Source: Methylotenera sp. (GTDB lineage Bacteria > Pseudomonadota > Gammaproteobacteria > Burkholderiales > Methylophilaceae). Taken from it: a DNA stretch of 64,000 nt. A program made the position numbers and the translations under genes. The notes beneath the pieces are model-generated. The model searched no databases and was not told where the DNA came from. It saw only the letters and a program-made list of their open reading frames with translations. Shown piece by piece: positions 1 to 64,000 of the stretch. Each line of letters begins with the position of its first letter. Position 1 is the stretch's first letter. The DNA is taken from assembly GCF_029946165.1 (NCBI RefSeq), contig NZ_JAQSDZ010000024.1, positions 35,825-99,824 on the forward strand. Reading direction: 5' to 3'.

Positions 1-141
1 GGGATGCTACTCATGGCCTTAGCTTTTTGGATGTATACCGTGGCTGTTGCATTGATGCGCGTGCGCTGCATTATGCTAGAACGTGAGCGCTCAGCGGATT
101 GGGTTAAAGCGTTGTCAACTACAGCAGGAGGAAAATCATAA
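1..141 (+). CDS. ccmC: Heme exporter protein C, C-terminal fragment (truncated by window edge)
   Basis: Frame 1 reads GMLLMALAFWMYTVAVALMRVRCIMLERERSADWVKALSTTAGGKS*, typical CcmC last TM and tail; lies directly upstream of ccmDEFGH. Confidence 0.85.
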   Translation, partial: GMLLMALAFWMYTVAVALMRVRCIMLERERSADWVKALSTTAGGKS

Positions 142-305
142 TGCAATGGGCAAGTTGGTCAGCGTTTTTTAATATGGGCGGCTACGCATTTTATGTGTGG
201 TTTTCTTTCGGCTTAACGGCACTTTGTGTCGTTTGGGAAGTCTTATCCCTGCGCAAACGTAGCAAGGCTGCATTACGTTTATCTAAAATTTTGGCACAAG
301 GTTAA
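141..305 (+). CDS. ccmD: Heme exporter protein D (missing from the ORF track)
   Basis: TAATG overlap with ccmC; translation [54 protein letters not shown] contains the MGGYAFYVW motif of CcmD. Confidence 0.9.
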
Positions 306-306
306 T

Positions 307-762
307 ATGGCTATAAAAGCACGACATAAACGATTTATTTTGATAGCGATTGGCTTGGCATTGTTAGGTTTAGCCGCAATGCTGATTTTGAATGCTTTTC
401 AAAGCAATATGGTATTTTTCTATACACCAACACAAGTGCATAAAGGCGAAGTGCCGCACGGTACTGGCTTCCGTATTGGTGGCTTAGTAGTAGAGGATAG
501 TTTGAAACGCCAAGATGATGGTCTAACCGTTCATTTTTCTATTACCGATACCGCCAAAATTGTGCCAGTCGTATACAAAGGCGTTTTGCCTGATTTGTTT
601 AAAGAAGGCAAAGGCGTAGTAGCGCAAGGCAAGGTGGGGCCGGATGGTATATTTGTCGCCAGTGAAGTACTTGCAAAGCATGATGAAAACTACATGCCCC
701 CAGAAGCCGCAGAAGCGCTAAAACGCGCTCAAGAACAAGGTAAAACGGTCGTGATGCCCTAA
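307..762 (+). CDS. ccmE: Heme chaperone CcmE
   Basis: N-terminal TM, FFYTPT and [12 protein letters not shown] heme-binding motif; start moved to ATG307 because the track start at 226 overlaps ccmD. Confidence 0.95.
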
Positions 763-785
763 GTAATAAAACTTACAAAGCACTC

Positions 786-830
786 CCTGTTTTGTATAGA
801 TGGACCTAAAAGTCACCTATACAAAACAGG
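786..830. repeat. Intergenic inverted repeat (14-bp perfect stem) between ccmE and ccmF
   Basis: CCTGTTTTGTATAG (786-799) and CTATACAAAACAGG (817-830); no U-tract follows. Confidence 0.8.
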
Positions 831-894
831 CTCATGCTATTACCAATACTCGCAATAAAATCAATATATAGATTAAATTACTAAGGATATTAAC

Positions 895-2877
895 GTGATT
901 CCTGAAATTGGCCATTTTTCTCTCATACTAGCTTTGCTGGTGGCGCTCACGCTAGGTAGCTTGCCTATAATAGGTGCTGCTAGAGGCAATGTGGTGTGGA
1001 TGGGCTTAGCCAGACCGCTTGCGCGCGCTCAATTCTTGCTAATCGCATTCGCTTTCCTTTGTTTGGCTTATGCCTTTGCAGCCAAAGATTATTCTGTCTT
1101 GTACGTAGCATCAAACTCTAACTCAAAACTGCCTATTCAATTTCGTATCGCAGCGGTGTGGGGCGGTCATGAAGGCTCATTATTGCTTTGGGCGCTCATA
1201 TTAAGTGTTTGGACTGTCGCCGTGAGTGCCTTTTCTAAACATCTGCCAGATGATATGCGCGCGCGTATCTTGGGCGTAATGGGCTTAATCAGTGTTGGCT
1301 TCTTATTGTTTATGCTTATGGTTTCAAATCCATTTGATCGTTTAATTCCAGCAGCATTAGATGGCCGTGATTTAAACCCTTTATTGCAAGATCCAGGCAT
1401 GATCTTCCATCCGCCAATGCTTTATATGGGCTACGTTGGCTTCTCGGTGGCATTTGCCTTCGCTATTGCCGCCTTGCTGGGTGGGCAGTTAGATGCAGCA
1501 TGGGCACGTTGGTCACGCCCATGGACAACCTTGGCATGGGTATTTCTCACTGTTGGTATTATGGCCGGTAGTAATTGGGCTTATTACGAGCTTGGCTGGG
1601 GCGGTTGGTGGTTTTGGGATGCGGTAGAAAATGCATCCTTCATGCCTTGGCTGGTGGGTACTGCGCTTATTCACTCACTTGCGGTCACGGAAAAACGTGG
1701 CAGCTTTAAAGCTTGGACAGTGTTACTAGCCATTTGCGCTTTTTCTTTAAGCCTTCTTGGAACATTTTTAGTGCGTTCTGGCGTGCTCACTTCTGTTCAT
1801 GCTTTTGCCACAGACCCAAGACGCGGTGTATTTATTTTAGCGTTTTTAGTGATAGTGATTGGTGGTTCATTGGCGCTATTTGCTTGGCGTGCGCCAACGG
1901 TGGGTCGTGGCGGTAAGTTTGATGTAGTTTCACGCGAGAGTTTTCTACTAGCGAATAACGTGTTGTTAGCCGTTGCGGCAATGTCTGTATTGCTCGGTAC
2001 ACTTTACCCCTTGTTTTTGGATGCATTAAATTACGGCAAAATCTCTGTCGGCCCTCCATATTTTGATGCAGTATTCGCGCCACTCATGACGCCTGCGCTG
2101 TTCTTGATGGGTATCGGTCCCATTGCAAGTTGGAAAAATGCTTCATTGCCTGAATTGGCCATGCGCTTGCGCTGGGCTTTTGGTGTGAGTGTTGTTACGG
2201 CTATTATTCTGCCGTTATGGCTGGGTAATTTAACGCCAATGATAGGCCTTGGTTTATTCTTAGCTTTTTGGATTATCGCGACTACAGTGAATATGGTGCG
2301 CCATCGTTTACGCGGTGCAGACCAATCGTTAACTTCACGCGTTAAAGCCGTTCCACGCGCTTGGTGGGGCATGGTGATTGCGCATTTAGGGATTGCCGTG
2401 TTCACTATAGGCGTCACCATCGTTAAAGGCTTTGAGTCAGAAACCGCAATACGTATGATGCCCGGTGATGTCGCGCATCTAGCGGGTTTTGATTTTACCT
2501 TTAAAGGCGTAAAAGAAGTTCAAGGGCCAAACTATACCGCAAACAGAGGGGAACTTCTGGTGAGTAAAAACGGAGTTGAGCGCACGATACTCAACACTGA
2601 AAAAAGACTATACACCGTAACTAATATGCCGATGACCGAGGCTGGTATCAGCCCAGCAGTGATTCATGATTTATACGCATCTCTTGGCGAGCCTCTCAGT
2701 GATGGCGCTTGGAGCGTCCGTATTTATCATAAACCTATGGTGGAATGGATATGGGTAGGCTGTCTAATGATGGGGTTAGGCGGTTTGTTGGCCTTATCTG
2801 ATAGGCGTTATCGCATGAAAAAGCGCAATAAGAATTCAAATGGGGCGGAATTAGGTCAAGAAGAGGTTGCGATATGA
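895..2877 (+). CDS. ccmF: Cytochrome c heme lyase subunit CcmF
   Basis: MIPEIGHF start, WGGHEGSLLLW, WGGWWFWDAVEN tryptophan-rich motif, multiple TMs. Confidence 0.97.
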   Translation: MIPEIGHFSLILALLVALTLGSLPIIGAARGNVVWMGLARPLARAQFLLIAFAFLCLAYAFAAKDYSVLYVASNSNSKLPIQFRIAAVWGGHEGSLLLWALILSVWTVAVSAFSKHLPDDMRARILGVMGLISVGFLLFMLMVSNPFDRLIPAALDGRDLNPLLQDPGMIFHPPMLYMGYVGFSVAFAFAIAALLGGQLDAAWARWSRPWTTLAWVFLTVGIMAGSNWAYYELGWGGWWFWDAVENASFMPWLVGTALIHSLAVTEKRGSFKAWTVLLAICAFSLSLLGTFLVRSGVLTSVHAFATDPRRGVFILAFLVIVIGGSLALFAWRAPTVGRGGKFDVVSRESFLLANNVLLAVAAMSVLLGTLYPLFLDALNYGKISVGPPYFDAVFAPLMTPALFLMGIGPIASWKNASLPELAMRLRWAFGVSVVTAIILPLWLGNLTPMIGLGLFLAFWIIATTVNMVRHRLRGADQSLTSRVKAVPRAWWGMVIAHLGIAVFTIGVTIVKGFESETAIRMMPGDVAHLAGFDFTFKGVKEVQGPNYTANRGELLVSKNGVERTILNTEKRLYTVTNMPMTEAGISPAVIHDLYASLGEPLSDGAWSVRIYHKPMVEWIWVGCLMMGLGGLLALSDRRYRMKKRNKNSNGAELGQEEVAI

Positions 2878-3401
2878 AGCGCGCTTTAATACCTTTAATC
2901 ATTTTTTTAGTGGTAGTCGGTTTTCTTTTCAAAGGCCTATTTCTAAATCCCAGAGAGGTACCTTCACCATTAGTGGGTAAGCCTGCACCGCAGTTCAGTT
3001 TGGCTCGTTTAGATGCTGCTGATGCAACATTTTCACCAAAAGAAATGTTAGACAAAGTTTGGTTACTTAATACTTGGGCATCTTGGTGCGCGGCCTGTAA
3101 AGATGAACATCCACTTTTAGTGGAGCTAGCCAAATCAAACTTTGTGCCTATTATTGGTTTGAATTACAAAGACAATAATCAAGACGCGCAAAAATGGTTA
3201 GATGAGGCTGGCAATCCTTATGCAATTAATGCAGTGGATGCTGATGGCCGTGTGGGTATTGATTATGGTGTTTACGGCGTACCTGAAACTTATGTGATTG
3301 ATAAAAAAGGCCTTATTGCTTACAAGCAGATTGGCCCCATCACGATGGAAGCGTTACGCGATAAAATTGTTCCACTAATTAAACAATTGCAGGCTCAATA
3401 A
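2874..3401 (+). CDS. ccmG: Thiol:disulfide interchange protein CcmG/DsbE
   Basis: N-terminal anchor, WASWCAAC CXXC, GVYGVPETY. Confidence 0.95.
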   Translation: MKRALIPLIIFLVVVGFLFKGLFLNPREVPSPLVGKPAPQFSLARLDAADATFSPKEMLDKVWLLNTWASWCAACKDEHPLLVELAKSNFVPIIGLNYKDNNQDAQKWLDEAGNPYAINAVDADGRVGIDYGVYGVPETYVIDKKGLIAYKQIGPITMEALRDKIVPLIKQLQAQ

Positions 3402-3862
3402 TGCTCAATAAATTACTCAATATATTCGTTGCTTGTTTTTTAATGCATGCCTTAAGCCTCAACGCGCAAGAAGCGCAACCAATGCAAAATAATGCGGCGG
3501 TTGAAGAGCAGGTTCAGCGCTTGTCTACACAACTACGCTGTTTAGTATGTCAAAACCAAACCTTGGCAGATTCACACGCGGCGCTAGCGCAAGACTTAGT
3601 GCAAGAGGTAAGAGAAATGGCCACTAAGGGTATGAGCGACCAAGAGATTATTGATTATTTGGTCGCGCGTTATGGAGATTTTGTGCGTTATCGCCCACCA
3701 CTTAAATCAAGCACTGTTTTGTTGTGGTTAGGTCCTTTTGCCTTGCTAGTGGTTGGTGGGTTTGGTTTATTTCTTCAATTGCGTAGGCGCCAAGCAATGG
3801 CTGCTGATGCGCCGCTGACTGAAGAAGAAACCCGTAAAGTACGCGAATTACTTAATAAGTAG
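3401..3862 (+). CDS. ccmH: Cytochrome c biogenesis protein CcmH
   Basis: LRCLVCQNQ motif, RYGDFVRYRPP, C-terminal TM. Confidence 0.95.
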   Translation: MLNKLLNIFVACFLMHALSLNAQEAQPMQNNAAVEEQVQRLSTQLRCLVCQNQTLADSHAALAQDLVQEVREMATKGMSDQEIIDYLVARYGDFVRYRPPLKSSTVLLWLGPFALLVVGGFGLFLQLRRRQAMAADAPLTEEETRKVRELLNK

Positions 3863-3880
3863 TTCATAAAATAAGGAAGC

Positions 3881-5107
3881 ATGATGTTGTTATTTTGGGT
3901 AATTGTAGTTGCAATGATAGTCGCTACGCTGGCATTCATACTGCCAGCTTTGTTAAAGCCAAGTAAGACTGTCACGACAGACGCTAATGCTGAAAAGCGA
4001 GCAATTTTTCGTCAGCAGTTTGATGAGATCGCACAGGATAAAACCAACGGCATTCTAGACGCTGCGCAGTATGAGCTTGCTAAAACTGAACTTGAGCGAC
4101 GCATGTTGGATGAAATTGATGTTAACCACGTGGTGGCAGCTAATAATAAGCCAGACCGTACAGTGGCGTTGATTTTACTCATAATTTTACCGCTTGCTTC
4201 ATTATTCATTTATTACAAAATTGGTAGCCCCGCAGCGATTGCCACGCCAAATGCAGCTCAAACTATTGAGGAGCAAAGTGCAAGAGCAGGTGACGTTGAG
4301 CCGCTACTGGCAGCAATGAATGCTAAGTTAGCGCAAAATCCAACAGACGGTAAAGGCTGGGCGTTATTAGCAAGAACTTATGTTGAGCTTGGGCGTGCTA
4401 CTGATGCTGTTCCAGCTTATGAAAAAGCTGTAAAAATAATTCCGAATGACGCACAATTATTAGCCGATTATGCAGATGCTTTAGCGGTTTCAAATGATTA
4501 TAACTTAGCAGGTAAACCAACCGAGCTAGTAGATCAGGCGCTAAAGCTAGATCCACATCACATTAAATCCTTACTGTTAGCCGCTGCGGCCGCAACTAAT
4601 CGTAAAGATTACAAGCAAGCCATTGTTCATTGGCAAAATCTGCAAAAAGAATTGCCTCCTGACTCTGACATCGCACCTAAAGTAAAAGCCTCGTTAGATG
4701 AAGTATATCGATTAGCGGGCATCAAGGCACCTTTAGTTAGTGATGCATCAGCCGCGCCAGCCGCGCAAGGTGTGAACGGTACGGTTAAGTTAGCACCAGC
4801 GCTTGCCTCAAACGTTAATCCGACTGATACGGTATTTGTGTATGCACGTGCCGCACAAGGCGCCGCAATGCCGCTTGCTATTGAGCGTACTACGGTAAAA
4901 GACTTGCCTTACACTTATCATTTAGATGACAGTAAGGGTTTAATGCCCGCGAATAAACTTTCACAAGCGAGTGAAGTGGTCATCGTGGCACGCATCTCTA
5001 AAACAGGCGATGCAAAACCGCAAGCGGGTGACTTACAAGGCACGTCAGCAACAGTTAAACCTAATGGCGGAAATGTTGATATTGAAATCAATGAGCTGCT
5101 AAAGTAA
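3881..5107 (+). CDS. ccmI: Cytochrome c biogenesis factor CcmI/CycH (TPR)
   Basis: Two N-terminal TMs, TPR-like repeats (GWALLARTY, LLADYADAL), C-terminal AMPLAIER domain; last gene of the ccm operon. Confidence 0.9.
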   Translation: MMLLFWVIVVAMIVATLAFILPALLKPSKTVTTDANAEKRAIFRQQFDEIAQDKTNGILDAAQYELAKTELERRMLDEIDVNHVVAANNKPDRTVALILLIILPLASLFIYYKIGSPAAIATPNAAQTIEEQSARAGDVEPLLAAMNAKLAQNPTDGKGWALLARTYVELGRATDAVPAYEKAVKIIPNDAQLLADYADALAVSNDYNLAGKPTELVDQALKLDPHHIKSLLLAAAAATNRKDYKQAIVHWQNLQKELPPDSDIAPKVKASLDEVYRLAGIKAPLVSDASAAPAAQGVNGTVKLAPALASNVNPTDTVFVYARAAQGAAMPLAIERTTVKDLPYTYHLDDSKGLMPANKLSQASEVVIVARISKTGDAKPQAGDLQGTSATVKPNGGNVDIEINELLK

Positions 5108-5185
5108 TTTCATCATAGACTAGGCGACAGCTTGTTGCGCATTAACTCTTTTAATTAATGATTAAGATATAGAACTGAAAAAATT

Positions 5186-7798
5186 ATGACGATGCCAATT
5201 GATAAAGACCTGACACCTAAAACTATTTTCTTAAAAGACTATCAGCCAGCGCCTTATAGCGTAGCGCATGTGAATCTGAGTTTTACCTTGTTTGAAGACA
5301 AAACAATTGTTAAGTCTGAGGTGTCGTACGTTAAAAACCCGAATAGTGCTTCACATGACTTAATCTTAAACGGTGAAGGTCAGACCATTACCTCTGTTGA
5401 GCTTGATAACAAGCCGTTTAATGGCTACGTTCTCACAGATGAAACCTTCACTATCCATAATGCAGCTGAGAAATTTACGCTGACGATTACCTCGGAAATT
5501 GACCCAGAATCCAACACATTGCTTGAGGGTTTATATAAATCTCAAGGTAACTATTGCACGCAATGTGAAGCGGAAGGCTTTCGCCGTATTACATACTTTC
5601 AAGATCGTCCAGATGTGCTCAGCACATTTACTGTGCGTGTTGAAGGAGATAAAAGCAAATATCCAGTATTGCTTTCTAACGGTAATCTCGTAGAGTCAGG
5701 CGAATGCGGCGAAGGTCGCCACTTTACTGTTTGGCATGATCCATTTCCAAAACCTTGCTACCTTTTTGCATTAGTCGCAGGAAATCTGGTGCGAGTTGCA
5801 GACAGCTTTAAAACAATGTCTGGTCGCCATGTCGACTTGCATATTTATGTTCGCACAGGTGATGAGAAACAATGTGACCACGCCATGCAATCGCTGATTA
5901 AAGCCATGAAGTGGGATGAAGAAAAGTACGGCCGGGAATATGAACTGGATTTGTTTAATATCGTCGCCGTGAGTGATTTCAACATGGGTGCCATGGAAAA
6001 TACCTCACTTAATATTTTTAACACTTCGCTTGTCCTCGCCCATCAAAATACCGCGACTGACAGTGACTTTATGAGTGTTGAAGGTGTGATTGGTCATGAG
6101 TATTTTCATAACTGGACTGGCAATCGTGTGACTTGTAGAGATTGGTTCCAATTATCACTCAAAGAAGGTTTTACTGTTTTTAGAGATCAAGAGTTTAGTG
6201 CAGATATGAACTCTCAAGCAGTGCAGCGCATTGATGATGTTAACTCTTTGCGCCGTTTGCAATTTTCAGAAGATGCAGGGCCGTTGGCACACGCAGTTCA
6301 GCCAGATCAATTTATCGAGATTAGCAATTTCTACACAAAAACTGTGTATGAAAAAGGTGCGGAAATCATTCGTATGCAGCACACCTTGTTGGGCGAAGAA
6401 ACATTTCGCAAAGCGACAGATTTGTATTTTGACCGTTATGATGGCCATGCTGTGACCTGTGATGATTTTGTGCAATGTATGGCAGATGCGTCTGGTCGCG
6501 ATATGTCGCAATTCTTCTTGTGGTACAAACAAGCTGGCACGCCAACTTTAAAAGCTTCTAGTCAATACAATGCGGCATCGAGTACTTATACACTCACGTT
6601 TGAGCAATCTCAGCCTGCAACGCCTGGGCAGCTAGATAAAAAACCACTTCACATACCTGTGGCAGTTGGTTTGCTAGACGCAACAGGTGCGCAAACGCAT
6701 GAAACACAGATACTTGAACTGACTGAGCGTGAACAAAGCTTCACCTTCAACAATGTTAATACGCCACCAGTGCCGTCAATCTTGCGTGGTTTTTCTGCGC
6801 CTGTAAAATTAATCACAGACTTGAGCGATGATGATCTTCGTCTATTACAACTTAAAGATACTGATGGTTACAACCGCTGGGAAGCAGGACAAACAATAGC
6901 ATTGCGTAATATTGAGCGGGTGATGGCTGATAGCGAAGCCAATATCTCTCAATTTATAGATGATTTTGGCGCCATGATTGAACAAGGTCTTGCCAATAAT
7001 GGCGATAAAGCATTACTCGCACGCGCCCTCACGCTACCTGCGATAGGCGTTATTGCACAAAGTCAGGAAGTCATTGACCCTACGGCAATAGATAATGCCC
7101 GTACGCAGATACTTAAAACCATTAAACAGACCCACAAAGAAGCATTGCAACGTTTATATAAAGCCAATAGCAATACGGGTGAGTTTTCATTATCGCCAGA
7201 AGCTATGGGACGTAGAGCATTACAAAATACGGTGTTGGAATTGTTAACTGTCACCAATGGAACTGGATGCGCCGCACTTGCAAAAGCGCATTATGATGCC
7301 GCTGATAATATGACCGATATGATTGCTGCGGCATCGTGTCTGTCAGACAGTACGCAAGTTCAAAGAGAAGAAGTGTTAGCTGATTTCTATCGTCGATTTA
7401 AGGACTATCCGCTCGTTGTGGATAAATGGTTCTCGCTTCAAGCGATTGCCAATAGAGAGGCAATATTTGATGACTTTGCGAAACTGCTTAAGCATCCAGA
7501 CTTTAATATTAAAAATCCTAATCGTGTGCGTTCACTTTATTCAGCATTCTCAATCAATAATCCAGTGAAACTCCATGACCCCAGCGGTCAAGGCTATGCC
7601 ATTTTACGAGATGTGATTATCCAGTTGAATGAAATCAATCCACAAATTGCTTCACGCCAAGTAACACCATTCCGCGAATGGAAACGCTACACTCCAGCCT
7701 TGCAAGCGCATATGAAAGAGGCACTACAAAGCATTATGAACACGCCTAACCTTTCAAACGATGTGTTTGAGATTGTAAGTAAAAGCTTGAATGGCTAG
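5186..7798 (+). CDS. pepN: Aminopeptidase N (M1 family)
   Basis: GAMEN and HEYFH...E zinc motifs, TQCEAEGFRRIT, NPNRVRSL C-terminal domain. Confidence 0.97.
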   Translation: MTMPIDKDLTPKTIFLKDYQPAPYSVAHVNLSFTLFEDKTIVKSEVSYVKNPNSASHDLILNGEGQTITSVELDNKPFNGYVLTDETFTIHNAAEKFTLTITSEIDPESNTLLEGLYKSQGNYCTQCEAEGFRRITYFQDRPDVLSTFTVRVEGDKSKYPVLLSNGNLVESGECGEGRHFTVWHDPFPKPCYLFALVAGNLVRVADSFKTMSGRHVDLHIYVRTGDEKQCDHAMQSLIKAMKWDEEKYGREYELDLFNIVAVSDFNMGAMENTSLNIFNTSLVLAHQNTATDSDFMSVEGVIGHEYFHNWTGNRVTCRDWFQLSLKEGFTVFRDQEFSADMNSQAVQRIDDVNSLRRLQFSEDAGPLAHAVQPDQFIEISNFYTKTVYEKGAEIIRMQHTLLGEETFRKATDLYFDRYDGHAVTCDDFVQCMADASGRDMSQFFLWYKQAGTPTLKASSQYNAASSTYTLTFEQSQPATPGQLDKKPLHIPVAVGLLDATGAQTHETQILELTEREQSFTFNNVNTPPVPSILRGFSAPVKLITDLSDDDLRLLQLKDTDGYNRWEAGQTIALRNIERVMADSEANISQFIDDFGAMIEQGLANNGDKALLARALTLPAIGVIAQSQEVIDPTAIDNARTQILKTIKQTHKEALQRLYKANSNTGEFSLSPEAMGRRALQNTVLELLTVTNGTGCAALAKAHYDAADNMTDMIAAASCLSDSTQVQREEVLADFYRRFKDYPLVVDKWFSLQAIANREAIFDDFAKLLKHPDFNIKNPNRVRSLYSAFSINNPVKLHDPSGQGYAILRDVIIQLNEINPQIASRQVTPFREWKRYTPALQAHMKEALQSIMNTPNLSNDVFEIVSKSLNG

Positions 7799-8014
7799 AA
7801 GCTAGAGGCGCGGCGTACTGAAACTGGCTATATTGTTATATTTGATATGCATCTCACAGTGTTAATGCGCATCAAGGATAATGCAAAGTCATTTGTTAAG
7901 TTTAATGTTTAGTTGCAAGTAGTGATGCTATATTAAAGTAGCTTTTATCAATCTGAAATGACTTAAAGACTGATATGCTTCAAGACTAATATGCTCCACT
8001 AAAAAGGCGAACAT

Positions 8015-9706
8015 ATGGATCATGACTTAACACTAATTACCACAATCGCCTCTGGCTTTGGGCTGGCACTTATATTTGGTTTTATCGCCGAAAGTTGTAA
8101 GATTCCAGCGCTCGTTGGTTATTTATTCGCAGGCATTCTGATTGGCCCAGCCACGCCAGGGTTTGTGGCAGATATAAGCATTGCCTCTCAATTATCTGAA
8201 ATTGGCGTCATGCTACTCATGTTTGGCGTAGGCTTACACTTTTCAATTAACGATTTAATGTCAGTTAAGCGAATAGCATTACCTGGTGCGGTCATACAAA
8301 TGACCATCTCAACAATACTTGGCATGTTGCTAGTTAGTTGGTGGGGTTGGACGTTTGGCGAGGGCTTAATTTTCGGTTTGGCTTTATCATGCGCCAGCAC
8401 TGTTGTGTTATTAAAAGCACTTGAGTCTAGAGGCATACTTGACAGTATGAATGGCAAAATAACTGTGGGCTGGTTAGTGGTGGAAGACCTTGTGACGGTA
8501 TTAGTGCTGGTATTAATGCCGCCACTAGCGGCCATTTTAGGCGGCGTCACTACAGCAAGTTCATCTACGCCATTATGGCAGACCATTAGCTTTACGCTTT
8601 TGCAGGTGACTGGTTTTATCGCCTTGATGTTAGTCGTTGGTAAGCGTTTGTTGCCGTGGATTCTGTGGCATGTTGCAAAAACAGGCTCAAGAGAACTATT
8701 CACTTTATCCGTTATTGCCACGGCAATTGGCATTGCCTACGGCGCGGCCATCTTGTTTAGCGTGTCGTTCGCCATAGGCGCTTTTTTTGCTGGGATGGTG
8801 ATGCGTGAGTCCGAGTTCAGCCATAGAGCCGCTCAGGAATCATTACCATTGAGAGATGCTTTTGCAGTGCTATTTTTTGTGTCAGTTGGGATGCTGTTTG
8901 AGCCAGCAATATTACTTTCCAAACCGCTGAGCGTATTAGCCGTGGTAGCCATCATTGTTTTTGGTAAATCTATTGCTGCAATGGTCATCACTTTGGTACT
9001 TCGTTACCCGCTCAATACTGCACTTACTGTAGCCGCGAGTTTGGCTCAAATTGGCGAATTCTCTTTTATTCTAGCTGGTTTAGGCGTCTCATTAAAAATT
9101 CTGCCCGCTGAAGGCATGAGCTTAATTCTAGCTGGCGCTTTAATTTCAATAGCCATCAATCCACTTATATTCTCAATCATTAAACCATTTAAGAAATGGG
9201 TGCTGGGCATTTCTGAAACTGCCCGCCTATATGAGCAACGTGTAGATCAGTTTTCCGAGTTACCTATGAGTACAGAGCGCAAATATTTGGAAGGCCAGGT
9301 TGTACTTGTGGGTTATGGACGAGTGGGGCAAAGAATTGCCAGAGTATTAAGCGATAATCATATCCCTTATGTTGTAGCTGATGAAAATAGAGAGATTGTT
9401 GAGGATTTGCGTAAAAAAGGTATACCTGCAGTCTCGGGGAATGCCTCAGAACCTGCTGTTTTAATTCAAGCACATATTGCCAATGCATCCATGCTGGTCA
9501 TTGCAATCCCAGATACGCTTAATATAAGAAAAATGGTCGAAACTGCAAAAACGCTGCAACCTGAAATTATCATTGTGATAAGAACGCATAATGAAGAAGA
9601 GTCAAATTTAATGACAACAGAGAATATTGGAAAAATATTTTATGGTGAAGAAGAACTCGCAAATGGAATGAGCAAGTTCATCGTTTCACAATACATTCCA
9701 CAATAA
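8015..9706 (+). CDS. YbaL-family CPA2 K+/H+ antiporter with C-terminal RCK (TrkA-N) domain
   Basis: LMFGVGLHFS and AQIGEFSFIL CPA2 motifs; LVGYGRVG Rossmann motif. Confidence 0.9.
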   Translation: MDHDLTLITTIASGFGLALIFGFIAESCKIPALVGYLFAGILIGPATPGFVADISIASQLSEIGVMLLMFGVGLHFSINDLMSVKRIALPGAVIQMTISTILGMLLVSWWGWTFGEGLIFGLALSCASTVVLLKALESRGILDSMNGKITVGWLVVEDLVTVLVLVLMPPLAAILGGVTTASSSTPLWQTISFTLLQVTGFIALMLVVGKRLLPWILWHVAKTGSRELFTLSVIATAIGIAYGAAILFSVSFAIGAFFAGMVMRESEFSHRAAQESLPLRDAFAVLFFVSVGMLFEPAILLSKPLSVLAVVAIIVFGKSIAAMVITLVLRYPLNTALTVAASLAQIGEFSFILAGLGVSLKILPAEGMSLILAGALISIAINPLIFSIIKPFKKWVLGISETARLYEQRVDQFSELPMSTERKYLEGQVVLVGYGRVGQRIARVLSDNHIPYVVADENREIVEDLRKKGIPAVSGNASEPAVLIQAHIANASMLVIAIPDTLNIRKMVETAKTLQPEIIIVIRTHNEEESNLMTTENIGKIFYGEEELANGMSKFIVSQYIPQ

Positions 9707-9749
9707 TTTGTTTTCTCGCGACCAGCAAGCTTGCACGAACTATTTTTAA

Positions 9750-11336
9750 TTATTGGCTTTGCTTGATTGCTAATACAGCTTGGTTGCGCAATGTGCGCAG
9801 AAGGCTCAGGTTTTTGGATTTTTCATCAAATGCATGGGTAGTTTGCATATCCACATAAAAGCAACCAACAGCTTTTTTATTAATCATCACTGGTAATAGT
9901 AAAAAGCTTTTTGCCGAAGAAATCTTTTTGTACCATAGGGGTATTTTTGCAGCAATTGATTCAGAATCGGTATCCTCAATCACGATATCCGCACCAGTAT
10001 CAGCGGCAAGATAAAAAACATCGGGTGTGGAATGTAGGGGAAATTTAAATGCTAGCAATATCTTTTCCGTATCCTCACCATATCCAGATCGAGCTTGCAT
10101 TAAGTTCGTTTTTGCATCGCGCACAAGCATTAACACTCGATTGCATCCCATACCTCGATACATGGTTTCTAATATCATCTGCAAAACATCATTGAGTTTA
10201 TAGTCACTGACTAAAGTGTTCATGACCTCCTGTATGCCGGCTTGAAGAATACTCTCGGAGTCTATTTTTTCATTAGATTCTGATAACTCAGCAGAATGTT
10301 CGAAATCTTCCTTAGTTTGCTTGGCTTCTTTATTGGCATTTGCTTCGTCATGTGCTGTTTGGTTTTGATCTTTCAGTGCCTTGTTTGTGTATTCAGATAT
10401 ACGCTTTAGGAATAAACTTTTTTTGATGGCTATATTAAGTATCTTAGCGCGAATGGCCATTTCCTGAAGGCTTTGTTCCAGCGTTTCATGTAGCAGCTTT
10501 TCATCTATTTGAATGGCATTTCTATATTTTTTTACCAATTGCCCAATGGCTACATTTTTATCTTCGATACTAATACTTGAGACGATTGCAGTGAGTTCAC
10601 TGGCTAAATTAACTGTTACATTGAGTTGATCCAACTCATTGGTAGAATTACCAACTTTAATATTCGGTAACGCTTGCATGCCATGAAGTAAGCGGCTTGG
10701 GAAATTCCAACTCTTAGCCACGCCATTACCTAAATCATCATAACTAATCCCCAATACTTTAATTGATGCTAGTTTAGGCGGTATACCATCAGAAATCAGT
10801 TGATTGATTTTTTGACTTTCATCAAAAAAATAAAAAGTCGTGAGTAGTTGTCCTAGGTGGTGAAAAATTCCACAAATCATCGCTTCTTCATGATTCTGCT
10901 TATGCAAATTATAAGTGAGTTGCCGAGCAGTTAGGCCTGAGAAAAATGAAAAAATCACTTGATCTGTTAGTTGAGTGGCTTGTGATTTGTTTTGTAAAAA
11001 ATCTATCAAAATCAAGGTGGTGGCAATATCACGTACTACATCAAACCCCAGAATGACTACAGCCTTAGAAATGGTGCTAATTTTTCCTCCAAATTGACCA
11101 TAAGAAACCGTGTTGACAATCTTAAGCAACTTATTGGTGAGCGAGAAATCTTGCAGAATGATTTTTGTTAGACTGAGCGTAGATGAAAGATCAGAGCTGA
11201 CTGCATTATTGATTTCGCTGAAAGTGGTAGATAGCGCAGGAAAGTCCTCATTGCTACGCATGCGACGTAGCAGTGATTCAAGTGCAGAAGTGTTATTTGT
11301 GTCCGTTATAGCCATTAATGAAAAAGATGTAATCAA
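9750..11336 (-). CDS. HDOD domain protein with C-terminal GAF-like domain
   Basis: DFPALS...IILQDFSLTNKLLKIVNT...AVVILGF HDOD signature; C-terminal FLLLPVMINKKAVGCFYVD GAF-like segment. Confidence 0.85.
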   Translation of the reverse strand: MITSFSLMAITDTNNTSALESLLRRMRSNEDFPALSTTFSEINNAVSSDLSSTLSLTKIILQDFSLTNKLLKIVNTVSYGQFGGKISTISKAVVILGFDVVRDIATTLILIDFLQNKSQATQLTDQVIFSFFSGLTARQLTYNLHKQNHEEAMICGIFHHLGQLLTTFYFFDESQKINQLISDGIPPKLASIKVLGISYDDLGNGVAKSWNFPSRLLHGMQALPNIKVGNSTNELDQLNVTVNLASELTAIVSSISIEDKNVAIGQLVKKYRNAIQIDEKLLHETLEQSLQEMAIRAKILNIAIKKSLFLKRISEYTNKALKDQNQTAHDEANANKEAKQTKEDFEHSAELSESNEKIDSESILQAGIQEVMNTLVSDYKLNDVLQMILETMYRGMGCNRVLMLVRDAKTNLMQARSGYGEDTEKILLAFKFPLHSTPDVFYLAADTGADIVIEDTDSESIAAKIPLWYKKISSAKSFLLLPVMINKKAVGCFYVDMQTTHAFDEKSKNLSLLRTLRNQAVLAIKQSQ

Positions 11337-11535
11337 TCCAGAGTTATAAAAGTTTTGATTTTAAGTATTAGTAAATCGATGGGAAAGATTATATGCTAAA
11401 AGGCTAAGTGCATTTAATAAATGGTCAATGATTCTGCGGTGTAGTTCTTACGTTGATTCAGATTCGGTTGTAAGAAAAGCTACTTTGTTTTTCAGATTCA
11501 TCTGAACAGTGGTACAAGGTTGGTGACGCAAAATG

Positions 11536-11565
11536 AAAAAAGGCCCTGAATATTCAGGGCCTTTT
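11536..11565. terminator. Intrinsic terminator (bidirectional-looking) downstream of the PEP-CTERM gene
   Basis: AAAAAAGGCCCTGAA-T-ATTCAGGGCCTTTT. Confidence 0.85.
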
Positions 11566-11589
11566 CAATAATATTGCTAGTCAGCTATA

Positions 11590-12174
11590 TTATGCATTTT
11601 TGCGTCTACGAGCTACAAAGCCCATTAAGCCAAGACCTGCAAGCATCATTGCATATGACTCTGGTTCTGGTACAGGAGAGGTTGAGTTAACATACCAAGC
11701 GCTGCCGCCTTGTGCGTCTGTCAAACCTTGTACATGCAATGCGAATTCATCACCAGCAAAAGCTACTGGATTAGCAAATGTTGCAGTGAAAGATACTGTC
11801 TCACCTGATGTTAAACGTGCTTGTTTATCAGTTAAGTCAAAGCGGAATTCCCATTGACCTGTAGGGCCACCACCATTAGAAACAGTTACAGGAGCGCCAC
11901 CAACAACGTTTGAAACTACTGGTGTTAATGCCGGGTCTGTATTTACAGCAATCGCGCCAATGAAAGCACCAGTTGTAAATATACTGTTAAGGTCAAAAGA
12001 AGTTAGTGTGAAGTTGTAAACACTACCGCTACCTGTAACAGACAAGCTAGCAAATGTTTCAGTTGGCTGATAAGAGCCAGATAGAAGTGTACCGTAGTCT
12101 TCTGTTGAAGCCATTGCTGGTACCGCTGTAAGCATTGTGATTGCAAGAAGCAATCCTTTAAGATTATTAAACAT
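11590..12174 (-). CDS. PEP-CTERM sorting domain surface protein
   Basis: Signal peptide ending PAMA; C-terminal VPEPESYAMMLAGLGLMGFVARRRKNA. Confidence 0.95.
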   Translation of the reverse strand: MFNNLKGLLLAITMLTAVPAMASTEDYGTLLSGSYQPTETFASLSVTGSGSVYNFTLTSFDLNSIFTTGAFIGAIAVNTDPALTPVVSNVVGGAPVTVSNGGGPTGQWEFRFDLTDKQARLTSGETVSFTATFANPVAFAGDEFALHVQGLTDAQGGSAWYVNSTSPVPEPESYAMMLAGLGLMGFVARRRKNA

Positions 12175-12246
12175 GTATTATTTTCCTTGAGGTTATTCTG
12201 ATTTAAGTCGACGTGCGAATACTATCTGAGCCAGAATATTCGGCAA

Positions 12247-12262
12247 TAGTCCGTATGGACTA
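12247..12262. promoter_or_regulatory. Palindrome upstream of the PEP-CTERM gene (candidate operator)
   Basis: TAGTCC-GTAT-GGACTA. Confidence 0.4.
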
Positions 12263-12330
12263 GCTGCACAAAATAGATGAATGATCTTGCTATCACTAAT
12301 ACTTATCCATCACCATTTAATCCAAAGATA

Positions 12331-13302
12331 TTACAATTGGTTAGCTCTAACTTTTGCATGCCTTAAAGAAACAAAACTAGGAATATACGCAGCCAGCAAA
12401 ATCACTATTGATAAAATTAAATACAGCCAACGAATGTTGTAGTCAGTAACAAAGCTGGAAGCTGGTTTTTGTTTCTCTAAAAACTCATAAAATTTAGATG
12501 TATCCTTGCCTTTAATGTAGGTCGCTTTAATATCTGCCGAAAGCTTAATTAAGTATTCCGATTCTAATTGAGATAAAAATCGATCATATTCTGCATTTGC
12601 GACTGGGGGATCAGGCTCATCTTGGCTTGGGTCAGCATAGGTCACACCGACTGCGCCTGCATTATTGTTATCAGTGATAGGCCAATATCCCACTCTTTTA
12701 TTATTCGAGCTAAACCTCGGAACACCAACTTTCGTAACGCCACCAATCCCTACAAACGTTAGATTTTTACCCATTTGTATGCCACTTAAATCTTGCTGAA
12801 TAGTGACATTCACTCTTGGAGCTTCATCTCCATCTGTGAAAAATAGCATTTGTGCAGGCACATTGAGAGAGTCAAATACATTCGCCGCTGCGCGTACACC
12901 AAAACTTAGGCGACTATTGCCTTTCCAAGCCATACGCCACTCAAGATGGTCTATAGAATCTGTAATGACATCTAAGTTTTTACAGACCTCTAGAGGATTA
13001 ATTAATAACGCAACGTTGTCTGATGCAAAAATACCTACGCTAAAATAAGTGCCACATGGTGATGTTTGTACAATATTCCTCATTAAATAGCGCGTATAAG
13101 CTAGCCGACTGACTGCTTTATTATTGAGCCTTTCATCCTCAGCATTCATGCTTTGAGATACATCTGCAACCAGTAAGTAGTTATGTACCCGTTGTTTTAA
13201 TTGTATATTGGGCTTAAAAATTGCCAGTATCATAAAAACGATGGCTGTTATATAGAGAAATGTTTCGTAATTTCTCTTAACAAATGTAAGTGTTTTATTC
13301 AT
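12331..13302 (-). CDS. mxaL: MxaL-like VWA domain protein
   Basis: ADVSQSM MIDAS-like motif, FFTDGDEAP, TMs at both ends; last gene of R-S-A-C-K-L order. Confidence 0.8.
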   Translation of the reverse strand: MNKTLTFVKRNYETFLYITAIVFMILAIFKPNIQLKQRVHNYLLVADVSQSMNAEDERLNNKAVSRLAYTRYLMRNIVQTSPCGTYFSVGIFASDNVALLINPLEVCKNLDVITDSIDHLEWRMAWKGNSRLSFGVRAAANVFDSLNVPAQMLFFTDGDEAPRVNVTIQQDLSGIQMGKNLTFVGIGGVTKVGVPRFSSNNKRVGYWPITDNNNAGAVGVTYADPSQDEPDPPVANAEYDRFLSQLESEYLIKLSADIKATYIKGKDTSKFYEFLEKQKPASSFVTDYNIRWLYLILSIVILLAAYIPSFVSLRHAKVRANQL

Positions 13303-13835
13303 GGTAATCCTATTGGCAAGTTACTTAATTCCATCGTGGATTGTTCTTTAGGTGCTGCCTTCATATTTTTTGCCATCACGGAATTCAAAAGACTTAGATT
13401 AAATTTGGTTGCCTTATCTTCTGGCGTGATACGAAGTGATTGCTCATAAGCCAATTTGGCTTGAATATAAGCGTATCTTGCTTCATCTTGGAATGTGCCA
13501 TCATCATTAATTCTACGAATTAAGCCAAAAGTAAACAGATTATTGCCAATATTGAAATGAATTTTGGCTTGATCTGCTAAAGATGGCGCGTTATCTAATA
13601 ACTGGCTGTAAGTTTGCACTGCATGCTTGTAATCAGATTTATTTCCTTGATCATAAGCCGCGGTAAATTTTTGCAAATAAGGATAATCAATGTCTGTGAT
13701 TAACTTGCCCGAAGCAATTTGGTCATTTAATCGCGTGATTTTATGATATTGATAAGCTTCAAAAGCCGTCCCGATAAGCCCAATAATTAATAATAATCCA
13801 AAGATAATATTGCTATTTTTGATGTGTTTTGCCAT
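13299..13835 (-). CDS. mxaK: MxaK-like TPR protein
   Basis: N-terminal TM, HFNIGNNLF, YEQSLRITP...TKFNLSLL, C-terminal LPIGLP. Confidence 0.8.
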   Translation of the reverse strand: MAKHIKNSNIIFGLLLIIGLIGTAFEAYQYHKITRLNDQIASGKLITDIDYPYLQKFTAAYDQGNKSDYKHAVQTYSQLLDNAPSLADQAKIHFNIGNNLFTFGLIRRINDDGTFQDEARYAYIQAKLAYEQSLRITPEDKATKFNLSLLNSVMAKNMKAAPKEQSTMELSNLPIGLP

Positions 13836-14800
13836 TAATGTATCCTAAGATTTTTAACCAATAAAATGAGCAAGCTCAGTGCTAATGCAATCACAATCAG
13901 GTCTCTTGAGTAATCATGACCGGGGATAGTGACCGAGTACTGAATCATATTTTTTTCTTTAGCGTTAATCTCACGAAGCGCGGACTCTAGCGTGGTTGGA
14001 TTATCTGCCTCGAAAGCTTTGTATTTGAGTTTGAGTGATTTAAAAAAGCGATCTAAATTAATTGAGTCAGGCGCTTGTTCTTCGGTGTAATTTTCTTTAC
14101 TAAAAATACTAATGTCATCTGGCTCACGCAATACAATCCAATAAAGATTGAGCTTTTTTTCCGCTAATTGGTGTGAGATTTTGTATTTAACTCTTGGACT
14201 CAACTTTCCCGCGCCATCTGAAAGCAAGATGACCGCCCTGGAACCTGAGCTTTGAATGTTATCGAACAGTGTTACCGCTTGCGTGATACCTGCACCTATA
14301 TTGGTTTGGTTTAAGGCAGGTCCTGTAGCTGCGTTAATCGCGGCATGTATGGCATCACGATTTGCTGTAATTTTCATGCCATACAGTGCTGAGTTAGTAA
14401 AACCAACTACACCCATCATATCGTCAGGGCGTGAGTCGATAAACGCCGTGATTAACCTTCTAGCTGCGGCTGACTTTATCTCTGCCGCCCTGCCGCCTGT
14501 TACTTGACCTGCGAACGGGTGGTCCATACTCACACTGCGATCAATGACCAACACAGTCTGCGCGCCTTTGCCAATTTTTTGTTCCTGCTTGCTCGCGCCT
14601 TGCGGTGATGCAAGTGCCAATACAAGACTAAGCAATAATAATGCAGTAATAGTTTTAACGGTAAGGTTAGCAATCTCTGAGAATCTGTCCGAAGGTACAA
14701 TATCAAGCCACGAATACATCTGCCCTTGATGGCTCTTTAGCAAAAATGGCACCGCAATAATGGGCAAAAGCAAAATCGCCATGGGTTGTAATAGGGTCAT
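13835..14800 (-). CDS. mxaC: MxaC-like VWA domain protein
   Basis: VIDRSVSM MIDAS, VILLSDGAG, N- and C-terminal TMs. Confidence 0.85.
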   Translation of the reverse strand: MTLLQPMAILLLPIIAVPFLLKSHQGQMYSWLDIVPSDRFSEIANLTVKTITALLLLSLVLALASPQGASKQEQKIGKGAQTVLVIDRSVSMDHPFAGQVTGGRAAEIKSAAARRLITAFIDSRPDDMMGVVGFTNSALYGMKITANRDAIHAAINAATGPALNQTNIGAGITQAVTLFDNIQSSGSRAVILLSDGAGKLSPRVKYKISHQLAEKKLNLYWIVLREPDDISIFSKENYTEEQAPDSINLDRFFKSLKLKYKAFEADNPTTLESALREINAKEKNMIQYSVTIPGHDYSRDLIVIALALSLLILLVKNLRIH

Positions 14801-15709
14801 TTATGCACCTCGCTCACAATCTCTTAAATGCTTACTGAGTTTGAGTAGCTCGCTCATATATTGTGAGGAATCAGTGGAGTGATTTGCAAACAAAAATGCA
14901 TTTGATTGGTCGAAAAAATCGCGTATTTGATTCTTAAATTTTGAAAACTGAGGATGGCTAAGCAAAAACTTATCCACCTCATAATCAAATAGATTTGAGC
15001 CATAGGTTTGATTAAAAGCTTGATGCATAAAAACAGAAGCTTGCTTTTGACCTTCTAAGGTTTTGGGTAGTTTTTTTAATTTTCGATGCGCTTGTGCAAA
15101 TGCGCCATTCATCCATGGAATCCAACGCCCATCTGCATTCATATACAAAAGCCCTAGTACGCCAATTGCTAGGAGTGCCATAGCTAATCCTAGCTTAACT
15201 TGATGTGAAACTACATTCTGTAAATCGGCTTTATGTTGCGGTTGCATAACCGGTTTAGCGTTTAAAATACCTTCTGGTACTAAAGCGGCATACCAAAACT
15301 GCCATCTAGGCACCTCTACAATAAAGTTGCTTTTATCAGCTGTGAAAGTTAAATGTTCTTTAGGCAATTGTATTAATGCTGGCTTGCTGGCACTGACAAA
15401 TACTTGGTAAGTAAGATTAATTAAGTACTTATTTTTTCCACTTGAGTGAGATAACTTTGCCTGAATATCTTTTAATTCAATCCCATCTAAGTTTCTCCCT
15501 TTGATAGGTAATATAGATTTGGAGAGTTTGTAAGATTCTTGCACCTCAATTTCCACTGTGCGATGTAAAACATCACCAATTTGTACGCCATGATTCTGCG
15601 GCGGATTTATGATTTTTATCAGTTTGGCCTCGGTATTCTGACCCTCAGACATTGCAGAGAATGACACTAAGCTAAGTAATATCAGGCATTTAAGCATTAA
15701 ATTTTTCAT
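14801..15709 (-). CDS. mxaA: MxaA-like protein
   Basis: Signal peptide, GVQIGDVLHRTV, YQVF, TM, then FAQAHRKL...HQAFNQT; position between mxaS and mxaC. Confidence 0.8.
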   Translation of the reverse strand: MKNLMLKCLILLSLVSFSAMSEGQNTEAKLIKIINPPQNHGVQIGDVLHRTVEIEVQESYKLSKSILPIKGRNLDGIELKDIQAKLSHSSGKNKYLINLTYQVFVSASKPALIQLPKEHLTFTADKSNFIVEVPRWQFWYAALVPEGILNAKPVMQPQHKADLQNVVSHQVKLGLAMALLAIGVLGLLYMNADGRWIPWMNGAFAQAHRKLKKLPKTLEGQKQASVFMHQAFNQTYGSNLFDYEVDKFLLSHPQFSKFKNQIRDFFDQSNAFLFANHSTDSSQYMSELLKLSKHLRDCERGA

Positions 15710-15721
15710 ACTTTGTTTTTC

Positions 15722-16582
15722 CTAACCCATCATTTCTTCAAAATAATGCGACATCATTTCTGGTTTATATTGATTGCTGATGAAAACTGCTTGTGTTTCA
15801 AATTTGGAAAATAAGGCGTTTAGCGCTTGTTTTCTTTGCTCGAATGCAGCAATAAATTGTTGCCTTACGGCCTCACGAAAAAATATGGTTTTTTGCAACC
15901 CAGTTTCAGGATCAATCATGTTTCCGAAACCAAACTTAGGTAGTTTCAAATACTCATGTTCATCCCAAAGCACAATAGGTACAAGCTGATGAATAGACAT
16001 TGCGCTGAGCGCTTGCTCAATTAGCGCTAAGGGCATATGAAAATCGGAAATCCAAAACACTAATCCTTTATGCTGACTTAAGTATTGAGGGACTTCTAAA
16101 ATACCTTCGCATCCGATGTTCATTCCATGAACTTGGGAAAGTTGCTCAATGGTTTCAAATGATTGTTGAACATTGCGATTGAGTGTAAGTGTCATGTCCT
16201 CAATCACCGTTTTGTCATAGCAAATCAAACTAAACAAATCACCAACCTCAAAAGCTGAATAGGCGACTGAAGCAGCGATCTCTTTCGCAATATCTAACTT
16301 TCTAACGCGCCCTTTAAATTGCATTGAGCTTGATAAGTCACATATTGCAAAAATGGGCGTCGTGTTGTCTTGATTGAATACTCTGACCTGCACTTGCTCG
16401 TAAGGGTCACGTAACGTTTGGCGGATATCCATGCGTCTTGCATCTGGATAATCAATTAGAGACACATTTCCTTTAAATTCAAACCCTAATCCACGTTGTG
16501 TACCGCGATGGCCGCCGTAATGCACGCTGCTCGATTTCCAAGGAACCTGATAGGTAAAAGGTTTTGCGTAAGCGGGAATCAT
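15722..16582 (-). CDS. mxaS: MxaS-like DUF58 protein
   Basis: GHRGTQRGLGFEF, DARRMDIRQTLRDP, CDLSSSM, FWISDFH. Confidence 0.85.
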   Translation of the reverse strand: MIPAYAKPFTYQVPWKSSSVHYGGHRGTQRGLGFEFKGNVSLIDYPDARRMDIRQTLRDPYEQVQVRVFNQDNTTPIFAICDLSSSMQFKGRVRKLDIAKEIAASVAYSAFEVGDLFSLICYDKTVIEDMTLTLNRNVQQSFETIEQLSQVHGMNIGCEGILEVPQYLSQHKGLVFWISDFHMPLALIEQALSAMSIHQLVPIVLWDEHEYLKLPKFGFGNMIDPETGLQKTIFFREAVRQQFIAAFEQRKQALNALFSKFETQAVFISNQYKPEMMSHYFEEMMG

Positions 16583-17625
16583 GCAGCTTTAGCCTGAGCC
16601 GGTACGGCAACAGTTTGTAGAATCTGTGACGTTAACTCGCGAGCTAGCACTGTTCTGCGGTTCTCATACATCGTGTTAAACACTAAGCGGTGCGCAATCA
16701 ATTCATGGAAAACCGCATGAATATCTTCTGGGTATAAGCTATCTCGATTCATTAACCATGCATTCACGCGTGCCGCTTTGAGCAACATTCCCATTCCACG
16801 CGGGCTAGCGCCCGTGTGAATCAGGCGAGTAATATCAGCACTGTCTAGCTTGATGCCAAACTTCTCTGGTGATTGTGTTGCCTCCCACAGATCAAGGGCA
16901 TATTCTTCTAGAACATTGCTTGATTTAATATGACTTTGAAGTAAATCTGAAAATGCATTCAGCTGATCAAACTGCAATACTTTTGATTCCACTTGCTGGG
17001 TCAAACTTTCTGCATGCTGAAACTTTACATCGAACATGAGCGCTTTACGCAAATCACGATCATCTGGTATGTTGATGGGGATTTCCATCATAAATCTATC
17101 GCGCGCGGCCGATGGAATCTCAAAAGTCTCATTTTTTTCAACTTGATTTCTATCGGCAAATACCACCATGTGAGGCAAGCGATACTCGCGTTTGAAAGCA
17201 CTGATATGTCGCTCAGCCATTACACGCAGCATTAGTGCATGCACTTGCGGTCTTGCTCGATTAATTTCATTAAAAAAGAAAACAGATAAATTCTCGCCAG
17301 CTCTTAATAAAGGGCCTTCATCAATTTTTGGGCGACCATCTTCTCCCAAATAAGTATGGTAAATAAGGTCATTTGGCATTAAATCCACGGTGCCTTCAAT
17401 ACGCTCATAGTCACCACCTATGCATCTTGCAATAGATTGCAACAGCGTCGTTTTACCTACGCCTACACCGCCTTCAAGTAATACATGACCACGGGCAAAA
17501 ATCGCGATATTGATCAAACGAATGGCTTTTTCCTGTCCTACGATTACCTTTTTCACTTCGTTTTCTAGCTTTAATGCATGACTACGCCAATCTGCCAAAT
17601 TTGCATCATTAATTGATATTTGCAT
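16579..17625 (-). CDS. mxaR: MxaR / MoxR AAA+ ATPase
   Basis: GGVGVGKTT Walker A, NEINRARPQ, GASPRG; start set at ATG17625 with AGGA RBS. Confidence 0.92.
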   Translation of the reverse strand: MQISINDANLADWRSHALKLENEVKKVIVGQEKAIRLINIAIFARGHVLLEGGVGVGKTTLLQSIARCIGGDYERIEGTVDLMPNDLIYHTYLGEDGRPKIDEGPLLRAGENLSVFFFNEINRARPQVHALMLRVMAERHISAFKREYRLPHMVVFADRNQVEKNETFEIPSAARDRFMMEIPINIPDDRDLRKALMFDVKFQHAESLTQQVESKVLQFDQLNAFSDLLQSHIKSSNVLEEYALDLWEATQSPEKFGIKLDSADITRLIHTGASPRGMGMLLKAARVNAWLMNRDSLYPEDIHAVFHELIAHRLVFNTMYENRRTVLARELTSQILQTVAVPAQAKAA

Positions 17626-17694
17626 ATGAATCCTATATAAATAAAGTTTACGGAGAACGATGCATTGCATTGTGCAATACATTGCGTTAACATG

Positions 17695-17707
17695 CAGACA
17701 GGTCTGT
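17695..17707. promoter_or_regulatory. Candidate TetR operator in the mxaR divergent promoter
   Basis: CAGACAGGTCTGT contains CAGAC-AG-GTCTG and ACAG-GT-CTGT; the latter 10-mer is the reverse complement of 49513-49522. Confidence 0.6.
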
Positions 17708-17771
17708 TCGTTTTTATAGTCTACTTTAAGTTTTCTAGTGAACGCAAGATATTTTTTTGAGGTAAATTAAG

Positions 17772-18551
17772 TTGACCCAATTACACAATTATCAGGTAAG
17801 AAAAATTAAGCTCTGGGATCTAACAGGTTTAGTTTCTTTTACTGGCCTGCAAAAAATCATCTCTTCTAAATCGGGTAGAAATATCGCACTTATCTTGCTG
17901 CCAAAACAGTTAAATGATTGGAATAGAGCTAGGGCTGCAAACCTAATTGCCAATGGACAACATTCAAATTTATCTTTTGAAGACATCAGTTTTATTAAGA
18001 ACCAAATTCAAGAGGCGGTTAGCAAATCTGTAAAAAATTGCACACAAGTATTCATAGATCAGCTGTTCTTTTTGACGATAGGCGCCATTCAAATTCAATC
18101 TCAAACTGATTCCTCTCAGGCTTGGAAGTTATTATCGCAAACCATTGATGACTACTTAAATCCTAAAAGTGAATATCGAGTTTATCAATTCGGCGCCTTA
18201 ATCATGTTTTTTATGATTTGCCTGAGCACGTTGCAAATTATCCCTACAAAACATTACGCAGCAAGTGCAAGTGGCGATGACATGCTTTTCGAAGCACCAA
18301 AAAACTCAATGCCTGTAGGTATAGCCGACCCCGTTACCATCAGTATGTTACAACTTGCTTATAGCAAAATGAAAAAGGGCACTTGCCAACTTCCGCAAGC
18401 AGCTATGTTGCCAGAACGCCAAAGACAAGCATTTTTGGCTTTTGTGAATGAAGGTACGATAGACGTGAATAATGTGGAAAATTTAAGAGATGCATTTGGC
18501 TACGTGAGTTGTTTATACCCACAAGAACTTATGCGTCCACTTATACATTAA
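17772..18551 (+). CDS. Uncharacterised membrane protein: degenerate TetR C-terminal-like domain + TM + two-Cys periplasmic domain (paralog of 50231..51028)
   Basis: TTG start with GAGGT RBS; TM VYQFGALIMFFMICLSTLQII; C-terminal YSKMKKGTCQLPQA...YVSC aligns with the 50231 protein. Confidence 0.75.
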   Translation: MTQLHNYQVRKIKLWDLTGLVSFTGLQKIISSKSGRNIALILLPKQLNDWNRARAANLIANGQHSNLSFEDISFIKNQIQEAVSKSVKNCTQVFIDQLFFLTIGAIQIQSQTDSSQAWKLLSQTIDDYLNPKSEYRVYQFGALIMFFMICLSTLQIIPTKHYAASASGDDMLFEAPKNSMPVGIADPVTISMLQLAYSKMKKGTCQLPQAAMLPERQRQAFLAFVNEGTIDVNNVENLRDAFGYVSCLYPQELMRPLIH

Positions 18552-18580
18552 TCACTCAAACTAAAACATTTTAGTTATGT

Positions 18581-19156
18581 TTGAATAAAGGAATTTTGAT
18601 GAAAACCAATGAGAAAATATTAGCCGTCGCTACACTTCTATTTGACAGTAGGGGCATACAAGCTTCTGGCGTAGATACGATTATTGCTGAGTCTGGCGTA
18701 GCGAAAGCAACGCTTTATAAACATTATCCAAGCAAAAACCTCTTGGTCATTGCTTATCTCAAGAGTAAATCTGATAAATTCTACGAGTGGTTGAATTCGC
18801 AATTGGCTTCTAAAAAAGAAGACTCCATTGAGATTCTGATAACCCTATGCGAGTTGGTTGAAGTGTGGATTTCAACACCAGAATTCCATGGACTTCCATT
18901 CCATATTGCTTCGGTGGAGTTTCCAGACCCAGATCACCCAATCAATCAATACTCTGTTGTACTCGCTGCGGAGTTACAAGGTTATCTGTCGAAAATCGCT
19001 AAAACAGCGGGGGCGCGTGACCCAGTTGCGCTTGGACAACAACTCACCATCATATTTGAAGGGGCTGCTTTAGTTGATAGATTAAGCCCAGGTACTGGGG
19101 CCGCAAAAAGAGCAAAGAATGCAGCTGTCGCATTAATCCAGAGTGCAGTCAAATAG
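18581..19156 (+). CDS. TetR/AcrR family transcriptional regulator
   Basis: GVDTIIAESGVAKATLYKHYPSK HTH; likely start ATG18599. Confidence 0.95.
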   Translation: MNKGILMKTNEKILAVATLLFDSRGIQASGVDTIIAESGVAKATLYKHYPSKNLLVIAYLKSKSDKFYEWLNSQLASKKEDSIEILITLCELVEVWISTPEFHGLPFHIASVEFPDPDHPINQYSVVLAAELQGYLSKIAKTAGARDPVALGQQLTIIFEGAALVDRLSPGTGAAKRAKNAAVALIQSAVK

Positions 19157-19226
19157 TGATGTATTAGGTCTTTAATCGATCTTTTAGCCATCACTAAAAT
19201 CAGCGCCTTGATTTATGTTATCGATT

Positions 19227-19901
19227 TCACTCGAAATTTCGTAACCCAGCAATATTGGTAATCACAATTTCCTTACCATTCACTTCAATTAACCCAACAT
19301 TATTAAGCCTTAACATTACGCGGGAGAGCGTTTCTGGCGTGATGTTGAGCATGGATGCGATTGTCAGTTTGTTAGCAGGTAACAACACTCGCTCAGGGTT
19401 GGGGGACTCAGAGCTAATCTGTAATAAATAGCCAATCAGGCGTTGCGTACTATTTTGCAATGAAATAGATTCAATATCATTGACCAGTTGGCGGTTACGG
19501 GCAGATATGCCAGCCAACATGCGTCTCACAACCGTTACATCGTTATCCAGAATATCAAAAATTGCATCTCTGGTAATTAATAAAACTTTGGAGTCTAAGG
19601 TTGCCTGTGCGTAAATTGGAAAAGTACGCTCTAGGAATAAAACTGCCTCACCAAAACTTTCACCTGCCTGAATTAAACCGATGACTTTTTCATCTCCTTG
19701 TGGAGAAATGACGCCAAGCTTAATCTGACCGTCGAGCAGTAAGTAAAAGCCATGCGCTTTATCGCCACGGTTAAACAGTACTCCTCCTCTTGGCACATCC
19801 ACTAATCTTGTTCCATTGGCAAGCGGCTCAATTTGGGCGGGCTGAAGCTCTGAGAACATGTAAAACTCAGATAGCTTTTGAGCAATAAGTACTTTATCCA
19901 T
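19227..19901 (-). CDS. Crp/Fnr family regulator, Dnr/NnrR type (no N-terminal Fe-S cysteines)
   Basis: cNMP-fold GESFGEA, IASMLNITPETLSR HTH; divergent from norC. Confidence 0.9.
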   Translation of the reverse strand: MDKVLIAQKLSEFYMFSELQPAQIEPLANGTRLVDVPRGGVLFNRGDKAHGFYLLLDGQIKLGVISPQGDEKVIGLIQAGESFGEAVLFLERTFPIYAQATLDSKVLLITRDAIFDILDNDVTVVRRMLAGISARNRQLVNDIESISLQNSTQRLIGYLLQISSESPNPERVLLPANKLTIASMLNITPETLSRVMLRLNNVGLIEVNGKEIVITNIAGLRNFE

Positions 19902-19964
19902 TTTTTAATACCTTAAATTCTATTAAAGATTATTGTTGACTAATTTACTCAAGTTTAAAAAAAC

Positions 19965-19978
19965 TTGATTCCGGTCAA
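19965..19978. promoter_or_regulatory. Fnr/Dnr box upstream of norC
   Basis: TTGAT-TCCG-GTCAA. Confidence 0.85.
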
Positions 19979-20044
19979 GAATTAAAATGCTGCCTACTGC
20001 TATTGTTCGAGCTGTATTTTTATTCACTCTGTAGGAGCAATGTT

Positions 20045-20470
20045 ATGAGCGCAACTTTCACTAAGTCCATGGCGCGAAATGTTTTTTATGGTGGAGGAGT
20101 TTTCTTCTTCCTTTTATTTATCGCACTCACTTTCGACACTATGAAGGTTTTACCGAAGCGAGACAATAGTCAAAACATTACGCCAGCCGTTGAACACGGC
20201 AAAAAGCTATGGGAGACCAACAATTGTATTGGTTGCCATACGTTGTTGGGCGAAGGTGCGTATTTTGCTCCTGAACTAGGCAATGTGTATCCCCGTCGCG
20301 GACCAGATTTTATTAAAGCGTGGATCAAAGGGCAGCCAACAGGCGTTCCTGGACGTCGTCAAATGCCGCAGTTTAATTTAACTGATGCGGAGATTGATGA
20401 TCTTGTTGCGTTTCTTAAATACGCTTCTGAAATCAACACTAATAAATGGCCGCCAAACATTGAAGGCTAG
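20045..20470 (+). CDS. norC: Nitric oxide reductase cytochrome c subunit
   Basis: TKSMARNVFYGG, CIGCH, APELGNV, GRRQMPQF; start set at ATG20045 (AGGAG RBS). Confidence 0.96.
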   Translation: MSATFTKSMARNVFYGGGVFFFLLFIALTFDTMKVLPKRDNSQNITPAVEHGKKLWETNNCIGCHTLLGEGAYFAPELGNVYPRRGPDFIKAWIKGQPTGVPGRRQMPQFNLTDAEIDDLVAFLKYASEINTNKWPPNIEG

Positions 20471-20485
20471 TCCGTCATTTTCTAA

Positions 20486-21874
<1,389 letters not shown>

Positions 21875-21895
21875 TTTACTAAAAGATTGAATTAG

Positions 21896-21924
21896 AAAGA
21901 GGGGTTTCGGCTCCTCTTTTTTCT
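21896..21924 (+). terminator. Intrinsic terminator after norB
   Basis: AAGAGGGG-TTTCGG-CTCCTCTT followed by a T-run. Confidence 0.8.
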
Positions 21925-21972
21925 TTATGACTTTGATTTTTACGCCTAATTTTTACTACTGATTTTTACAAC

Positions 21973-21986
21973 TTGATTTCGGTCAA
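21973..21986. promoter_or_regulatory. Fnr/Dnr box upstream of norE
   Basis: TTGAT-TTCG-GTCAA. Confidence 0.85.
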
Positions 21987-22066
21987 TGACTAGGCCAGCT
22001 ATAAAACGCAAGATACAGACAATGTTACTAACAAAATTAATCATTAAATTTAACCATAGGAATTAA

Positions 22067-22648
22067 GTGCCACCAGCTATCAACATCAATAATCAAGATG
22101 ACCTTCCAGGGGACTTCGCTATCTGGATTTTTATATTTGCCGAAATGTTAGCCTTTGGCGTGCTGTTTGTCGCCTATGCGTTTAGTCGAGCTCAAGATGT
22201 TGAGCTATTCAATGCGTCGCAACTGACATTAAGTCGTATTTCTGGTGCAATCAACACGCTGGTGCTGATTACCAGTAGTTACTTTGTTGTTCAAGGCGTT
22301 GCGGCTATTAAACGTGGTTTAAATAAACAATGTGCACATTGGCTGACAGGCGCATTCATACTGGGTGGTGTGTTTGTCGTTATCAAAATGGTGGAATTTC
22401 ATGCCAAGTTTGCAGCGGATATCACCATGAGCACTAACAATTTTTATATGTTTTACCTATCACTCACTTTTTTTCATTTTATGCATGTATTGATGGGCAT
22501 GGTGATTCTAGCCATGATTATCATGAAGGCTAAACGTGGCGGGTATAGTACCCAAGACTACGTGGGTGTTGAAACTGGCGCCTCGTTTTGGCACATGGTA
22601 GATTTTCTATGGATTATTCTATTCCCACTGGTTTACATCATACGTTAG
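22067..22648 (+). CDS. norE: NorE, cytochrome oxidase subunit III-like
   Basis: LPGDFAIWIFIFAEM, TFFHFMHV, FWHMVDFLW. Confidence 0.9.
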   Translation: MPPAININNQDDLPGDFAIWIFIFAEMLAFGVLFVAYAFSRAQDVELFNASQLTLSRISGAINTLVLITSSYFVVQGVAAIKRGLNKQCAHWLTGAFILGGVFVVIKMVEFHAKFAADITMSTNNFYMFYLSLTFFHFMHVLMGMVILAMIIMKAKRGGYSTQDYVGVETGASFWHMVDFLWIILFPLVYIIR

Positions 22649-22655
22649 GGCGATT

Positions 22656-22925
22656 ATGGCAAACAATAAAGCACTATTTCCTACAGTCATATGGCTCACG
22701 CTGGTTGCCTTGACAATCATAACGTTTAGCTTAGGTGAATCTGCAATGTCTGGTAAAGGCGTAATGCTTACGCTTTTAGCGATCACCATGATTAAAAGTC
22801 AGTTGGTGGCTAATTATTTTATGGCTTTGCGCAAAACTAAGTTTTTGTGGCGCGCCATTATGTTTGGCTATTTCATCATCGTGGGCAGTTTAATTGCAAT
22901 GGCTTATTTAATGGGCCTTAAATAA
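22656..22925 (+). CDS. Cytochrome oxidase subunit IV-like small membrane protein (NorF-like)
   Basis: Three TMs, KSQLVANYFMALR motif; sits between norE and norQ. Confidence 0.75.
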   Translation: MANNKALFPTVIWLTLVALTIITFSLGESAMSGKGVMLTLLAITMIKSQLVANYFMALRKTKFLWRAIMFGYFIIVGSLIAMAYLMGLK

Positions 22926-22974
22926 TTTTAAACGCCTTAAACCGACTAAATTTAAAAGCAATACGGGAAACATC

Positions 22975-23757
22975 ATGGAAAACCTACCTTTTTATCAATC
23001 GCACGGGAGCGAAATTGAGCTTTTTGAGCGTGCATGGCGTAACAATTTGCCTTTGCTTATTAAAGGGCCAACGGGTTGTGGTAAAACACGTTTTGTAGCA
23101 CACATGGCAGCACAACTTAATTTACCGCTCTACACCGTAGCCTGTCACGATGACCTCACTGCGGCGGACTTGGTCGGTCGCCATCTGATTGTGGATGGTC
23201 AAACCGTATGGAGTGATGGTCCTTTAACACGCGCGGTGCGTGAAGGGGGCATTTGTTATCTAGATGAAGTAGTTGAAGCACGTAAGGACACAACGGTTGT
23301 ATTGCATCCATTGGCTGATGATAGGCGCATATTGCCAATAGACCGTACCGGTGAAATATTGGCCGCGCCACCTTCTTTCATGCTCGTGGTTTCTTATAAC
23401 CCTGGCTATCAAAACTTTTTAAAAGGCATGAAACCATCAACCAGGCAGCGTTTCATTTCACTTGCTTTTGATTTTCCATCCGCCGCGCAAGAGGAAGCCA
23501 TTCTCATTGGTGAAACAGGCATCGATGAAATGTTAGCAAAGCGTTTGGTCTCTATTGCTAACGCTTTTCGTGCATTGCGTGATCATGATTTAGAAGAGGT
23601 CGCTAGTACGCGCTTGCTGGTATATGCCGCCATTCTGATTAAAGATGGCTGCGAGCCAACATTGGCTTGTCGCGCGGCCTTTGTTGAGACTTTGACCGAC
23701 GACCCAGAGACCGCAGTTGCTCTGCGCGAAGTGATTGATGCGACATTCGGACTTTAG
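22975..23757 (+). CDS. norQ: CbbQ/NirQ/NorQ AAA+ ATPase
   Basis: GPTGCGKT, YLDEVVEARKD, SYNPGYQ, STRLLVYAA. Confidence 0.96.
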   Translation: MENLPFYQSHGSEIELFERAWRNNLPLLIKGPTGCGKTRFVAHMAAQLNLPLYTVACHDDLTAADLVGRHLIVDGQTVWSDGPLTRAVREGGICYLDEVVEARKDTTVVLHPLADDRRILPIDRTGEILAAPPSFMLVVSYNPGYQNFLKGMKPSTRQRFISLAFDFPSAAQEEAILIGETGIDEMLAKRLVSIANAFRALRDHDLEEVASTRLLVYAAILIKDGCEPTLACRAAFVETLTDDPETAVALREVIDATFGL

Positions 23758-23798
23758 CCCTAGCGCCATGAAATCGCCTTACTTGATTACACGTTAAC

Positions 23799-25637
23799 AT
23801 GGAAGAATATGTCGGTGAGTTATGGCATAAGTTGGTCACACGCGTTGCCGATAAGCAACACGCGGAGGCTGCTGTTAACTTGGATGAGATCAGCAAAACC
23901 GCGGCTATTTTCTTTCGAGCTTTAGGTGGCGATGCGGGCTTGAACCTATCGGCTGCCGCATCCACTCGTCATGGTGCACGCCGTGGCTGGCGGGATAGGC
24001 TTGCTAGCAGTGGTGAACGAATTGAATTGTCTTGGCGAGATGGCGAAACATTACGCCTACCTGAAAAAATAGACCTGTTTTCTGAGCGCAGCCTTAACCG
24101 TGATATGTATCTCTGGTTGACAGCGCTTTCAGCAGCCGATGTTGATGACAACTTACCTTGGATCGTTCGTAATCAAACGGCAACATTAGCCACACTGACA
24201 CGTTTTCCAGGTCTGGTTTCTCGATATTATCGGCTGGTAGGCGCGCTACTGCTATTGCGTACTTTACCCTCGAAACTGCCTATTGAAGAAGCTGCGCAAG
24301 AGAGTGCTATTCGCCAAGCACTTCAACAGCCAGGCAGTATTTATGATTTGCCAACAGCTAAAAAACCATTTCAACCTGTGCTACTTTGGACACACCCAAG
24401 CCCGCCAGTCAATGCGAGTAATAAAGTCAGCAGCAGTGATGGGGCACCTGAACGAGAGCAGTCAGACGATAAAAATGTAGCTAAAAGTCGTCGGAAGCAT
24501 GCTGCTGAGCGCACTGATATGCCCGATGGTAAGGATGGATTTCTCATGATGTTTCGCGCTGAGAGCTTATTTTCATGGACTGAATATATCAATGTGAATC
24601 GTCCGCAAGATGAGGAAGATGATATTGAACGCGCAGCCCTCGCCGCCGAGGATATGGATACCATGACTGTTGCCCGCGATGGAGAAACGAGTGTTGCGAA
24701 GCTGCGTTTCGACCTTGACCTCCCATCTGCAGGTGAGGATGATACGCCACTGGGTGAGGGTATTCCATTGCCTGAGTGGGATTATAAAAAGCAAGTGATG
24801 CAGCCAGATTATTGCCGTTTACAAGAGTATGTCTCTCCTCAAGCCCAGCCTTGCGAATTGCCAACACAGCTTCGGCGCACCGCAAGGCGCTTGCGTAGTC
24901 AATTTCAAGCGCTGGTGCCAACCAGAACTTGGCTAAAAGGACAACAGGATGGTGATGAGATAGACCTTGATGCTTGGGTGCGACAAGAGGCAGACTTACT
25001 CAGCGGCACTCATGCAGACGGTCGTGGCATGTATCGTGCGCAAGTAAATCAGCAACGTGATTTGGCATGTTTGCTATTGGCGGACTTGTCACTCTCTACC
25101 GATGCTTATGCCTCTGACCATGCGCGTGTGATTGATGTCATACGTGATAGTTTATTTTTATTTTCTGAAGCGCTTTCTGCAACGGGTGACCGTTTTGCTA
25201 TGTATGGTTTTTCATCGCTCAAACGCGGGAATGTGCGCTTTAATCGCTTAAAGAGTTTTGATGATCGCTATGATGGCCTTGCACGTGGACGCATTCAGGC
25301 CATTAAGCCCGGCTACTACACACGCATGGGTTCAGCTATACGCCAAGCCAGTGCGCTACTTGCTGCACAGCCACAACGCCAGCGCTTACTGTTATTGCTG
25401 ACCGATGGTAAACCTAATGACTTAGATCGCTATGAAGGCCGCTATGGTATTGAAGATACGCGCATGGCGCTACACGAAGCGCGCCAGCAAGGTTTACGAC
25501 CATTCTGCGTGACAATTGATAATGAAGCTAATGAGTATCTACCGCATTTGTTTGGTGTTGGCGGCTTTGCCGTGATACGCAAACCAGAAGATTTGCCTAA
25601 AGAACTTCCACTGCTGTATGCGCAAATGACGCGCTAG
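23799..25637 (+). CDS. norD: NorD VWA domain protein
   Basis: MEEYVGELWH start, YPEWDY-like LPEWDY, DLSLST, KPGYYTRMG, LTDGKPND. Confidence 0.95.
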   Translation: MEEYVGELWHKLVTRVADKQHAEAAVNLDEISKTAAIFFRALGGDAGLNLSAAASTRHGARRGWRDRLASSGERIELSWRDGETLRLPEKIDLFSERSLNRDMYLWLTALSAADVDDNLPWIVRNQTATLATLTRFPGLVSRYYRLVGALLLLRTLPSKLPIEEAAQESAIRQALQQPGSIYDLPTAKKPFQPVLLWTHPSPPVNASNKVSSSDGAPEREQSDDKNVAKSRRKHAAERTDMPDGKDGFLMMFRAESLFSWTEYINVNRPQDEEDDIERAALAAEDMDTMTVARDGETSVAKLRFDLDLPSAGEDDTPLGEGIPLPEWDYKKQVMQPDYCRLQEYVSPQAQPCELPTQLRRTARRLRSQFQALVPTRTWLKGQQDGDEIDLDAWVRQEADLLSGTHADGRGMYRAQVNQQRDLACLLLADLSLSTDAYASDHARVIDVIRDSLFLFSEALSATGDRFAMYGFSSLKRGNVRFNRLKSFDDRYDGLARGRIQAIKPGYYTRMGSAIRQASALLAAQPQRQRLLLLLTDGKPNDLDRYEGRYGIEDTRMALHEARQQGLRPFCVTIDNEANEYLPHLFGVGGFAVIRKPEDLPKELPLLYAQMTR

Positions 25638-25666
25638 AGCAGCGTTAGCTATTTAATTTTCCGTTC

Positions 25667-25680
25667 TTGATGCTGGTCAA
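25667..25680. promoter_or_regulatory. Fnr/Dnr box upstream of nirK
   Basis: TTGAT-GCTG-GTCAA. Confidence 0.85.
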
Positions 25681-25780
25681 GATAACCAACATGTTTAGTC
25701 GCTATTCTGTATTCAAGGTGCGGCAAATGGCCGCAGACATTTGAAAAAAATGTCATACCTATCGCTAAAGGGAGGCCATC

Positions 25781-27292
25781 ATGCTTAATTTCAAGCACCA
25801 ATTTAATTTCAAAACTAAAGTACTCGTGACTATGCTCAGTGCAGCATTAGTATTTGTTTCATGTGCACAAGTTACAGAAAAATCGGCATCTCAATCCACT
25901 TCAGATAGTGCAAAGAATGACGTAACAGTCGCTGGAAAGTTGCCTGTCATTGAGGGCGTTTTAACCTTTGCACCCAATGTGCCACCCCCAATTACCCGTA
26001 ATTATCCTGCAAAGGTCGTTATTAATGTAGAAACACAAGAAAAAGTTATGCGCATGGCGGATGGTGTGGACTATATGTTCTGGACGTTTGGCGGACAAGT
26101 CCCAGGGCAGTTTATGCGTGTTCGCGAGGGCGATGAAGTCGAATTTAACTTATCCAATAGCCCTGATTCCAAAATGCCACATAATATCGATCTACATGCA
26201 GTGACAGGCGCTGGTGGTGGAGCGACAGCGTCATTCACAGCGCCGGGGCACACCTCTACATTCAGTTTCAAAACACTTAATCCTGGCTTGTATGTTTATC
26301 ACTGTGCCACGGCACCTGTGGGTATGCACATTGGGAATGGTATGTACGGTTTGATACTAGTAGAACCTAAAGAAGGGCTATCTAAGGTTGACCGTGAATA
26401 TTATGTGATGCAAGGTGATTTCTACACCAAAGGCAAATATGGCGAAGCTGGTTTGCAACCCTTTGATATGGAAAAGGCAATTAAAGAGCAGCCAGATTAC
26501 GTGGTATTTAATGGCTCAGTAGGAGCGCTCAATGGGGAAAAGGCAATTACCGCTCAGGTCGGTGAAACTGTACGATTGTTTGTGGGCAATGGTGGTCCGA
26601 ATATGGTTTCCTCGTTCCATGTCATTGGCGAGATTTTTGACAAAGTTTACGTAGAGGGTGGCAAATTAGAAAATCATAACGTTCAAACAACGCTAGTGCC
26701 AGCAGGTGGTGCAGCCATTACTGAATTTAAGGTGGATGTTCCTGGTACATTTATTATGGTTGACCACTCAATTTTCCGTGCCTTTAATAAAGGGGCTTTG
26801 GGTATGTTAAAGGTTACAGGCCCAGAAGATAAAATTGTTTATTCAGGCAAACAGGCAGATAAGGTTTACTTACCAGAAGGCTCTGCAACACAATCAATTG
26901 CCAACCCTACCGCGGCAGCTACCAAGACTTTGACTAAGGATGAACGTATTGCCCAAGGTAAAAACGTATATGAGGCTAATTGTTTAGCTTGTCATCAAGC
27001 TAATGGAGAGGGAATTCCTAATGCGTTCCCACCCCTTGCTAAGTCAGACTATTTAAATGCTGATCACGACCGCGCAATCAATATATTACTGCATGGCCGT
27101 TCAGGTCCAATTACCGTCAATGGTAAAACTTTTGACAGCGTAATGCCGGCGGTTGCGCTTAATAATGAGCAAATTTCTAATGTCTTAACCTATGTCTTGA
27201 ATAGTTTTGGCAACATGGGTGGTCAAGTAACGCCTGCTCAAGTAGATAAACAGCGTAAAGTCGCTCCGGCAAATGTCGATAGCCACGGCTAG
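25781..27292 (+). CDS. nirK: Copper nitrite reductase (AniA-like lipoprotein) with fused C-terminal cytochrome c
   Basis: Lipobox FVSC; Cu ligands in [26 protein letters not shown]; C-terminal CLACH. Confidence 0.95.
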
Positions 27293-27307
27293 TAGCTGGG
27301 GTTAATT

Positions 27308-28096
27308 GTGTTGCTATACTATTTTGCCCTCATGATGTTCATTTCCCCTAGCACTTGGGGGCAAGATAGTATCGCAAACAATGGCATGGCTAATATCACA
27401 GCGGGTGAATATCGCCCGCTGTATCTTAGTTTGGACAGTCCATTAGTCAGTGTGGCGCCATTTAAGCTAGATAAGCAAGCTGTTACAAATCGTGAGTATC
27501 AAAATTTTGTTTCACAAAATACTAAGTGGCAACGGGCAATTTCCCACAGTTTATTTGTAGAAGATGCTTACTTAAGTCACTGGGAGAAAGGCGCTAATCA
27601 ATTTCGCCCTAACTCAGCTGATTTAGAAAAGCCGGTGATTTTTGTTTCATGGTATGCAGCTCAAGCTTATTGTCAGGCTCAACAGAAACGTTTGCCAACA
27701 GTAGCTGAATGGGAGTATGTAGCCCAAGCTTCTTTTACCCAAAAAGATGGAAGTCAGGAAAAGGATTACAACCAAAAAGTATTGGATTGGTACGCTAAAG
27801 CGGCAAAACATACGCTTACAGAAGTCGGTAAAGATGAGCCAAATTATTGGGGCGTGCATAATATGCACGGCTTGATTTGGGAGTGGACAGAAGACTTCAA
27901 CTCTGACCTTATTAGCGGCGAGTCACGTGATGATAGCAGTGTGAATAAAGATCTTTACTGTGCTTCTGGGAGTGCTGGTGCAGTGAACCCCAGTGATTAT
28001 GCAGCGTTTATGCGCTATGGATTTCGCTCCAGCCTAAATGCTAAATTTACCCTAGGTAGTTTAGGTTTCAGATGCGCTATGGATGGCGATCAATAG
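27308..28096 (+). CDS. FGE-sulfatase (SUMF1/NirV-like) domain periplasmic protein
   Basis: PVIFVSWYAAQAYC, RLPTVAEWEY, PNYWGVHNMHGLIWEW, LGFRC. Confidence 0.9.
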   Translation: MLLYYFALMMFISPSTWGQDSIANNGMANITAGEYRPLYLSLDSPLVSVAPFKLDKQAVTNREYQNFVSQNTKWQRAISHSLFVEDAYLSHWEKGANQFRPNSADLEKPVIFVSWYAAQAYCQAQQKRLPTVAEWEYVAQASFTQKDGSQEKDYNQKVLDWYAKAAKHTLTEVGKDEPNYWGVHNMHGLIWEWTEDFNSDLISGESRDDSSVNKDLYCASGSAGAVNPSDYAAFMRYGFRSSLNAKFTLGSLGFRCAMDGDQ

Positions 28097-28146
28097 TTCT
28101 GTACACACTATCCCAAGCCTAGAATCCATATTAAGGATTTAACCGT

Positions 28147-28725
28147 ATGAGAATGTTAATAGTAAGTTTTTTGTTTAGCTTCAGCACTACAGTTTTTGCT
28201 GCTCCGGAGCTACCTGGCGACTCCGTTTATCAAGTTGGCGGAACTTGGTTTACCGAAAACAATGAATCTATTCAACTGGAATCATTAGCAGGTAAGCCGC
28301 AACTGATTGCGCTTATTTATACGGGTTGCTCTAACTCTTGCCCGGTTATTGTGGAAAGTATGAGGCGAGTAGAAAAGCAGCTTCCAGCAAATATGCGCAA
28401 CAAAATTGGCTTCGTGTTGGTTTCACTTACACCGGACTCCGACTTTCCAAAAACGCTTAAAGCCTTTGCGGGAAAAAAGGGTTTAAATTCAAATTGGAAA
28501 GTACTCCGGGGCAATAACGACCTAGTTCGCGCACTTTCGAATGCACTCAACGGTAGATATAAAGTCATTAAAGAAGGCGATGTCGCCCATTCAAATACAG
28601 TCACACTGTTAAACAACCAAGGTCAAATACAAGTTCAAGCAAGCGGAACAATCACAGGAATTAAACCTATTTTAGAGGTGGTTGAGAAGGAATTTGCGAT
28701 TTATCAGAATGATTCAAGTCGCTGA
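28147..28725 (+). CDS. SCO family copper chaperone
   Basis: YTGCSNSCP CXXXC, distal HS histidine, signal peptide. Confidence 0.9.
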   Translation: MRMLIVSFLFSFSTTVFAAPELPGDSVYQVGGTWFTENNESIQLESLAGKPQLIALIYTGCSNSCPVIVESMRRVEKQLPANMRNKIGFVLVSLTPDSDFPKTLKAFAGKKGLNSNWKVLRGNNDLVRALSNALNGRYKVIKEGDVAHSNTVTLLNNQGQIQVQASGTITGIKPILEVVEKEFAIYQNDSSR

Positions 28726-28762
28726 TAGATTAGAAATGTTTATGAAAGCGGTAGGGTTTGAT

Positions 28763-28870
28763 ATGAAAAACACATCAAAAATTTTGTTATCACTTTTAGT
28801 TCTGTTTTATGCCACAACTATCCTGGCATAAGATACTTATTTCCCACACCAATTTTGGACAAGGTTCTAA
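28763..28870 (+). pseudogene. Signal-peptide-bearing gene stub after sco
   Basis: MKNTSKILLSLLVLFYATTILA*DTYFPHQFWTRF*; TAA at 28829 falls right at the predicted cleavage site. Confidence 0.35.
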
Positions 28871-28910
28871 TTCCTCAACCATCAAGTGCCCAACCCTATT
28901 TTAGTTGGGA

Positions 28911-28926
28911 GCGCCCGACGAGAGTC
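28911..28926. repeat. Degenerate copy of the tRNA-Arg 3' end (att-like site)
   Basis: GCGCCCGACGAGAGTC versus GCGCCCGGCGGGAGTC at 43388-43403, 14/16 identical, same orientation. Confidence 0.6.
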
Positions 28927-29017
28927 ATTCCCTCTAACCTATTAACCAGTTAATTATTGAGAGAGCTGCGCGCTGAGCAACCGCTAAGCTCTATGCTTTG
29001 TAGTATAAAAATTGGAT

Positions 29018-29809
29018 TCAGCTACTCAAATCTTTTAAAAACACCATTAATGCGACAATAATTAATAATAAGGAAAATCCATATTTCAAATACTTAGCTG
29101 AAATTTTTTCAAGCAGCGATTTTCCTAATACAACGCCTACCACTGCTCCAGCTGAAAATAGCATCACCAAAGACCAGTTGATGTATGAATGAACAGCAGT
29201 GCTCAATAGCACACTTATTGATATCAATGCAATTACGGCTAGCGAGGTTGCAATAACCGATTCTTTGGATAACATGGAAAATCTATTTAATATAGGGACA
29301 ATAATAAATCCACCTCCCACGCCCAATAATCCTGACAAAAATCCCGCTATTGCACCTGAAAATACGATTGCAATTGAACATTTGCGTGTCCATATAAATC
29401 TTCCACTGTTAGTGCTTATTGAGCATGGAACCAATTTGTCCTGTTCTAAATTTATTTCTGAATGACTATCTCTAATGGTTTTATAAGCGATAAACACTAA
29501 AATGATTACCAAAAGAAACATCAAGTATTGGTTATCTACTTTATGAGCTAGCAACACCCCAACAGGTGATAGCATGGACCCAGCGACCGCCATGATGATG
29601 GCAGCTTTATATCGAACAATACCCTTACGCAAACCTAGGATGCCAGCAAAAGTCGCAGCGGCTGCAACAGCTGAAAGTGCGATTGGAGCCGCATCTACCA
29701 TAGCCATATCTAAGAAAAAAACTAAAAGTGGCAACCCGATGATTCCGCCACCCGCGCCAGTGAGGCCCATTACCAGCCCAACAAACAGGCCTAAAAAAAT
29801 GATCATCAT
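29018..29809 (-). CDS. Sulfite exporter TauE/SafE (TSUP) family protein
   Basis: GLTGAGGGII and GLLGVGGGFIIVP repeats. Confidence 0.92.
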   Translation of the reverse strand: MMIIFLGLFVGLVMGLTGAGGGIIGLPLLVFFLDMAMVDAAPIALSAVAAAATFAGILGLRKGIVRYKAAIIMAVAGSMLSPVGVLLAHKVDNQYLMFLLVIILVFIAYKTIRDSHSEINLEQDKLVPCSISTNSGRFIWTRKCSIAIVFSGAIAGFLSGLLGVGGGFIIVPILNRFSMLSKESVIATSLAVIALISISVLLSTAVHSYINWSLVMLFSAGAVVGVVLGKSLLEKISAKYLKYGFSLLLIIVALMVFLKDLSS

Positions 29810-30232
29810 TTAAATTGGTGGTCTTATTTTTTTTAAAATTTCGAAGATACCCATGCCTGAAAGTATCGATATTACAAATAGCACTGGCTCAAAATATCCA
29901 GTCAGTACTGAATTTAATGCAGGGCCTGGACAATAGCCTGCTAGCCCCCAACCAATTCCAAAAGTGATTGATCCAAGTATGAATTTTAAATCTATTGTTT
30001 GAATACACGGAAGCTGTAGAGCTTGACCCGTGAATGTGGTTGATCTACTTTTTGCAAGTTTAAAAGGTAAGAATGCAACTGAAATAGCACCAAGCATAAC
30101 AAAAGCTAGTGACGGATCCCATTGACCTGTGATATCTAAGAAACCGATAACCTTTGCTGGATTCGACATACCTGAAATAATTAAACCCAATCCAAATAAC
30201 AAACCAGACATTAAAGCGTAGATTAATATCAT
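29810..30232 (-). CDS. YeeE/YedE family protein (DUF6691 type)
   Basis: GLIISGMSNPAKVIGFLD, WDPSLAFVM, GWGLAGYCPGP. Confidence 0.92.
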   Translation of the reverse strand: MILIYALMSGLLFGLGLIISGMSNPAKVIGFLDITGQWDPSLAFVMLGAISVAFLPFKLAKSRSTTFTGQALQLPCIQTIDLKFILGSITFGIGWGLAGYCPGPALNSVLTGYFEPVLFVISILSGMGIFEILKKIRPPI

Positions 30233-30241
30233 CTTTTTTTC

Positions 30242-30667
30242 CTACAGGAGATGTCGGGTTATGAACACGGTCACAACCCCAGCCAAGGTAAAGTAAATAG
30301 TTGCCACTACAGAACGAATGGAAAGTCTTGAAATTCCACATATCCCATGGCCACTTGTGCATCCCGAACCAAATCTTGTTCCTATTCCAACCAATAAACC
30401 AGCTATTAAAATTTCCCAATAACTAGCGGTGATAGTTATTTCGGGAAGCGGCTTAAGTAGTGCATAAATAATAGGCGAAATCATCAGTCCGATAATAGAT
30501 ATAAGTCGCCAGTTAACGTCTCCTTTCTTTGGCTTCAATAAGCCACCAAGTATCCCACTGATTCAAGCAATTTCCCCATTGAATAATATCAAAATGGAAA
30601 CAGCAACCCCAATGAGCATGCCGCCCAACAGAGATTAGAAAGGTGTAGCTTCAATCCAGTTGATCAA
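30242..30667 (-). pseudogene. YeeE/YedE family gene with two in-frame nonsense codons
   Basis: LINWIEATPF*SLLGGMLIGVAVSILILFNGEIA*ISGILGGLLKPKKG...[12 protein letters not shown]; TAA at 30637-30635 and TGA at 30565-30563, frame otherwise intact. Confidence 0.85.
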
Positions 30668-30682
30668 TGAGCTCTCCTAGGT

Positions 30683-30997
30683 TTATTTGCAAAATTGCTT
30701 ATACAAAAGTTGCAATATTGATAATGCTTCTTGGCTGGCGATACTGTAGTAAATTTGTTTTCCATCACGTCTTGTTTTAACTAAATTTTCTGTTCTCAAT
30801 ACGCTAAGCTGTTGTGAAAGTGTTGGCTGCCTGATGGCAAGCGCATTTTCTAAGTCACTCACACACATTTCTCTCTGGTTCAGTTGGCAGAGCAGTAGAA
30901 GTCGATCTGGGTTCGCCAGAGTTTTTAAAAAATCGCTAGCTTGAGTTGCTTTCCCACGCATTAGTTCAAAATCAATGTTGATGTCAGTTGTATTCAT
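30683..30997 (-). CDS. ArsR family regulator, BigR/SqrR type
   Basis: LANPDRLLLLCQL helix-2 Cys plus C-terminal QFC Cys; PTLSQQLSVLR HTH. Confidence 0.88.
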   Translation of the reverse strand: MNTTDINIDFELMRGKATQASDFLKTLANPDRLLLLCQLNQREMCVSDLENALAIRQPTLSQQLSVLRTENLVKTRRDGKQIYYSIASQEALSILQLLYKQFCK

Positions 30998-31029
30998 AAT
31001 TTAGCTATTAATTAATAAGCCTTGCATTT

Positions 31030-31051
31030 CAATATATATTTTTATAATATA
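31030..31051. promoter_or_regulatory. BigR-box-like AT-rich operator overlapping TATAAT
   Basis: CAATATATA-TTTT-TATAATATA between divergent arsR and the dioxygenase gene; resembles the 9-4-9 BigR box as recalled. Confidence 0.4.
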
Positions 31052-31090
31052 TCTTTAATTAAATTGTTGCAATATCTAGGAGTATTAATC

Positions 31091-31840
31091 ATGCTTTTTA
31101 AGCAATTGTTTGAGCCTTTATCAAGTACATATACTTATCTCATTGCATGCGAGGAAACACGGCAGGCAATCTTAATAGACCCTGTGATCGCTACGATAGG
31201 CAGAGATTTAGCTGAGCTAAAAGAATATGGACTAACTCTACGATACGCAATTGATACCCATATTCACGCTGACCATATTACAAGCGCTTTAGAGTTAAAG
31301 AAAAAACTCGGTAGCAAAATAGCAAATCCTATTATAGATCGCCTGCCATGCGCTGATGTATATCTAGAAGAAGGCAAACCATTAGAGGTTGGGAGTATTC
31401 AACTACATTCGCTACATACGCCTGGACATACTGCGGGGCATTTTGCCTATGTCATCAATAATCAAGTTTTTACTGGAGACTCTTTGCTAATTGATGGATG
31501 TGGTAGAACAGATTTTCAACATGGCAGCTCTGAGCAGCAATATCAGAGCATTAATCAAAAACTATTCAATTTGCCAAATGATTTTTTAGTTTATCCGGGT
31601 CATGACTATCAAAATCGTTTTGTATCGACCATTGGCCAAGAGAGAATTAGAAATCCTCGGCTCGGAGAGGGGAAAAGCCTTGAAGAATTTATTTCTATTA
31701 TGGATAAATTAAATTTACCTTATCCGAAATTTATAGATTTTGCAGTCCCAGGCAATACATTGTGTGGAGTCTGCCCAACTGATTTACCAAATAACTTAGA
31801 AGCATATTGCAGAAAGTCTTCTGAGAGTATTCAGGGATAG
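31091..31840 (+). CDS. Persulfide dioxygenase (ETHE1/Blh-like MBL fold)
   Basis: THIHADH, TPGHT, CGRTDF, YPGHDY; start set at ATG31091 (AGGAG RBS). Confidence 0.92.
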   Translation: MLFKQLFEPLSSTYTYLIACEETRQAILIDPVIATIGRDLAELKEYGLTLRYAIDTHIHADHITSALELKKKLGSKIANPIIDRLPCADVYLEEGKPLEVGSIQLHSLHTPGHTAGHFAYVINNQVFTGDSLLIDGCGRTDFQHGSSEQQYQSINQKLFNLPNDFLVYPGHDYQNRFVSTIGQERIRNPRLGEGKSLEEFISIMDKLNLPYPKFIDFAVPGNTLCGVCPTDLPNNLEAYCRKSSESIQG

Positions 31841-31886
31841 TTATTTGCCATATATAACTTATCTTATTTGGTGATTTTTAAAATTA

Positions 31887-31904
31887 GGGGCTGCCCTAGA
31901 TAAC
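31887..31904. mobile_element. Possible orphan IS1595/IS1016-type terminal inverted repeat
   Basis: GGGGCTGCCCTAGATAAC resembles IS1016-group ends as recalled; no transposase nearby. Confidence 0.3.
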
Positions 31905-31986
31905 ACATAAATTTGTGAACCCCGTGATGACGGTACACAATATCTGCTTTGGCCCTAAGTAGACTTTAGTTAGACTTAAATATAAA

Positions 31987-32001
31987 CGCAACTACGTTGC
32001 G
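31987..32001. promoter_or_regulatory. Candidate Zur box upstream of the Fur-family gene
   Basis: CGCAAC-TAC-GTTGCG perfect palindrome; same core as 32605-32659. Confidence 0.7.
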
Positions 32002-32090
32002 AAATATATCTAACTCTGTTATAAGAAGTTATAAGCTGAGATGCAATTGTCGAAATACTTATAGTTTCTTTTTATTACGTAATTACTCTT

Positions 32091-32591
32091 ATGCATACTT
32101 CAAGTCAGATATTTCAAGAAGCTGGTTTAAAACCTACTCAATCCCGTTTAGAGGTGACTGGTGTTCTTGCTCAAAGCGAATATCCAATGACACATCAGGA
32201 TATTTTAAAAGAACTACCTGAAAGCTTTGACCGTGTAACCTTGTATCGAGTTTTAGATTGGCTTCTCACAAATGGTGTTATTCATCGAATTGCTGGAGAG
32301 GACCGCACATGGCGGTTCCATATCAATAATAGTGATCTAACTAATAAGCAAACTACCAGGTATAACAGCACTCCCACTACTTCTAAGTCAAATAAGCTGA
32401 ACCAGCATTCTCACGCACACTTTCAATGTGAAAACTGCGGGAAGATGTTTTGCTTAAACGACGTGCATCCAAAGCTAACAAATGATATCCCTCCCGACTT
32501 TGTCGTTGATTCGATTGAAATCAATATCAAAGGTAAATGTGTTAACTGCGCTAAGCCACTCGAGCCACTAGTCAATCCTGATCATAGGTAA
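32091..32591 (+). CDS. Fur family regulator, probably Zur
   Basis: DRVTLYRVLDWL, HAHFQCENC, GKCVNC; adjacent to a COG0523 gene. Confidence 0.85.
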   Translation: MHTSSQIFQEAGLKPTQSRLEVTGVLAQSEYPMTHQDILKELPESFDRVTLYRVLDWLLTNGVIHRIAGEDRTWRFHINNSDLTNKQTTRYNSTPTTSKSNKLNQHSHAHFQCENCGKMFCLNDVHPKLTNDIPPDFVVDSIEINIKGKCVNCAKPLEPLVNPDHR

Positions 32592-32604
32592 AACAAGCCA
32601 CAAA

Positions 32605-32659
32605 TTGCAACTTAGTTGCAAATAGCATCCTTTGAGGTTAATATGCAACTTAGTTGCAA
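32605..32659. promoter_or_regulatory. Tandem candidate Zur boxes upstream of the COG0523 gene
   Basis: TTGCAAC-TTA-GTTGCAA (32605-32621) and TGCAAC-TTA-GTTGCA (32644-32658). Confidence 0.75.
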
Positions 32660-32680
32660 TTATTAACTTAAGGAATTCTC

Positions 32681-33958
32681 GTGAAGCACTCTGATTTACC
32701 TTCAAACTCTCAATTATCTTTGACAAGCAAGCTCCCAGTAACCGTACTATCTGGCTTTTTAGGCGCAGGTAAAACCACGCTGCTGAACCATATTCTGAAT
32801 AATCGTGAAGGCAAGCGTGTAGTCGTCATCGTAAATGATATGTCCGACGTGAATGTTGATGCCCAATTAATAAGAAATGGTGGGGCAGCACTATCTCGCC
32901 AGGAAGAAAAATTGGTAGAAATGAGTAATGGCTGCATCTGCTGCACTTTGCGGGAAGATCTGCTAATTGAAATCACCCGCCTAGCAAAAGAGAATCGTTT
33001 TGATTATTTGCTCATTGAGACGACTGGTATTTCTGAACCGCTGCCAGTAGCGGAAACTTTTACTTTTGCTGATGAAAATGGCAGTTCATTGAGCGATGTT
33101 GCAAAACTCGACACCATGGTCACTGTAGTTGATGGCTTTAACTTTCTAAAAGACTATAACTCACAGGATCTGCTTTTGGCTCGTGGCGAGTCACTTGGAG
33201 AAGACGATGAACGTACAGTTGTTGATTTAATAGTAGAGCAAATCGAATTTTGTGATGTGTTGTTATTAAATAAAACGGATCTGATGCAGGCAAATGAGAT
33301 TGCTAAACTTGAAAGCATCCTCCAAACCTTAAATCCACGCGCTCAAATTATCCATAGCCAATTTGGCAAAGTATCACTCGACCGTATCATGAACACAGGT
33401 TTATTCGATTTTGACGAAGCTTCTGAAGCGGCTGGATGGCTACAAGAGTTACGAGGCGAGCATGTACCTGAAACAGAAGAGTACGGTATTAGCAGCTTCG
33501 TATACCGCTCGCGTAAACCTTTTCACCCTGAGCGCCTATGGAAATGGTTCAACACTGAATGGTCAGGCGTTTTGCGCTCCAAAGGAAACTACTGGATAGC
33601 CACTCGACCAGAATTTTGTGCTACTTGGTCGCAAGCAGGCAGCATTAAGCGTACAGAGCTTGCTGGCCTTTGGTGGGTAGCCTCTTCTAGTGAGCATTGG
33701 CCTGAAGATGAAGAAAGCTTCAATAGCATTAAATCTCGTTGGGAAGAACCCTATGGGGACAGACAGCAAGAAATTGTCATTATTGGCATGCAAATGGATA
33801 AGGCCATGATCGAAGCAGGTTTTGATGCTTGCTTACTCACAGCTGACGAAATTGCTATTGGCATTGAAGGCTGGAGTCAATTTCCTGATCCCTTTCCAAA
33901 GTTAGATTTTCCTGACAACGAGTCTATTGAATCCGCAGCTCTCCAAGTAATTGCTTAG
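32681..33958 (+). CDS. COG0523 zinc metallochaperone GTPase (ZigA/YciC/CobW-like)
   Basis: [23 protein letters not shown], CobW_C RSKG motif. Confidence 0.95.
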
Positions 33959-34400
33959 CTTTACCTTAAACCAAAAAATCAAAAGATATACATGCACGAT
34001 GCGACATAAAACACTTGCTAATCTCATTGCACTTATATGCTTACCAACATGCTCGGCTTACTCAAAAGAAAGTCAGCAAGGTCGGTTCCGTTGGCAATGG
34101 TACTTCGCATTTCAACTTATGGCTGATAGCAAACAGAGTATATAAATCGGAAAGTTGCATCTGAAAAATAGCTATATTATTGCCATAGCTTATGGGTTCA
34201 AAATGAGCTCCAAAAAGAATGCTGTAAGTAATATTTCAAATTTAATTCTGCATCGTGTAAAAGATACAACTTTTCTACAAAATTGCGACACTTTATTTAC
34301 CCGTATCAATTTAATGAAATCCTATTTCATTAGGTGTATTTTAGTTGGATGCCAGCATCTGAAGGCTCTGACTAAACTTCCATTGAAATGGACCGGTTAC

Positions 34401-34512
34401 GTCAATGCAGTGGCTCGACAGCTCAATGAACGACCTCGTAAAACTTTGGCCTATGAAACCCCAGTAGAGAGATTTAAAGCATGTGTTGCATCGATCGGTT
34501 GAATCCACAGCC
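34401..34512 (+). mobile_element. IS30-family remnant (transposase C-terminus and right end)
   Basis: VNAVARQLNERPRKTLAYETPVERFKACVASIG* followed by ATCCACAGCC, typical of IS30 3' ends. Confidence 0.8.
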
Positions 34513-34678
34513 TAAAGCGGACCTTGATGCAAGGTCTGCAAGTGACTATTTGCGGGGGTGTGAAACAGGCAAGGCATCTACCTTGTCAAATTACTAGTAG
34601 GTAAAATCATACATTTGCCGCGACCTACGTTAGATAGATACCCCCTAATATGTACCTAAAAATTAAAACACATCGAAG

Positions 34679-35749
34679 TTAATTTTTTACATTTTCATTT
34701 TTAGATATAAAAATAGTTTGCGTTGGATAGGCGAACTCAATGCCTTCCTTCTCAAACATTTCGTAAATTGCCATATTAATATTCTGCTGCGCATCCATGT
34801 ACTTATTGTAATCTGCGCAAGTTACATAATAGACGAATTCAAAGTTGAGGCTAAAATCCCCATAGGATGCAAAGTGCCCTCTATCAAAAATAGCATCATC
34901 CAATTTTTCAATGGTTTCTTTAACCATTTTAGGAATACTTCTTAATTTCACAGCAGGCGTTTGATAGGTTACACCTAAGTTAAAAACGACTCTTCTACGC
35001 TCCATTTTTTTAAAGTTATGTACACGAGAGTTAGTTAAATCGGTATTTGAAAGTATTAACTGCTCACCTCCAATTGCCCTTATTCTAGTGGTTTTAACGC
35101 CAATGTATTCCACTACGCCCATCTTGTCGCCAATGATGATAAAGTCACCAACCTCGAATGGTTTGTCGAAAAATATAACAAAATAGCTAAACAAGTCCCC
35201 AAGTACTGCTTGTGCTGCTAAGGCTACAGCGATACCGCCTATACCAAGGCCGGCTACTACAGCCGATATTTTTACGCCAAGGTTATCCAGAAGAAAAACT
35301 AATGCCATGGCCCAGATTATAAAATTGATTAGACTAAGAATGCCTTTGAGTTGCTTATCACCACCTCCTGAATCCGCGGTCTTATTCAAATAAGATTGAA
35401 TAATGTGATTGACGATGGATATGACAGCCCTTACCACAAGCAGCGTAATTAACGCAATTGCAATCTTTTCTAGCACTTGATTAAAACCAGAAGATAAGTC
35501 CAAAGTTTGGAGTGCTATATAAAAAACTCCAAAATAAATCAACGGTAAAAGCGACTTTTCAATTGCACTTACGAGTAAATCATCTATTACTGTAGAAGTT
35601 TCACCAGCACTCTTTTTTAACCAGCTTAAAATATATTTTTTGAATACATATATCACAGCAACTCCGCAGATGAAAACTGCGGTTGCCGATAAATAATTGG
35701 TAATTGTATTTCCGAGAAAAGAATAATGAAGTACTTCTTTCATAGGCAT
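34679..35749 (-). CDS. Small-conductance mechanosensitive channel (MscS/YnaI-like)
   Basis: GLGIGGIAVALAAQ, DKPFEVGDFI, IEFAYPTQT. Confidence 0.93.
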   Translation of the reverse strand: MPMKEVLHYSFLGNTITNYLSATAVFICGVAVIYVFKKYILSWLKKSAGETSTVIDDLLVSAIEKSLLPLIYFGVFYIALQTLDLSSGFNQVLEKIAIALITLLVVRAVISIVNHIIQSYLNKTADSGGGDKQLKGILSLINFIIWAMALVFLLDNLGVKISAVVAGLGIGGIAVALAAQAVLGDLFSYFVIFFDKPFEVGDFIIIGDKMGVVEYIGVKTTRIRAIGGEQLILSNTDLTNSRVHNFKKMERRRVVFNLGVTYQTPAVKLRSIPKMVKETIEKLDDAIFDRGHFASYGDFSLNFEFVYYVTCADYNKYMDAQQNINMAIYEMFEKEGIEFAYPTQTIFISKNENVKN

Positions 35750-35946
35750 CCTTAATGTTTATAGCTTCTGCTATGAAAGTGAGTTGGATATTAAACTGAA
35801 TATATAAAGGCATCTAAAGGGTAGTAAAAGTTTAATTTGCCTTCAGTAAATGCTGCTTTATTGATCAAGCAATTTCAGGTTGTTTGATTTGGGTAGTTTA
35901 ATGTTGTGTTGGTACCTTTGGGAGGTGCAAATTAAATAATAGGCAG

Positions 35947-35984
35947 ATAATTAATTTGTACAAATGTATTATAGCAAATACTAT
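35947..35984. promoter_or_regulatory. Repeated operator/promoter element, copy 1
   Basis: Palindrome ATTTGTACAAAT (35954-35965); 35947-35971 is the exact reverse complement of 42042-42066; TTGTAC-N17-TACTAT on + strand. Confidence 0.7.
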
Positions 35985-36047
35985 CTGACATAGTAAACAT
36001 AGAGACTCAACTAGTCTTTAGATATTAGGTAAGCTGTTGATAAAGCA

Positions 36048-37460
36048 TCAAAGGCTAGGGGATTGCTGATAAAGCAATGATTTGTGCTCTGCATTTTTTT
36101 CGGCCAAAAAATGCGCTTTGTAATGACCGATTAATACCAAAAGCACTGCTGAGTAAATAAAGGTCGAGAGCATTACCACTCCAATCACAACGGCTTTAAA
36201 CATCTCAAGATGCTCAAAAGAGTTGGGAATCATAGTCAACATGACAATAGATAGCCCCCCTTTTATTCCCGCAAAGGTCAAAACACCCCACCAACGAAAA
36301 TTAATGTTGACCATTTTTTTAGTACGGTTAGCTACCAAAGCAAACATTGCCATCATCAGGCCGCGTATTATGGTGGTGGCTAAGAACATGGTCAAAATCT
36401 CCACATGATATTTCCATAACAGGTTCATATCTATCATTTCAGCCATCGCGATAAACAATATAGTGTTGGCCACTAGTGCTAACAACTGTATATCTTCTTT
36501 GGTGCGTAAATGACGGTCGCGTTCTTCTATTGTCGATTTGACTCGCCTCAGTACACTACCCATGATGCTTGATGATGTGTCTTCCTTGACGACTTCAAGA
36601 TTTAACTCAGCTTCATCACTTTCGATTTGATCGCCAACCTTAACAACCGTTTGCGTCATGACATGATGCACCGTAATTGTGGCAAATATGCAGGCAAGTA
36701 TGCCTGAAAGGTGCGTATGTGAATGACCACCTAAAAAATTAATGAGCTTATAAAAGTGTTCTGCTAGTTCAAATGCGCCATACCCTGTAATAATGAGCAG
36801 CATCATTTCGGCGATACGATTGTCGGTCGTTTTCATTAATAACAACCCGATATATCCGACCACAATACCTACTGCCAGAGAGCCAAAGACTACTGCGAAA
36901 CTAACCTCGGTAATATAAGTGCCCGTAATTTCTCCGCCACCCAATGCATATAATCCAACAAATACAAATACGATAAGTGCTGTAGCATCATTAAACAGAC
37001 TTTCGCCTTCAGCTAGTATTTTTAAGTGATGCGGCAATTCAAATTTAGAAAATATACTGACCACAGAAACTGGATCAGTTGCTAGCACCATTGCAAACAG
37101 CACAATAACAGCCGCTAATGAGAGATGAACATCGGCAAAGATAATATTAGAAACGATCAAAGCCATTAGTACTGATAGCACCACAGCTACTATTGCAAGA
37201 TAGAACAGACTTAGCCCATGCGCTTTGAGATCAGACACTTTAAGCTCAAGAGAATCTGAAATAAGTAGAATAGGTAAAAGAAATATGACTAGGACTGCAA
37301 AATGCTCAGCATCGCCGGTAAGGATAGGTATTTGCTTAAAGGCATAGTGCGCAAAAAAAGATAGTGCAATTAAGCCAAGCGGTGATGGTACTTTAAACTT
37401 ATCTTCAAGCTGTAATGCAAAGTACAATATCCCAGCAATCATTAGTAAAGTGATAATCAT
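36048..37460 (-). CDS. CPA1 family Na+/H+ antiporter
   Basis: ATDPVSV, EGESLFNDATA, GIKGGLSIVM. Confidence 0.92.
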   Translation of the reverse strand: MIITLLMIAGILYFALQLEDKFKVPSPLGLIALSFFAHYAFKQIPILTGDAEHFAVLVIFLLPILLISDSLELKVSDLKAHGLSLFYLAIVAVVLSVLMALIVSNIIFADVHLSLAAVIVLFAMVLATDPVSVVSIFSKFELPHHLKILAEGESLFNDATALIVFVFVGLYALGGGEITGTYITEVSFAVVFGSLAVGIVVGYIGLLLMKTTDNRIAEMMLLIITGYGAFELAEHFYKLINFLGGHSHTHLSGILACIFATITVHHVMTQTVVKVGDQIESDEAELNLEVVKEDTSSSIMGSVLRRVKSTIEERDRHLRTKEDIQLLALVANTILFIAMAEMIDMNLLWKYHVEILTMFLATTIIRGLMMAMFALVANRTKKMVNINFRWWGVLTFAGIKGGLSIVMLTMIPNSFEHLEMFKAVVIGVVMLSTFIYSAVLLVLIGHYKAHFLAEKNAEHKSLLYQQSPSL

Positions 37461-37523
37461 GTGCTAGAGAAATCCTATTGATTTTTTTGATTGAGGTAAA
37501 GCAGAGTCAGTAGATTTTAAAAT

Positions 37524-38015
37524 CTAAGGTTTACCGAGTGGTTCAAATGCACTATCGTAAGATTTGCTGTCCATTCCAACAACAAGTTGAGATAAGTGTT
37601 CATTAAGCGCCTGTAATGTTAATGGGTTCAGACGCATTAATGCGTCTGGCAACACTCCTCGATAAGGCTGCGGCGCTTTGCTTAATACATCTTTTCCTAA
37701 TTGCGTTAGGGAAAGATGTACAATGCGGCGATCTTCATGGTTTCTGGCTCTTATCACATACCCATCAGTGACTAGCTTCTCCATCAAATTGCTGGCAGTG
37801 GACTGATGAATGGACATAGCCTTAGATAAACCTGATACGGTTAAATCTTTAGTTTCGGCAATTTCAGCTAATGCCCATAATGAGGCGCCACCAACACCTG
37901 TGACCTTTTCAACAATGTGAAAATGCCTATTGGTAGACTTAAATATAATCCGGAATAATTTCAGCGTCTCTAACGCAGTATGATGAATATTCGAGGATAT
38001 AGTTGGTGTGGTCAT
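37524..38015 (-). CDS. MarR family transcriptional regulator
   Basis: IHQSTASNLMEKL...EDRRIVHLSLT; start set at ATG38015. Confidence 0.92.
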   Translation of the reverse strand: MTTPTISSNIHHTALETLKLFRIIFKSTNRHFHIVEKVTGVGGASLWALAEIAETKDLTVSGLSKAMSIHQSTASNLMEKLVTDGYVIRARNHEDRRIVHLSLTQLGKDVLSKAPQPYRGVLPDALMRLNPLTLQALNEHLSQLVVGMDSKSYDSAFEPLGKP

Positions 38016-38081
38016 ATTGTTGCCGCGTCTTTTATCGTGAAATAGCAATTTTTGTAGGATTTAAAGTCATCAATCATTTTA

Positions 38082-38326
38082 TCAAGTTTGAAACCAGAAA
38101 AAAGATAATACGGGAATTATAATTGTCTCATTTAGTAAGTTAAATGTTTCCCCTGTATATAAATCTTGTACAGCAATATGCTGAAGAAATCCCGTGCGTC
38201 GCATCTGAACCAAATCTAGCACTTGCTGCATCGCGAGTAAAAATGTTGCTACTTCTGATTAATTATTTCCAGCTTAAGTGCTATCAATATGTCATTCAGT
38301 AAAGAATGCGAGACATGTTCATACAT
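38082..38326 (-). pseudogene. Internally deleted amylosucrase-like gene (N- and C-terminal stubs fused)
   Basis: ATG38326 overlaps the sps stop: MYEHVSHSLLNDILIALKLEIINQK*QHFYSR; a second frame gives LDLVQMRRTGFLQHIAVQDLYTGETFNLLNETIIIPVLSFFWFQT*; both resemble amylosucrase termini as recalled. Confidence 0.7.
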
Positions 38327-40517
38327 GATCTAAAACCTGTTTTATCTTACTAGGTAAATCAAACCCACCAAATCCATAATGATCAAGTCCCTCCAAAATG
38401 CCAGCAGCATAGTGATTCTGCGCAAAATAAATCTGTTCCAACCCACGCAAGGACTCTAACTCAGTGCTGTGATTGCCGACTACAACGGCTAATGTATCAC
38501 CAACAAGCATTTCGCTGTCATTACCTGAATCACCTGCAACTAGAAAACTTTGCAAAGGAAGTCCCCATTTGTAAGCAAGGTATCGTATAGCATGTCCTTT
38601 TGAAGCGCGTATGGGCAAAATATCCAAAAACTCATTATGGGAATAGATGAGTTGTGCATGTAGTTTTAATTTTCGTAAATGCCGATACATTTTTTCCAGA
38701 GGTGGCATCTTATCTGGCGTTGCAATATAGCTCAGCTTGAATTCTCTTTGATTTTCTTGAGCCTGCAATTCAAGCCCAGGAAAACTAGACATCGCTTTCA
38801 CTAAATCATCACGACGCCATAAATGACGAATATGGTTGGCCCAACCAATATCTGGAAAGAGTTCTGGACCATAGTTAATCTCACTACCTACGGAGGTGAT
38901 TAAAATGCTCGGTAATGGGACTCGATGCTTTTTCAGTATGCTTACCGCGCTTTCTAGCGAACGTCCAGTAGCAACACCGAAACCTAAAGTACTCGAATTC
39001 TGTCGTAGCCAATTGGTTAGCTCTTCTAACTTTTTTTTGTCTCCGATAAGCGTATTATCAATATCACTGATAAGCATCATTTTTACCAATGGTATAGGTG
39101 ATTTTCCTATGTTAAATGCCATTGCATGCTGTCTGCGCATACGCTTACGATCGCGATGGAGTAATTGACTTACTTCCTTCATATACTTAGTGACATGCGC
39201 ATCCCAACTGTAGTGACGCTTAACATTGAGAATGCCGTTTTTTGCCCAAGTTCTCCATTGCTTTTTGTTTGACAACATCTGGTTCATTGCGGCTGCTATG
39301 TCATCACTTTCCAGCGTATTCGCTAACAAGCCATTATGACAATTAGCAATAATGTCTCTAGGGCCGCCATCATCTGGGGCAATAAAGGGTAAGCCACTTG
39401 CTGCAGCCTCAATCAGTGTCAGCCCAAACGGCTCAGTCATCGCTGGATTAACAAATATGCCTTGTCGATGCGCTGCAAGCCGATAAAGCTCTGGCATATC
39501 TTCTTGAGTGACATGTTTAGGAATCGCAACTTTCCCCCAAAGGTCATATCGATCTATATCAAGCAAAAGGTCGTTCATCACCGTTTGCTGCGACTCTTCA
39601 AGGTCGCGTATATCCTCACGCACTCCAGCCAAAATGACTAAATTGGCTTTATCCTGTAATTGCTTGTTTTCGCCGTATGCCGCAACTAATCCTTTTAGAT
39701 TTTTTCGTAGCACTGGGCGTGAGATAGACAAAATCATTGGCTTGTTAGGCTGATGTAAAAAACGGTCGATTCTTGCCTCTAGAATCGGGTTTATTTTTTT
39801 TCGTCCAAGCGGTGAAAATCGTGAGGTGTCCGTTCCTGGTGGAATGACGGTGCAGCGTTGCGGTGCATGGTTCCTATACATAGCATATTGCTCGTCAATC
39901 TCTTGACGAGTGCTAGTCACCACCATCGATGCATACTGAATAATTTCTTCTTCCACGGCAATTCTATGCTCAAAATTGAATTGCCGTTCGATAGCTCCTT
40001 TCTTCCGGCCACTTGCCAGCAATCGCGATTGCTTGGGTCGACCAAGTGAATGACCCGTGTGAACTAGATGGATACCCAGTAACGTGGATAGCTGCTTTCC
40101 AACATAGCCAGCATCAGCATAATGTGAGTGAATTAAATCAGGAAGTCGGCCTTGCTGCCGAAGAAAGTGTAAACATTTATCTACCATCTGATCTAGATGT
40201 GGCCACAACAATTCCTTACGAATATATTTTTTAGGACCACAGGGCAGGCGAATAATACGTGCTCCCCCTTCAAATTTCTCTTCTGTTTGAAGATATTCAG
40301 AAGATAATAATGGTTCCTCTATGAGTCTGGTCAGCAAGTCTACTTTCCCAACCTGATGATGCTTTGCTAACGCTTTAGCCAGTTCGACTACGTAGGTTGT
40401 TTGCCCGCCCGTGTCAGCATCCCGTCCAAGCTCCATATTGTGAGATCGGATTAGACCATGCACACTGATCATGAGAATATAGATGGAGCTCGCCCTGTCA
40501 TTCGGTTGGTTTACCAT
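38319..40517 (-). CDS. sps: Bifunctional sucrose-phosphate synthase / phosphatase (GT4 + HAD)
   Basis: LGRDADTGGQTTYV, HSHYADAG, TEPFGLTLIEAAASGLP, SDIDNTL HAD motif, GDSGND; start set at ATG40517 (GGAG RBS). Confidence 0.95.
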   Translation of the reverse strand: MVNQPNDRASSIYILMISVHGLIRSHNMELGRDADTGGQTTYVVELAKALAKHHQVGKVDLLTRLIEEPLLSSEYLQTEEKFEGGARIIRLPCGPKKYIRKELLWPHLDQMVDKCLHFLRQQGRLPDLIHSHYADAGYVGKQLSTLLGIHLVHTGHSLGRPKQSRLLASGRKKGAIERQFNFEHRIAVEEEIIQYASMVVTSTRQEIDEQYAMYRNHAPQRCTVIPPGTDTSRFSPLGRKKINPILEARIDRFLHQPNKPMILSISRPVLRKNLKGLVAAYGENKQLQDKANLVILAGVREDIRDLEESQQTVMNDLLLDIDRYDLWGKVAIPKHVTQEDMPELYRLAAHRQGIFVNPAMTEPFGLTLIEAAASGLPFIAPDDGGPRDIIANCHNGLLANTLESDDIAAAMNQMLSNKKQWRTWAKNGILNVKRHYSWDAHVTKYMKEVSQLLHRDRKRMRRQHAMAFNIGKSPIPLVKMMLISDIDNTLIGDKKKLEELTNWLRQNSSTLGFGVATGRSLESAVSILKKHRVPLPSILITSVGSEINYGPELFPDIGWANHIRHLWRRDDLVKAMSSFPGLELQAQENQREFKLSYIATPDKMPPLEKMYRHLRKLKLHAQLIYSHNEFLDILPIRASKGHAIRYLAYKWGLPLQSFLVAGDSGNDSEMLVGDTLAVVVGNHSTELESLRGLEQIYFAQNHYAAGILEGLDHYGFGGFDLPSKIKQVLDHV

Positions 40518-41520
40518 AAGCTTCTCCTTCCAAAAAAGGTCGATAGAAATCACTGTTATTTGGAACAGCGCCTCTAATTCCACACAAGGCCGCAGCAAAT
40601 GTGCTAGCTCTAGTTAACATTACTTCGGGCAACCAGTTCTCAAGAATACCTAACATACAGACTGCAGCAAAACCATCTCCAGCGCCTACAGTATCAACCA
40701 AGCCTCCATTTAGATTAGAGGCGGATACTCTGGCTTCTTTACCGTCTTTAGAAAGCATCCACGCACCATCAGCACCGCATGTGACTATCAGGCATGTCAA
40801 ATCAAACTTACCCATCAAACTTAGACCAAGATCATTAGCACTAACGCCAGTGAGCTTGAGTAAGCCAGCTACTAACTTAAGTTCTTCTTCATTGATCTTT
40901 ACTATATTAGCCCTTAATAAGGACCGCTTGATGATGTGTTTGTCATACCAAGGATGACGTAAGTTTATGTCCAAAAATCGAGGGCTTTTTGTGTCACTCA
41001 AAAAAGTATCTAAAGCGAGTCTTGACTCTACGCCCCTTTGGGCTAATGTTCCGTAATAGACCATTTCTGGGTGCATAGCCATTGTGACTAAATGGACGAC
41101 TCCAGAATGAATATGGTCATACGCCTGTTCTGGAAGTATTTCAAAACGATGATTACTTTCATCCATATGAACAATTACTTGGCCAGTCGGTCTTATTTGG
41201 TCACATTGCACACCGGAGTCATCCATACCAAGGCGAGACAAATCGGCAAGAAACTCATCACGAAGCGGGTCATTTCCTGTTCTTGTAATCAGCACTGGGT
41301 GCTGACCAAACGCCTGCAAATGGTGCGCAACATTATATGGAGCGCCGCCAAGCACTGCCCGATCTGGAAATATATCCGCTAGCATTTCACCAAATAATGC
41401 AATTGTATGGTTACTTGCCTTTTGTTTTGTTGACAAGTCTGACTCGTACTTTTTTTGATTCAACAATTTACGTCCTCTAACTTCCTGTTTTATTTTCAAC
41501 GATACAACTATCAGCTGCAT
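40498..41520 (-). CDS. PfkB family fructokinase
   Basis: LFGEMLAD, GGAPYNVA, DINLR, DTVGAGDGF; overlaps the sps start; true start probably downstream of 41520. Confidence 0.9.
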   Translation of the reverse strand: MQLIVVSLKIKQEVRGRKLLNQKKYESDLSTKQKASNHTIALFGEMLADIFPDRAVLGGAPYNVAHHLQAFGQHPVLITRTGNDPLRDEFLADLSRLGMDDSGVQCDQIRPTGQVIVHMDESNHRFEILPEQAYDHIHSGVVHLVTMAMHPEMVYYGTLAQRGVESRLALDTFLSDTKSPRFLDINLRHPWYDKHIIKRSLLRANIVKINEEELKLVAGLLKLTGVSANDLGLSLMGKFDLTCLIVTCGADGAWMLSKDGKEARVSASNLNGGLVDTVGAGDGFAAVCMLGILENWLPEVMLTRASTFAAALCGIRGAVPNNSDFYRPFLEGEAYGKPTE

Positions 41521-41600
41521 TCACAATCGCACCATCAACTTAACAAAGTGATCAAGCGTAGTTAGCTTGACTAATATAGATTCAGTATCTGCCCTTAAAC

Positions 41601-41615
41601 TTAATTTGTACAAAT
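41601..41615. promoter_or_regulatory. Repeated operator element, copy 2, upstream of fructokinase-sps
   Basis: TTAATTTGTACAAAT identical to 35951-35965. Confidence 0.65.
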
Positions 41616-42041
41616 ATATTTACGCGTAGCACAAGTGCCAATTTCAGCCTCTTTATTTCAAGGACTATTGCATTGATCAAGTGCATCTAATCGCTGTTTA
41701 AGTTTTATTAATATACTTAAGCGGTTGGTACAAACTAATAGTATTTAATGACTATTCAGCTCATGCCCCTGAGCGTCAGCTAACGTTGAATAAAGGAGTT
41801 TGCTGAAAACTCTGGAAATGATAGGTGCAATCATAGCAACCGCTATCAAGCTGGTGACCATTTCAATAACCATAATGAATGAAGTTAATGGGGCTTGGGG
41901 CAGCTAGTAGGTACGAAGCGCTACTTGGAGTTTCTTGTATATGGGACCAAGCAGATGCCGACATCAGCCCCTAATCACATCAGTGGTAGGAAATACCTAT
42001 TCATTCGATTACTTTTTATACTTAAACTAAAATTTTTTATT

Positions 42042-42078
42042 TAATACATTTGTACAAATTAATTATAGCAAATATAAT
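42042..42078 (+). promoter_or_regulatory. Repeated operator element, copy 3, overlapping a sigma70-like promoter of tusA
   Basis: ATTTGTACAAAT at 42048-42059; TTGTAC-N17-TATAAT. Confidence 0.7.
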
Positions 42079-42193
42079 TAACCTAGATGCAATTTTTTGT
42101 TAGACATTCGATATCAGACTATTTCTACTGTTGTTTGAACAGCAAGCATTAAATAACTGAATAAAATAAGAAACGAAACTGAAAAGGAAATTT

Positions 42194-42427
42194 ATGACGA
42201 ATAACTACGACATCTTTCTTGATGCCACTGAATTTGATTGCCCAATGCCAACCATTCACACTAGAAATGCTCTAGATGGCATGGTTGCAGGACAAACGTT
42301 AAAACTATTAACAAGCAAAGAGGGAACAATCAAAAACATTCGTACATTCGTGGCAAATAATCCATATACTTTGCTTAGCGAATCAAAAGAAGAAGAGGAC
42401 TTTGTATTTATAATACAAAAGCTTTAA
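42194..42427 (+). CDS. TusA/SirA-like sulfur carrier protein
   Basis: LDATEFDCPMPTI (CPxP motif), GQTLKLLT. Confidence 0.9.
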   Translation: MTNNYDIFLDATEFDCPMPTIHTRNALDGMVAGQTLKLLTSKEGTIKNIRTFVANNPYTLLSESKEEEDFVFIIQKL

Positions 42428-42583
42428 ATAATCGGTATTTGTTCCATACTGCAGTGGAAATTAATTCGAGATAAAAAGCTAAATTTAGCCTCTTGTATCA
42501 ATTTCGCCGAATTGACACTTTGAATTAAATGCGAGCAAAATCTACTTCCATGTTGATGAATTAAAATCCATATAAACTAATAA

Positions 42584-42907
42584 ATAGGTATTGCTGCTTT
42601 ACAAGCAGTTATTAAATCAGGAGCAGAATCAAGATCCAGCGTTGCAAGAAGGCTTGGAATTGATGCATCGCAAGCATCTAAAATTGCAGCAGGGAAGTTT
42701 CGTAGAATGTCTGGAAATGCACTTAATGTATGCAAATTAGCACAGTCAATTTTAACTAAAGAAAATGCGTATGCTACAAATCCTGAACTAGTTGGTCGAT
42801 TGAGTTTATTAGCGGAGCAGCTTACTGAAAAAAATCCAGATGCTGCTCACTCTTTGGTAGGAATGCTGCAGACTCTCATTGCGGAGCATGATTTAGCCTT
42901 AAACTAA
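42584..42907 (+). pseudogene. XRE-like HTH gene lacking a valid start
   Basis: Frame upstream of ATG42707 reads IGIAALQAVIKSGAESRSSVARRLGIDASQASKIAAGKFRR, preceded by TAATAA and no ATG/GTG/TTG. Confidence 0.5.
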
Positions 42908-42946
42908 AACTTAGGCAAGGTATTAAGTGGTGTTGAAATGCTCGAT

Positions 42947-43135
42947 TTATGTCTCGGAAAAAACCAGATTGGAACTTAAATTTTTAAAGTGGGTTTGAAC
43001 AGTAAGTCTTGCTATCTTCGTAACCGAAGTCAAAATTATTTCGTCATCTACAGGCGCGGAACTTAGGGTCTCTTTAAGCTCATTTCAAACAATATGAAAA
43101 GGATGACTTTCAAACTGCTCAATCCAACGTGACAT
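42947..43135 (-). pseudogene. Truncated hypothetical gene with internal TGA
   Basis: AGGGG RBS then MSRWIEQFESHPFHIV*NELKETLSSAPVDDEIILTSVTKIARL...; TGA at 43087-43085 could derive from TGG. Confidence 0.5.
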
Positions 43136-43383
43136 GGTTGCCCCTAAGTATTTTTTATTTATTCAACATATTCTACGCAAAGATGGTGGGTGTGAGAAAT
43201 GTATTGATTTACTTAACTTTCTAATTAATTCGATAATGTAGATTTACTCATCAGTTAACAAAACTTGTATTACCAGAAAAAGCAGTACTGGAGAAATGTA
43301 CGCTTAAGTTGCAAGCATAAAGCTGTCTTTTGGACAAGGTTATGCTTCCTCTGACATTAATTAACCGTTTTATATGGAATATT

Positions 43384-43460
43384 TGGTGCGCCCGGCGGGA
43401 GTCGAACCCACGACCTTTGGCTTCGGAAACCAACACTCTATCCAGCTGAGCTACGGGCGC
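43384..43460 (-). tRNA. tRNA-Arg (anticodon CCG)
   Basis: GCGCCCGTAGCTCAGCTGGATAGAGTGTTGGTTTCCGAAGCCAAAGGTCGTGGGTTCGACTCCCGCCGGGCGCACCA, 77 nt with D-loop, TTCGA T-loop and CCA. Confidence 0.97.
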
Positions 43461-43597
43461 AAATATGCACGCATTATAACAAACCATGGCTTTCATGTAT
43501 TTTTTAACTGAATGAGTATGGTCTTTTGACATAAGTTAAAGTGTGGGATAATGTTAATAATATGTATCTATATAACTAAATTAGGGAATGTACTGTT

Positions 43598-44503
43598 ATG
43601 AGCAATCGCGATAATGAATATAAAGGTTCCACTTTAAAGCAATTAATCTTGGTGATTCCGGGTGCTATTTTAGCGTTTACCTTATTAATTTCCTTAATTG
43701 CAAAGACCTCTAGTATTTTAAGTACGCCCGCGGCCGAAGTGCCCCAAGCAGTGGTTGCTCAAGTTGAAGAAAATATTAAGCCATTGGCTAATGTAGAAGT
43801 TGCCGTGGCAGACGCTGGCCCACATGTAGATAAAAGTGGTGAAGAGGTCGTTAATGCCGTATGTAGTGCGTGCCATGCCAGTGGTTTAATGAGTTCGCCT
43901 AAACTTGGAGATAAAGATCAATGGGCTCCTCGTATTGCCCAAGGTTACGATACGCTCGTTAGTAATGCGATTAATGGTATTCGATCTATGCCTGCTCGCG
44001 GTGGTAACAGTGCGTTAACAGATGGTGAAATGGCAAATGCGGTAGCCTATATGGCAAATCAAAGCGGGGCTAATTTTACAGCACCAACATCAAAAACTGA
44101 TGTACCTTCTGATTTGAAACCGGCGGAAGCTACACCAGCTGCTGCGGTACCAGCCCCAAAAGTTGTAGAGAAGAAAACGGAATCTGTTGCCGTAGTAGAA
44201 AAACCTACAGTGTCAGCAGTCGTTGTAAATGCTGCCCCTGCGGCAAGTAAAGGTAAAAGCGGTCAAGAAGTTTACAAAGCTGTTTGCAGTATGTGTCACA
44301 GCGGTGGTTTGATGGGTGCGCCTAAACTGGGTGATAAAGAGCAATGGGCACCGCGTATTGCACAAGGTCACGACACATTAGTCACCCACGCGGTTAAAGG
44401 TATTCGTATGATGCCAGCAAAAGGCGGTAATGCGGATTTGAGCGATAATGAAGTTGCTGACGCTGTCACATACATGGCGAATGAAGCTGGGGCAAAATTT
44501 TAA
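43598..44503 (+). CDS. Membrane-anchored diheme cytochrome c5-type protein
   Basis: Two homologous domains, CSACH and CSMCH, each with WAPRIAQG...MP(A)xGG; Pro/Ala-rich linker. Confidence 0.93.
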   Translation: MSNRDNEYKGSTLKQLILVIPGAILAFTLLISLIAKTSSILSTPAAEVPQAVVAQVEENIKPLANVEVAVADAGPHVDKSGEEVVNAVCSACHASGLMSSPKLGDKDQWAPRIAQGYDTLVSNAINGIRSMPARGGNSALTDGEMANAVAYMANQSGANFTAPTSKTDVPSDLKPAEATPAAAVPAPKVVEKKTESVAVVEKPTVSAVVVNAAPAASKGKSGQEVYKAVCSMCHSGGLMGAPKLGDKEQWAPRIAQGHDTLVTHAVKGIRMMPAKGGNADLSDNEVADAVTYMANEAGAKF

Positions 44504-44562
44504 TTACATAAATTAAAACTTAGCTGTTATTAAATTAGTTTTAAATAGTAAACATTAAAAAT

Positions 44563-44596
44563 AAAAAAGCCACTTACACTGTTAAGTGGCTTTTTT
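44563..44596. terminator. Intrinsic terminator after the cytochrome gene
   Basis: AAAAAAGCCACTTA-CACTGT-TAAGTGGCTTTTTT. Confidence 0.88.
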
Positions 44597-44599
44597 ACT

Positions 44600-45445
44600 A
44601 TGGGCAATAAATCAATGGCAACATATGCAATAGGCGATATTCAAGGTTGCTATCATGCTTTTCAAGCATTATTGGCGAGGATTAGTTTTAATCCAAAAGT
44701 TGATCAACTCTGGTTAGTGGGGGATTTAATCAATCGAGGTAGTGGTTCGCTTGAAGTGTTGCGTTGGTGCTATGAGCATCAGCATAGCTTAAAAGTGGTG
44801 CTGGGTAATCATGATCTGCATGCGTTGGTTGTGGCGGCTGGTTTTGTTAACGCACACAAAGGCGATACTTTAGATGCGATATTGCAGGCTGATGATCGCG
44901 ATGAGTTGTTAACTTGGTTGCGACATCAGCATATGGTGTACCAAAATGAATCGTATTTGATGGTTCATGCAGGGTTATTACCGCAGTGGACAATCGAACA
45001 AACAGCTGACTATGCTAAAGAAGTTGAGGGAGCATTGCGTGGAGATGATTACCTATATTTCTTAGCGCATATGTACGGTAACCAACCTGATGGTTGGAAA
45101 AATGAGTTACTAGGTTTAGACCGGCTACGTGTTATTACTAATGCCATGACGCGTCTAAGAGTTTGTACAGAGCAAGGTGCGATGGAGTTTAGCTTTAAGG
45201 GTGAGTTGGCAGATATCCCTGCAGGATTTGTACCTTGGTTTGATGTGGAAAACCGAGCAAGCCAAGATAAACATGTTATTTTTGGACACTGGTCTGCCCT
45301 TGGGTTGCAGCAACGGCAGAATGTATATGCACTTGATACAGGATGTTTATGGGGTGGTCAGCTAACCGCAATGAATTTAGAAACCAAAGCGATTACACAA
45401 GTACAATCACATCCACTCGATAAGCCAATTAAGTTAAAGCTTTAA
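44600..45445 (+). CDS. apaH: Symmetrical bis(5'-nucleosyl)-tetraphosphatase
   Basis: YAIGDIQGC, GDLINRG, LGNHDLH, FGHWSALG, DTGCLWGG. Confidence 0.95.
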   Translation: MGNKSMATYAIGDIQGCYHAFQALLARISFNPKVDQLWLVGDLINRGSGSLEVLRWCYEHQHSLKVVLGNHDLHALVVAAGFVNAHKGDTLDAILQADDRDELLTWLRHQHMVYQNESYLMVHAGLLPQWTIEQTADYAKEVEGALRGDDYLYFLAHMYGNQPDGWKNELLGLDRLRVITNAMTRLRVCTEQGAMEFSFKGELADIPAGFVPWFDVENRASQDKHVIFGHWSALGLQQRQNVYALDTGCLWGGQLTAMNLETKAITQVQSHPLDKPIKLKL

Positions 45446-46291
45446 TTTTTCTTTGATTAACTGCTCAATATGTGAGGTGAGTTTTCGGCGGTCTTTCTCT
45501 ATTTCAGTTAAGTCAGAAGTGGCGATTGGTGGCAGAAAATGCAGCTCTACTGAGATTTTCTTTTGCTGCAATACTAATTGAATGGACTCGATTAAAGTAG
45601 TTTCGCCAGCATATGCAATCTCCGTGTTTACGCTGCCATTTTTGAGAGGGTAGCGAAAAGCGATTGGCCAAATCACAGCATTTGCATGAATCGCACCTTG
45701 AATAATGCTACTTTTAAATGGCTTTATCTCGGTGCCGTCTGTTGTTGTGCCCTCTGGAAATAAGCAAACAGTGTCGCCATTTAGCAGGCTATTGTTGGTC
45801 GCATGGACAATACGCGCGGCATCTTGACGCTTTACTCTAGAAATAAATAATACATTCGATTTTTTTGCTAAGTAGCCAAATACAGGCCAGCTTTTAATGT
45901 CTGATTTTGCAATAAATCTTGTCGGAATAATGCTATTAAGTACGTGAATATCAATCCAGGAAATATGGTTGCCAACAAACATGATATTGCGGGCAGTTTG
46001 GTAGGGCGGAGGTAAATGCCCGTGACTTTCAAGACGTATATTAAGAATCCCTAATAAATGTTTACACCACCATTTGATTAACCGTAATTTAAACAATTTA
46101 CCAGACAGCGGAAATACCAGAGCCGCTAGGGCTATCCCTAGCAAGGTATGCAAGAAAATGCGGCTGATTCTAAAGTAGCGAGTAAGTCTGCTTGTTCTAG
46201 AGGATGTATGAGTTGGCGTATTAATGGCGTTGTTTTTAGTCGATATCAATACGTCATATTTTATACGGAACGCACTTGCAAAACTAATCAT
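45434..46291 (-). CDS. olsA: Lyso-ornithine-lipid / 1-acyl-glycerophosphate acyltransferase (OlsA-like)
   Basis: NHISWID, FIAKSDI, FPEGTT; immediately downstream of the OlsB-like gene. Confidence 0.75.
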   Translation of the reverse strand: MISFASAFRIKYDVLISTKNNAINTPTHTSSRTSRLTRYFRISRIFLHTLLGIALAALVFPLSGKLFKLRLIKWWCKHLLGILNIRLESHGHLPPPYQTARNIMFVGNHISWIDIHVLNSIIPTRFIAKSDIKSWPVFGYLAKKSNVLFISRVKRQDAARIVHATNNSLLNGDTVCLFPEGTTTDGTEIKPFKSSIIQGAIHANAVIWPIAFRYPLKNGSVNTEIAYAGETTLIESIQLVLQQKKISVELHFLPPIATSDLTEIEKDRRKLTSHIEQLIKEKLKL

Positions 46292-46316
46292 TTATTCTAG
46301 AGGTTTTTCTTAGCCC

Positions 46317-47117
46317 TTATTTAAAAAAGTGTGCTGCGTATCTAGTATTCATTCTGCTAAGCGGCAACATGACCAGCATATCTGCCGTGTTGAAGTAAGG
46401 ATCCCATGCGGGTTCGCCGCAAATGTAAGCACCAAGGCGTAGGTAGCCTTTAATTAGCGGTGGGCAAGCTACTTGCATATCTGTTCGCAGAGAGTCGTTT
46501 AATAGTGGATTGCGTGGAAATACACGATATTCAAGTGGGCATAAAAAATCATCTTGCAGTCTGTGATACAAGCTTGCCGCTGCGTGACCGCCATCGCTCA
46601 TGCTTACGCTACCGCAACCTATCATGTATTCATAATTGTGAACTTGCATGTATTTGGCAAGGCCAGCCCAAAGCATTGTGATTGTGCCGCCATTACGATA
46701 ATTCTTGTGTACGCATGCACGACCAACTTCAACTGTACGGTCAAATAGATGTGAGATTCGGCTTAAATCAAACTCGGCAGCAGAGTAATAGCCGCCAGCG
46801 TCATTCGCTTTTGAAGGGCTTAACATTCGATAGGTGCCAATCACTTGGTTGGTGCTGGTGTCCCTTACAATTAAGTGATCACAATATTGGTCAAAACCAT
46901 CTACATCAAGTCCACCCGTACCTAAGAGCTGAGCGCCCATTTCTTCAGCAAACACTTTGTAACGTAAGCGCTGAGCTTCTTCAATTTCTACTTGGCTGTG
47001 CGCAAGGCTGATACTCAGGCGTTTTTGCTCGTGAATGGCTACATGGGCAAGCTTTTGCTTGACTGCTAGTGTGCCAGCCAAAGCAATATCAAGTGCTGAA
47101 AATTCTTTACTTATCAT
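46317..47117 (-). CDS. olsB: Ornithine N-acyltransferase (OlsB-like GNAT)
   Basis: AQRLRYKVFAEEMGA, DQYCDHLIV, GTYRML, EVGRACVH, PPLIKGYLRLGA. Confidence 0.85.
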   Translation of the reverse strand: MISKEFSALDIALAGTLAVKQKLAHVAIHEQKRLSISLAHSQVEIEEAQRLRYKVFAEEMGAQLLGTGGLDVDGFDQYCDHLIVRDTSTNQVIGTYRMLSPSKANDAGGYYSAAEFDLSRISHLFDRTVEVGRACVHKNYRNGGTITMLWAGLAKYMQVHNYEYMIGCGSVSMSDGGHAAASLYHRLQDDFLCPLEYRVFPRNPLLNDSLRTDMQVACPPLIKGYLRLGAYICGEPAWDPYFNTADMLVMLPLSRMNTRYAAHFFK

Positions 47118-47160
47118 TAAATGTCTCCTTTTAAATTTAAGGTGACTTTAATGAACAAAA

Positions 47161-47200
47161 GTGAAAAAGAGATGACGGAAATATGACTTTTTATTGACAG
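47161..47200 (-). promoter_or_regulatory. Array of four Pho-box half-sites upstream of olsB
   Basis: Minus strand CTGTCAA-TAAA-AAGTCAT-ATTT-CCGTCAT-CTCT-TTTTCAC, exact 11-bp periodicity. Confidence 0.75.
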
Positions 47201-47264
47201 TCTATTTGCGGGTGAATATTCTCAATAGTTTGTTAAAGAGGAAATTTAATTTATAAAATTAATT

Positions 47265-47296
47265 AAAAAAAGAGACGCAATTAGCTTGCGTCTCTT
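47265..47296 (-). terminator. Intrinsic terminator after slyB
   Basis: AAGAGACGCAA-TTAGC-TTGCGTCTCTT with an A-run on the + strand side. Confidence 0.85.
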
Positions 47297-47316
47297 GATT
47301 GGGCATGAAGGGCTTC

Positions 47317-47769
47317 TTAGTGTGTAACGCGTGAAGTGCCGCCGTTTTCCACCAAGCGTACTTTATCGCCAGCTTTAAATTCCTCATCCGCTTCTTGTAC
47401 GATGGCAATGAGTGCGCCACCATCTAGTTTTACAGTGATTTCATATGCGTCTTTACGTGTTACGCCTTCTTCAACTGCTGAACCTGCCAGCCCGCCAGCC
47501 ACCGCACCAATTACCGCTGCGATAGCACTACCGCGACCGCCACCGATTGAGCTACCAGCAATGCCGCCTACTGCGCCACCTGCGATTGTACCGACAGGGG
47601 ATTTAGTACCTTCTAGTTTTACTAAGCGCACACTTTCTACCACACCAGTTCTCACTGTTTGCACCTTACGTGCATCGTCACGGCTATAAACGCTGCCAGA
47701 ATTTGAGCTTGCGCAAGCAGCAAGAAATACACTTAATATACCAACGGCCAATAATCTTGTTGTTTTCAT
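47317..47769 (-). CDS. slyB: Outer-membrane glycine-zipper lipoprotein (SlyB/Pcp)
   Basis: Lipobox FLAAC, glycine zipper GAVGGIAGSSIGGG; start set at ATG47769. Confidence 0.88.
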   Translation of the reverse strand: MKTTRLLAVGILSVFLAACASSNSGSVYSRDDARKVQTVRTGVVESVRLVKLEGTKSPVGTIAGGAVGGIAGSSIGGGRGSAIAAVIGAVAGGLAGSAVEEGVTRKDAYEITVKLDGGALIAIVQEADEEFKAGDKVRLVENGGTSRVTH

Positions 47770-47855
47770 ATGATGCCTCCTAAATTTTAACACTCACATT
47801 AGTTAGTGTTAAATGTTAATACTCAGACTATTTATTCTTAACTATAGTTGCGCCA

Positions 47856-48809
47856 TTAGCCTAAATTTTCAGTCAGTGCCGTTTCATCCACCAGTGCTTG
47901 TGTGTAGATGGCTTCAATATCTGCACGGGTCGGCTTGTGGTTTTGTCCACCACGGCTTTCAATTTTAATCGCGCCCATAGTCGAGGCTAACCTGCCGCAA
48001 GTCGGCCAATCCCAACCTTTTGCTATGCCGTAAAGTAAGCCAGCGCGGTAGGCGTCACCACAGCCAGTCGGGTCGACAATCTTCATGGCTTTAACGCAAG
48101 GAATGTCAAAACGTTGACCCTCTGCATAAATTTGTGAGCCAGCACCGCCCAGTGTCACGACTAAGGCTTTTACCTTAAGCGCTAATTGGTCTAAATTTAG
48201 CCCAGTTTTATCTTGAATAATTTGTGACTCATAATCGTTTACCGCTAGGTAGTCGGCCATTTCAATAAATTGTAAAAGCTCTTCACCATTAAACATCGGC
48301 AAGCCTTGGCCTGGGTCAAACAAAAATGGAATGCCAGCTTCAAAACATTCGCGCGCATGCTGAAACATACCATCACGTCCATCAGGAGCAATCACAGCTA
48401 ATGTTACATTTTCAGCATTCTTAACGCTATTTTGATGGGACTCTACCATCGCACCTGGATGAAAAGCCGTGATCTGATTGTCATCGGTATCGGTAGTAAT
48501 AAATGCTTGTGCAGTAAAGCTACCTTGAATAGTTTTGATGTGGGTGTTGTTAAGTTTGTTTTGATTCAGCCATTGAGTATAGGTAGAGAAATCTTCCCCC
48601 ACGGTTGCCATGATGAGTGGATTACCTTCAAGTAATTGCATGTTGTATGCAATATTGCCTGCGGTGCCGCCGAACTCGCGGCGCATTTCTGGCACATAAA
48701 ATGCCACGCTTAAGGCATGAATTTTATCTGGCAAGATGTGATTTTTAAATTTATCTTGAAACACCATAATGGTGTCAAAAGCAAGCGAGCCGCAAATAAG
48801 AGTGTTCAT
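47856..48809 (-). CDS. PfkB family carbohydrate/nucleoside kinase (adenosine kinase-like)
   Basis: GSLAFD, FGGTAGNIAY, DPGQ, DPTGCGDAYRAG. Confidence 0.9.
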   Translation of the reverse strand: MNTLICGSLAFDTIMVFQDKFKNHILPDKIHALSVAFYVPEMRREFGGTAGNIAYNMQLLEGNPLIMATVGEDFSTYTQWLNQNKLNNTHIKTIQGSFTAQAFITTDTDDNQITAFHPGAMVESHQNSVKNAENVTLAVIAPDGRDGMFQHARECFEAGIPFLFDPGQGLPMFNGEELLQFIEMADYLAVNDYESQIIQDKTGLNLDQLALKVKALVVTLGGAGSQIYAEGQRFDIPCVKAMKIVDPTGCGDAYRAGLLYGIAKGWDWPTCGRLASTMGAIKIESRGGQNHKPTRADIEAIYTQALVDETALTENLG

Positions 48810-48885
48810 TAAAATAATAGATTAAAATAAAGTCCCTATTATCTTAGGTATTGGCTTGCACAGGCAAGCCAAATTAATGCTCTTG

Positions 48886-49449
48886 CTAATTGGTAAGCGC
48901 GCTATCGATTAGTATTTTTGAAGCCTTTTTCGCATATTTCATAGCGCCAGAGCCACGTTTCATTTGTTCGGCTTGCACTGCACCCTCAAAGATGAGCGAG
49001 AGTTGAAGCGCTAAGCCATCTGCGTCATGAATGCCAGCTTCTGTGGCTAGGCTAGAAATGAATTGTCTAAATTGACGGGATTGTTCTGAAGAGAGTTGAT
49101 GGATGGGACTTTCTTCATTTGGAAATTCCGCAGACGCTTTAATAAAGCCCATGCCACGAAAATTTGGCGAGGTGACCCATTCTTCAATAAATTCAAATAG
49201 CTTTTGTAGTTTATCGCTAGGTTTTTTTACATTGGAATTGAGTTGTTCGCTTAACCAGCTTTGAAAGTCTTGATGACCTTTTTCCAGCACTTCAAGTATT
49301 AGATTTTCTTTGCTAGTGAAGTATTTATAGAGTGTCATTTTAGTTGTACCCGCTACGGCAACAATCGTATCCACGCCAGTCGAATTTATACCCCTAGTTT
49401 GGAACAGGTCGGTAGCTACCACTAAAATTTTACTTTTCAACGAAGACAT
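48886..49449 (-). CDS. TetR/AcrR family regulator (paralog of 18581..19156)
   Basis: GVDTIVAVAGTTKMTLYKYFTSK HTH; QLSLIFEGA vs QLTIIFEGA; start set at ATG49449 (GGAGG RBS). Confidence 0.95.
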   Translation of the reverse strand: MSSLKSKILVVATDLFQTRGINSTGVDTIVAVAGTTKMTLYKYFTSKENLILEVLEKGHQDFQSWLSEQLNSNVKKPSDKLQKLFEFIEEWVTSPNFRGMGFIKASAEFPNEESPIHQLSSEQSRQFRQFISSLATEAGIHDADGLALQLSLIFEGAVQAEQMKRGSGAMKYAKKASKILIDSALTN

Positions 49450-49508
49450 TTGACTTGCCTCCAATTAACACTTGAATCTTATTTTATACTAAAATAAATA
49501 AAAAATCC

Positions 49509-49526
49509 ATATACAGACCTGTATAT
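49509..49526. promoter_or_regulatory. Candidate TetR operator in the tetR/mxaD divergent promoter
   Basis: ATATACAG-AC-CTGTATAT, perfect 8-bp arms. Confidence 0.7.
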
Positions 49527-49661
49527 ATAAGATAAACTATTTTCACTGTTGCAGTTTTTACACGATTAATTGTTGATTTATAAGAACATTGTAAATAATA
49601 AAACTGCAATAATGCGAAGTTAAATGTCTATACCAATATGTATATTTTCAGGAGAATTAAC

Positions 49662-50165
49662 GTGGGTAAATTACTTATAGCACTATCTTTAGCAGCAATT
49701 GGTTTTGTGGCACAGGCTAATGCGGCATCACCAGCAACGCTTTATGTGATTAAGTCAGTCAACATCAATGTACCAGCTGCAACTGCTTGGGAAAAACTTT
49801 CTAAGTTTGGCGATTTAGGCGCTTGGCATCCAGCCGTTACAAAAACAGAAATAATCGCAGGGTCTGAAGGTAAAAAAGGTGCGAAACGCACACTTACTTT
49901 GCAAGATGGTGGCAAAATCAATGAAACACTCACTGCATACAATGCAAAAAATAAAACCATGAGCTATATCATTACAGATGGTGTATTACCCGTGACTAGC
50001 TATGCTTCAAACTTACATGTGTATTCAAATGGCGATGATAAATCAGTGGTTGTGTGGGAAGGTAGCTTTTTGCCAAAAGCGCCTGCGGATGAAAAAGCTG
50101 CATCTGATGTTATTGGTGGGGTATACGAAGGTGGTTTAGCTAATCTTAAGAAAATTTTAGAGTAG
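49662..50165 (+). CDS. mxaD: Periplasmic SRPBCC protein, MxaD-like
   Basis: GTG49662 with AGGAG RBS, signal peptide ending QANA, WHPAV, KRTLTLQDGG, SYIITDGVLPVTSY, GVYEGGLANL. Confidence 0.7.
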   Translation: MGKLLIALSLAAIGFVAQANAASPATLYVIKSVNINVPAATAWEKLSKFGDLGAWHPAVTKTEIIAGSEGKKGAKRTLTLQDGGKINETLTAYNAKNKTMSYIITDGVLPVTSYASNLHVYSNGDDKSVVVWEGSFLPKAPADEKAASDVIGGVYEGGLANLKKILE

Positions 50166-50178
50166 TTGCTTTAAGCAG

Positions 50179-50206
50179 GTGTGGCGATATGAGCGTGTCG
50201 CCACAC
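50179..50206. terminator. Hairpin between convergent mxaD and the membrane TetR-like gene
   Basis: GTGTGGCGA...TCGCCACAC stem. Confidence 0.6.
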
Positions 50207-50230
50207 TCTTAATTAACGTAGTAACAATGA

Positions 50231-51028
50231 TTATCTAGAGTTTGCCATTAACATTGGCGTGAAATTACAGCGTACTTTTTCTAAATATGAATTAGCAATT
50301 GCCAAGTCATGGAGATTGGCTGGTATTTTCCCCCCCACTACATTTTCCAAGTAAACCGCTTTATCTTTATCTGGAATCTGAATAGCTTCGGGAAACTGAC
50401 AGGTGCCATGACGCATTTGCTCATACCTTGCATACATCGATGCTGCTTCTTGAGCAGTTAATCTGGTAGTACTCGGATTTAGTGCAACGCTCACTTTTGT
50501 TGTTTCATTGCTAAAAGATTTAGCGATTAAAGGGCTTGTTTGTTTGTGTAAAAGCACAGGTAGCCACATAGAGCTAATTCCAATAATTAGAAATAAACTT
50601 GCGGCTACTCCAAAAATAGCTCGCTTAGACATGGATGGTTTGAACTCTGCGAGTTTATCGCGTAGGTTTTCAAACCAAATCCACTCGTTTTGAGTTTGCG
50701 CCAGAATCAGGGCATTCGCTGCCTTTTTAGCGTGAAGTAAACTACCGCAGCCAGGATGATTAATTTCTTGCTGCGCGGCATTGCAAGCAATCAGAGCGAT
50801 ATGTTCAGCAAGGATTGAGGGGTTGGCAGCGCCTAAGCTTTTAGCTTCTACTACTAAAAACTCGATAAGCTGACTATTCGCAAATGAGGATATTGTGATG
50901 GATATCTGCGTATCAGGTGCGCCAAGCCAGTCATTCAAAATATCAAACAGACTCAGTATGCGGCCTTGTGGCGTTTTGCTGGACTTAGCCAGCATATTAA
51001 GTAGCCACTGTGAATTGAAAATATCCAT
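50231..51028 (-). CDS. Uncharacterised membrane protein: HTH-less TetR C-terminal-like domain + TM + two-Cys periplasmic domain
   Basis: GRILSLFDILNDW...GAANPSILAEHIALI...AKKAANALI matches the TetR C-halves in this window; TM AIFGVAASLFLIIGISSMWLPVLL; YEQMRHGTCQFPEA...KVRC. Confidence 0.8.
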   Translation of the reverse strand: MDIFNSQWLLNMLAKSSKTPQGRILSLFDILNDWLGAPDTQISITISSFANSQLIEFLVVEAKSLGAANPSILAEHIALIACNAAQQEINHPGCGSLLHAKKAANALILAQTQNEWIWFENLRDKLAEFKPSMSKRAIFGVAASLFLIIGISSMWLPVLLHKQTSPLIAKSFSNETTKVSVALNPSTTRLTAQEAASMYARYEQMRHGTCQFPEAIQIPDKDKAVYLENVVGGKIPANLHDLAIANSYLEKVRCNFTPMLMANSR

Positions 51029-51052
51029 CTCTTAAAATAATCTCTTCAATCG

Positions 51053-51466
51053 TCAGAATGGTTTAACGACAACCAGTATGACAATGATAGTGAGCGCAAC
51101 AACAGGGAGCTCATTAAACCAGCGATACCAGATATGGCTGCGAGTATTTCTGTCATGTTTAAAGTCATTCACAAGTTTGCCGCAATAAAAATGGTAGGCA
51201 ACAAGTACGGCAACCAGCGTTAATTTTGGGTGCATCCATTTGCCCGTTACGCCATAACCTAGCCACAACCAAAGACCAAAACTCAGCGCTAATACAGCGA
51301 GAGGAAACATGAAGCGATACAGTTTACGTTCCATGAGTTTAAGTCGCTCGGATGTTGCGACATCGGTCACCATGGCGTGATTTACTAAAAGTCTAGGCAA
51401 GTAAAATAACCCAGCAAACCAGCTAGTGACAAAAATAATATGAAATGCCTTGACCCATAACATCAA
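51053..51466 (-). CDS. hemJ: Protoporphyrinogen oxidase HemJ (CopD-like)
   Basis: WVKAFHIIFVTSWFAGLFYLPRL, YRWFNELP, VVKPF. Confidence 0.93.
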   Translation of the reverse strand: MMLWVKAFHIIFVTSWFAGLFYLPRLLVNHAMVTDVATSERLKLMERKLYRFMFPLAVLALSFGLWLWLGYGVTGKWMHPKLTLVAVLVAYHFYCGKLVNDFKHDRNTRSHIWYRWFNELPVVALTIIVILVVVKPF

Positions 51467-51485
51467 TAAAATCCTTTAATAACTC

Positions 51486-51992
51486 TTAATTTTTTGCAGC
51501 GAATTCTGCACTTATAAGTTGATTTAACTTAACAAAATCTAATGCACCAATTGTATGTTGTAATAGCTTTCCTTGCTTATCAAAAATAAAGGTTGTTGGG
51601 GTTAAATCCACATTACCAAATTTTTCTGTAACTTCTGAAAGCCCGTCATGCATCACGGGAAAAGGTATCTTCTTTTGCGTAACATAATTCAACACCTGAG
51701 CTGGGGGGGCGTAAGGCATTGCAACGGCAATAATTTCAAAGCCTTTTTGTTGATATTGCCGATATGTGCTGACTAATGCAGGCATTTCCGTAATGCAGGC
51801 TAAGCAGTCAGTTGCCCAAAAATTCACTAATACTATCTTTCCTTTTAAGTCCACCATGCTGATTTTTTTACCTTCAATGGTGGTGAAAGTAACGTCTGGT
51901 GCTGTATTTTTATTATAAGTAAATACTGCCAACGAACTAAGTAGCACCACAATGAGGGTAGTAATCAGAGGTTTTTTTAATATATAGTTCAT
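51486..51992 (-). CDS. TlpA family disulfide reductase
   Basis: N-terminal anchor, VNFWATDCLAC, TPTTFIFDKQG. Confidence 0.9.
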   Translation of the reverse strand: MNYILKKPLITTLIVVLLSSLAVFTYNKNTAPDVTFTTIEGKKISMVDLKGKIVLVNFWATDCLACITEMPALVSTYRQYQQKGFEIIAVAMPYAPPAQVLNYVTQKKIPFPVMHDGLSEVTEKFGNVDLTPTTFIFDKQGKLLQHTIGALDFVKLNQLISAEFAAKN

Positions 51993-52177
51993 GCAAATAG
52001 TCTAACCTATTTGTTGATTCAATTTGTCACAAGTTAATGCGCAACTTAATCTTTTAAAAAAGGTCATAAAAAGTTCTATAACCACAAAACAGTCGCGCTT
52101 ATTTGCCGTGATTCAACATGTTATAATCACGGTATCTAATAGCAAAACTATTTATTAAGACATTTATCAAAAAGACT

Positions 52178-55100
52178 TTGATCAAAAAAACAATGAACGC
52201 ACCACTACATAGCAATATTCATCATGCAGAAGCAAAACCTGCAGCGCGCTTACGCGAGATTCCTTACAATTACACCTCATTCTCAGACCGTGAAATCGTC
52301 ATTCGGTTCTTGGGTGAGAGGATATGGGAAACTTTAAACGAATTACGCGGGGAGCGTAAAACAGGCCGCTCTGCGCGCATGTTGTTTGAAGTGCTGGGTG
52401 ATTTGTGGGTAGTGACCCGCAACCCTTACTTGCAGGATGATTTGTTAGAAAATCCTAAGCGTCGCAAGGCTTTGATAGATGCCTTGCATCACCGCATTGC
52501 TGCGATTGATGAGCGTAATACGGGCAGTACCGCCAGTGATAAAGTACAAAAAATGGTCTCTGCTGCAAAAAAAGCTGTAGATAAATTTGCTGATGATTTC
52601 CGCCAAACTTATGATTTGCGTAAAAAAGCCTTAGCTAAATTTACGAAAATTACGCGTAAAGATAACGTTCAGTTTGATGGTTTAGCAAGAGTTTCACACG
52701 TTACAGATGCCACCGACTGGCGCGTTGAGTATCCGTTTGTGGTGCTTAACCCAGACACGGAAAAAGAAATTGCCTATTTAGTGCGTGCTTGTATCGAATT
52801 AGGGCTTACAGTCATTCCACGCGGAGGCGGTACTGGCTACACAGGCGGTGCGATTCCATTAACACCTATGTCTGCCGTGATTAATACGGAAAAGCTAGAC
52901 CAACATACGGGTATACAAATGCGCACCTTGCCAGGTGTGGCAAGGCAAGTGGCGACCATTGAGTGTGGCGCAGGTGTGGTGACGCGCCGCGCGATGGAGG
53001 CCGCAAGTGAAGCCGGCTTAGAATTTGCCTGCGATCCAACTTCAGCTGATGCCTCTTGCATAGGTGGTAACGTTGCCATGAACGCGGGCGGTAAAAAAGC
53101 GGTGCTTTGGGGTACTGCTTTAGATAATCTTGCTTCATGGCGCATGGTGACGCCAGATGCTGAATGGCTAGAAGTGGAGCGCTTAGACCATAATCTAGGA
53201 AAAATTCATGATATTGCCATTGCGCGCTTTAAAGTAAGCCGTTATGCAGAAGACATGAAAACCTTATTGTCGAAACCTGAGATTTTAGAAATCGCAGGGC
53301 CTAGCTTCCGTAAAGTTGGTTTGGGTAAAGACGTTACTGATAAATTTTTGAGTGGTTTGCCAGGCATACAAAAAGAAGGTTGCGATGGTTTAATTACATC
53401 TGCGACATTTATTTTGCATCGTATGCCTAAGCATGTGCGCACTGTAGCATTAGAATTTTTTGGCAACGTATCGCACGCGGTGCCTGCCATTGTTGAAATT
53501 AAAGATTATTTAGACGCGACCGCGAAAAAAGATCCACTAGTGTTAATGGCAGGTCTAGAGCACATGGATGAGCGCTATATCAAAGCCGTTGGTTATGCGA
53601 CTAAAGCCGCGCGTCAACAGCGCCCTAAAATGGTGTTGATTGCTGATATTGCTTCTGACGATGAAAATGCAGTGGGCGAAGCCGCTTCACATATCGTACG
53701 CTTGTGTAATGCACGCGACGGTGAAGGTTTTATCGCTGTTTCAGCAGAAGCACGTAAAAAATTCTGGTTAGATAGGGCGCGTACTGCCGCCATTGCTAAG
53801 CATACCAACGCATTTAAAATCAACGAAGATGTGGTGATTCCGTTACCGCGTTTGGGTGATTACTCAGACGGTATTGAGCGCATTAACATCGAACTTTCTA
53901 TTAATAACAAATTGCAATTGCTAGATGCTTTAGAAACATTTATGCAAGGCGATCTACCCTTGCAAGCCGATGAAGATGGCAACGCCGATGCGCAAATGGT
54001 CCAATCAAAGCAATTGATTGCTTTACAATTACTACGTGATTTACGCGCTAAATGGCGCATGATTTTAAACACGTTGGATGAACCAGTGAGTGTACTCGGT
54101 CAGCTGGGCGAATCACTTGGTCAATATGAAAATGTGTTTCGTGCTGTGCAATCTTACGACTTACGCATTTCATGGAGACGTGAACTTAAACGCCCCATGG
54201 CAGATATTTTTGCGGGTCGTGAGTATCAAAAAATATTAAATCGATGCGATGAAATTCACAAAACCGTGCTTAAAGGTCGCGTATTCATTGCCTTGCACAT
54301 GCATGCTGGTGACGGTAATGTTCACACCAATATTCCTGTGAACTCAGATGATTACGAAATGATGCGCACCGCTCATGACGCTGTAGCCCGCGTAATGGCG
54401 CTAGCTAAGGGTTTGGATGGCGTGATTTCAGGTGAGCATGGTATTGGCATCACTAAAATGGAGTTCTTGGAAACTTCTACCATTGAAGCTTTTACTAAAT
54501 ACAAAAATAAAGTGGATCCGAATGGTCACTTTAACAAAGGCAAGCTCATGGCGGGTTCTGGGCTTGAGAATGCCTACACGCCTAGCTTTGGTTTGCTTGA
54601 ACAAGAGTCTATCATTATGGAGCAATCAGCCATTGGCGAGATTGCCGACTCAATTAGTGATTGTTTGCGCTGCGGTAAATGTAAGCCTGTGTGTACCACG
54701 CACGTGCCGCGAGCTAATTTGCTGTATAGCCCACGAAACAAGATTTTAGGTACGTCCTTATTGATAGAAGCCTTTTTGTATGAAGAGCAAACCCGACGCG
54801 GTATTTCACTAAAACACTTTGATGAGTTTAATGATGTGGCCGACCATTGTACGGTTTGTCATAAATGCCTAAACCCATGCCCAGTGGATATTGATTTTGG
54901 CGATGTTTCAGTCGCTATGCGTAACTTTTTACGTGAACAAGGTAAAAAACAATTTAATCCAGGCACGGCGTTGGGCATGGCATTTTTAAATGCTAAAGAC
55001 CCAGCTACAATTAAGTTGATGCGCACCTTTATGGTCACCATTGGCTATCGAGCGCAAACTTTCGCGCATAACTTGGCGAAGAAACTCCACCTGTTAAAAG

Positions 55101-56071
55101 ATAAAATCAGACCGCCAGCAACAGTAGGTAAGCCTGAAATTCAAGCGCAGGTGATTCATTTTATCAATCGACCGATGCCGAAAAAAATGCCGACAAAAAC
55201 CTCGCGTGCGCTTTTAGGTATTGAAGATGACACGATGATTCCAGTCATTCGTAACCCTAAACTTGTCACTGAAGATTCAGACGCGGTCTTCTACTTCCCA
55301 GGTTGCGGTTCAGAGCGTTTGTTCTCAAACGTAGGATTAGCGACGCAAGCGATGTTGTATGAAGTGGGCGCAATTACGGTATTACCACCCGGTTACTTGT
55401 GTTGCGGCTACCCACAAACTGCAAGTGGTAATCACGATAAAGGTCAGGAAATCACTACGGATAACCGCGTGTTGTTTCACCGTGTGGCCAATACGCTCAA
55501 TTATTTGGATATTAAAACAGTTATTGTGTCTTGCGGCACTTGTATGGATCAACTGCAAAAATACGAGTTTGAGAAAATATTCCCTGGTTGCAGGCTGTTA
55601 GATATTCATGAATATCTAATGGAAAAAGACATTAAGCTAGCAGGCATTACAGGTACAAAATATATGTACCATGACCCATGTCACACGCCGATGAAGACTT
55701 ATAAGCCGCTAGAAGTGACGAACAAACTCATGGGAACAGATGTTCAGTTGAATGACCGTTGCTGCGGTGAAAGCGGCACCTTTGCTGTTGCTCGCCCAGA
55801 CATTGCTACCCAAGTCAAAATGCGTAAGCAGGAAGAACTGGAAAAAGGCATGGGTAAAATGGGCTTAACGGTGGGTAATCCTGAAGAAAAAGTGAAAATT
55901 TTGACTTCATGTCCAAGCTGCTTACAAGGCTTAGCACGATACGGTGAAGATACTGGCATTGAGGCAGATTACATTGTGGTTGAAATGGCAAAACATATTC
56001 TGGGTGAGAACTGGATGCCGGAATATGTAGCGCGAGTCAATAATGGCGGGATCGAGAAAGTCTTGTTGTAA
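52178..56071 (+). CDS. DUF3683 FAD-linked oxidase / Fe-S protein (GlcD + 4Fe-4S + CCG domains)
   Basis: [67 protein letters not shown] motifs. Confidence 0.92.
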
Positions 56072-56218
56072 AGTTATTACAATGTAATTGGGTGAAATAA
56101 GGAAAGCTTGTTAAGCCAGCAAAATAAGGGTCATTTAGAGTGATTGTATTTTGCTGGACGTGTTCACGAATATTGAATAAAATATTTATCTACGCGTTCT
56201 CAATAGACTTACTAAATC

Positions 56219-56704
56219 ATGCTTCAAAGGATTCGATTATGGTTGTTTAAGTCGGCTTTTATAAGTGCCCATTACTCGTTGCAATTACCATTGCAGGTAT
56301 TTAGTAAACTCGATCTGCCTCTGTGTTACTCAAAAGAGTCATACGTGCCAGAAGAAATCAGAACATTAAATCGTTATCACATTGTTGTTGGAAAAAATGA
56401 GTATACATTTTGGTTTAAAGAAGTTGACCAAAATACTTATTGGGTTTCCACTGTTTCAAATAATATAGATGACTTTATTCGGCAATATTATAGAGAAAAG
56501 ATTTTTGGTGAGTTTGCCCCATATTCTCTTATCATTACTCAAATGCTATATGGGCAGTATATTGAGTTTGTAAAAAGCGGGAAAATAGTTGATTTCGAAA
56601 GAAAAAAATTAGGAGTTCAAAACAAACTTAGTTTTTTTCTTAATAATTACTTTAAAACTAGCAAGTATAAATCTTTAAGATTTATAATTAAATTAATGGA
56701 TTAA
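56219..56704 (+). CDS. Hypothetical protein, AT-rich, no recognisable family
   Basis: 161-aa ORF filling an otherwise empty intergenic gap; no motif recognised. Confidence 0.45.
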   Translation: MLQRIRLWLFKSAFISAHYSLQLPLQVFSKLDLPLCYSKESYVPEEIRTLNRYHIVVGKNEYTFWFKEVDQNTYWVSTVSNNIDDFIRQYYREKIFGEFAPYSLIITQMLYGQYIEFVKSGKIVDFERKKLGVQNKLSFFLNNYFKTSKYKSLRFIIKLMD

Positions 56705-57043
56705 AAGAGTATTTAGCGAGCAAATGCGCATGTTAATTCTTTTAATATTTTCTAAATATCGAAGCAGGGCGCTTTTCTAGGATTGATTGGTTTTCTCCTA
56801 TTTCATATTTATTTAACCTGAAATTATTGAAGATTCTTACATTTAGTTAATATCCTTACTAAATTTATATTGTTAGACAAACCCTCTTGTGTGCGTTAAC
56901 CAACATAATTTTTTTTTCATCTCGTTCATAATCAATGATGTTCTTGAGTTTCTATTTTATTTCCCAGATGCTTTTTTTACGTGAATGAATAGTTAATTTA
57001 ATTGGTTAATCAATAGTCGTTTTCATTAGTTAAGGAAGTTAAT

Positions 57044-57712
57044 ATGCGTAATAAAATTATTGTAAGTTCTATATTGGTTGCGTTTACATTGGGCGGTTGT
57101 GCCAATATGACAGAAACCCAAAAAGGTACAGCTAAAGGCGCGGGAATCGGGGCTGGTGTTGGTGCTGTGGTCGGTGCGATTGCTGGTAATACACGTGGTG
57201 CTGTGATTGGTGCTGCCGTTGGTGCGGCTGCGGGTGGTGTGGCAGGTAACGTGTGGACTAAACGTCAAGAAGAGCAAAAAAGACAAATGGAAGAGGCTAC
57301 GGCAGGTACAGGCGTAGCTGTTACGCAGACCGCTGATAACCGCTTGAAACTGGATATTCCAAGTGATATTTCGTTTGCAGTCGGTCGCGCCGATGTACAG
57401 CCTAACTTCAGAGCGATATTAGATACTTTTGCGAGTGGATTGGTGACTAATCCAAATAGCAATGTGACAATTATTGGTCATACGGATAGCTCAGGTAGCG
57501 ATGCAGTGAATAACCCATTATCATTGAACCGTGCAGCTAGCGTGCGTGACTATCTAACGAACAAAAACATTGCTACCAGCCGTATTACTATAGATGGTCG
57601 CGGTTCACGTGAGCCATTGGTAGCGAATGATACTGCAGCAAATAAAGCTAAAAATCGTCGTGTGGAAATTTTTGTAGCAGAGCCTGCTCCAGCTGTTGCT
57701 CCAAGCAAGTAA
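57044..57712 (+). CDS. OmpA-family lipoprotein with glycine zipper (YiaD-like)
   Basis: Lipobox LGGC, GHTDSSG, LSLNRAASV, NRRVEI. Confidence 0.93.
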   Translation: MRNKIIVSSILVAFTLGGCANMTETQKGTAKGAGIGAGVGAVVGAIAGNTRGAVIGAAVGAAAGGVAGNVWTKRQEEQKRQMEEATAGTGVAVTQTADNRLKLDIPSDISFAVGRADVQPNFRAILDTFASGLVTNPNSNVTIIGHTDSSGSDAVNNPLSLNRAASVRDYLTNKNIATSRITIDGRGSREPLVANDTAANKAKNRRVEIFVAEPAPAVAPSK

Positions 57713-57754
57713 TAATCCTATTTATCCTAGACCAACTATTTAAAGGATTTATAA

Positions 57755-58036
57755 GTGAATAAGATGCTAAAAGTGTTGTTATCAAGTTTAGTGATGATTG
57801 TAGGTTTTTCCGCCTGTAGCAAAAAAGCAGAAGATGCCGCAGCAGAATCTGCCTCAAAAGCGAAAGAAGCTGTCATGGAAATGAAAGCAACGACTATTGA
57901 TGCTGCCAAAGATGCAGCGGCTAAAACTGAGAATGCGGCTAAACAAGTTGCTGCGGCTACTAAGGAGGCTGCTGGTGATGCTAGAGATGCAACTGTTGAT
58001 GCGGTGCAAGAAGCCAAAGACTCGGTGGCTAAATAA
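57755..58036 (+). CDS. Small Ala/Lys-rich lipoprotein
   Basis: GTG start with AAGGA RBS, lipobox FSAC, low-complexity helical repeats (DAAKDAAAK, AATKEAAG). Confidence 0.8.
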   Translation: MNKMLKVLLSSLVMIVGFSACSKKAEDAAAESASKAKEAVMEMKATTIDAAKDAAAKTENAAKQVAAATKEAAGDARDATVDAVQEAKDSVAK

Positions 58037-58065
58037 TTTTTAGCCTACTTATTCTGGTGCTTAAT

Positions 58066-58091
58066 AAAAAAGGAGCTTAGGCTCCTTTTTT
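58066..58091. terminator. Bidirectional intrinsic terminator
   Basis: AAAAAAGGAGC-TTAG-GCTCCTTTTTT between convergent genes. Confidence 0.9.
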
Positions 58092-58113
58092 ATTATCTAA
58101 ATTGTGCTGCCAG

Positions 58114-58842
58114 TTAGAAAGGCAAGAAAACTGCGGTTGCAAGGCTTTGTACCACACGTGAAATAAGCCGCTGTGATTTTTCTGCCAAGGTGATAGCAAA
58201 TAAATCTGTACGGCCTATCATTTTTCCAAACTCACGTTCGAATGATAGATTTTTGTCTTTATCGTTAATCTCATTACTCAGTAAATACAGTGCTCCGCTT
58301 TCATTTCTAGCATTGGAGAGTTTCCAAGATGCAATCTCAATGTTTCTCGACATGTTATACATATGTTGCGGATCTATGCTGTCATTTAGGTAAAAGTCGG
58401 TTTTGTTACCGTGCGCTTTAAGCAGCATCGTTTGCAGCCCTACGATAAAAGCTAATACTCTATCGCCAGTAAACTCTGGTTTAAACGCTAAAAATATAGC
58501 TTCGGTACCTTGTTGATTGTGTATAGATTCAAATAGGTAATGATGTTGCGTTTCACCATTGAAAACCCAATTGACCATTTTTTCTGCAATATCCGTTGTG
58601 CTTTTTTGCAACTCGTGTGGGTTGCGTTTATATAGCTTTAACATCAGTAAGCGCAGGCTTTCCGTGTTTTCACGTACTTCAACATCGGCCATGCGGTCGG
58701 AGTCGCCTTTGCCAAGCTGGTTAATTGTTGTGCGGTCTCCTTGCTCTGGAATTGGCTTGGCGGCTTGAGTGGCGGTGTTGTTGGAAATATTGGCACAAGC
58801 TGGCAACATCACAATTAGCAGAGCAATAATGGCGGGGCGCAT
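58114..58842 (-). CDS. Uncharacterised lipoprotein at the end of the phoBR operon
   Basis: Lipobox LPAC; 10-bp gap after phoR. Confidence 0.8.
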   Translation of the reverse strand: MRPAIIALLIVMLPACANISNNTATQAAKPIPEQGDRTTINQLGKGDSDRMADVEVRENTESLRLLMLKLYKRNPHELQKSTTDIAEKMVNWVFNGETQHHYLFESIHNQQGTEAIFLAFKPEFTGDRVLAFIVGLQTMLLKAHGNKTDFYLNDSIDPQHMYNMSRNIEIASWKLSNARNESGALYLLSNEINDKDKNLSFEREFGKMIGRTDLFAITLAEKSQRLISRVVQSLATAVFLPF

Positions 58843-58852
58843 TTTTAATCAG

Positions 58853-60187
58853 TTATTTTTTAAGTGCAATTCGTGCTTTAGGGAATACTGCGCTGAATGT
58901 GCTTCCTACACCTAACTCGCTAGTGATCTCTAGTTTGGCTTGATGACGAATTAAAATATGTTTCACGATTGATAATCCAAGCCCAGTACCGCCAGTTTCA
59001 CGACTGCGGCTACGGTCTACTCGGTAAAACCGCTCAGTGAGTCGATCAATGTGCTGTTGTTCAATACCAATACCTGTGTCGCGCACAGAAAACACAGGTT
59101 CACCATTTTGTAATGCCCAACGGATAAAGATTTCACCCGTTTTACCTGATTTCTTATCTTCTGTAGGCGTGTAGCGTATTGCATTGCTCACTAAGTTGCT
59201 AAAAACGCTACGTAGCTCATCCACGGCGCCAATCAGATTGAGTCTAGAATCAGCTTCAAGGTGAATGATATGTTTCGCTTTATTCAAGCCCTGACTTAAT
59301 CCAATGCCATCATTTTGCACAGATTTTAATAAACTCGACATATCAATTTCACTGTCGTCAGGTTCTTCGGTATTACTCTCTATAGTCGAAAGCGTGAGTA
59401 GATCCTCAATAATGCGGCGCATGCGTATGGTTTGATCTTCCATCATGGCAAAATAATTTTTTAAGTTATCTGGCACCGCGCCTTCCATGTCAGACAGCGT
59501 TTCTAAAAAGCCACCTACCACGGTGAGCGGTGTACGTAACTCATGTGAAACATTCGCAATAAAATCTCTACGCATCACGTCCACTTTTTCGTGTTGTGTC
59601 ATGTCGCGACAGATTAATAGCTTTTGATTGTTGGCGAATGGTATTAACTGAATTTCGAGGATAACTTCAGAATTTCGCCAAGACTTGAGTTTAAAAGGCT
59701 CATCATATTTTTCATTATATAAATAAGCAATAAAGTGACTGTTGCGAATTAAGTTAACCAGTGGAAGCATTTTGTCTGTAGCTAGATTTAAGCCAAGTTG
59801 ATGTTCAGCATTGGGCGTGCACCATTCAATTTCATTGCTGGCGCTCAGTATCACCAAGCCGTCTGGCATAGCACTAGTGGCAAGGTTAAACCGCTCAAGT
59901 GCGGCGTTAAGTTGTTTTTGATTTTGGTTATTATTACGCTCGTATTTCAGCAGTGCGATGAAAATATCTTCCCACACGCCAGAGCCTTCGGGGATTTCTT
60001 TGATAGATGGATTTTTAAACCAGTTTTGCAGGGTATGTAGCCAATATACATGGCTAATTAGATAGATTAGAAGACCTGCAGCAAATACAATTAGAGCTGT
60101 ATTAATGCTAGTGATTAACCAGAAAAATAGGCAAATGGCGCTAAGCGCGCAAACGAATAAACCAGCTTTCCAACGAATATCTAGCAC
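58853..60187 (-). CDS. phoR: Phosphate regulon sensor kinase PhoR
   Basis: DUF3329-like TM region, PAS, FIANVSHELRTPL, NLVSNAIRY, GGTGLGLSI. Confidence 0.96.
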   Translation of the reverse strand: MLDIRWKAGLFVCALSAICLFFWLITSINTALIVFAAGLLIYLISHVYWLHTLQNWFKNPSIKEIPEGSGVWEDIFIALLKYERNNNQNQKQLNAALERFNLATSAMPDGLVILSASNEIEWCTPNAEHQLGLNLATDKMLPLVNLIRNSHFIAYLYNEKYDEPFKLKSWRNSEVILEIQLIPFANNQKLLICRDMTQHEKVDVMRRDFIANVSHELRTPLTVVGGFLETLSDMEGAVPDNLKNYFAMMEDQTIRMRRIIEDLLTLSTIESNTEEPDDSEIDMSSLLKSVQNDGIGLSQGLNKAKHIIHLEADSRLNLIGAVDELRSVFSNLVSNAIRYTPTEDKKSGKTGEIFIRWALQNGEPVFSVRDTGIGIEQQHIDRLTERFYRVDRSRSRETGGTGLGLSIVKHILIRHQAKLEITSELGVGSTFSAVFPKARIALKK

Positions 60188-60289
60188 AGATTAACATTTT
60201 CAATAAATTGACGTACTCAATTATAGCGAGCTTTCAAGCAGAATATGGAGCTATAACGTATATATTTAATTGCTATATTAATCGTATAG

Positions 60290-60982
60290 TTAATCGTTTT
60301 TTTCTGACAATCGATAGCCTGCGCCTCTAACTGTTTGAATTAAATCCTCGTGACCTGATAGGGAAAGTGCATTACGTAAACGGCGAATATGCACGTCTAC
60401 TGTGCGATCTTCAACAAACACCCGGTCGCCCCAAACTTTATCCAAAAGCTGGCTGCGCGTGTGAACACGTTCAGCATTCGTCATAAAAAAGTGTAATAGT
60501 CTAAACTCAGTTGGGCCTAGGTCGATCGTTTTGTTATTGCCAGTGACACGATGAGTGGTTGGGTCTAGTCGTAGACCAGCCATTTCAATTGGATCATCTG
60601 TCATTTGTGGTGCGCGGCGACGTAACACGGCTTTAATGCGTGCATTTAATTCGCGTGGACTAAATGGTTTGGTGACGTAATCATCTGCGCCAACTTCTAA
60701 ACCACGTACTTTGTCGTATTCATCGCCCCGAGCAGTTAGCATAATAATAGGGATAGTCTTTGTTAGGTTGTCTGATTTCAACAAACGGGCAAATTCTAGG
60801 CCATTCATTCCTGGCAACATCCAGTCCAATAAAATTAAGTCGGGGATGGTTTCACGCATTAGGTTTTGTGCTATTTCTACACTTAATGCGCGCATGGCAT
60901 TATGTCCCGCTTGGGTAATGTTTAGCGCGAGTAGTTCCTGAATCGCTGGTTCATCTTCCACAACTAATATATTGGCTGGCAT
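60290..60982 (-). CDS. phoB: Phosphate regulon response regulator PhoB
   Basis: LLDWMLPG, GADDYVTKPFSP, DRTVDVHIRRLR. Confidence 0.96.
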   Translation of the reverse strand: MPANILVVEDEPAIQELLALNITQAGHNAMRALSVEIAQNLMRETIPDLILLDWMLPGMNGLEFARLLKSDNLTKTIPIIMLTARGDEYDKVRGLEVGADDYVTKPFSPRELNARIKAVLRRRAPQMTDDPIEMAGLRLDPTTHRVTGNNKTIDLGPTEFRLLHFFMTNAERVHTRSQLLDKVWGDRVFVEDRTVDVHIRRLRNALSLSGHEDLIQTVRGAGYRLSEKND

Positions 60983-61028
60983 AATTTCCTCTTGGATATA
61001 CTTTTTATGACTTTATTTTTGCCAGTTT

Positions 61029-61057
61029 ATGATTTAAATGTGACATTTTAATGACAA
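61029..61057 (-). promoter_or_regulatory. Pho box upstream of phoB
   Basis: Minus strand TTGTCAT-TAAA-ATGTCAC-ATTT-AAATCAT, 11-bp periodicity. Confidence 0.8.
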
Positions 61058-61145
61058 ATAATGAATTTTAAAATTCCACAAGAGTACTTATATTTAAAGC
61101 GCTTGCACCCAATTACCACGTTTTGAATTGCCATTTTTTTTAATT

Positions 61146-61162
61146 TGTTACATCATGTAACA
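61146..61162. promoter_or_regulatory. Palindrome upstream of the OFA MFS gene
   Basis: TGTTACA-TCA-TGTAACA. Confidence 0.5.
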
Positions 61163-61206
61163 TGTTGTAATTACGCAATAATAATTCTTATATTTAAGAG
61201 GCTGGC

Positions 61207-62889
61207 ATGGCGAATTTTTTATCCAAAGAGCATATTACCGCAAATGCAAATTTTAATCGCTGGCTAGTGCCCCCAGCTGCATTGGCTGTACATCTGTCCA
61301 TCGGTATGGCCTATGGGTTTAGTGTTTTCTGGAAGCCCTTAGGTAATGCACTAATGGGTGTGGATGGCAAGCCCTTAGCTGCTTGTGCGGCTGGAGCAAC
61401 TAATTTATCTGAAAAGCTTTCTGGCACGGCAAGGGCTTTGTTTGCGACAGACTGTAATTGGACACAGTTTGATTTAGGTTGGATGTTTACTCTATTTTTT
61501 GTGCTGCTCGGTTGTTCGGCTGCGCTTTGGGGTGGCTGGCTAGAACGTGAAGGCCCGCGTAAAGCAGGTTTGGTCTCTATGGTCTTGTGGTGCGGCGGTT
61601 TGCTTATCTCTGCATACGGGGTGTATGCGCATCAATTGTGGTTAATGTGGTTAGGTAGCGGTGTAATTGGCGGTATAGGCCTTGGTTTAGGTTATATTTC
61701 ACCAGTTTCCACTTTAATTAAATGGTTCCCTGATCGTCGCGGCATGGCTACTGGCATGGCGATTATGGGTTTTGGCGGTGGTGCGATGATAGGCTCACCG
61801 CTTGCCGCTAAATTGATGTTGCACTTCGCAACACCAAATAATCCAGGCGTTTGGCAGACATTCGTTGCTTTAGCTGCTATTTATTTTGTATTTATGTTGT
61901 GGGGTTCGCTAAGCTATCGCGTACCGCCAACAGGCTGGAAACCTGCAAATTGGACACCTCCGGCATCACAAAATAATGTGATGATTTCTAACAAACATGT
62001 TCATCTTAATAATGCCCACAAAACACCACAGTTCTGGTTGTTGTGGTTGGTGTTGTGTATGAATGTGTCTGCAGGTATCGGTATTATTGGCGCAGCTGCA
62101 CCTATGTTACAAGAAACCTTTGGCGGCGCACTAATAGGGCAGCCTGACATTGGTTTTGCTGACATAAAAAAAGATGAAGCACTGACTGCTGCGGCCGCGG
62201 CAGTAGGGGCGGGTTTCGTTGGCTTGATTTCATTATTTAATATTTTTGGCCGTTTTGCTTGGGCTACTTCATCGGATAAATTAGGACGTAAACGGACTTA
62301 CTACATTTTCTTTGTATTGGGTGCGTTGATGTATTGCACCGCAACTTATGTGGCGGGTTTTAAATCACTAGCCTTATTTGTAGGGGCTTTCTGTGTGATT
62401 GCCTCTATGTATGGTGGTGGCTTTGCTACGATACCTGCATACTTGGCGGATATGTTCGGTACGCAGTTTGTGGGTGCGATTCACGGGCGCTTACTCACAG
62501 CATGGTCTACAGCTGGAATTTTAGGGCCAGTCGTAGTGAATTATATGCATGACACGCGCTTAGAAGCTAAAGTGCCATTTGACCAAGTATATGCGCCCAT
62601 ATTTATGGTGCTGGCAGGTTTACTTGTTGTGGGTTTTATCGCGAACTTTTTAGTTAAGCCTGTGGCTGGAAAATTCTACATGACGGATACCGAGCTTGAA
62701 GCTGTAAGGAAATCGGCGCATGAAAAATCTGATGTTATTAATGCTACTAATACAAACTCTACGGTGAATAATACTTCGCAATCGACTAGCCATCCAATAT
62801 TGGTAGTACTTGCATGGGCTTTGGTCTTAGTTCCTATCAGTTATGGTGTTTGGAGCACTATTCAAAAGGCTTGGGGATTATTTCAATAA
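61207..62889 (+). CDS. OFA family MFS transporter (oxalate/formate antiporter-like)
   Basis: FNRWLVPPAALAVHLSIG, WFPDRRGMATG, MYGGGFATIPAYLAD, HGRLLTAWS. Confidence 0.92.
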   Translation: MANFLSKEHITANANFNRWLVPPAALAVHLSIGMAYGFSVFWKPLGNALMGVDGKPLAACAAGATNLSEKLSGTARALFATDCNWTQFDLGWMFTLFFVLLGCSAALWGGWLEREGPRKAGLVSMVLWCGGLLISAYGVYAHQLWLMWLGSGVIGGIGLGLGYISPVSTLIKWFPDRRGMATGMAIMGFGGGAMIGSPLAAKLMLHFATPNNPGVWQTFVALAAIYFVFMLWGSLSYRVPPTGWKPANWTPPASQNNVMISNKHVHLNNAHKTPQFWLLWLVLCMNVSAGIGIIGAAAPMLQETFGGALIGQPDIGFADIKKDEALTAAAAAVGAGFVGLISLFNIFGRFAWATSSDKLGRKRTYYIFFVLGALMYCTATYVAGFKSLALFVGAFCVIASMYGGGFATIPAYLADMFGTQFVGAIHGRLLTAWSTAGILGPVVVNYMHDTRLEAKVPFDQVYAPIFMVLAGLLVVGFIANFLVKPVAGKFYMTDTELEAVRKSAHEKSDVINATNTNSTVNNTSQSTSHPILVVLAWALVLVPISYGVWSTIQKAWGLFQ

Positions 62890-62992
62890 ATCAGATGTAG
62901 AGCGTCAATATGACCATTTTACTAAATCATTATTAGCGATATGCGGTAAAATACGGTTTTGTGAATTGTGCAGTAGCGCTTAAGGATAAAAC

Positions 62993-63442
62993 GTGAGAGA
63001 AATTGAAAAAAACTTAGATGGAACAGGCCTGCAAATCGGCGTAGTACTTTCAAGATTTAATAGTGATATTGGTGATGGTTTGCTTAGTGCATGTACGGCA
63101 GAGTTGCTGAAGTTAGGCGTTGCTAGCGATGATATTACCATTGCAACCGTGCCAGGCGCGTTAGAAACTCCATTGGTTTTGCAACATATGGCGATTAGTG
63201 AAAAGTTTGACGCTTTGATTGCGCTAGGTGCAATTATTCGCGGTGAAACTTACCATTTTGAAGTGGTTTCTAATGAGTCAGCACGCGGCATTTCTGAGGT
63301 GCAATTTAACACTGGCATCCCAGTAGCAAACGCCGTGCTGACGACTGAAGATGATGACCAAGCGATTGCGCGTATGCATGTTAAAGGTGCTGAAGCCGCA
63401 CAAGTAGCCATTGAAATGGCTAATTTGGTTAGATCGCTATGA
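62993..63442 (+). CDS. ribH: 6,7-dimethyl-8-ribityllumazine synthase
   Basis: [30 protein letters not shown]. Confidence 0.96.
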
Positions 63443-63966
63443 TGGCTGAGAATGACGCTTTATTAACCAGCCTTGTTGTACAAAACGAAGCTGATCAAAA
63501 TAATGTAGCAAAAAAACCATCAGCAAAAAAGAAGTCAGGTCAAAACCGTAGAAAATCACGTGAGTTGGTATTAAAAGCAGTTTATCGGGGTATGTTGAAT
63601 CAGTCCGAAATGAGCGCAGTGTATCGCGATATGGCAGACGATCCAGATTACGCCAAGGCCGATGAAGCCTATTTTAAACAATTACTTGAAGCTGTTGGTG
63701 AGCATGCCACTGAACTTGATGAAAAAATGGCAGCATTTATTGACCGCAAAGTCAGTGAGTTAAGTCCCATAGAACACGCCATTTTACAAATTTCTGGTTG
63801 TGAATTGATGTTCGATATGAGTATTCCCTATCGAGTAGTGATTAATGAAGGCGTAGAGTTAGCTAAGATTTATGGTGGGGTTGATGGCCATAAATATATC
63901 AATGGTGTGTTAGATAAGCTGGCAGCTGATGTGCGTGCTTCAGAAGTGCAAAATAGTAAAAGTTAA
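63439..63966 (+). CDS. nusB: Transcription antitermination factor NusB
   Basis: [43 protein letters not shown]. Confidence 0.95.
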
Positions 63967-64000
63967 AAAAATTTTAAATCAAAAAACTTTATGCTATTAA

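Follow-up and report, generated by a model that had tools for sequence, protein, structure and literature searches.

A membrane protein that carries the C-terminal domain of a TetR regulator without the DNA-binding part, together with the TetR repressor encoded beside it, forms a conserved, co-inherited module that is, as judged from sequence comparisons, real and confined to the methylotroph family Methylophilaceae. In this study, the family of the 265-aa membrane protein is named TM2C, and the window refers to the whole stretch of 64,000 nucleotides of Methylotenera sp. that was analyzed. As listed in Table 1, the window contains two copies of TM2C, each with its partner TetR; the TetR, SRPBCC, and 265-aa reading frames around copy 2, which had been predicted from the letters of the DNA, are present at the places claimed for them. 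Its probable function is to make a TetR repressor responsive to periplasmic conditions. As its best explanation, to which we give about an even chance, we propose a Methylophilaceae-specific two-gene system in which membrane-bound TM2C captures the TetR, with the thiol state of the periplasm as the signal.

Table 1. Coordinates of the TM2C modules, candidate operators, and neighboring genes in the window.
Feature	Position	Strand	Basis or remark
TM2C copy 2 (clade A), 265 aa, single-pass membrane protein	50231..51028	-	ORF
TM2C cytoplasmic N-domain, residues 1-112	50693..51028	-	AF2, Foldseek, profiles, column analysis
TM2C transmembrane helix, residues about 138-156, N-terminus in, C-terminus out	50561..50617	-	Hydrophobic window
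TM2C periplasmic C-domain, residues about 190-262	50243..50461	-	Cys210 at 50399-50401, Cys254 at 50267-50269
Partner TetR repressor (clade A), Met at relatives' invariant 'GC' cysteine	48886..49464	-	TetR_N E = 3.5e-13
Candidate operator O1, TATACAGACCTGTATA	49510..49525	.	Divergent TetR/SRPBCC promoter region
Second operator-like palindrome, TATACCAATATGTATA	49629..49644	.	Overlaps SRPBCC start codon; pattern scan of window
Secreted SRPBCC protein, MxaD-like paralogue, likely regulon member	49638..50165	+	Polyketide_cyc2 E = 7e-24
GC-rich hairpin between convergent SRPBCC and TM2C genes	50179..50206	.	Read directly from sequence
hemJ (51053-51466) and tlpA/resA-like thiol-disulfide oxidoreductase (51486-51992)	51053..51992	-	Pfam, NCBIfam
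mxaRSACKL-like cluster (MoxR AAA, DUF58, vWA, others)	12331..17682	-	Pfam; divergent from copy 1
Operator-like CAGACAGGTCTGTTC between mxaR and TM2C copy 1	17695..17709	.	Core recurs in L072-L075
TM2C copy 1 (clade D), 259 aa, same architecture, strongly diverged N-domain	17772..18551	+	ORF, BLASTP, profile
Partner TetR of copy 1 (clade D)	18581..19156	+	TetR_N E = 1.2e-10

From the N to the C terminus, TM2C consists of an HTH-less TetR-C-like domain, a transmembrane (TM) helix, and a periplasmic two-cysteine domain. The AF2 model of copy 2 has a mean pLDDT of 84.6, with values above 90 over most of the N-domain, which is composed of five helices that are the counterparts of TetR α4, α5, α7, α8, and α9. 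The predicted resemblance of the N-half to the C-half of a TetR without its HTH is borne out by BLASTP (E = 9e-7), by a profile of the TetR C-domain only, which retrieves copy 2 at E = 3e-9 (Z = 1e6), and by the TM2C family profile, which matches the C-halves of both neighboring TetRs (2e-19 and 5e-13). The top Foldseek matches of the N-domain are TetR regulators, including 3jsj, 3g7r, and NemR, with a probability of about 1.0 but an E-value of about 0.1, and weak matches to TetR_C_31, 34, 35, and 6 occur among the family members. No TetR_N domain is found in the 265-aa protein by Pfam, and the alignment with TetR begins at about TetR residue 64; copy 2 has no space for an HTH because the gap to hemJ is only 24 nt. 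The protein has the C-terminal regulatory/dimerization domain of the TetR family and lacks both the HTH and the pocket segment. In the latter (end of α5 to α6), 13 columns are deleted and the remainder is unconserved; the mean top-residue frequency of this stretch is 0.69 in the TetRs, of which it is the best-conserved part, vs 0.18 in TM2C. TM2C and the TetRs have six consensus residues in common in α5, four in α8, and five in α9, where α8 and α9 of TM2C are assigned by position in the TetR fold. These two helices constitute the dimer interface of TetR proteins. The dN/dS values of 0.04-0.2 in both TM2C domains correspond to purifying selection, which is strong in the cytoplasmic domain.

The orientation of TM2C in the membrane is predicted from its charges: Lys/Arg residues are more numerous before the TM helix than after it in 54 of the 62 family members, equal in number in 8, and reversed in none (mean counts of 2.9 ahead vs 0.9 behind). 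The C-domain, of about 70 aa, is modeled as three helices and two short strands with pLDDT above 90 within the full model. Exactly two cysteines follow the TM helix in all 62 members, and Cys210 and Cys254 are the only invariant columns of the family alignment; besides these and Gly208, hardly any position of the C-domain is invariant. Copy 2 has no Pfam or NCBIfam match, and neither domain belongs to a curated family. Foldseek found no match to the C-domain fold in the PDB (best E = 3), a profile search of the PDB returned solely designed protein A chains without a significant stretch, and the scores in the Atlas did not exceed 0.46, none being above the lead threshold. As modeled, the C-domain represents a small, new fold family that has no counterpart in the PDB.

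Of the 151 Methylophilaceae genomes searched, 125 encode TM2C, and a search of approximately 600 genomes outside the family found no copy; the TM2C-TetR module is nearly universal in non-streamlined Methylophilaceae. The homologues (n = 435, 118 clusters at 50% identity, none of them named) match the family profile with E-values down to 1e-90. Several odd-looking representatives (P0181, P0185, P0188, P0187, and others) were rejected as new architectures, i.e., they are frameshifted or chimeric metagenome calls. Co-occurrence with TetR had been proposed as a check of the original prediction, and a TetR gene is indeed adjacent to TM2C in 59 of the 60 loci examined, and in 57 loci the two genes share a strand; the gap between them is below 40 nt, or they overlap, at the majority of clade-B and clade-D loci. 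The homologues are not widespread in the absence of a link to TetR or methylotrophy genes, the family being confined to Methylophilaceae, and the domain, being without a match, carries no assigned unrelated function. In the literature searched on TetR anti-repressors, on YjdC, and on Methylotenera with TetR, no account of TM2C, the module, or its regulation was found.

The four TM2C clades (A-D) correspond one-to-one to four TetR clades, and therefore the pair was duplicated as a unit. The clades were set on the TM2C tree, and each is one clade of the TetR tree (support 97-100), on which the changes of TM2C clade are the minimum possible number; the pairing of TM2C with a TetR from the corresponding clade has stayed strict over at least three duplications. 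One branch (support 99) parts all TM2C N-domains from all TetR C-domains. These trees indicate a single origin of TM2C followed by duplications of the pair, and a repeated origin from the adjoining TetR was rejected since all N-domains lie on one side of that branch. At the aligned α8/α9 positions, the similarity of cognate TM2C and TetR is 0.273 vs 0.278-0.284 for non-cognate combinations, which is no signal of co-evolution.

The partner TetR of copy 2 is a TetR family member with a TetR_N score of 49.6 bits (Pfam cutoff, 24). The best NCBIfam model is that of DicD/YjdC (NF047866), and the score of 77.9 bits against a cutoff of 240 argues that the protein is not a DicD/YjdC orthologue; its best sequence matches in the PDB are 3g7r (SCO4454) and 3jsj (SAV143). 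The two TetRs of the window are 42% identical. The claim of a second TetR paralog divergent from mxaD stands as to paralogy and divergence and falls as to mxaD, the divergent gene being that of a MxaD-like SRPBCC paralogue. The 'GC' cysteine, which is present in all 15 of the nearest TetR relatives, occurs in none of the 61 module TetRs, all of which have Met, Phe, Leu, Val, or Ile in this column. The column aligns with Cys106 of NemR, and the cysteine is present in both DicD and NemR. Cys106 of NemR is a thiol switch that forms a sulfenamide (PMC7464077), and the partner TetRs lack the cysteine of such a NemR-type switch. E. coli dicD is located directly downstream of dsbD, which is another tie of the DicD/NemR branch to periplasmic thiol chemistry.

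The SRPBCC gene of the window is divergent from the clade-A TetR gene and convergent with that of TM2C. Its product (175 aa) has no cysteine and an N-terminus that reads as a signal peptide, and it is homologous to MxaD of the mxaFJGIRSACKLD cluster, with which it shares the secreted SRPBCC (Polyketide_cyc2) fold; it has neither orthology with MxaD nor the position of that gene after mxaL. The identity to true MxaD, encoded next to mxaL, is 30-37%, and the window protein belongs to an orthologue group of its own (41-49% identity) that is never found beside mxaL. No SRPBCC gene is near either mxaL of this genome, and neither of the genome's SRPBCC genes is near mxaL. The mxaD gene is reported to be single-copy and tied to mxaFJGI (PMC4109929). 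On these comparisons, the gene that had been called mxaD is a MxaD-like SRPBCC paralogue and not an mxaD orthologue. The hairpin between the convergent genes is likely a bidirectional terminator. Directly upstream of TM2C copy 2 are hemJ and the tlpA/resA-like gene (gaps of 24 and 19 nt), a synteny observed in 39 of the 40 clade-A loci, and the clade-A TM2C appears from this arrangement to be co-transcribed with tlpA-hemJ. The conserved site of copy 2 is a cassette between hemJ and pfkB. The neighborhood with tlpA/hemJ may be only positional; tlpA-hemJ was rejected as a functional part of the module because this role is unproven and hemJ abuts pfkB in the genomes without TM2C. Of the 39 other clade-A loci, 18 have an SRPBCC gene at this place and 21 have no such neighbor.

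Copy 1 lies beside genes of methanol oxidation. Its TetR, of TetR clade D (support 100%), is encoded 29 nt downstream of TM2C, and an mxaRSACKL-like cluster is divergent from TM2C in five of the seven clade-D loci, including this one. The alignment of the C-terminal region of copy 2 with that of the copy 1 protein, which the original prediction had noted, is confirmed by BLASTP (34% identity over 61 aa, E = 6e-8) and by a profile built without clade D, which still detects copy 1 at E = 4e-12; the TetR-C profile, however, no longer detects the N-domain of clade D, including that of copy 1. Among the clades, mxaRSACKL genes are neighbors in B, C, and D, PQQ dehydrogenase genes in B and D (three loci), and genes for MxaD-like SRPBCC proteins in A and at two clade-B loci; other copies adjoin DUF3280 (five loci) or cupin (four loci) genes. 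Accessory genes of methanol oxidation recur as neighbors in different clades, without being present at every locus. Of the pair said to appear at two mxa loci, the pair itself is real and recurrent, and copy 2 is at the hemJ-pfkB cassette rather than at an mxa locus. Likewise, the proposal of a dedicated regulatory system for methanol oxidation survives in part: the module belongs to a methylotroph family and in some clades lies beside such genes, and this context is not universal.

A palindrome, TATACAG-NN-CTGTATA, is conserved upstream of the TetR gene. Sites that agree with at least 11 of the 14 consensus positions precede TetR (TM2C where the locus is of the operon type) in 40 of 59 loci, vs 1.5% of random windows, and 14 of the 18 strict ACAGNNCTGT matches are within module promoter regions. 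The core of CAGACAGGTCTGTTC is also present in the mxaR/TM2C intergenic region of loci L072-L075, and an unlinked SRPBCC orthologue in genome G201 retains a candidate operator 115 bp upstream. Genome-wide, the bare pattern is not above chance (8 found vs 6.6 expected; also 23 vs 40), and only the positional conservation of the candidate operator is significant. TM2C of clades B and D sits in an operon downstream of the candidate operator, as a target gene would, and the clade-A TM2C gene has no operator of its own. The candidate operators and the gene context suggest that the pair regulates genes.

In the proposed mechanism, the TetR partner, an ordinary soluble repressor belonging to the DicD/NemR/SCO4454-like branch, has lost the invariant pocket cysteine of that branch, and TM2C is anchored in the inner membrane, N-terminus inside, so that its invariant cysteine pair is exposed in the periplasm. 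TM2C may bind its cognate TetR via the retained α8/α9 surface. The resulting heterodimer would have only one HTH, held at the membrane, and therefore, as we propose, could not occupy a palindromic operator. Whether the two periplasmic cysteines form a disulfide, are reduced, or are modified by an electrophile would alter the capture of TetR or the stability of TM2C and thereby determine how much free TetR dimer is available to the operators. The candidate operators concerned precede the TetR gene itself and that of the MxaD-like SRPBCC protein; among the paralogous copies, they precede mxaRSACKL and the DUF3280-TM2C-TetR operons. Counting for this mechanism are the homology of the N-domain to TetR C-domains, the adjacency of the TetR gene, the matching clades with their single origin, the missing pocket in a domain that keeps α8 and α9, the loss of the TetR cysteine alongside the periplasmic cysteine pair of TM2C, the purifying selection on both TM2C domains, and the palindrome conserved before TetR and retained at the unlinked SRPBCC orthologue. 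On the other hand, the neutral α8/α9 similarity test, the divergence of the clade-D N-domain, a possible structural role of the disulfide, the missing operator of clade-A TM2C, its perhaps only positional neighborhood with tlpA/hemJ, and the chance-level frequency of the bare operator pattern count against it.

The same capture of the partner could serve a signal other than thiol chemistry, in which case the cysteine pair would be structural and the C-domain would bind a periplasmic protein or ligand, such as the MxaD-like SRPBCC, DUF3280, or cupin protein, a PQQ dehydrogenase, PQQ, or Ca/lanthanide. We consider this unlikely. Most paralogous copies do have a neighboring gene whose product is secreted or periplasmic, and stabilizing disulfides are common in periplasmic domains; however, a C-domain nearly without invariant residues beyond Gly208 and the cysteines suits a chemical switch better than a binding site, the window SRPBCC protein is cysteine-free and has no counterpart beside TM2C at more than half of the other clade-A loci, and the loss of the NemR-type cysteine in every partner TetR would be left unexplained. 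Capture itself is dispensed with if TM2C is a TetR-regulated or merely co-expressed membrane protein with a job of its own, e.g., in periplasmic assembly or in the handling of thiols, and if its TetR-like domain is only a homodimerization scaffold that gene duplication left behind. The lack of a co-evolution signal at the aligned interface positions, the target-gene-like operons of clades B and D, and the apparent co-transcription of the clade-A copy with tlpA-hemJ would all agree with such a role, whereas the strict pairing with the matching-clade TetR through the duplications, the strong purifying selection on the cytoplasmic domain, the complementarity of the cysteine loss and the cysteine pair, and the retention of the very helices with which TetR proteins pair speak against it, and we judge it unlikely. 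That TM2C reflects chance resemblance or a miscalled or decaying ORF has in its favor that neither domain has a curated family, and is vanishingly improbable: it is refuted by the conservation data, i.e., the 435 homologues, their presence in 125 of 151 family genomes, dN/dS of about 0.1, confident AF2 models, and profile E-values as low as 1e-90.

A more specific proposal, which we regard as rather improbable, is that the module is a periplasmic sensor of thiol-reactive electrophiles, above all the formaldehyde set free in the periplasm by PQQ methanol dehydrogenases. An ancestral NemR-like cytoplasmic cysteine switch would have been split, with the TetR keeping DNA binding and sensing moving to the membrane-anchored paralogue, where the electrophile would bridge or modify the two periplasmic cysteines. 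The output would be feedback on methanol dehydrogenase maturation (mxaRSACKL, MxaD-like proteins, and PQQ dehydrogenases). If true, this would be a previously unknown kind of transmembrane signaling for TetR repressors. In lake, sediment, and groundwater habitats, Methylophilaceae are major consumers of methanol. The loss of a cysteine from TetR and the gain of a cysteine pair in its periplasmic partner make a concrete hypothesis that is testable by mutation.

TetR repressors usually count as one-component sensors of the cytoplasm. Coupling of a TetR to the periplasm through a dedicated membrane-anchored paralogue would be a new construction of transmembrane signaling, in which a one-component regulator is split and then re-tethered. 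Within the DicD (YjdC)/NemR/SCO4454/SAV143 branch, the partner TetR is a normal member with TetR_N and a C-domain, except that the module TetRs have lost the branch-invariant cysteine; the N-domain of TM2C has the same fold as the C-domain of the branch, whereas TM2C lacks the HTH and the pocket segment, is membrane-anchored, and carries an extra periplasmic domain. TrlR, a soluble LuxR-type protein without a DNA-binding domain, inactivates TraR by heterodimerization. By analogy, TM2C would likewise be a DNA-binding-less paralogue that forms inactive heterodimers, although TrlR is neither membrane-anchored nor a sensor. ToxR, TcpP, and CadC are single-pass proteins with the N-terminus inside, in which a periplasmic cysteine pair (disulfide) modulates activity or stability. 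The single-pass topology and the cysteine pair would be the analogous features of TM2C; the periplasmic domains are unrelated, and the DNA-binding domain is within the membrane protein in the ToxR group and on the separate soluble TetR in the module. In RseA-type anti-sigma factors, a cytoplasmic N-domain holds an ECF sigma factor and is followed by one TM helix, a disordered linker, and a small periplasmic sensor. No anti-sigma domain or fused DNA-binding domain was found in TM2C by Pfam, NCBIfam, and fold searches, and the likeness is topological only. The proposed logic and the topology of TM2C would nevertheless be the same as those of the RseA type, including the adjacent, often nearly abutting genes, with the difference that TM2C would capture a TetR repressor and would do so via a paralogue of TetR's own dimerization domain.

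The 265-aa TM2C protein of copy 2 (a TetR C-domain-like N-domain without an HTH, a TM helix, and a periplasmic two-cysteine domain) was modeled with AlphaFold2 from a 42-sequence alignment, with a mean pLDDT of 84.6. When the N-terminal part was compared with the PDB using Foldseek, TetR regulators were the top matches (PA2196, SAV143, SCO4454, NemR, and SlmA), with a probability of ~1.0 and an E value of only ~0.1, and the C-domain modeled alone gave no Foldseek fold match (best E=3). The N-half aligns with TetR residues 69-186 (E=9e-7), as the original prediction had it. Profiles were chosen against circularity: the one built from TetR C-domains only detects the 265-aa protein (E=3e-9, Z=1e6), and the TM2C profile built without copy 1's clade detects copy 1 (E=4e-12) and orthologues of it (~1e-20). 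In reverse, the TM2C family profile matches the C-halves of both neighboring TetRs (2e-19 and 5e-13). The proposed likeness of the C-terminus to that of copy 1 also holds (E=6e-8), and the second TetR is indeed a paralogue of the first (42% identity) that diverges from the SRPBCC gene. Pfam and NCBIfam models match neither TM2C copy, weak TetR_C matches recur across 42 members, and no curated family, solved structure, or literature description was found for the protein or for the module, i.e., TM2C with its partner TetR. The public gene call for copy 2 is a 254-aa protein starting at Met12; the 265-aa start is preferable because residues 1-11 (MDIFNSQWL...) are conserved family-wide and align to Trp70 and Leu71 of TetR.

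Features of the two module copies in the window and segments of the copy 2 TM2C protein
Feature	Position	Strand	Remark
tlpA/resA-like thiol-disulfide oxidoreductase gene	51486-51992	minus	
hemJ	51053-51466	minus	
TM2C copy 2	50231-51028	minus	265 aa
GC-rich hairpin	50179-50206		between SRPBCC and TM2C genes
Secreted SRPBCC protein gene	49638-50165	plus	convergent on the 265-aa TM2C gene
TetR gene of copy 2	48886-49464	minus	divergent from SRPBCC gene; pfkB-family kinase next
TM2C copy 1	17772-18551		259 aa
TetR gene of copy 1	18581-19156		start 29 nt 3' of TM2C copy 1
Five helices	residues 1-112		AlphaFold2; pLDDT >90 over most of domain
Juxtamembrane helix	residues 115-128		AlphaFold2
TM helix	residues 135-160		AlphaFold2
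Disordered linker	residues 165-184		AlphaFold2
Compact domain	residues ~190-262		AlphaFold2; three helices and two short strands, with Cys210 and Cys254

By the positive-inside rule, the N-terminus is cytoplasmic in 54 of 62 members and reversed in none. Exactly two cysteines follow the TM helix in all 62, and no other column of the family alignment is invariant. Both folded domains have a dN/dS of ~0.04-0.2, and the value is higher in the TM-plus-linker region.

Pairing was assessed at 60 loci on long contigs, taken non-randomly from the tops of match lists and including related genomes that are not independent samples; ORFs were labeled by phmmer with the window's proteins as queries. The recurrent pair anticipated from the two copies is borne out: a TetR gene adjoins TM2C in 59 of the 60 loci and lies downstream on the same strand in 57. 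The sole TM2C gene without an adjacent TetR (L071; G256:C1:226422-239192) is flanked by RecQ-like and DEAD-box helicase genes and encodes a protein of odd amino acid composition. TetR and TM2C genes converge at two loci (L077 and L078). Four clades (A to D) make up the TM2C tree, and these labels, placed on an independently built TetR tree, form one clade each (support, 97 to 100) with the minimum possible number of changes. In a joint tree, one branch (support, 99) divides all TM2C N-domains from every TetR C-domain, those of 15 outgroup TetRs from other families among them. The HTH-less paralogue therefore has a single origin, after which TM2C and TetR were duplicated and diverged as a pair.

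The word-indexed search returned 435 TM2C proteins and the exhaustive search of 1.84 billion representatives only 118 clusters, all named members being from Methylophilaceae. The profile search proposed at the outset placed TM2C in 125 of 151 Methylophilaceae whole genomes (37 of 41 genera; 1 to 4 copies each), and the TetR co-occurrence proposed with it is that described for the 60 loci; genomes without TM2C are mainly those of ~1.3 Mb. Searches of 197 genomes from other families of the order matched TetR C-halves only, and 399 other genomes of the class gave no convincing match to the C-domain profile.

The window comes from contig C24 of a Methylotenera genome (G000). Clade A, which includes copy 2, has the order tlpA-hemJ-TM2C-[SRPBCC]-TetR-pfkB, with hemJ/tlpA synteny in 39 of 40 loci and the SRPBCC gene in 18 of the 39 loci other than copy 2. 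Genomes without TM2C have pfkB immediately after hemJ, which marks the module as a discrete cassette whose link to tlpA and hemJ may be one of position only. Clade D pairs, copy 1 among them, diverge from mxaRSACKL in five of seven loci (in the window, from the mxaRSACKL-like cluster) and neighbor a PQQ dehydrogenase gene in the other two. Clade B pairs neighbor DUF3280 (five loci), secreted cupins (four), SRPBCC (two), a PQQ dehydrogenase (one), and mxaR (one), and mxaR is a neighbor in one of two clade C loci. At L076, L077, and L078, PQQ-dependent dehydrogenase genes are directly beside clade B and D pairs (Pfam PQQ, E 1e-46 to 1e-81). The link to periplasmic methanol-oxidation functions is therefore recurrent in several clades and not universal; the proposed tie to mxa loci stands for some loci of clades B, C, and D, but copy 2 itself sits in the hemJ-pfkB cassette. 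The label mxaD for the window's SRPBCC gene had to be abandoned: the SRPBCC gene next to mxaL in five genomes is only 30-37% identical, TM2C-adjacent SRPBCC genes form their own group (41-49% identity), and neither of the SRPBCC genes of G000 is near an mxaL. PMC4109929 describes mxaD as a single-copy gene that is tied to mxaFJGI and missing from Methylotenera strains without mxaFJGI. The gene after mxaL in the window's cluster (11590-12174) encodes a PEP-CTERM protein, not SRPBCC/MxaD.

The 16-bp palindrome TATACAGACCTGTATA (49510-49525) is a candidate operator upstream of both divergent genes, 45 nt from the TetR start and ~110 nt from that of SRPBCC. Sequence upstream of TetR, or of TM2C in operon-type loci, agrees at best with at least 11/14 positions of TATACAG-NN-CTGTATA in 40 of 59 loci, vs. 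only 1.5% of random 230-bp windows, and the outer TATAC...GTATA arms are kept in most clade A loci. Clade D has the operator-like CAGACAGGTCTGTTC between mxaR and TM2C (17695-17709 in the window), and in clade B, DUF3280 is preceded by ACTAAAC-N-GTTTAGT palindromes. In G201, a genome whose cassette lacks the SRPBCC gene, the unlinked SRPBCC orthologue retains the candidate operator 115 bp upstream. A further operator-like palindrome, TATACCAATATGTATA (49629-49644), covers the ATG of the window's SRPBCC gene and may be an additional site at which TetR blocks initiation of this gene. In the promoter region of one clade B DUF3280-TM2C-TetR operon (L080, ~5270-5370), some twelve TTGGTATTG units in tandem lie beside operator-like palindromes. 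Elsewhere in G000, three similar sites lie upstream of genes: TATACCGAACTGTATA (C11:3585) at 41 bp from a DUF3280 gene (C11:3017-3544), the 24-bp near-palindrome GGTGTAAACAGATCTGTATACACC (C5:349915-349940) at 93 bp from the second mxaR of the genome, and TATACCAACCTGTATA (C18:90911) at 45 bp from a molybdopterin oxidoreductase gene whose product is 77% identical to that of a clade D neighbor (L072). The DUF3280 gene is 47-48% identical to those heading the clade B operons of other genomes and may thus belong to the regulon without being linked to a pair. Because the bare pattern shows no genome-wide enrichment in G000, these three sites are leads only.

In a column analysis, the best-conserved TetR segment (Phe102, Gly104, Ala110, Glu113-Phe114-Pro115, and Ser125 of the window TetR) is deleted or unconserved in TM2C, and α-5, α-8, and α-9 (numbered by position in the TetR fold) hold consensus residues common to TM2C and TetRs, e.g., Gln154, Leu155, Gly161, Ala162, Ala178, Lys179, Ala181, Ala182, Leu185, and Ile186. 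Helices α-8 and α-9 form the dimer interface of the TetR family. The residue after the invariant Gly104 is Cys in 15 of 15 nearest relatives from other families and in E. coli DicD, SCO4454, SAV143, and NemR (Cys106, by counting); all 61 module TetRs have Met, Phe, Leu, Val, or Ile at this position, and 42 of them lack any cysteine. In NemR, Cys106 and Lys175 form a sulfenamide switch that senses reactive chlorine (PMC7464077). The pocket cysteine conserved in this TetR branch, which in NemR is a proven thiol switch, has therefore been lost exactly where TM2C, with its two invariant periplasmic cysteines, appears. Among NCBIfam models, DicD fits the partner TetRs best, and E. coli dicD (yjdC), of the same TetR branch, is likewise beside periplasmic thiol-redox machinery, 36 nt downstream of dsbD in the order cutA-dsbD-dicD (L110; K-12 4362733-4365356).

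The conserved cysteine pair could also belong to a ligand- or protein-binding sensor in which the disulfide is merely structural, a reading that we regard as rather doubtful. With operator-like sites upstream of TM2C in operon-type loci, TM2C could be a TetR-regulated membrane protein with no signaling role, which appears unlikely when set beside the clade-matched pairing and the retained helices; the interface co-variation test of TM2C vs. TetR was neutral. We give about even credence to capture of the cognate TetR by TM2C, a reading that builds on the architecture, homology, pairing, co-duplication, selection, cysteine pattern, and operators shown above and in which we infer the interaction, the signal, and its direction. 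TM2C would bind its TetR via the retained dimerization helices, and the complex, with one HTH and held at the membrane, would be unable to sit on the palindromic operator. Either this capture or the stability of TM2C would depend on the state of the periplasmic cysteine pair, which would thereby set how much free repressor is available at the TetR, SRPBCC, mxaRSACKL, and DUF3280 promoters. The logic of such a module would resemble that of anti-sigma factors, of ToxR/CadC-type receptors with their periplasmic cysteine pairs, and of dominant-negative truncated paralogues, although TM2C is a member of none of these groups.
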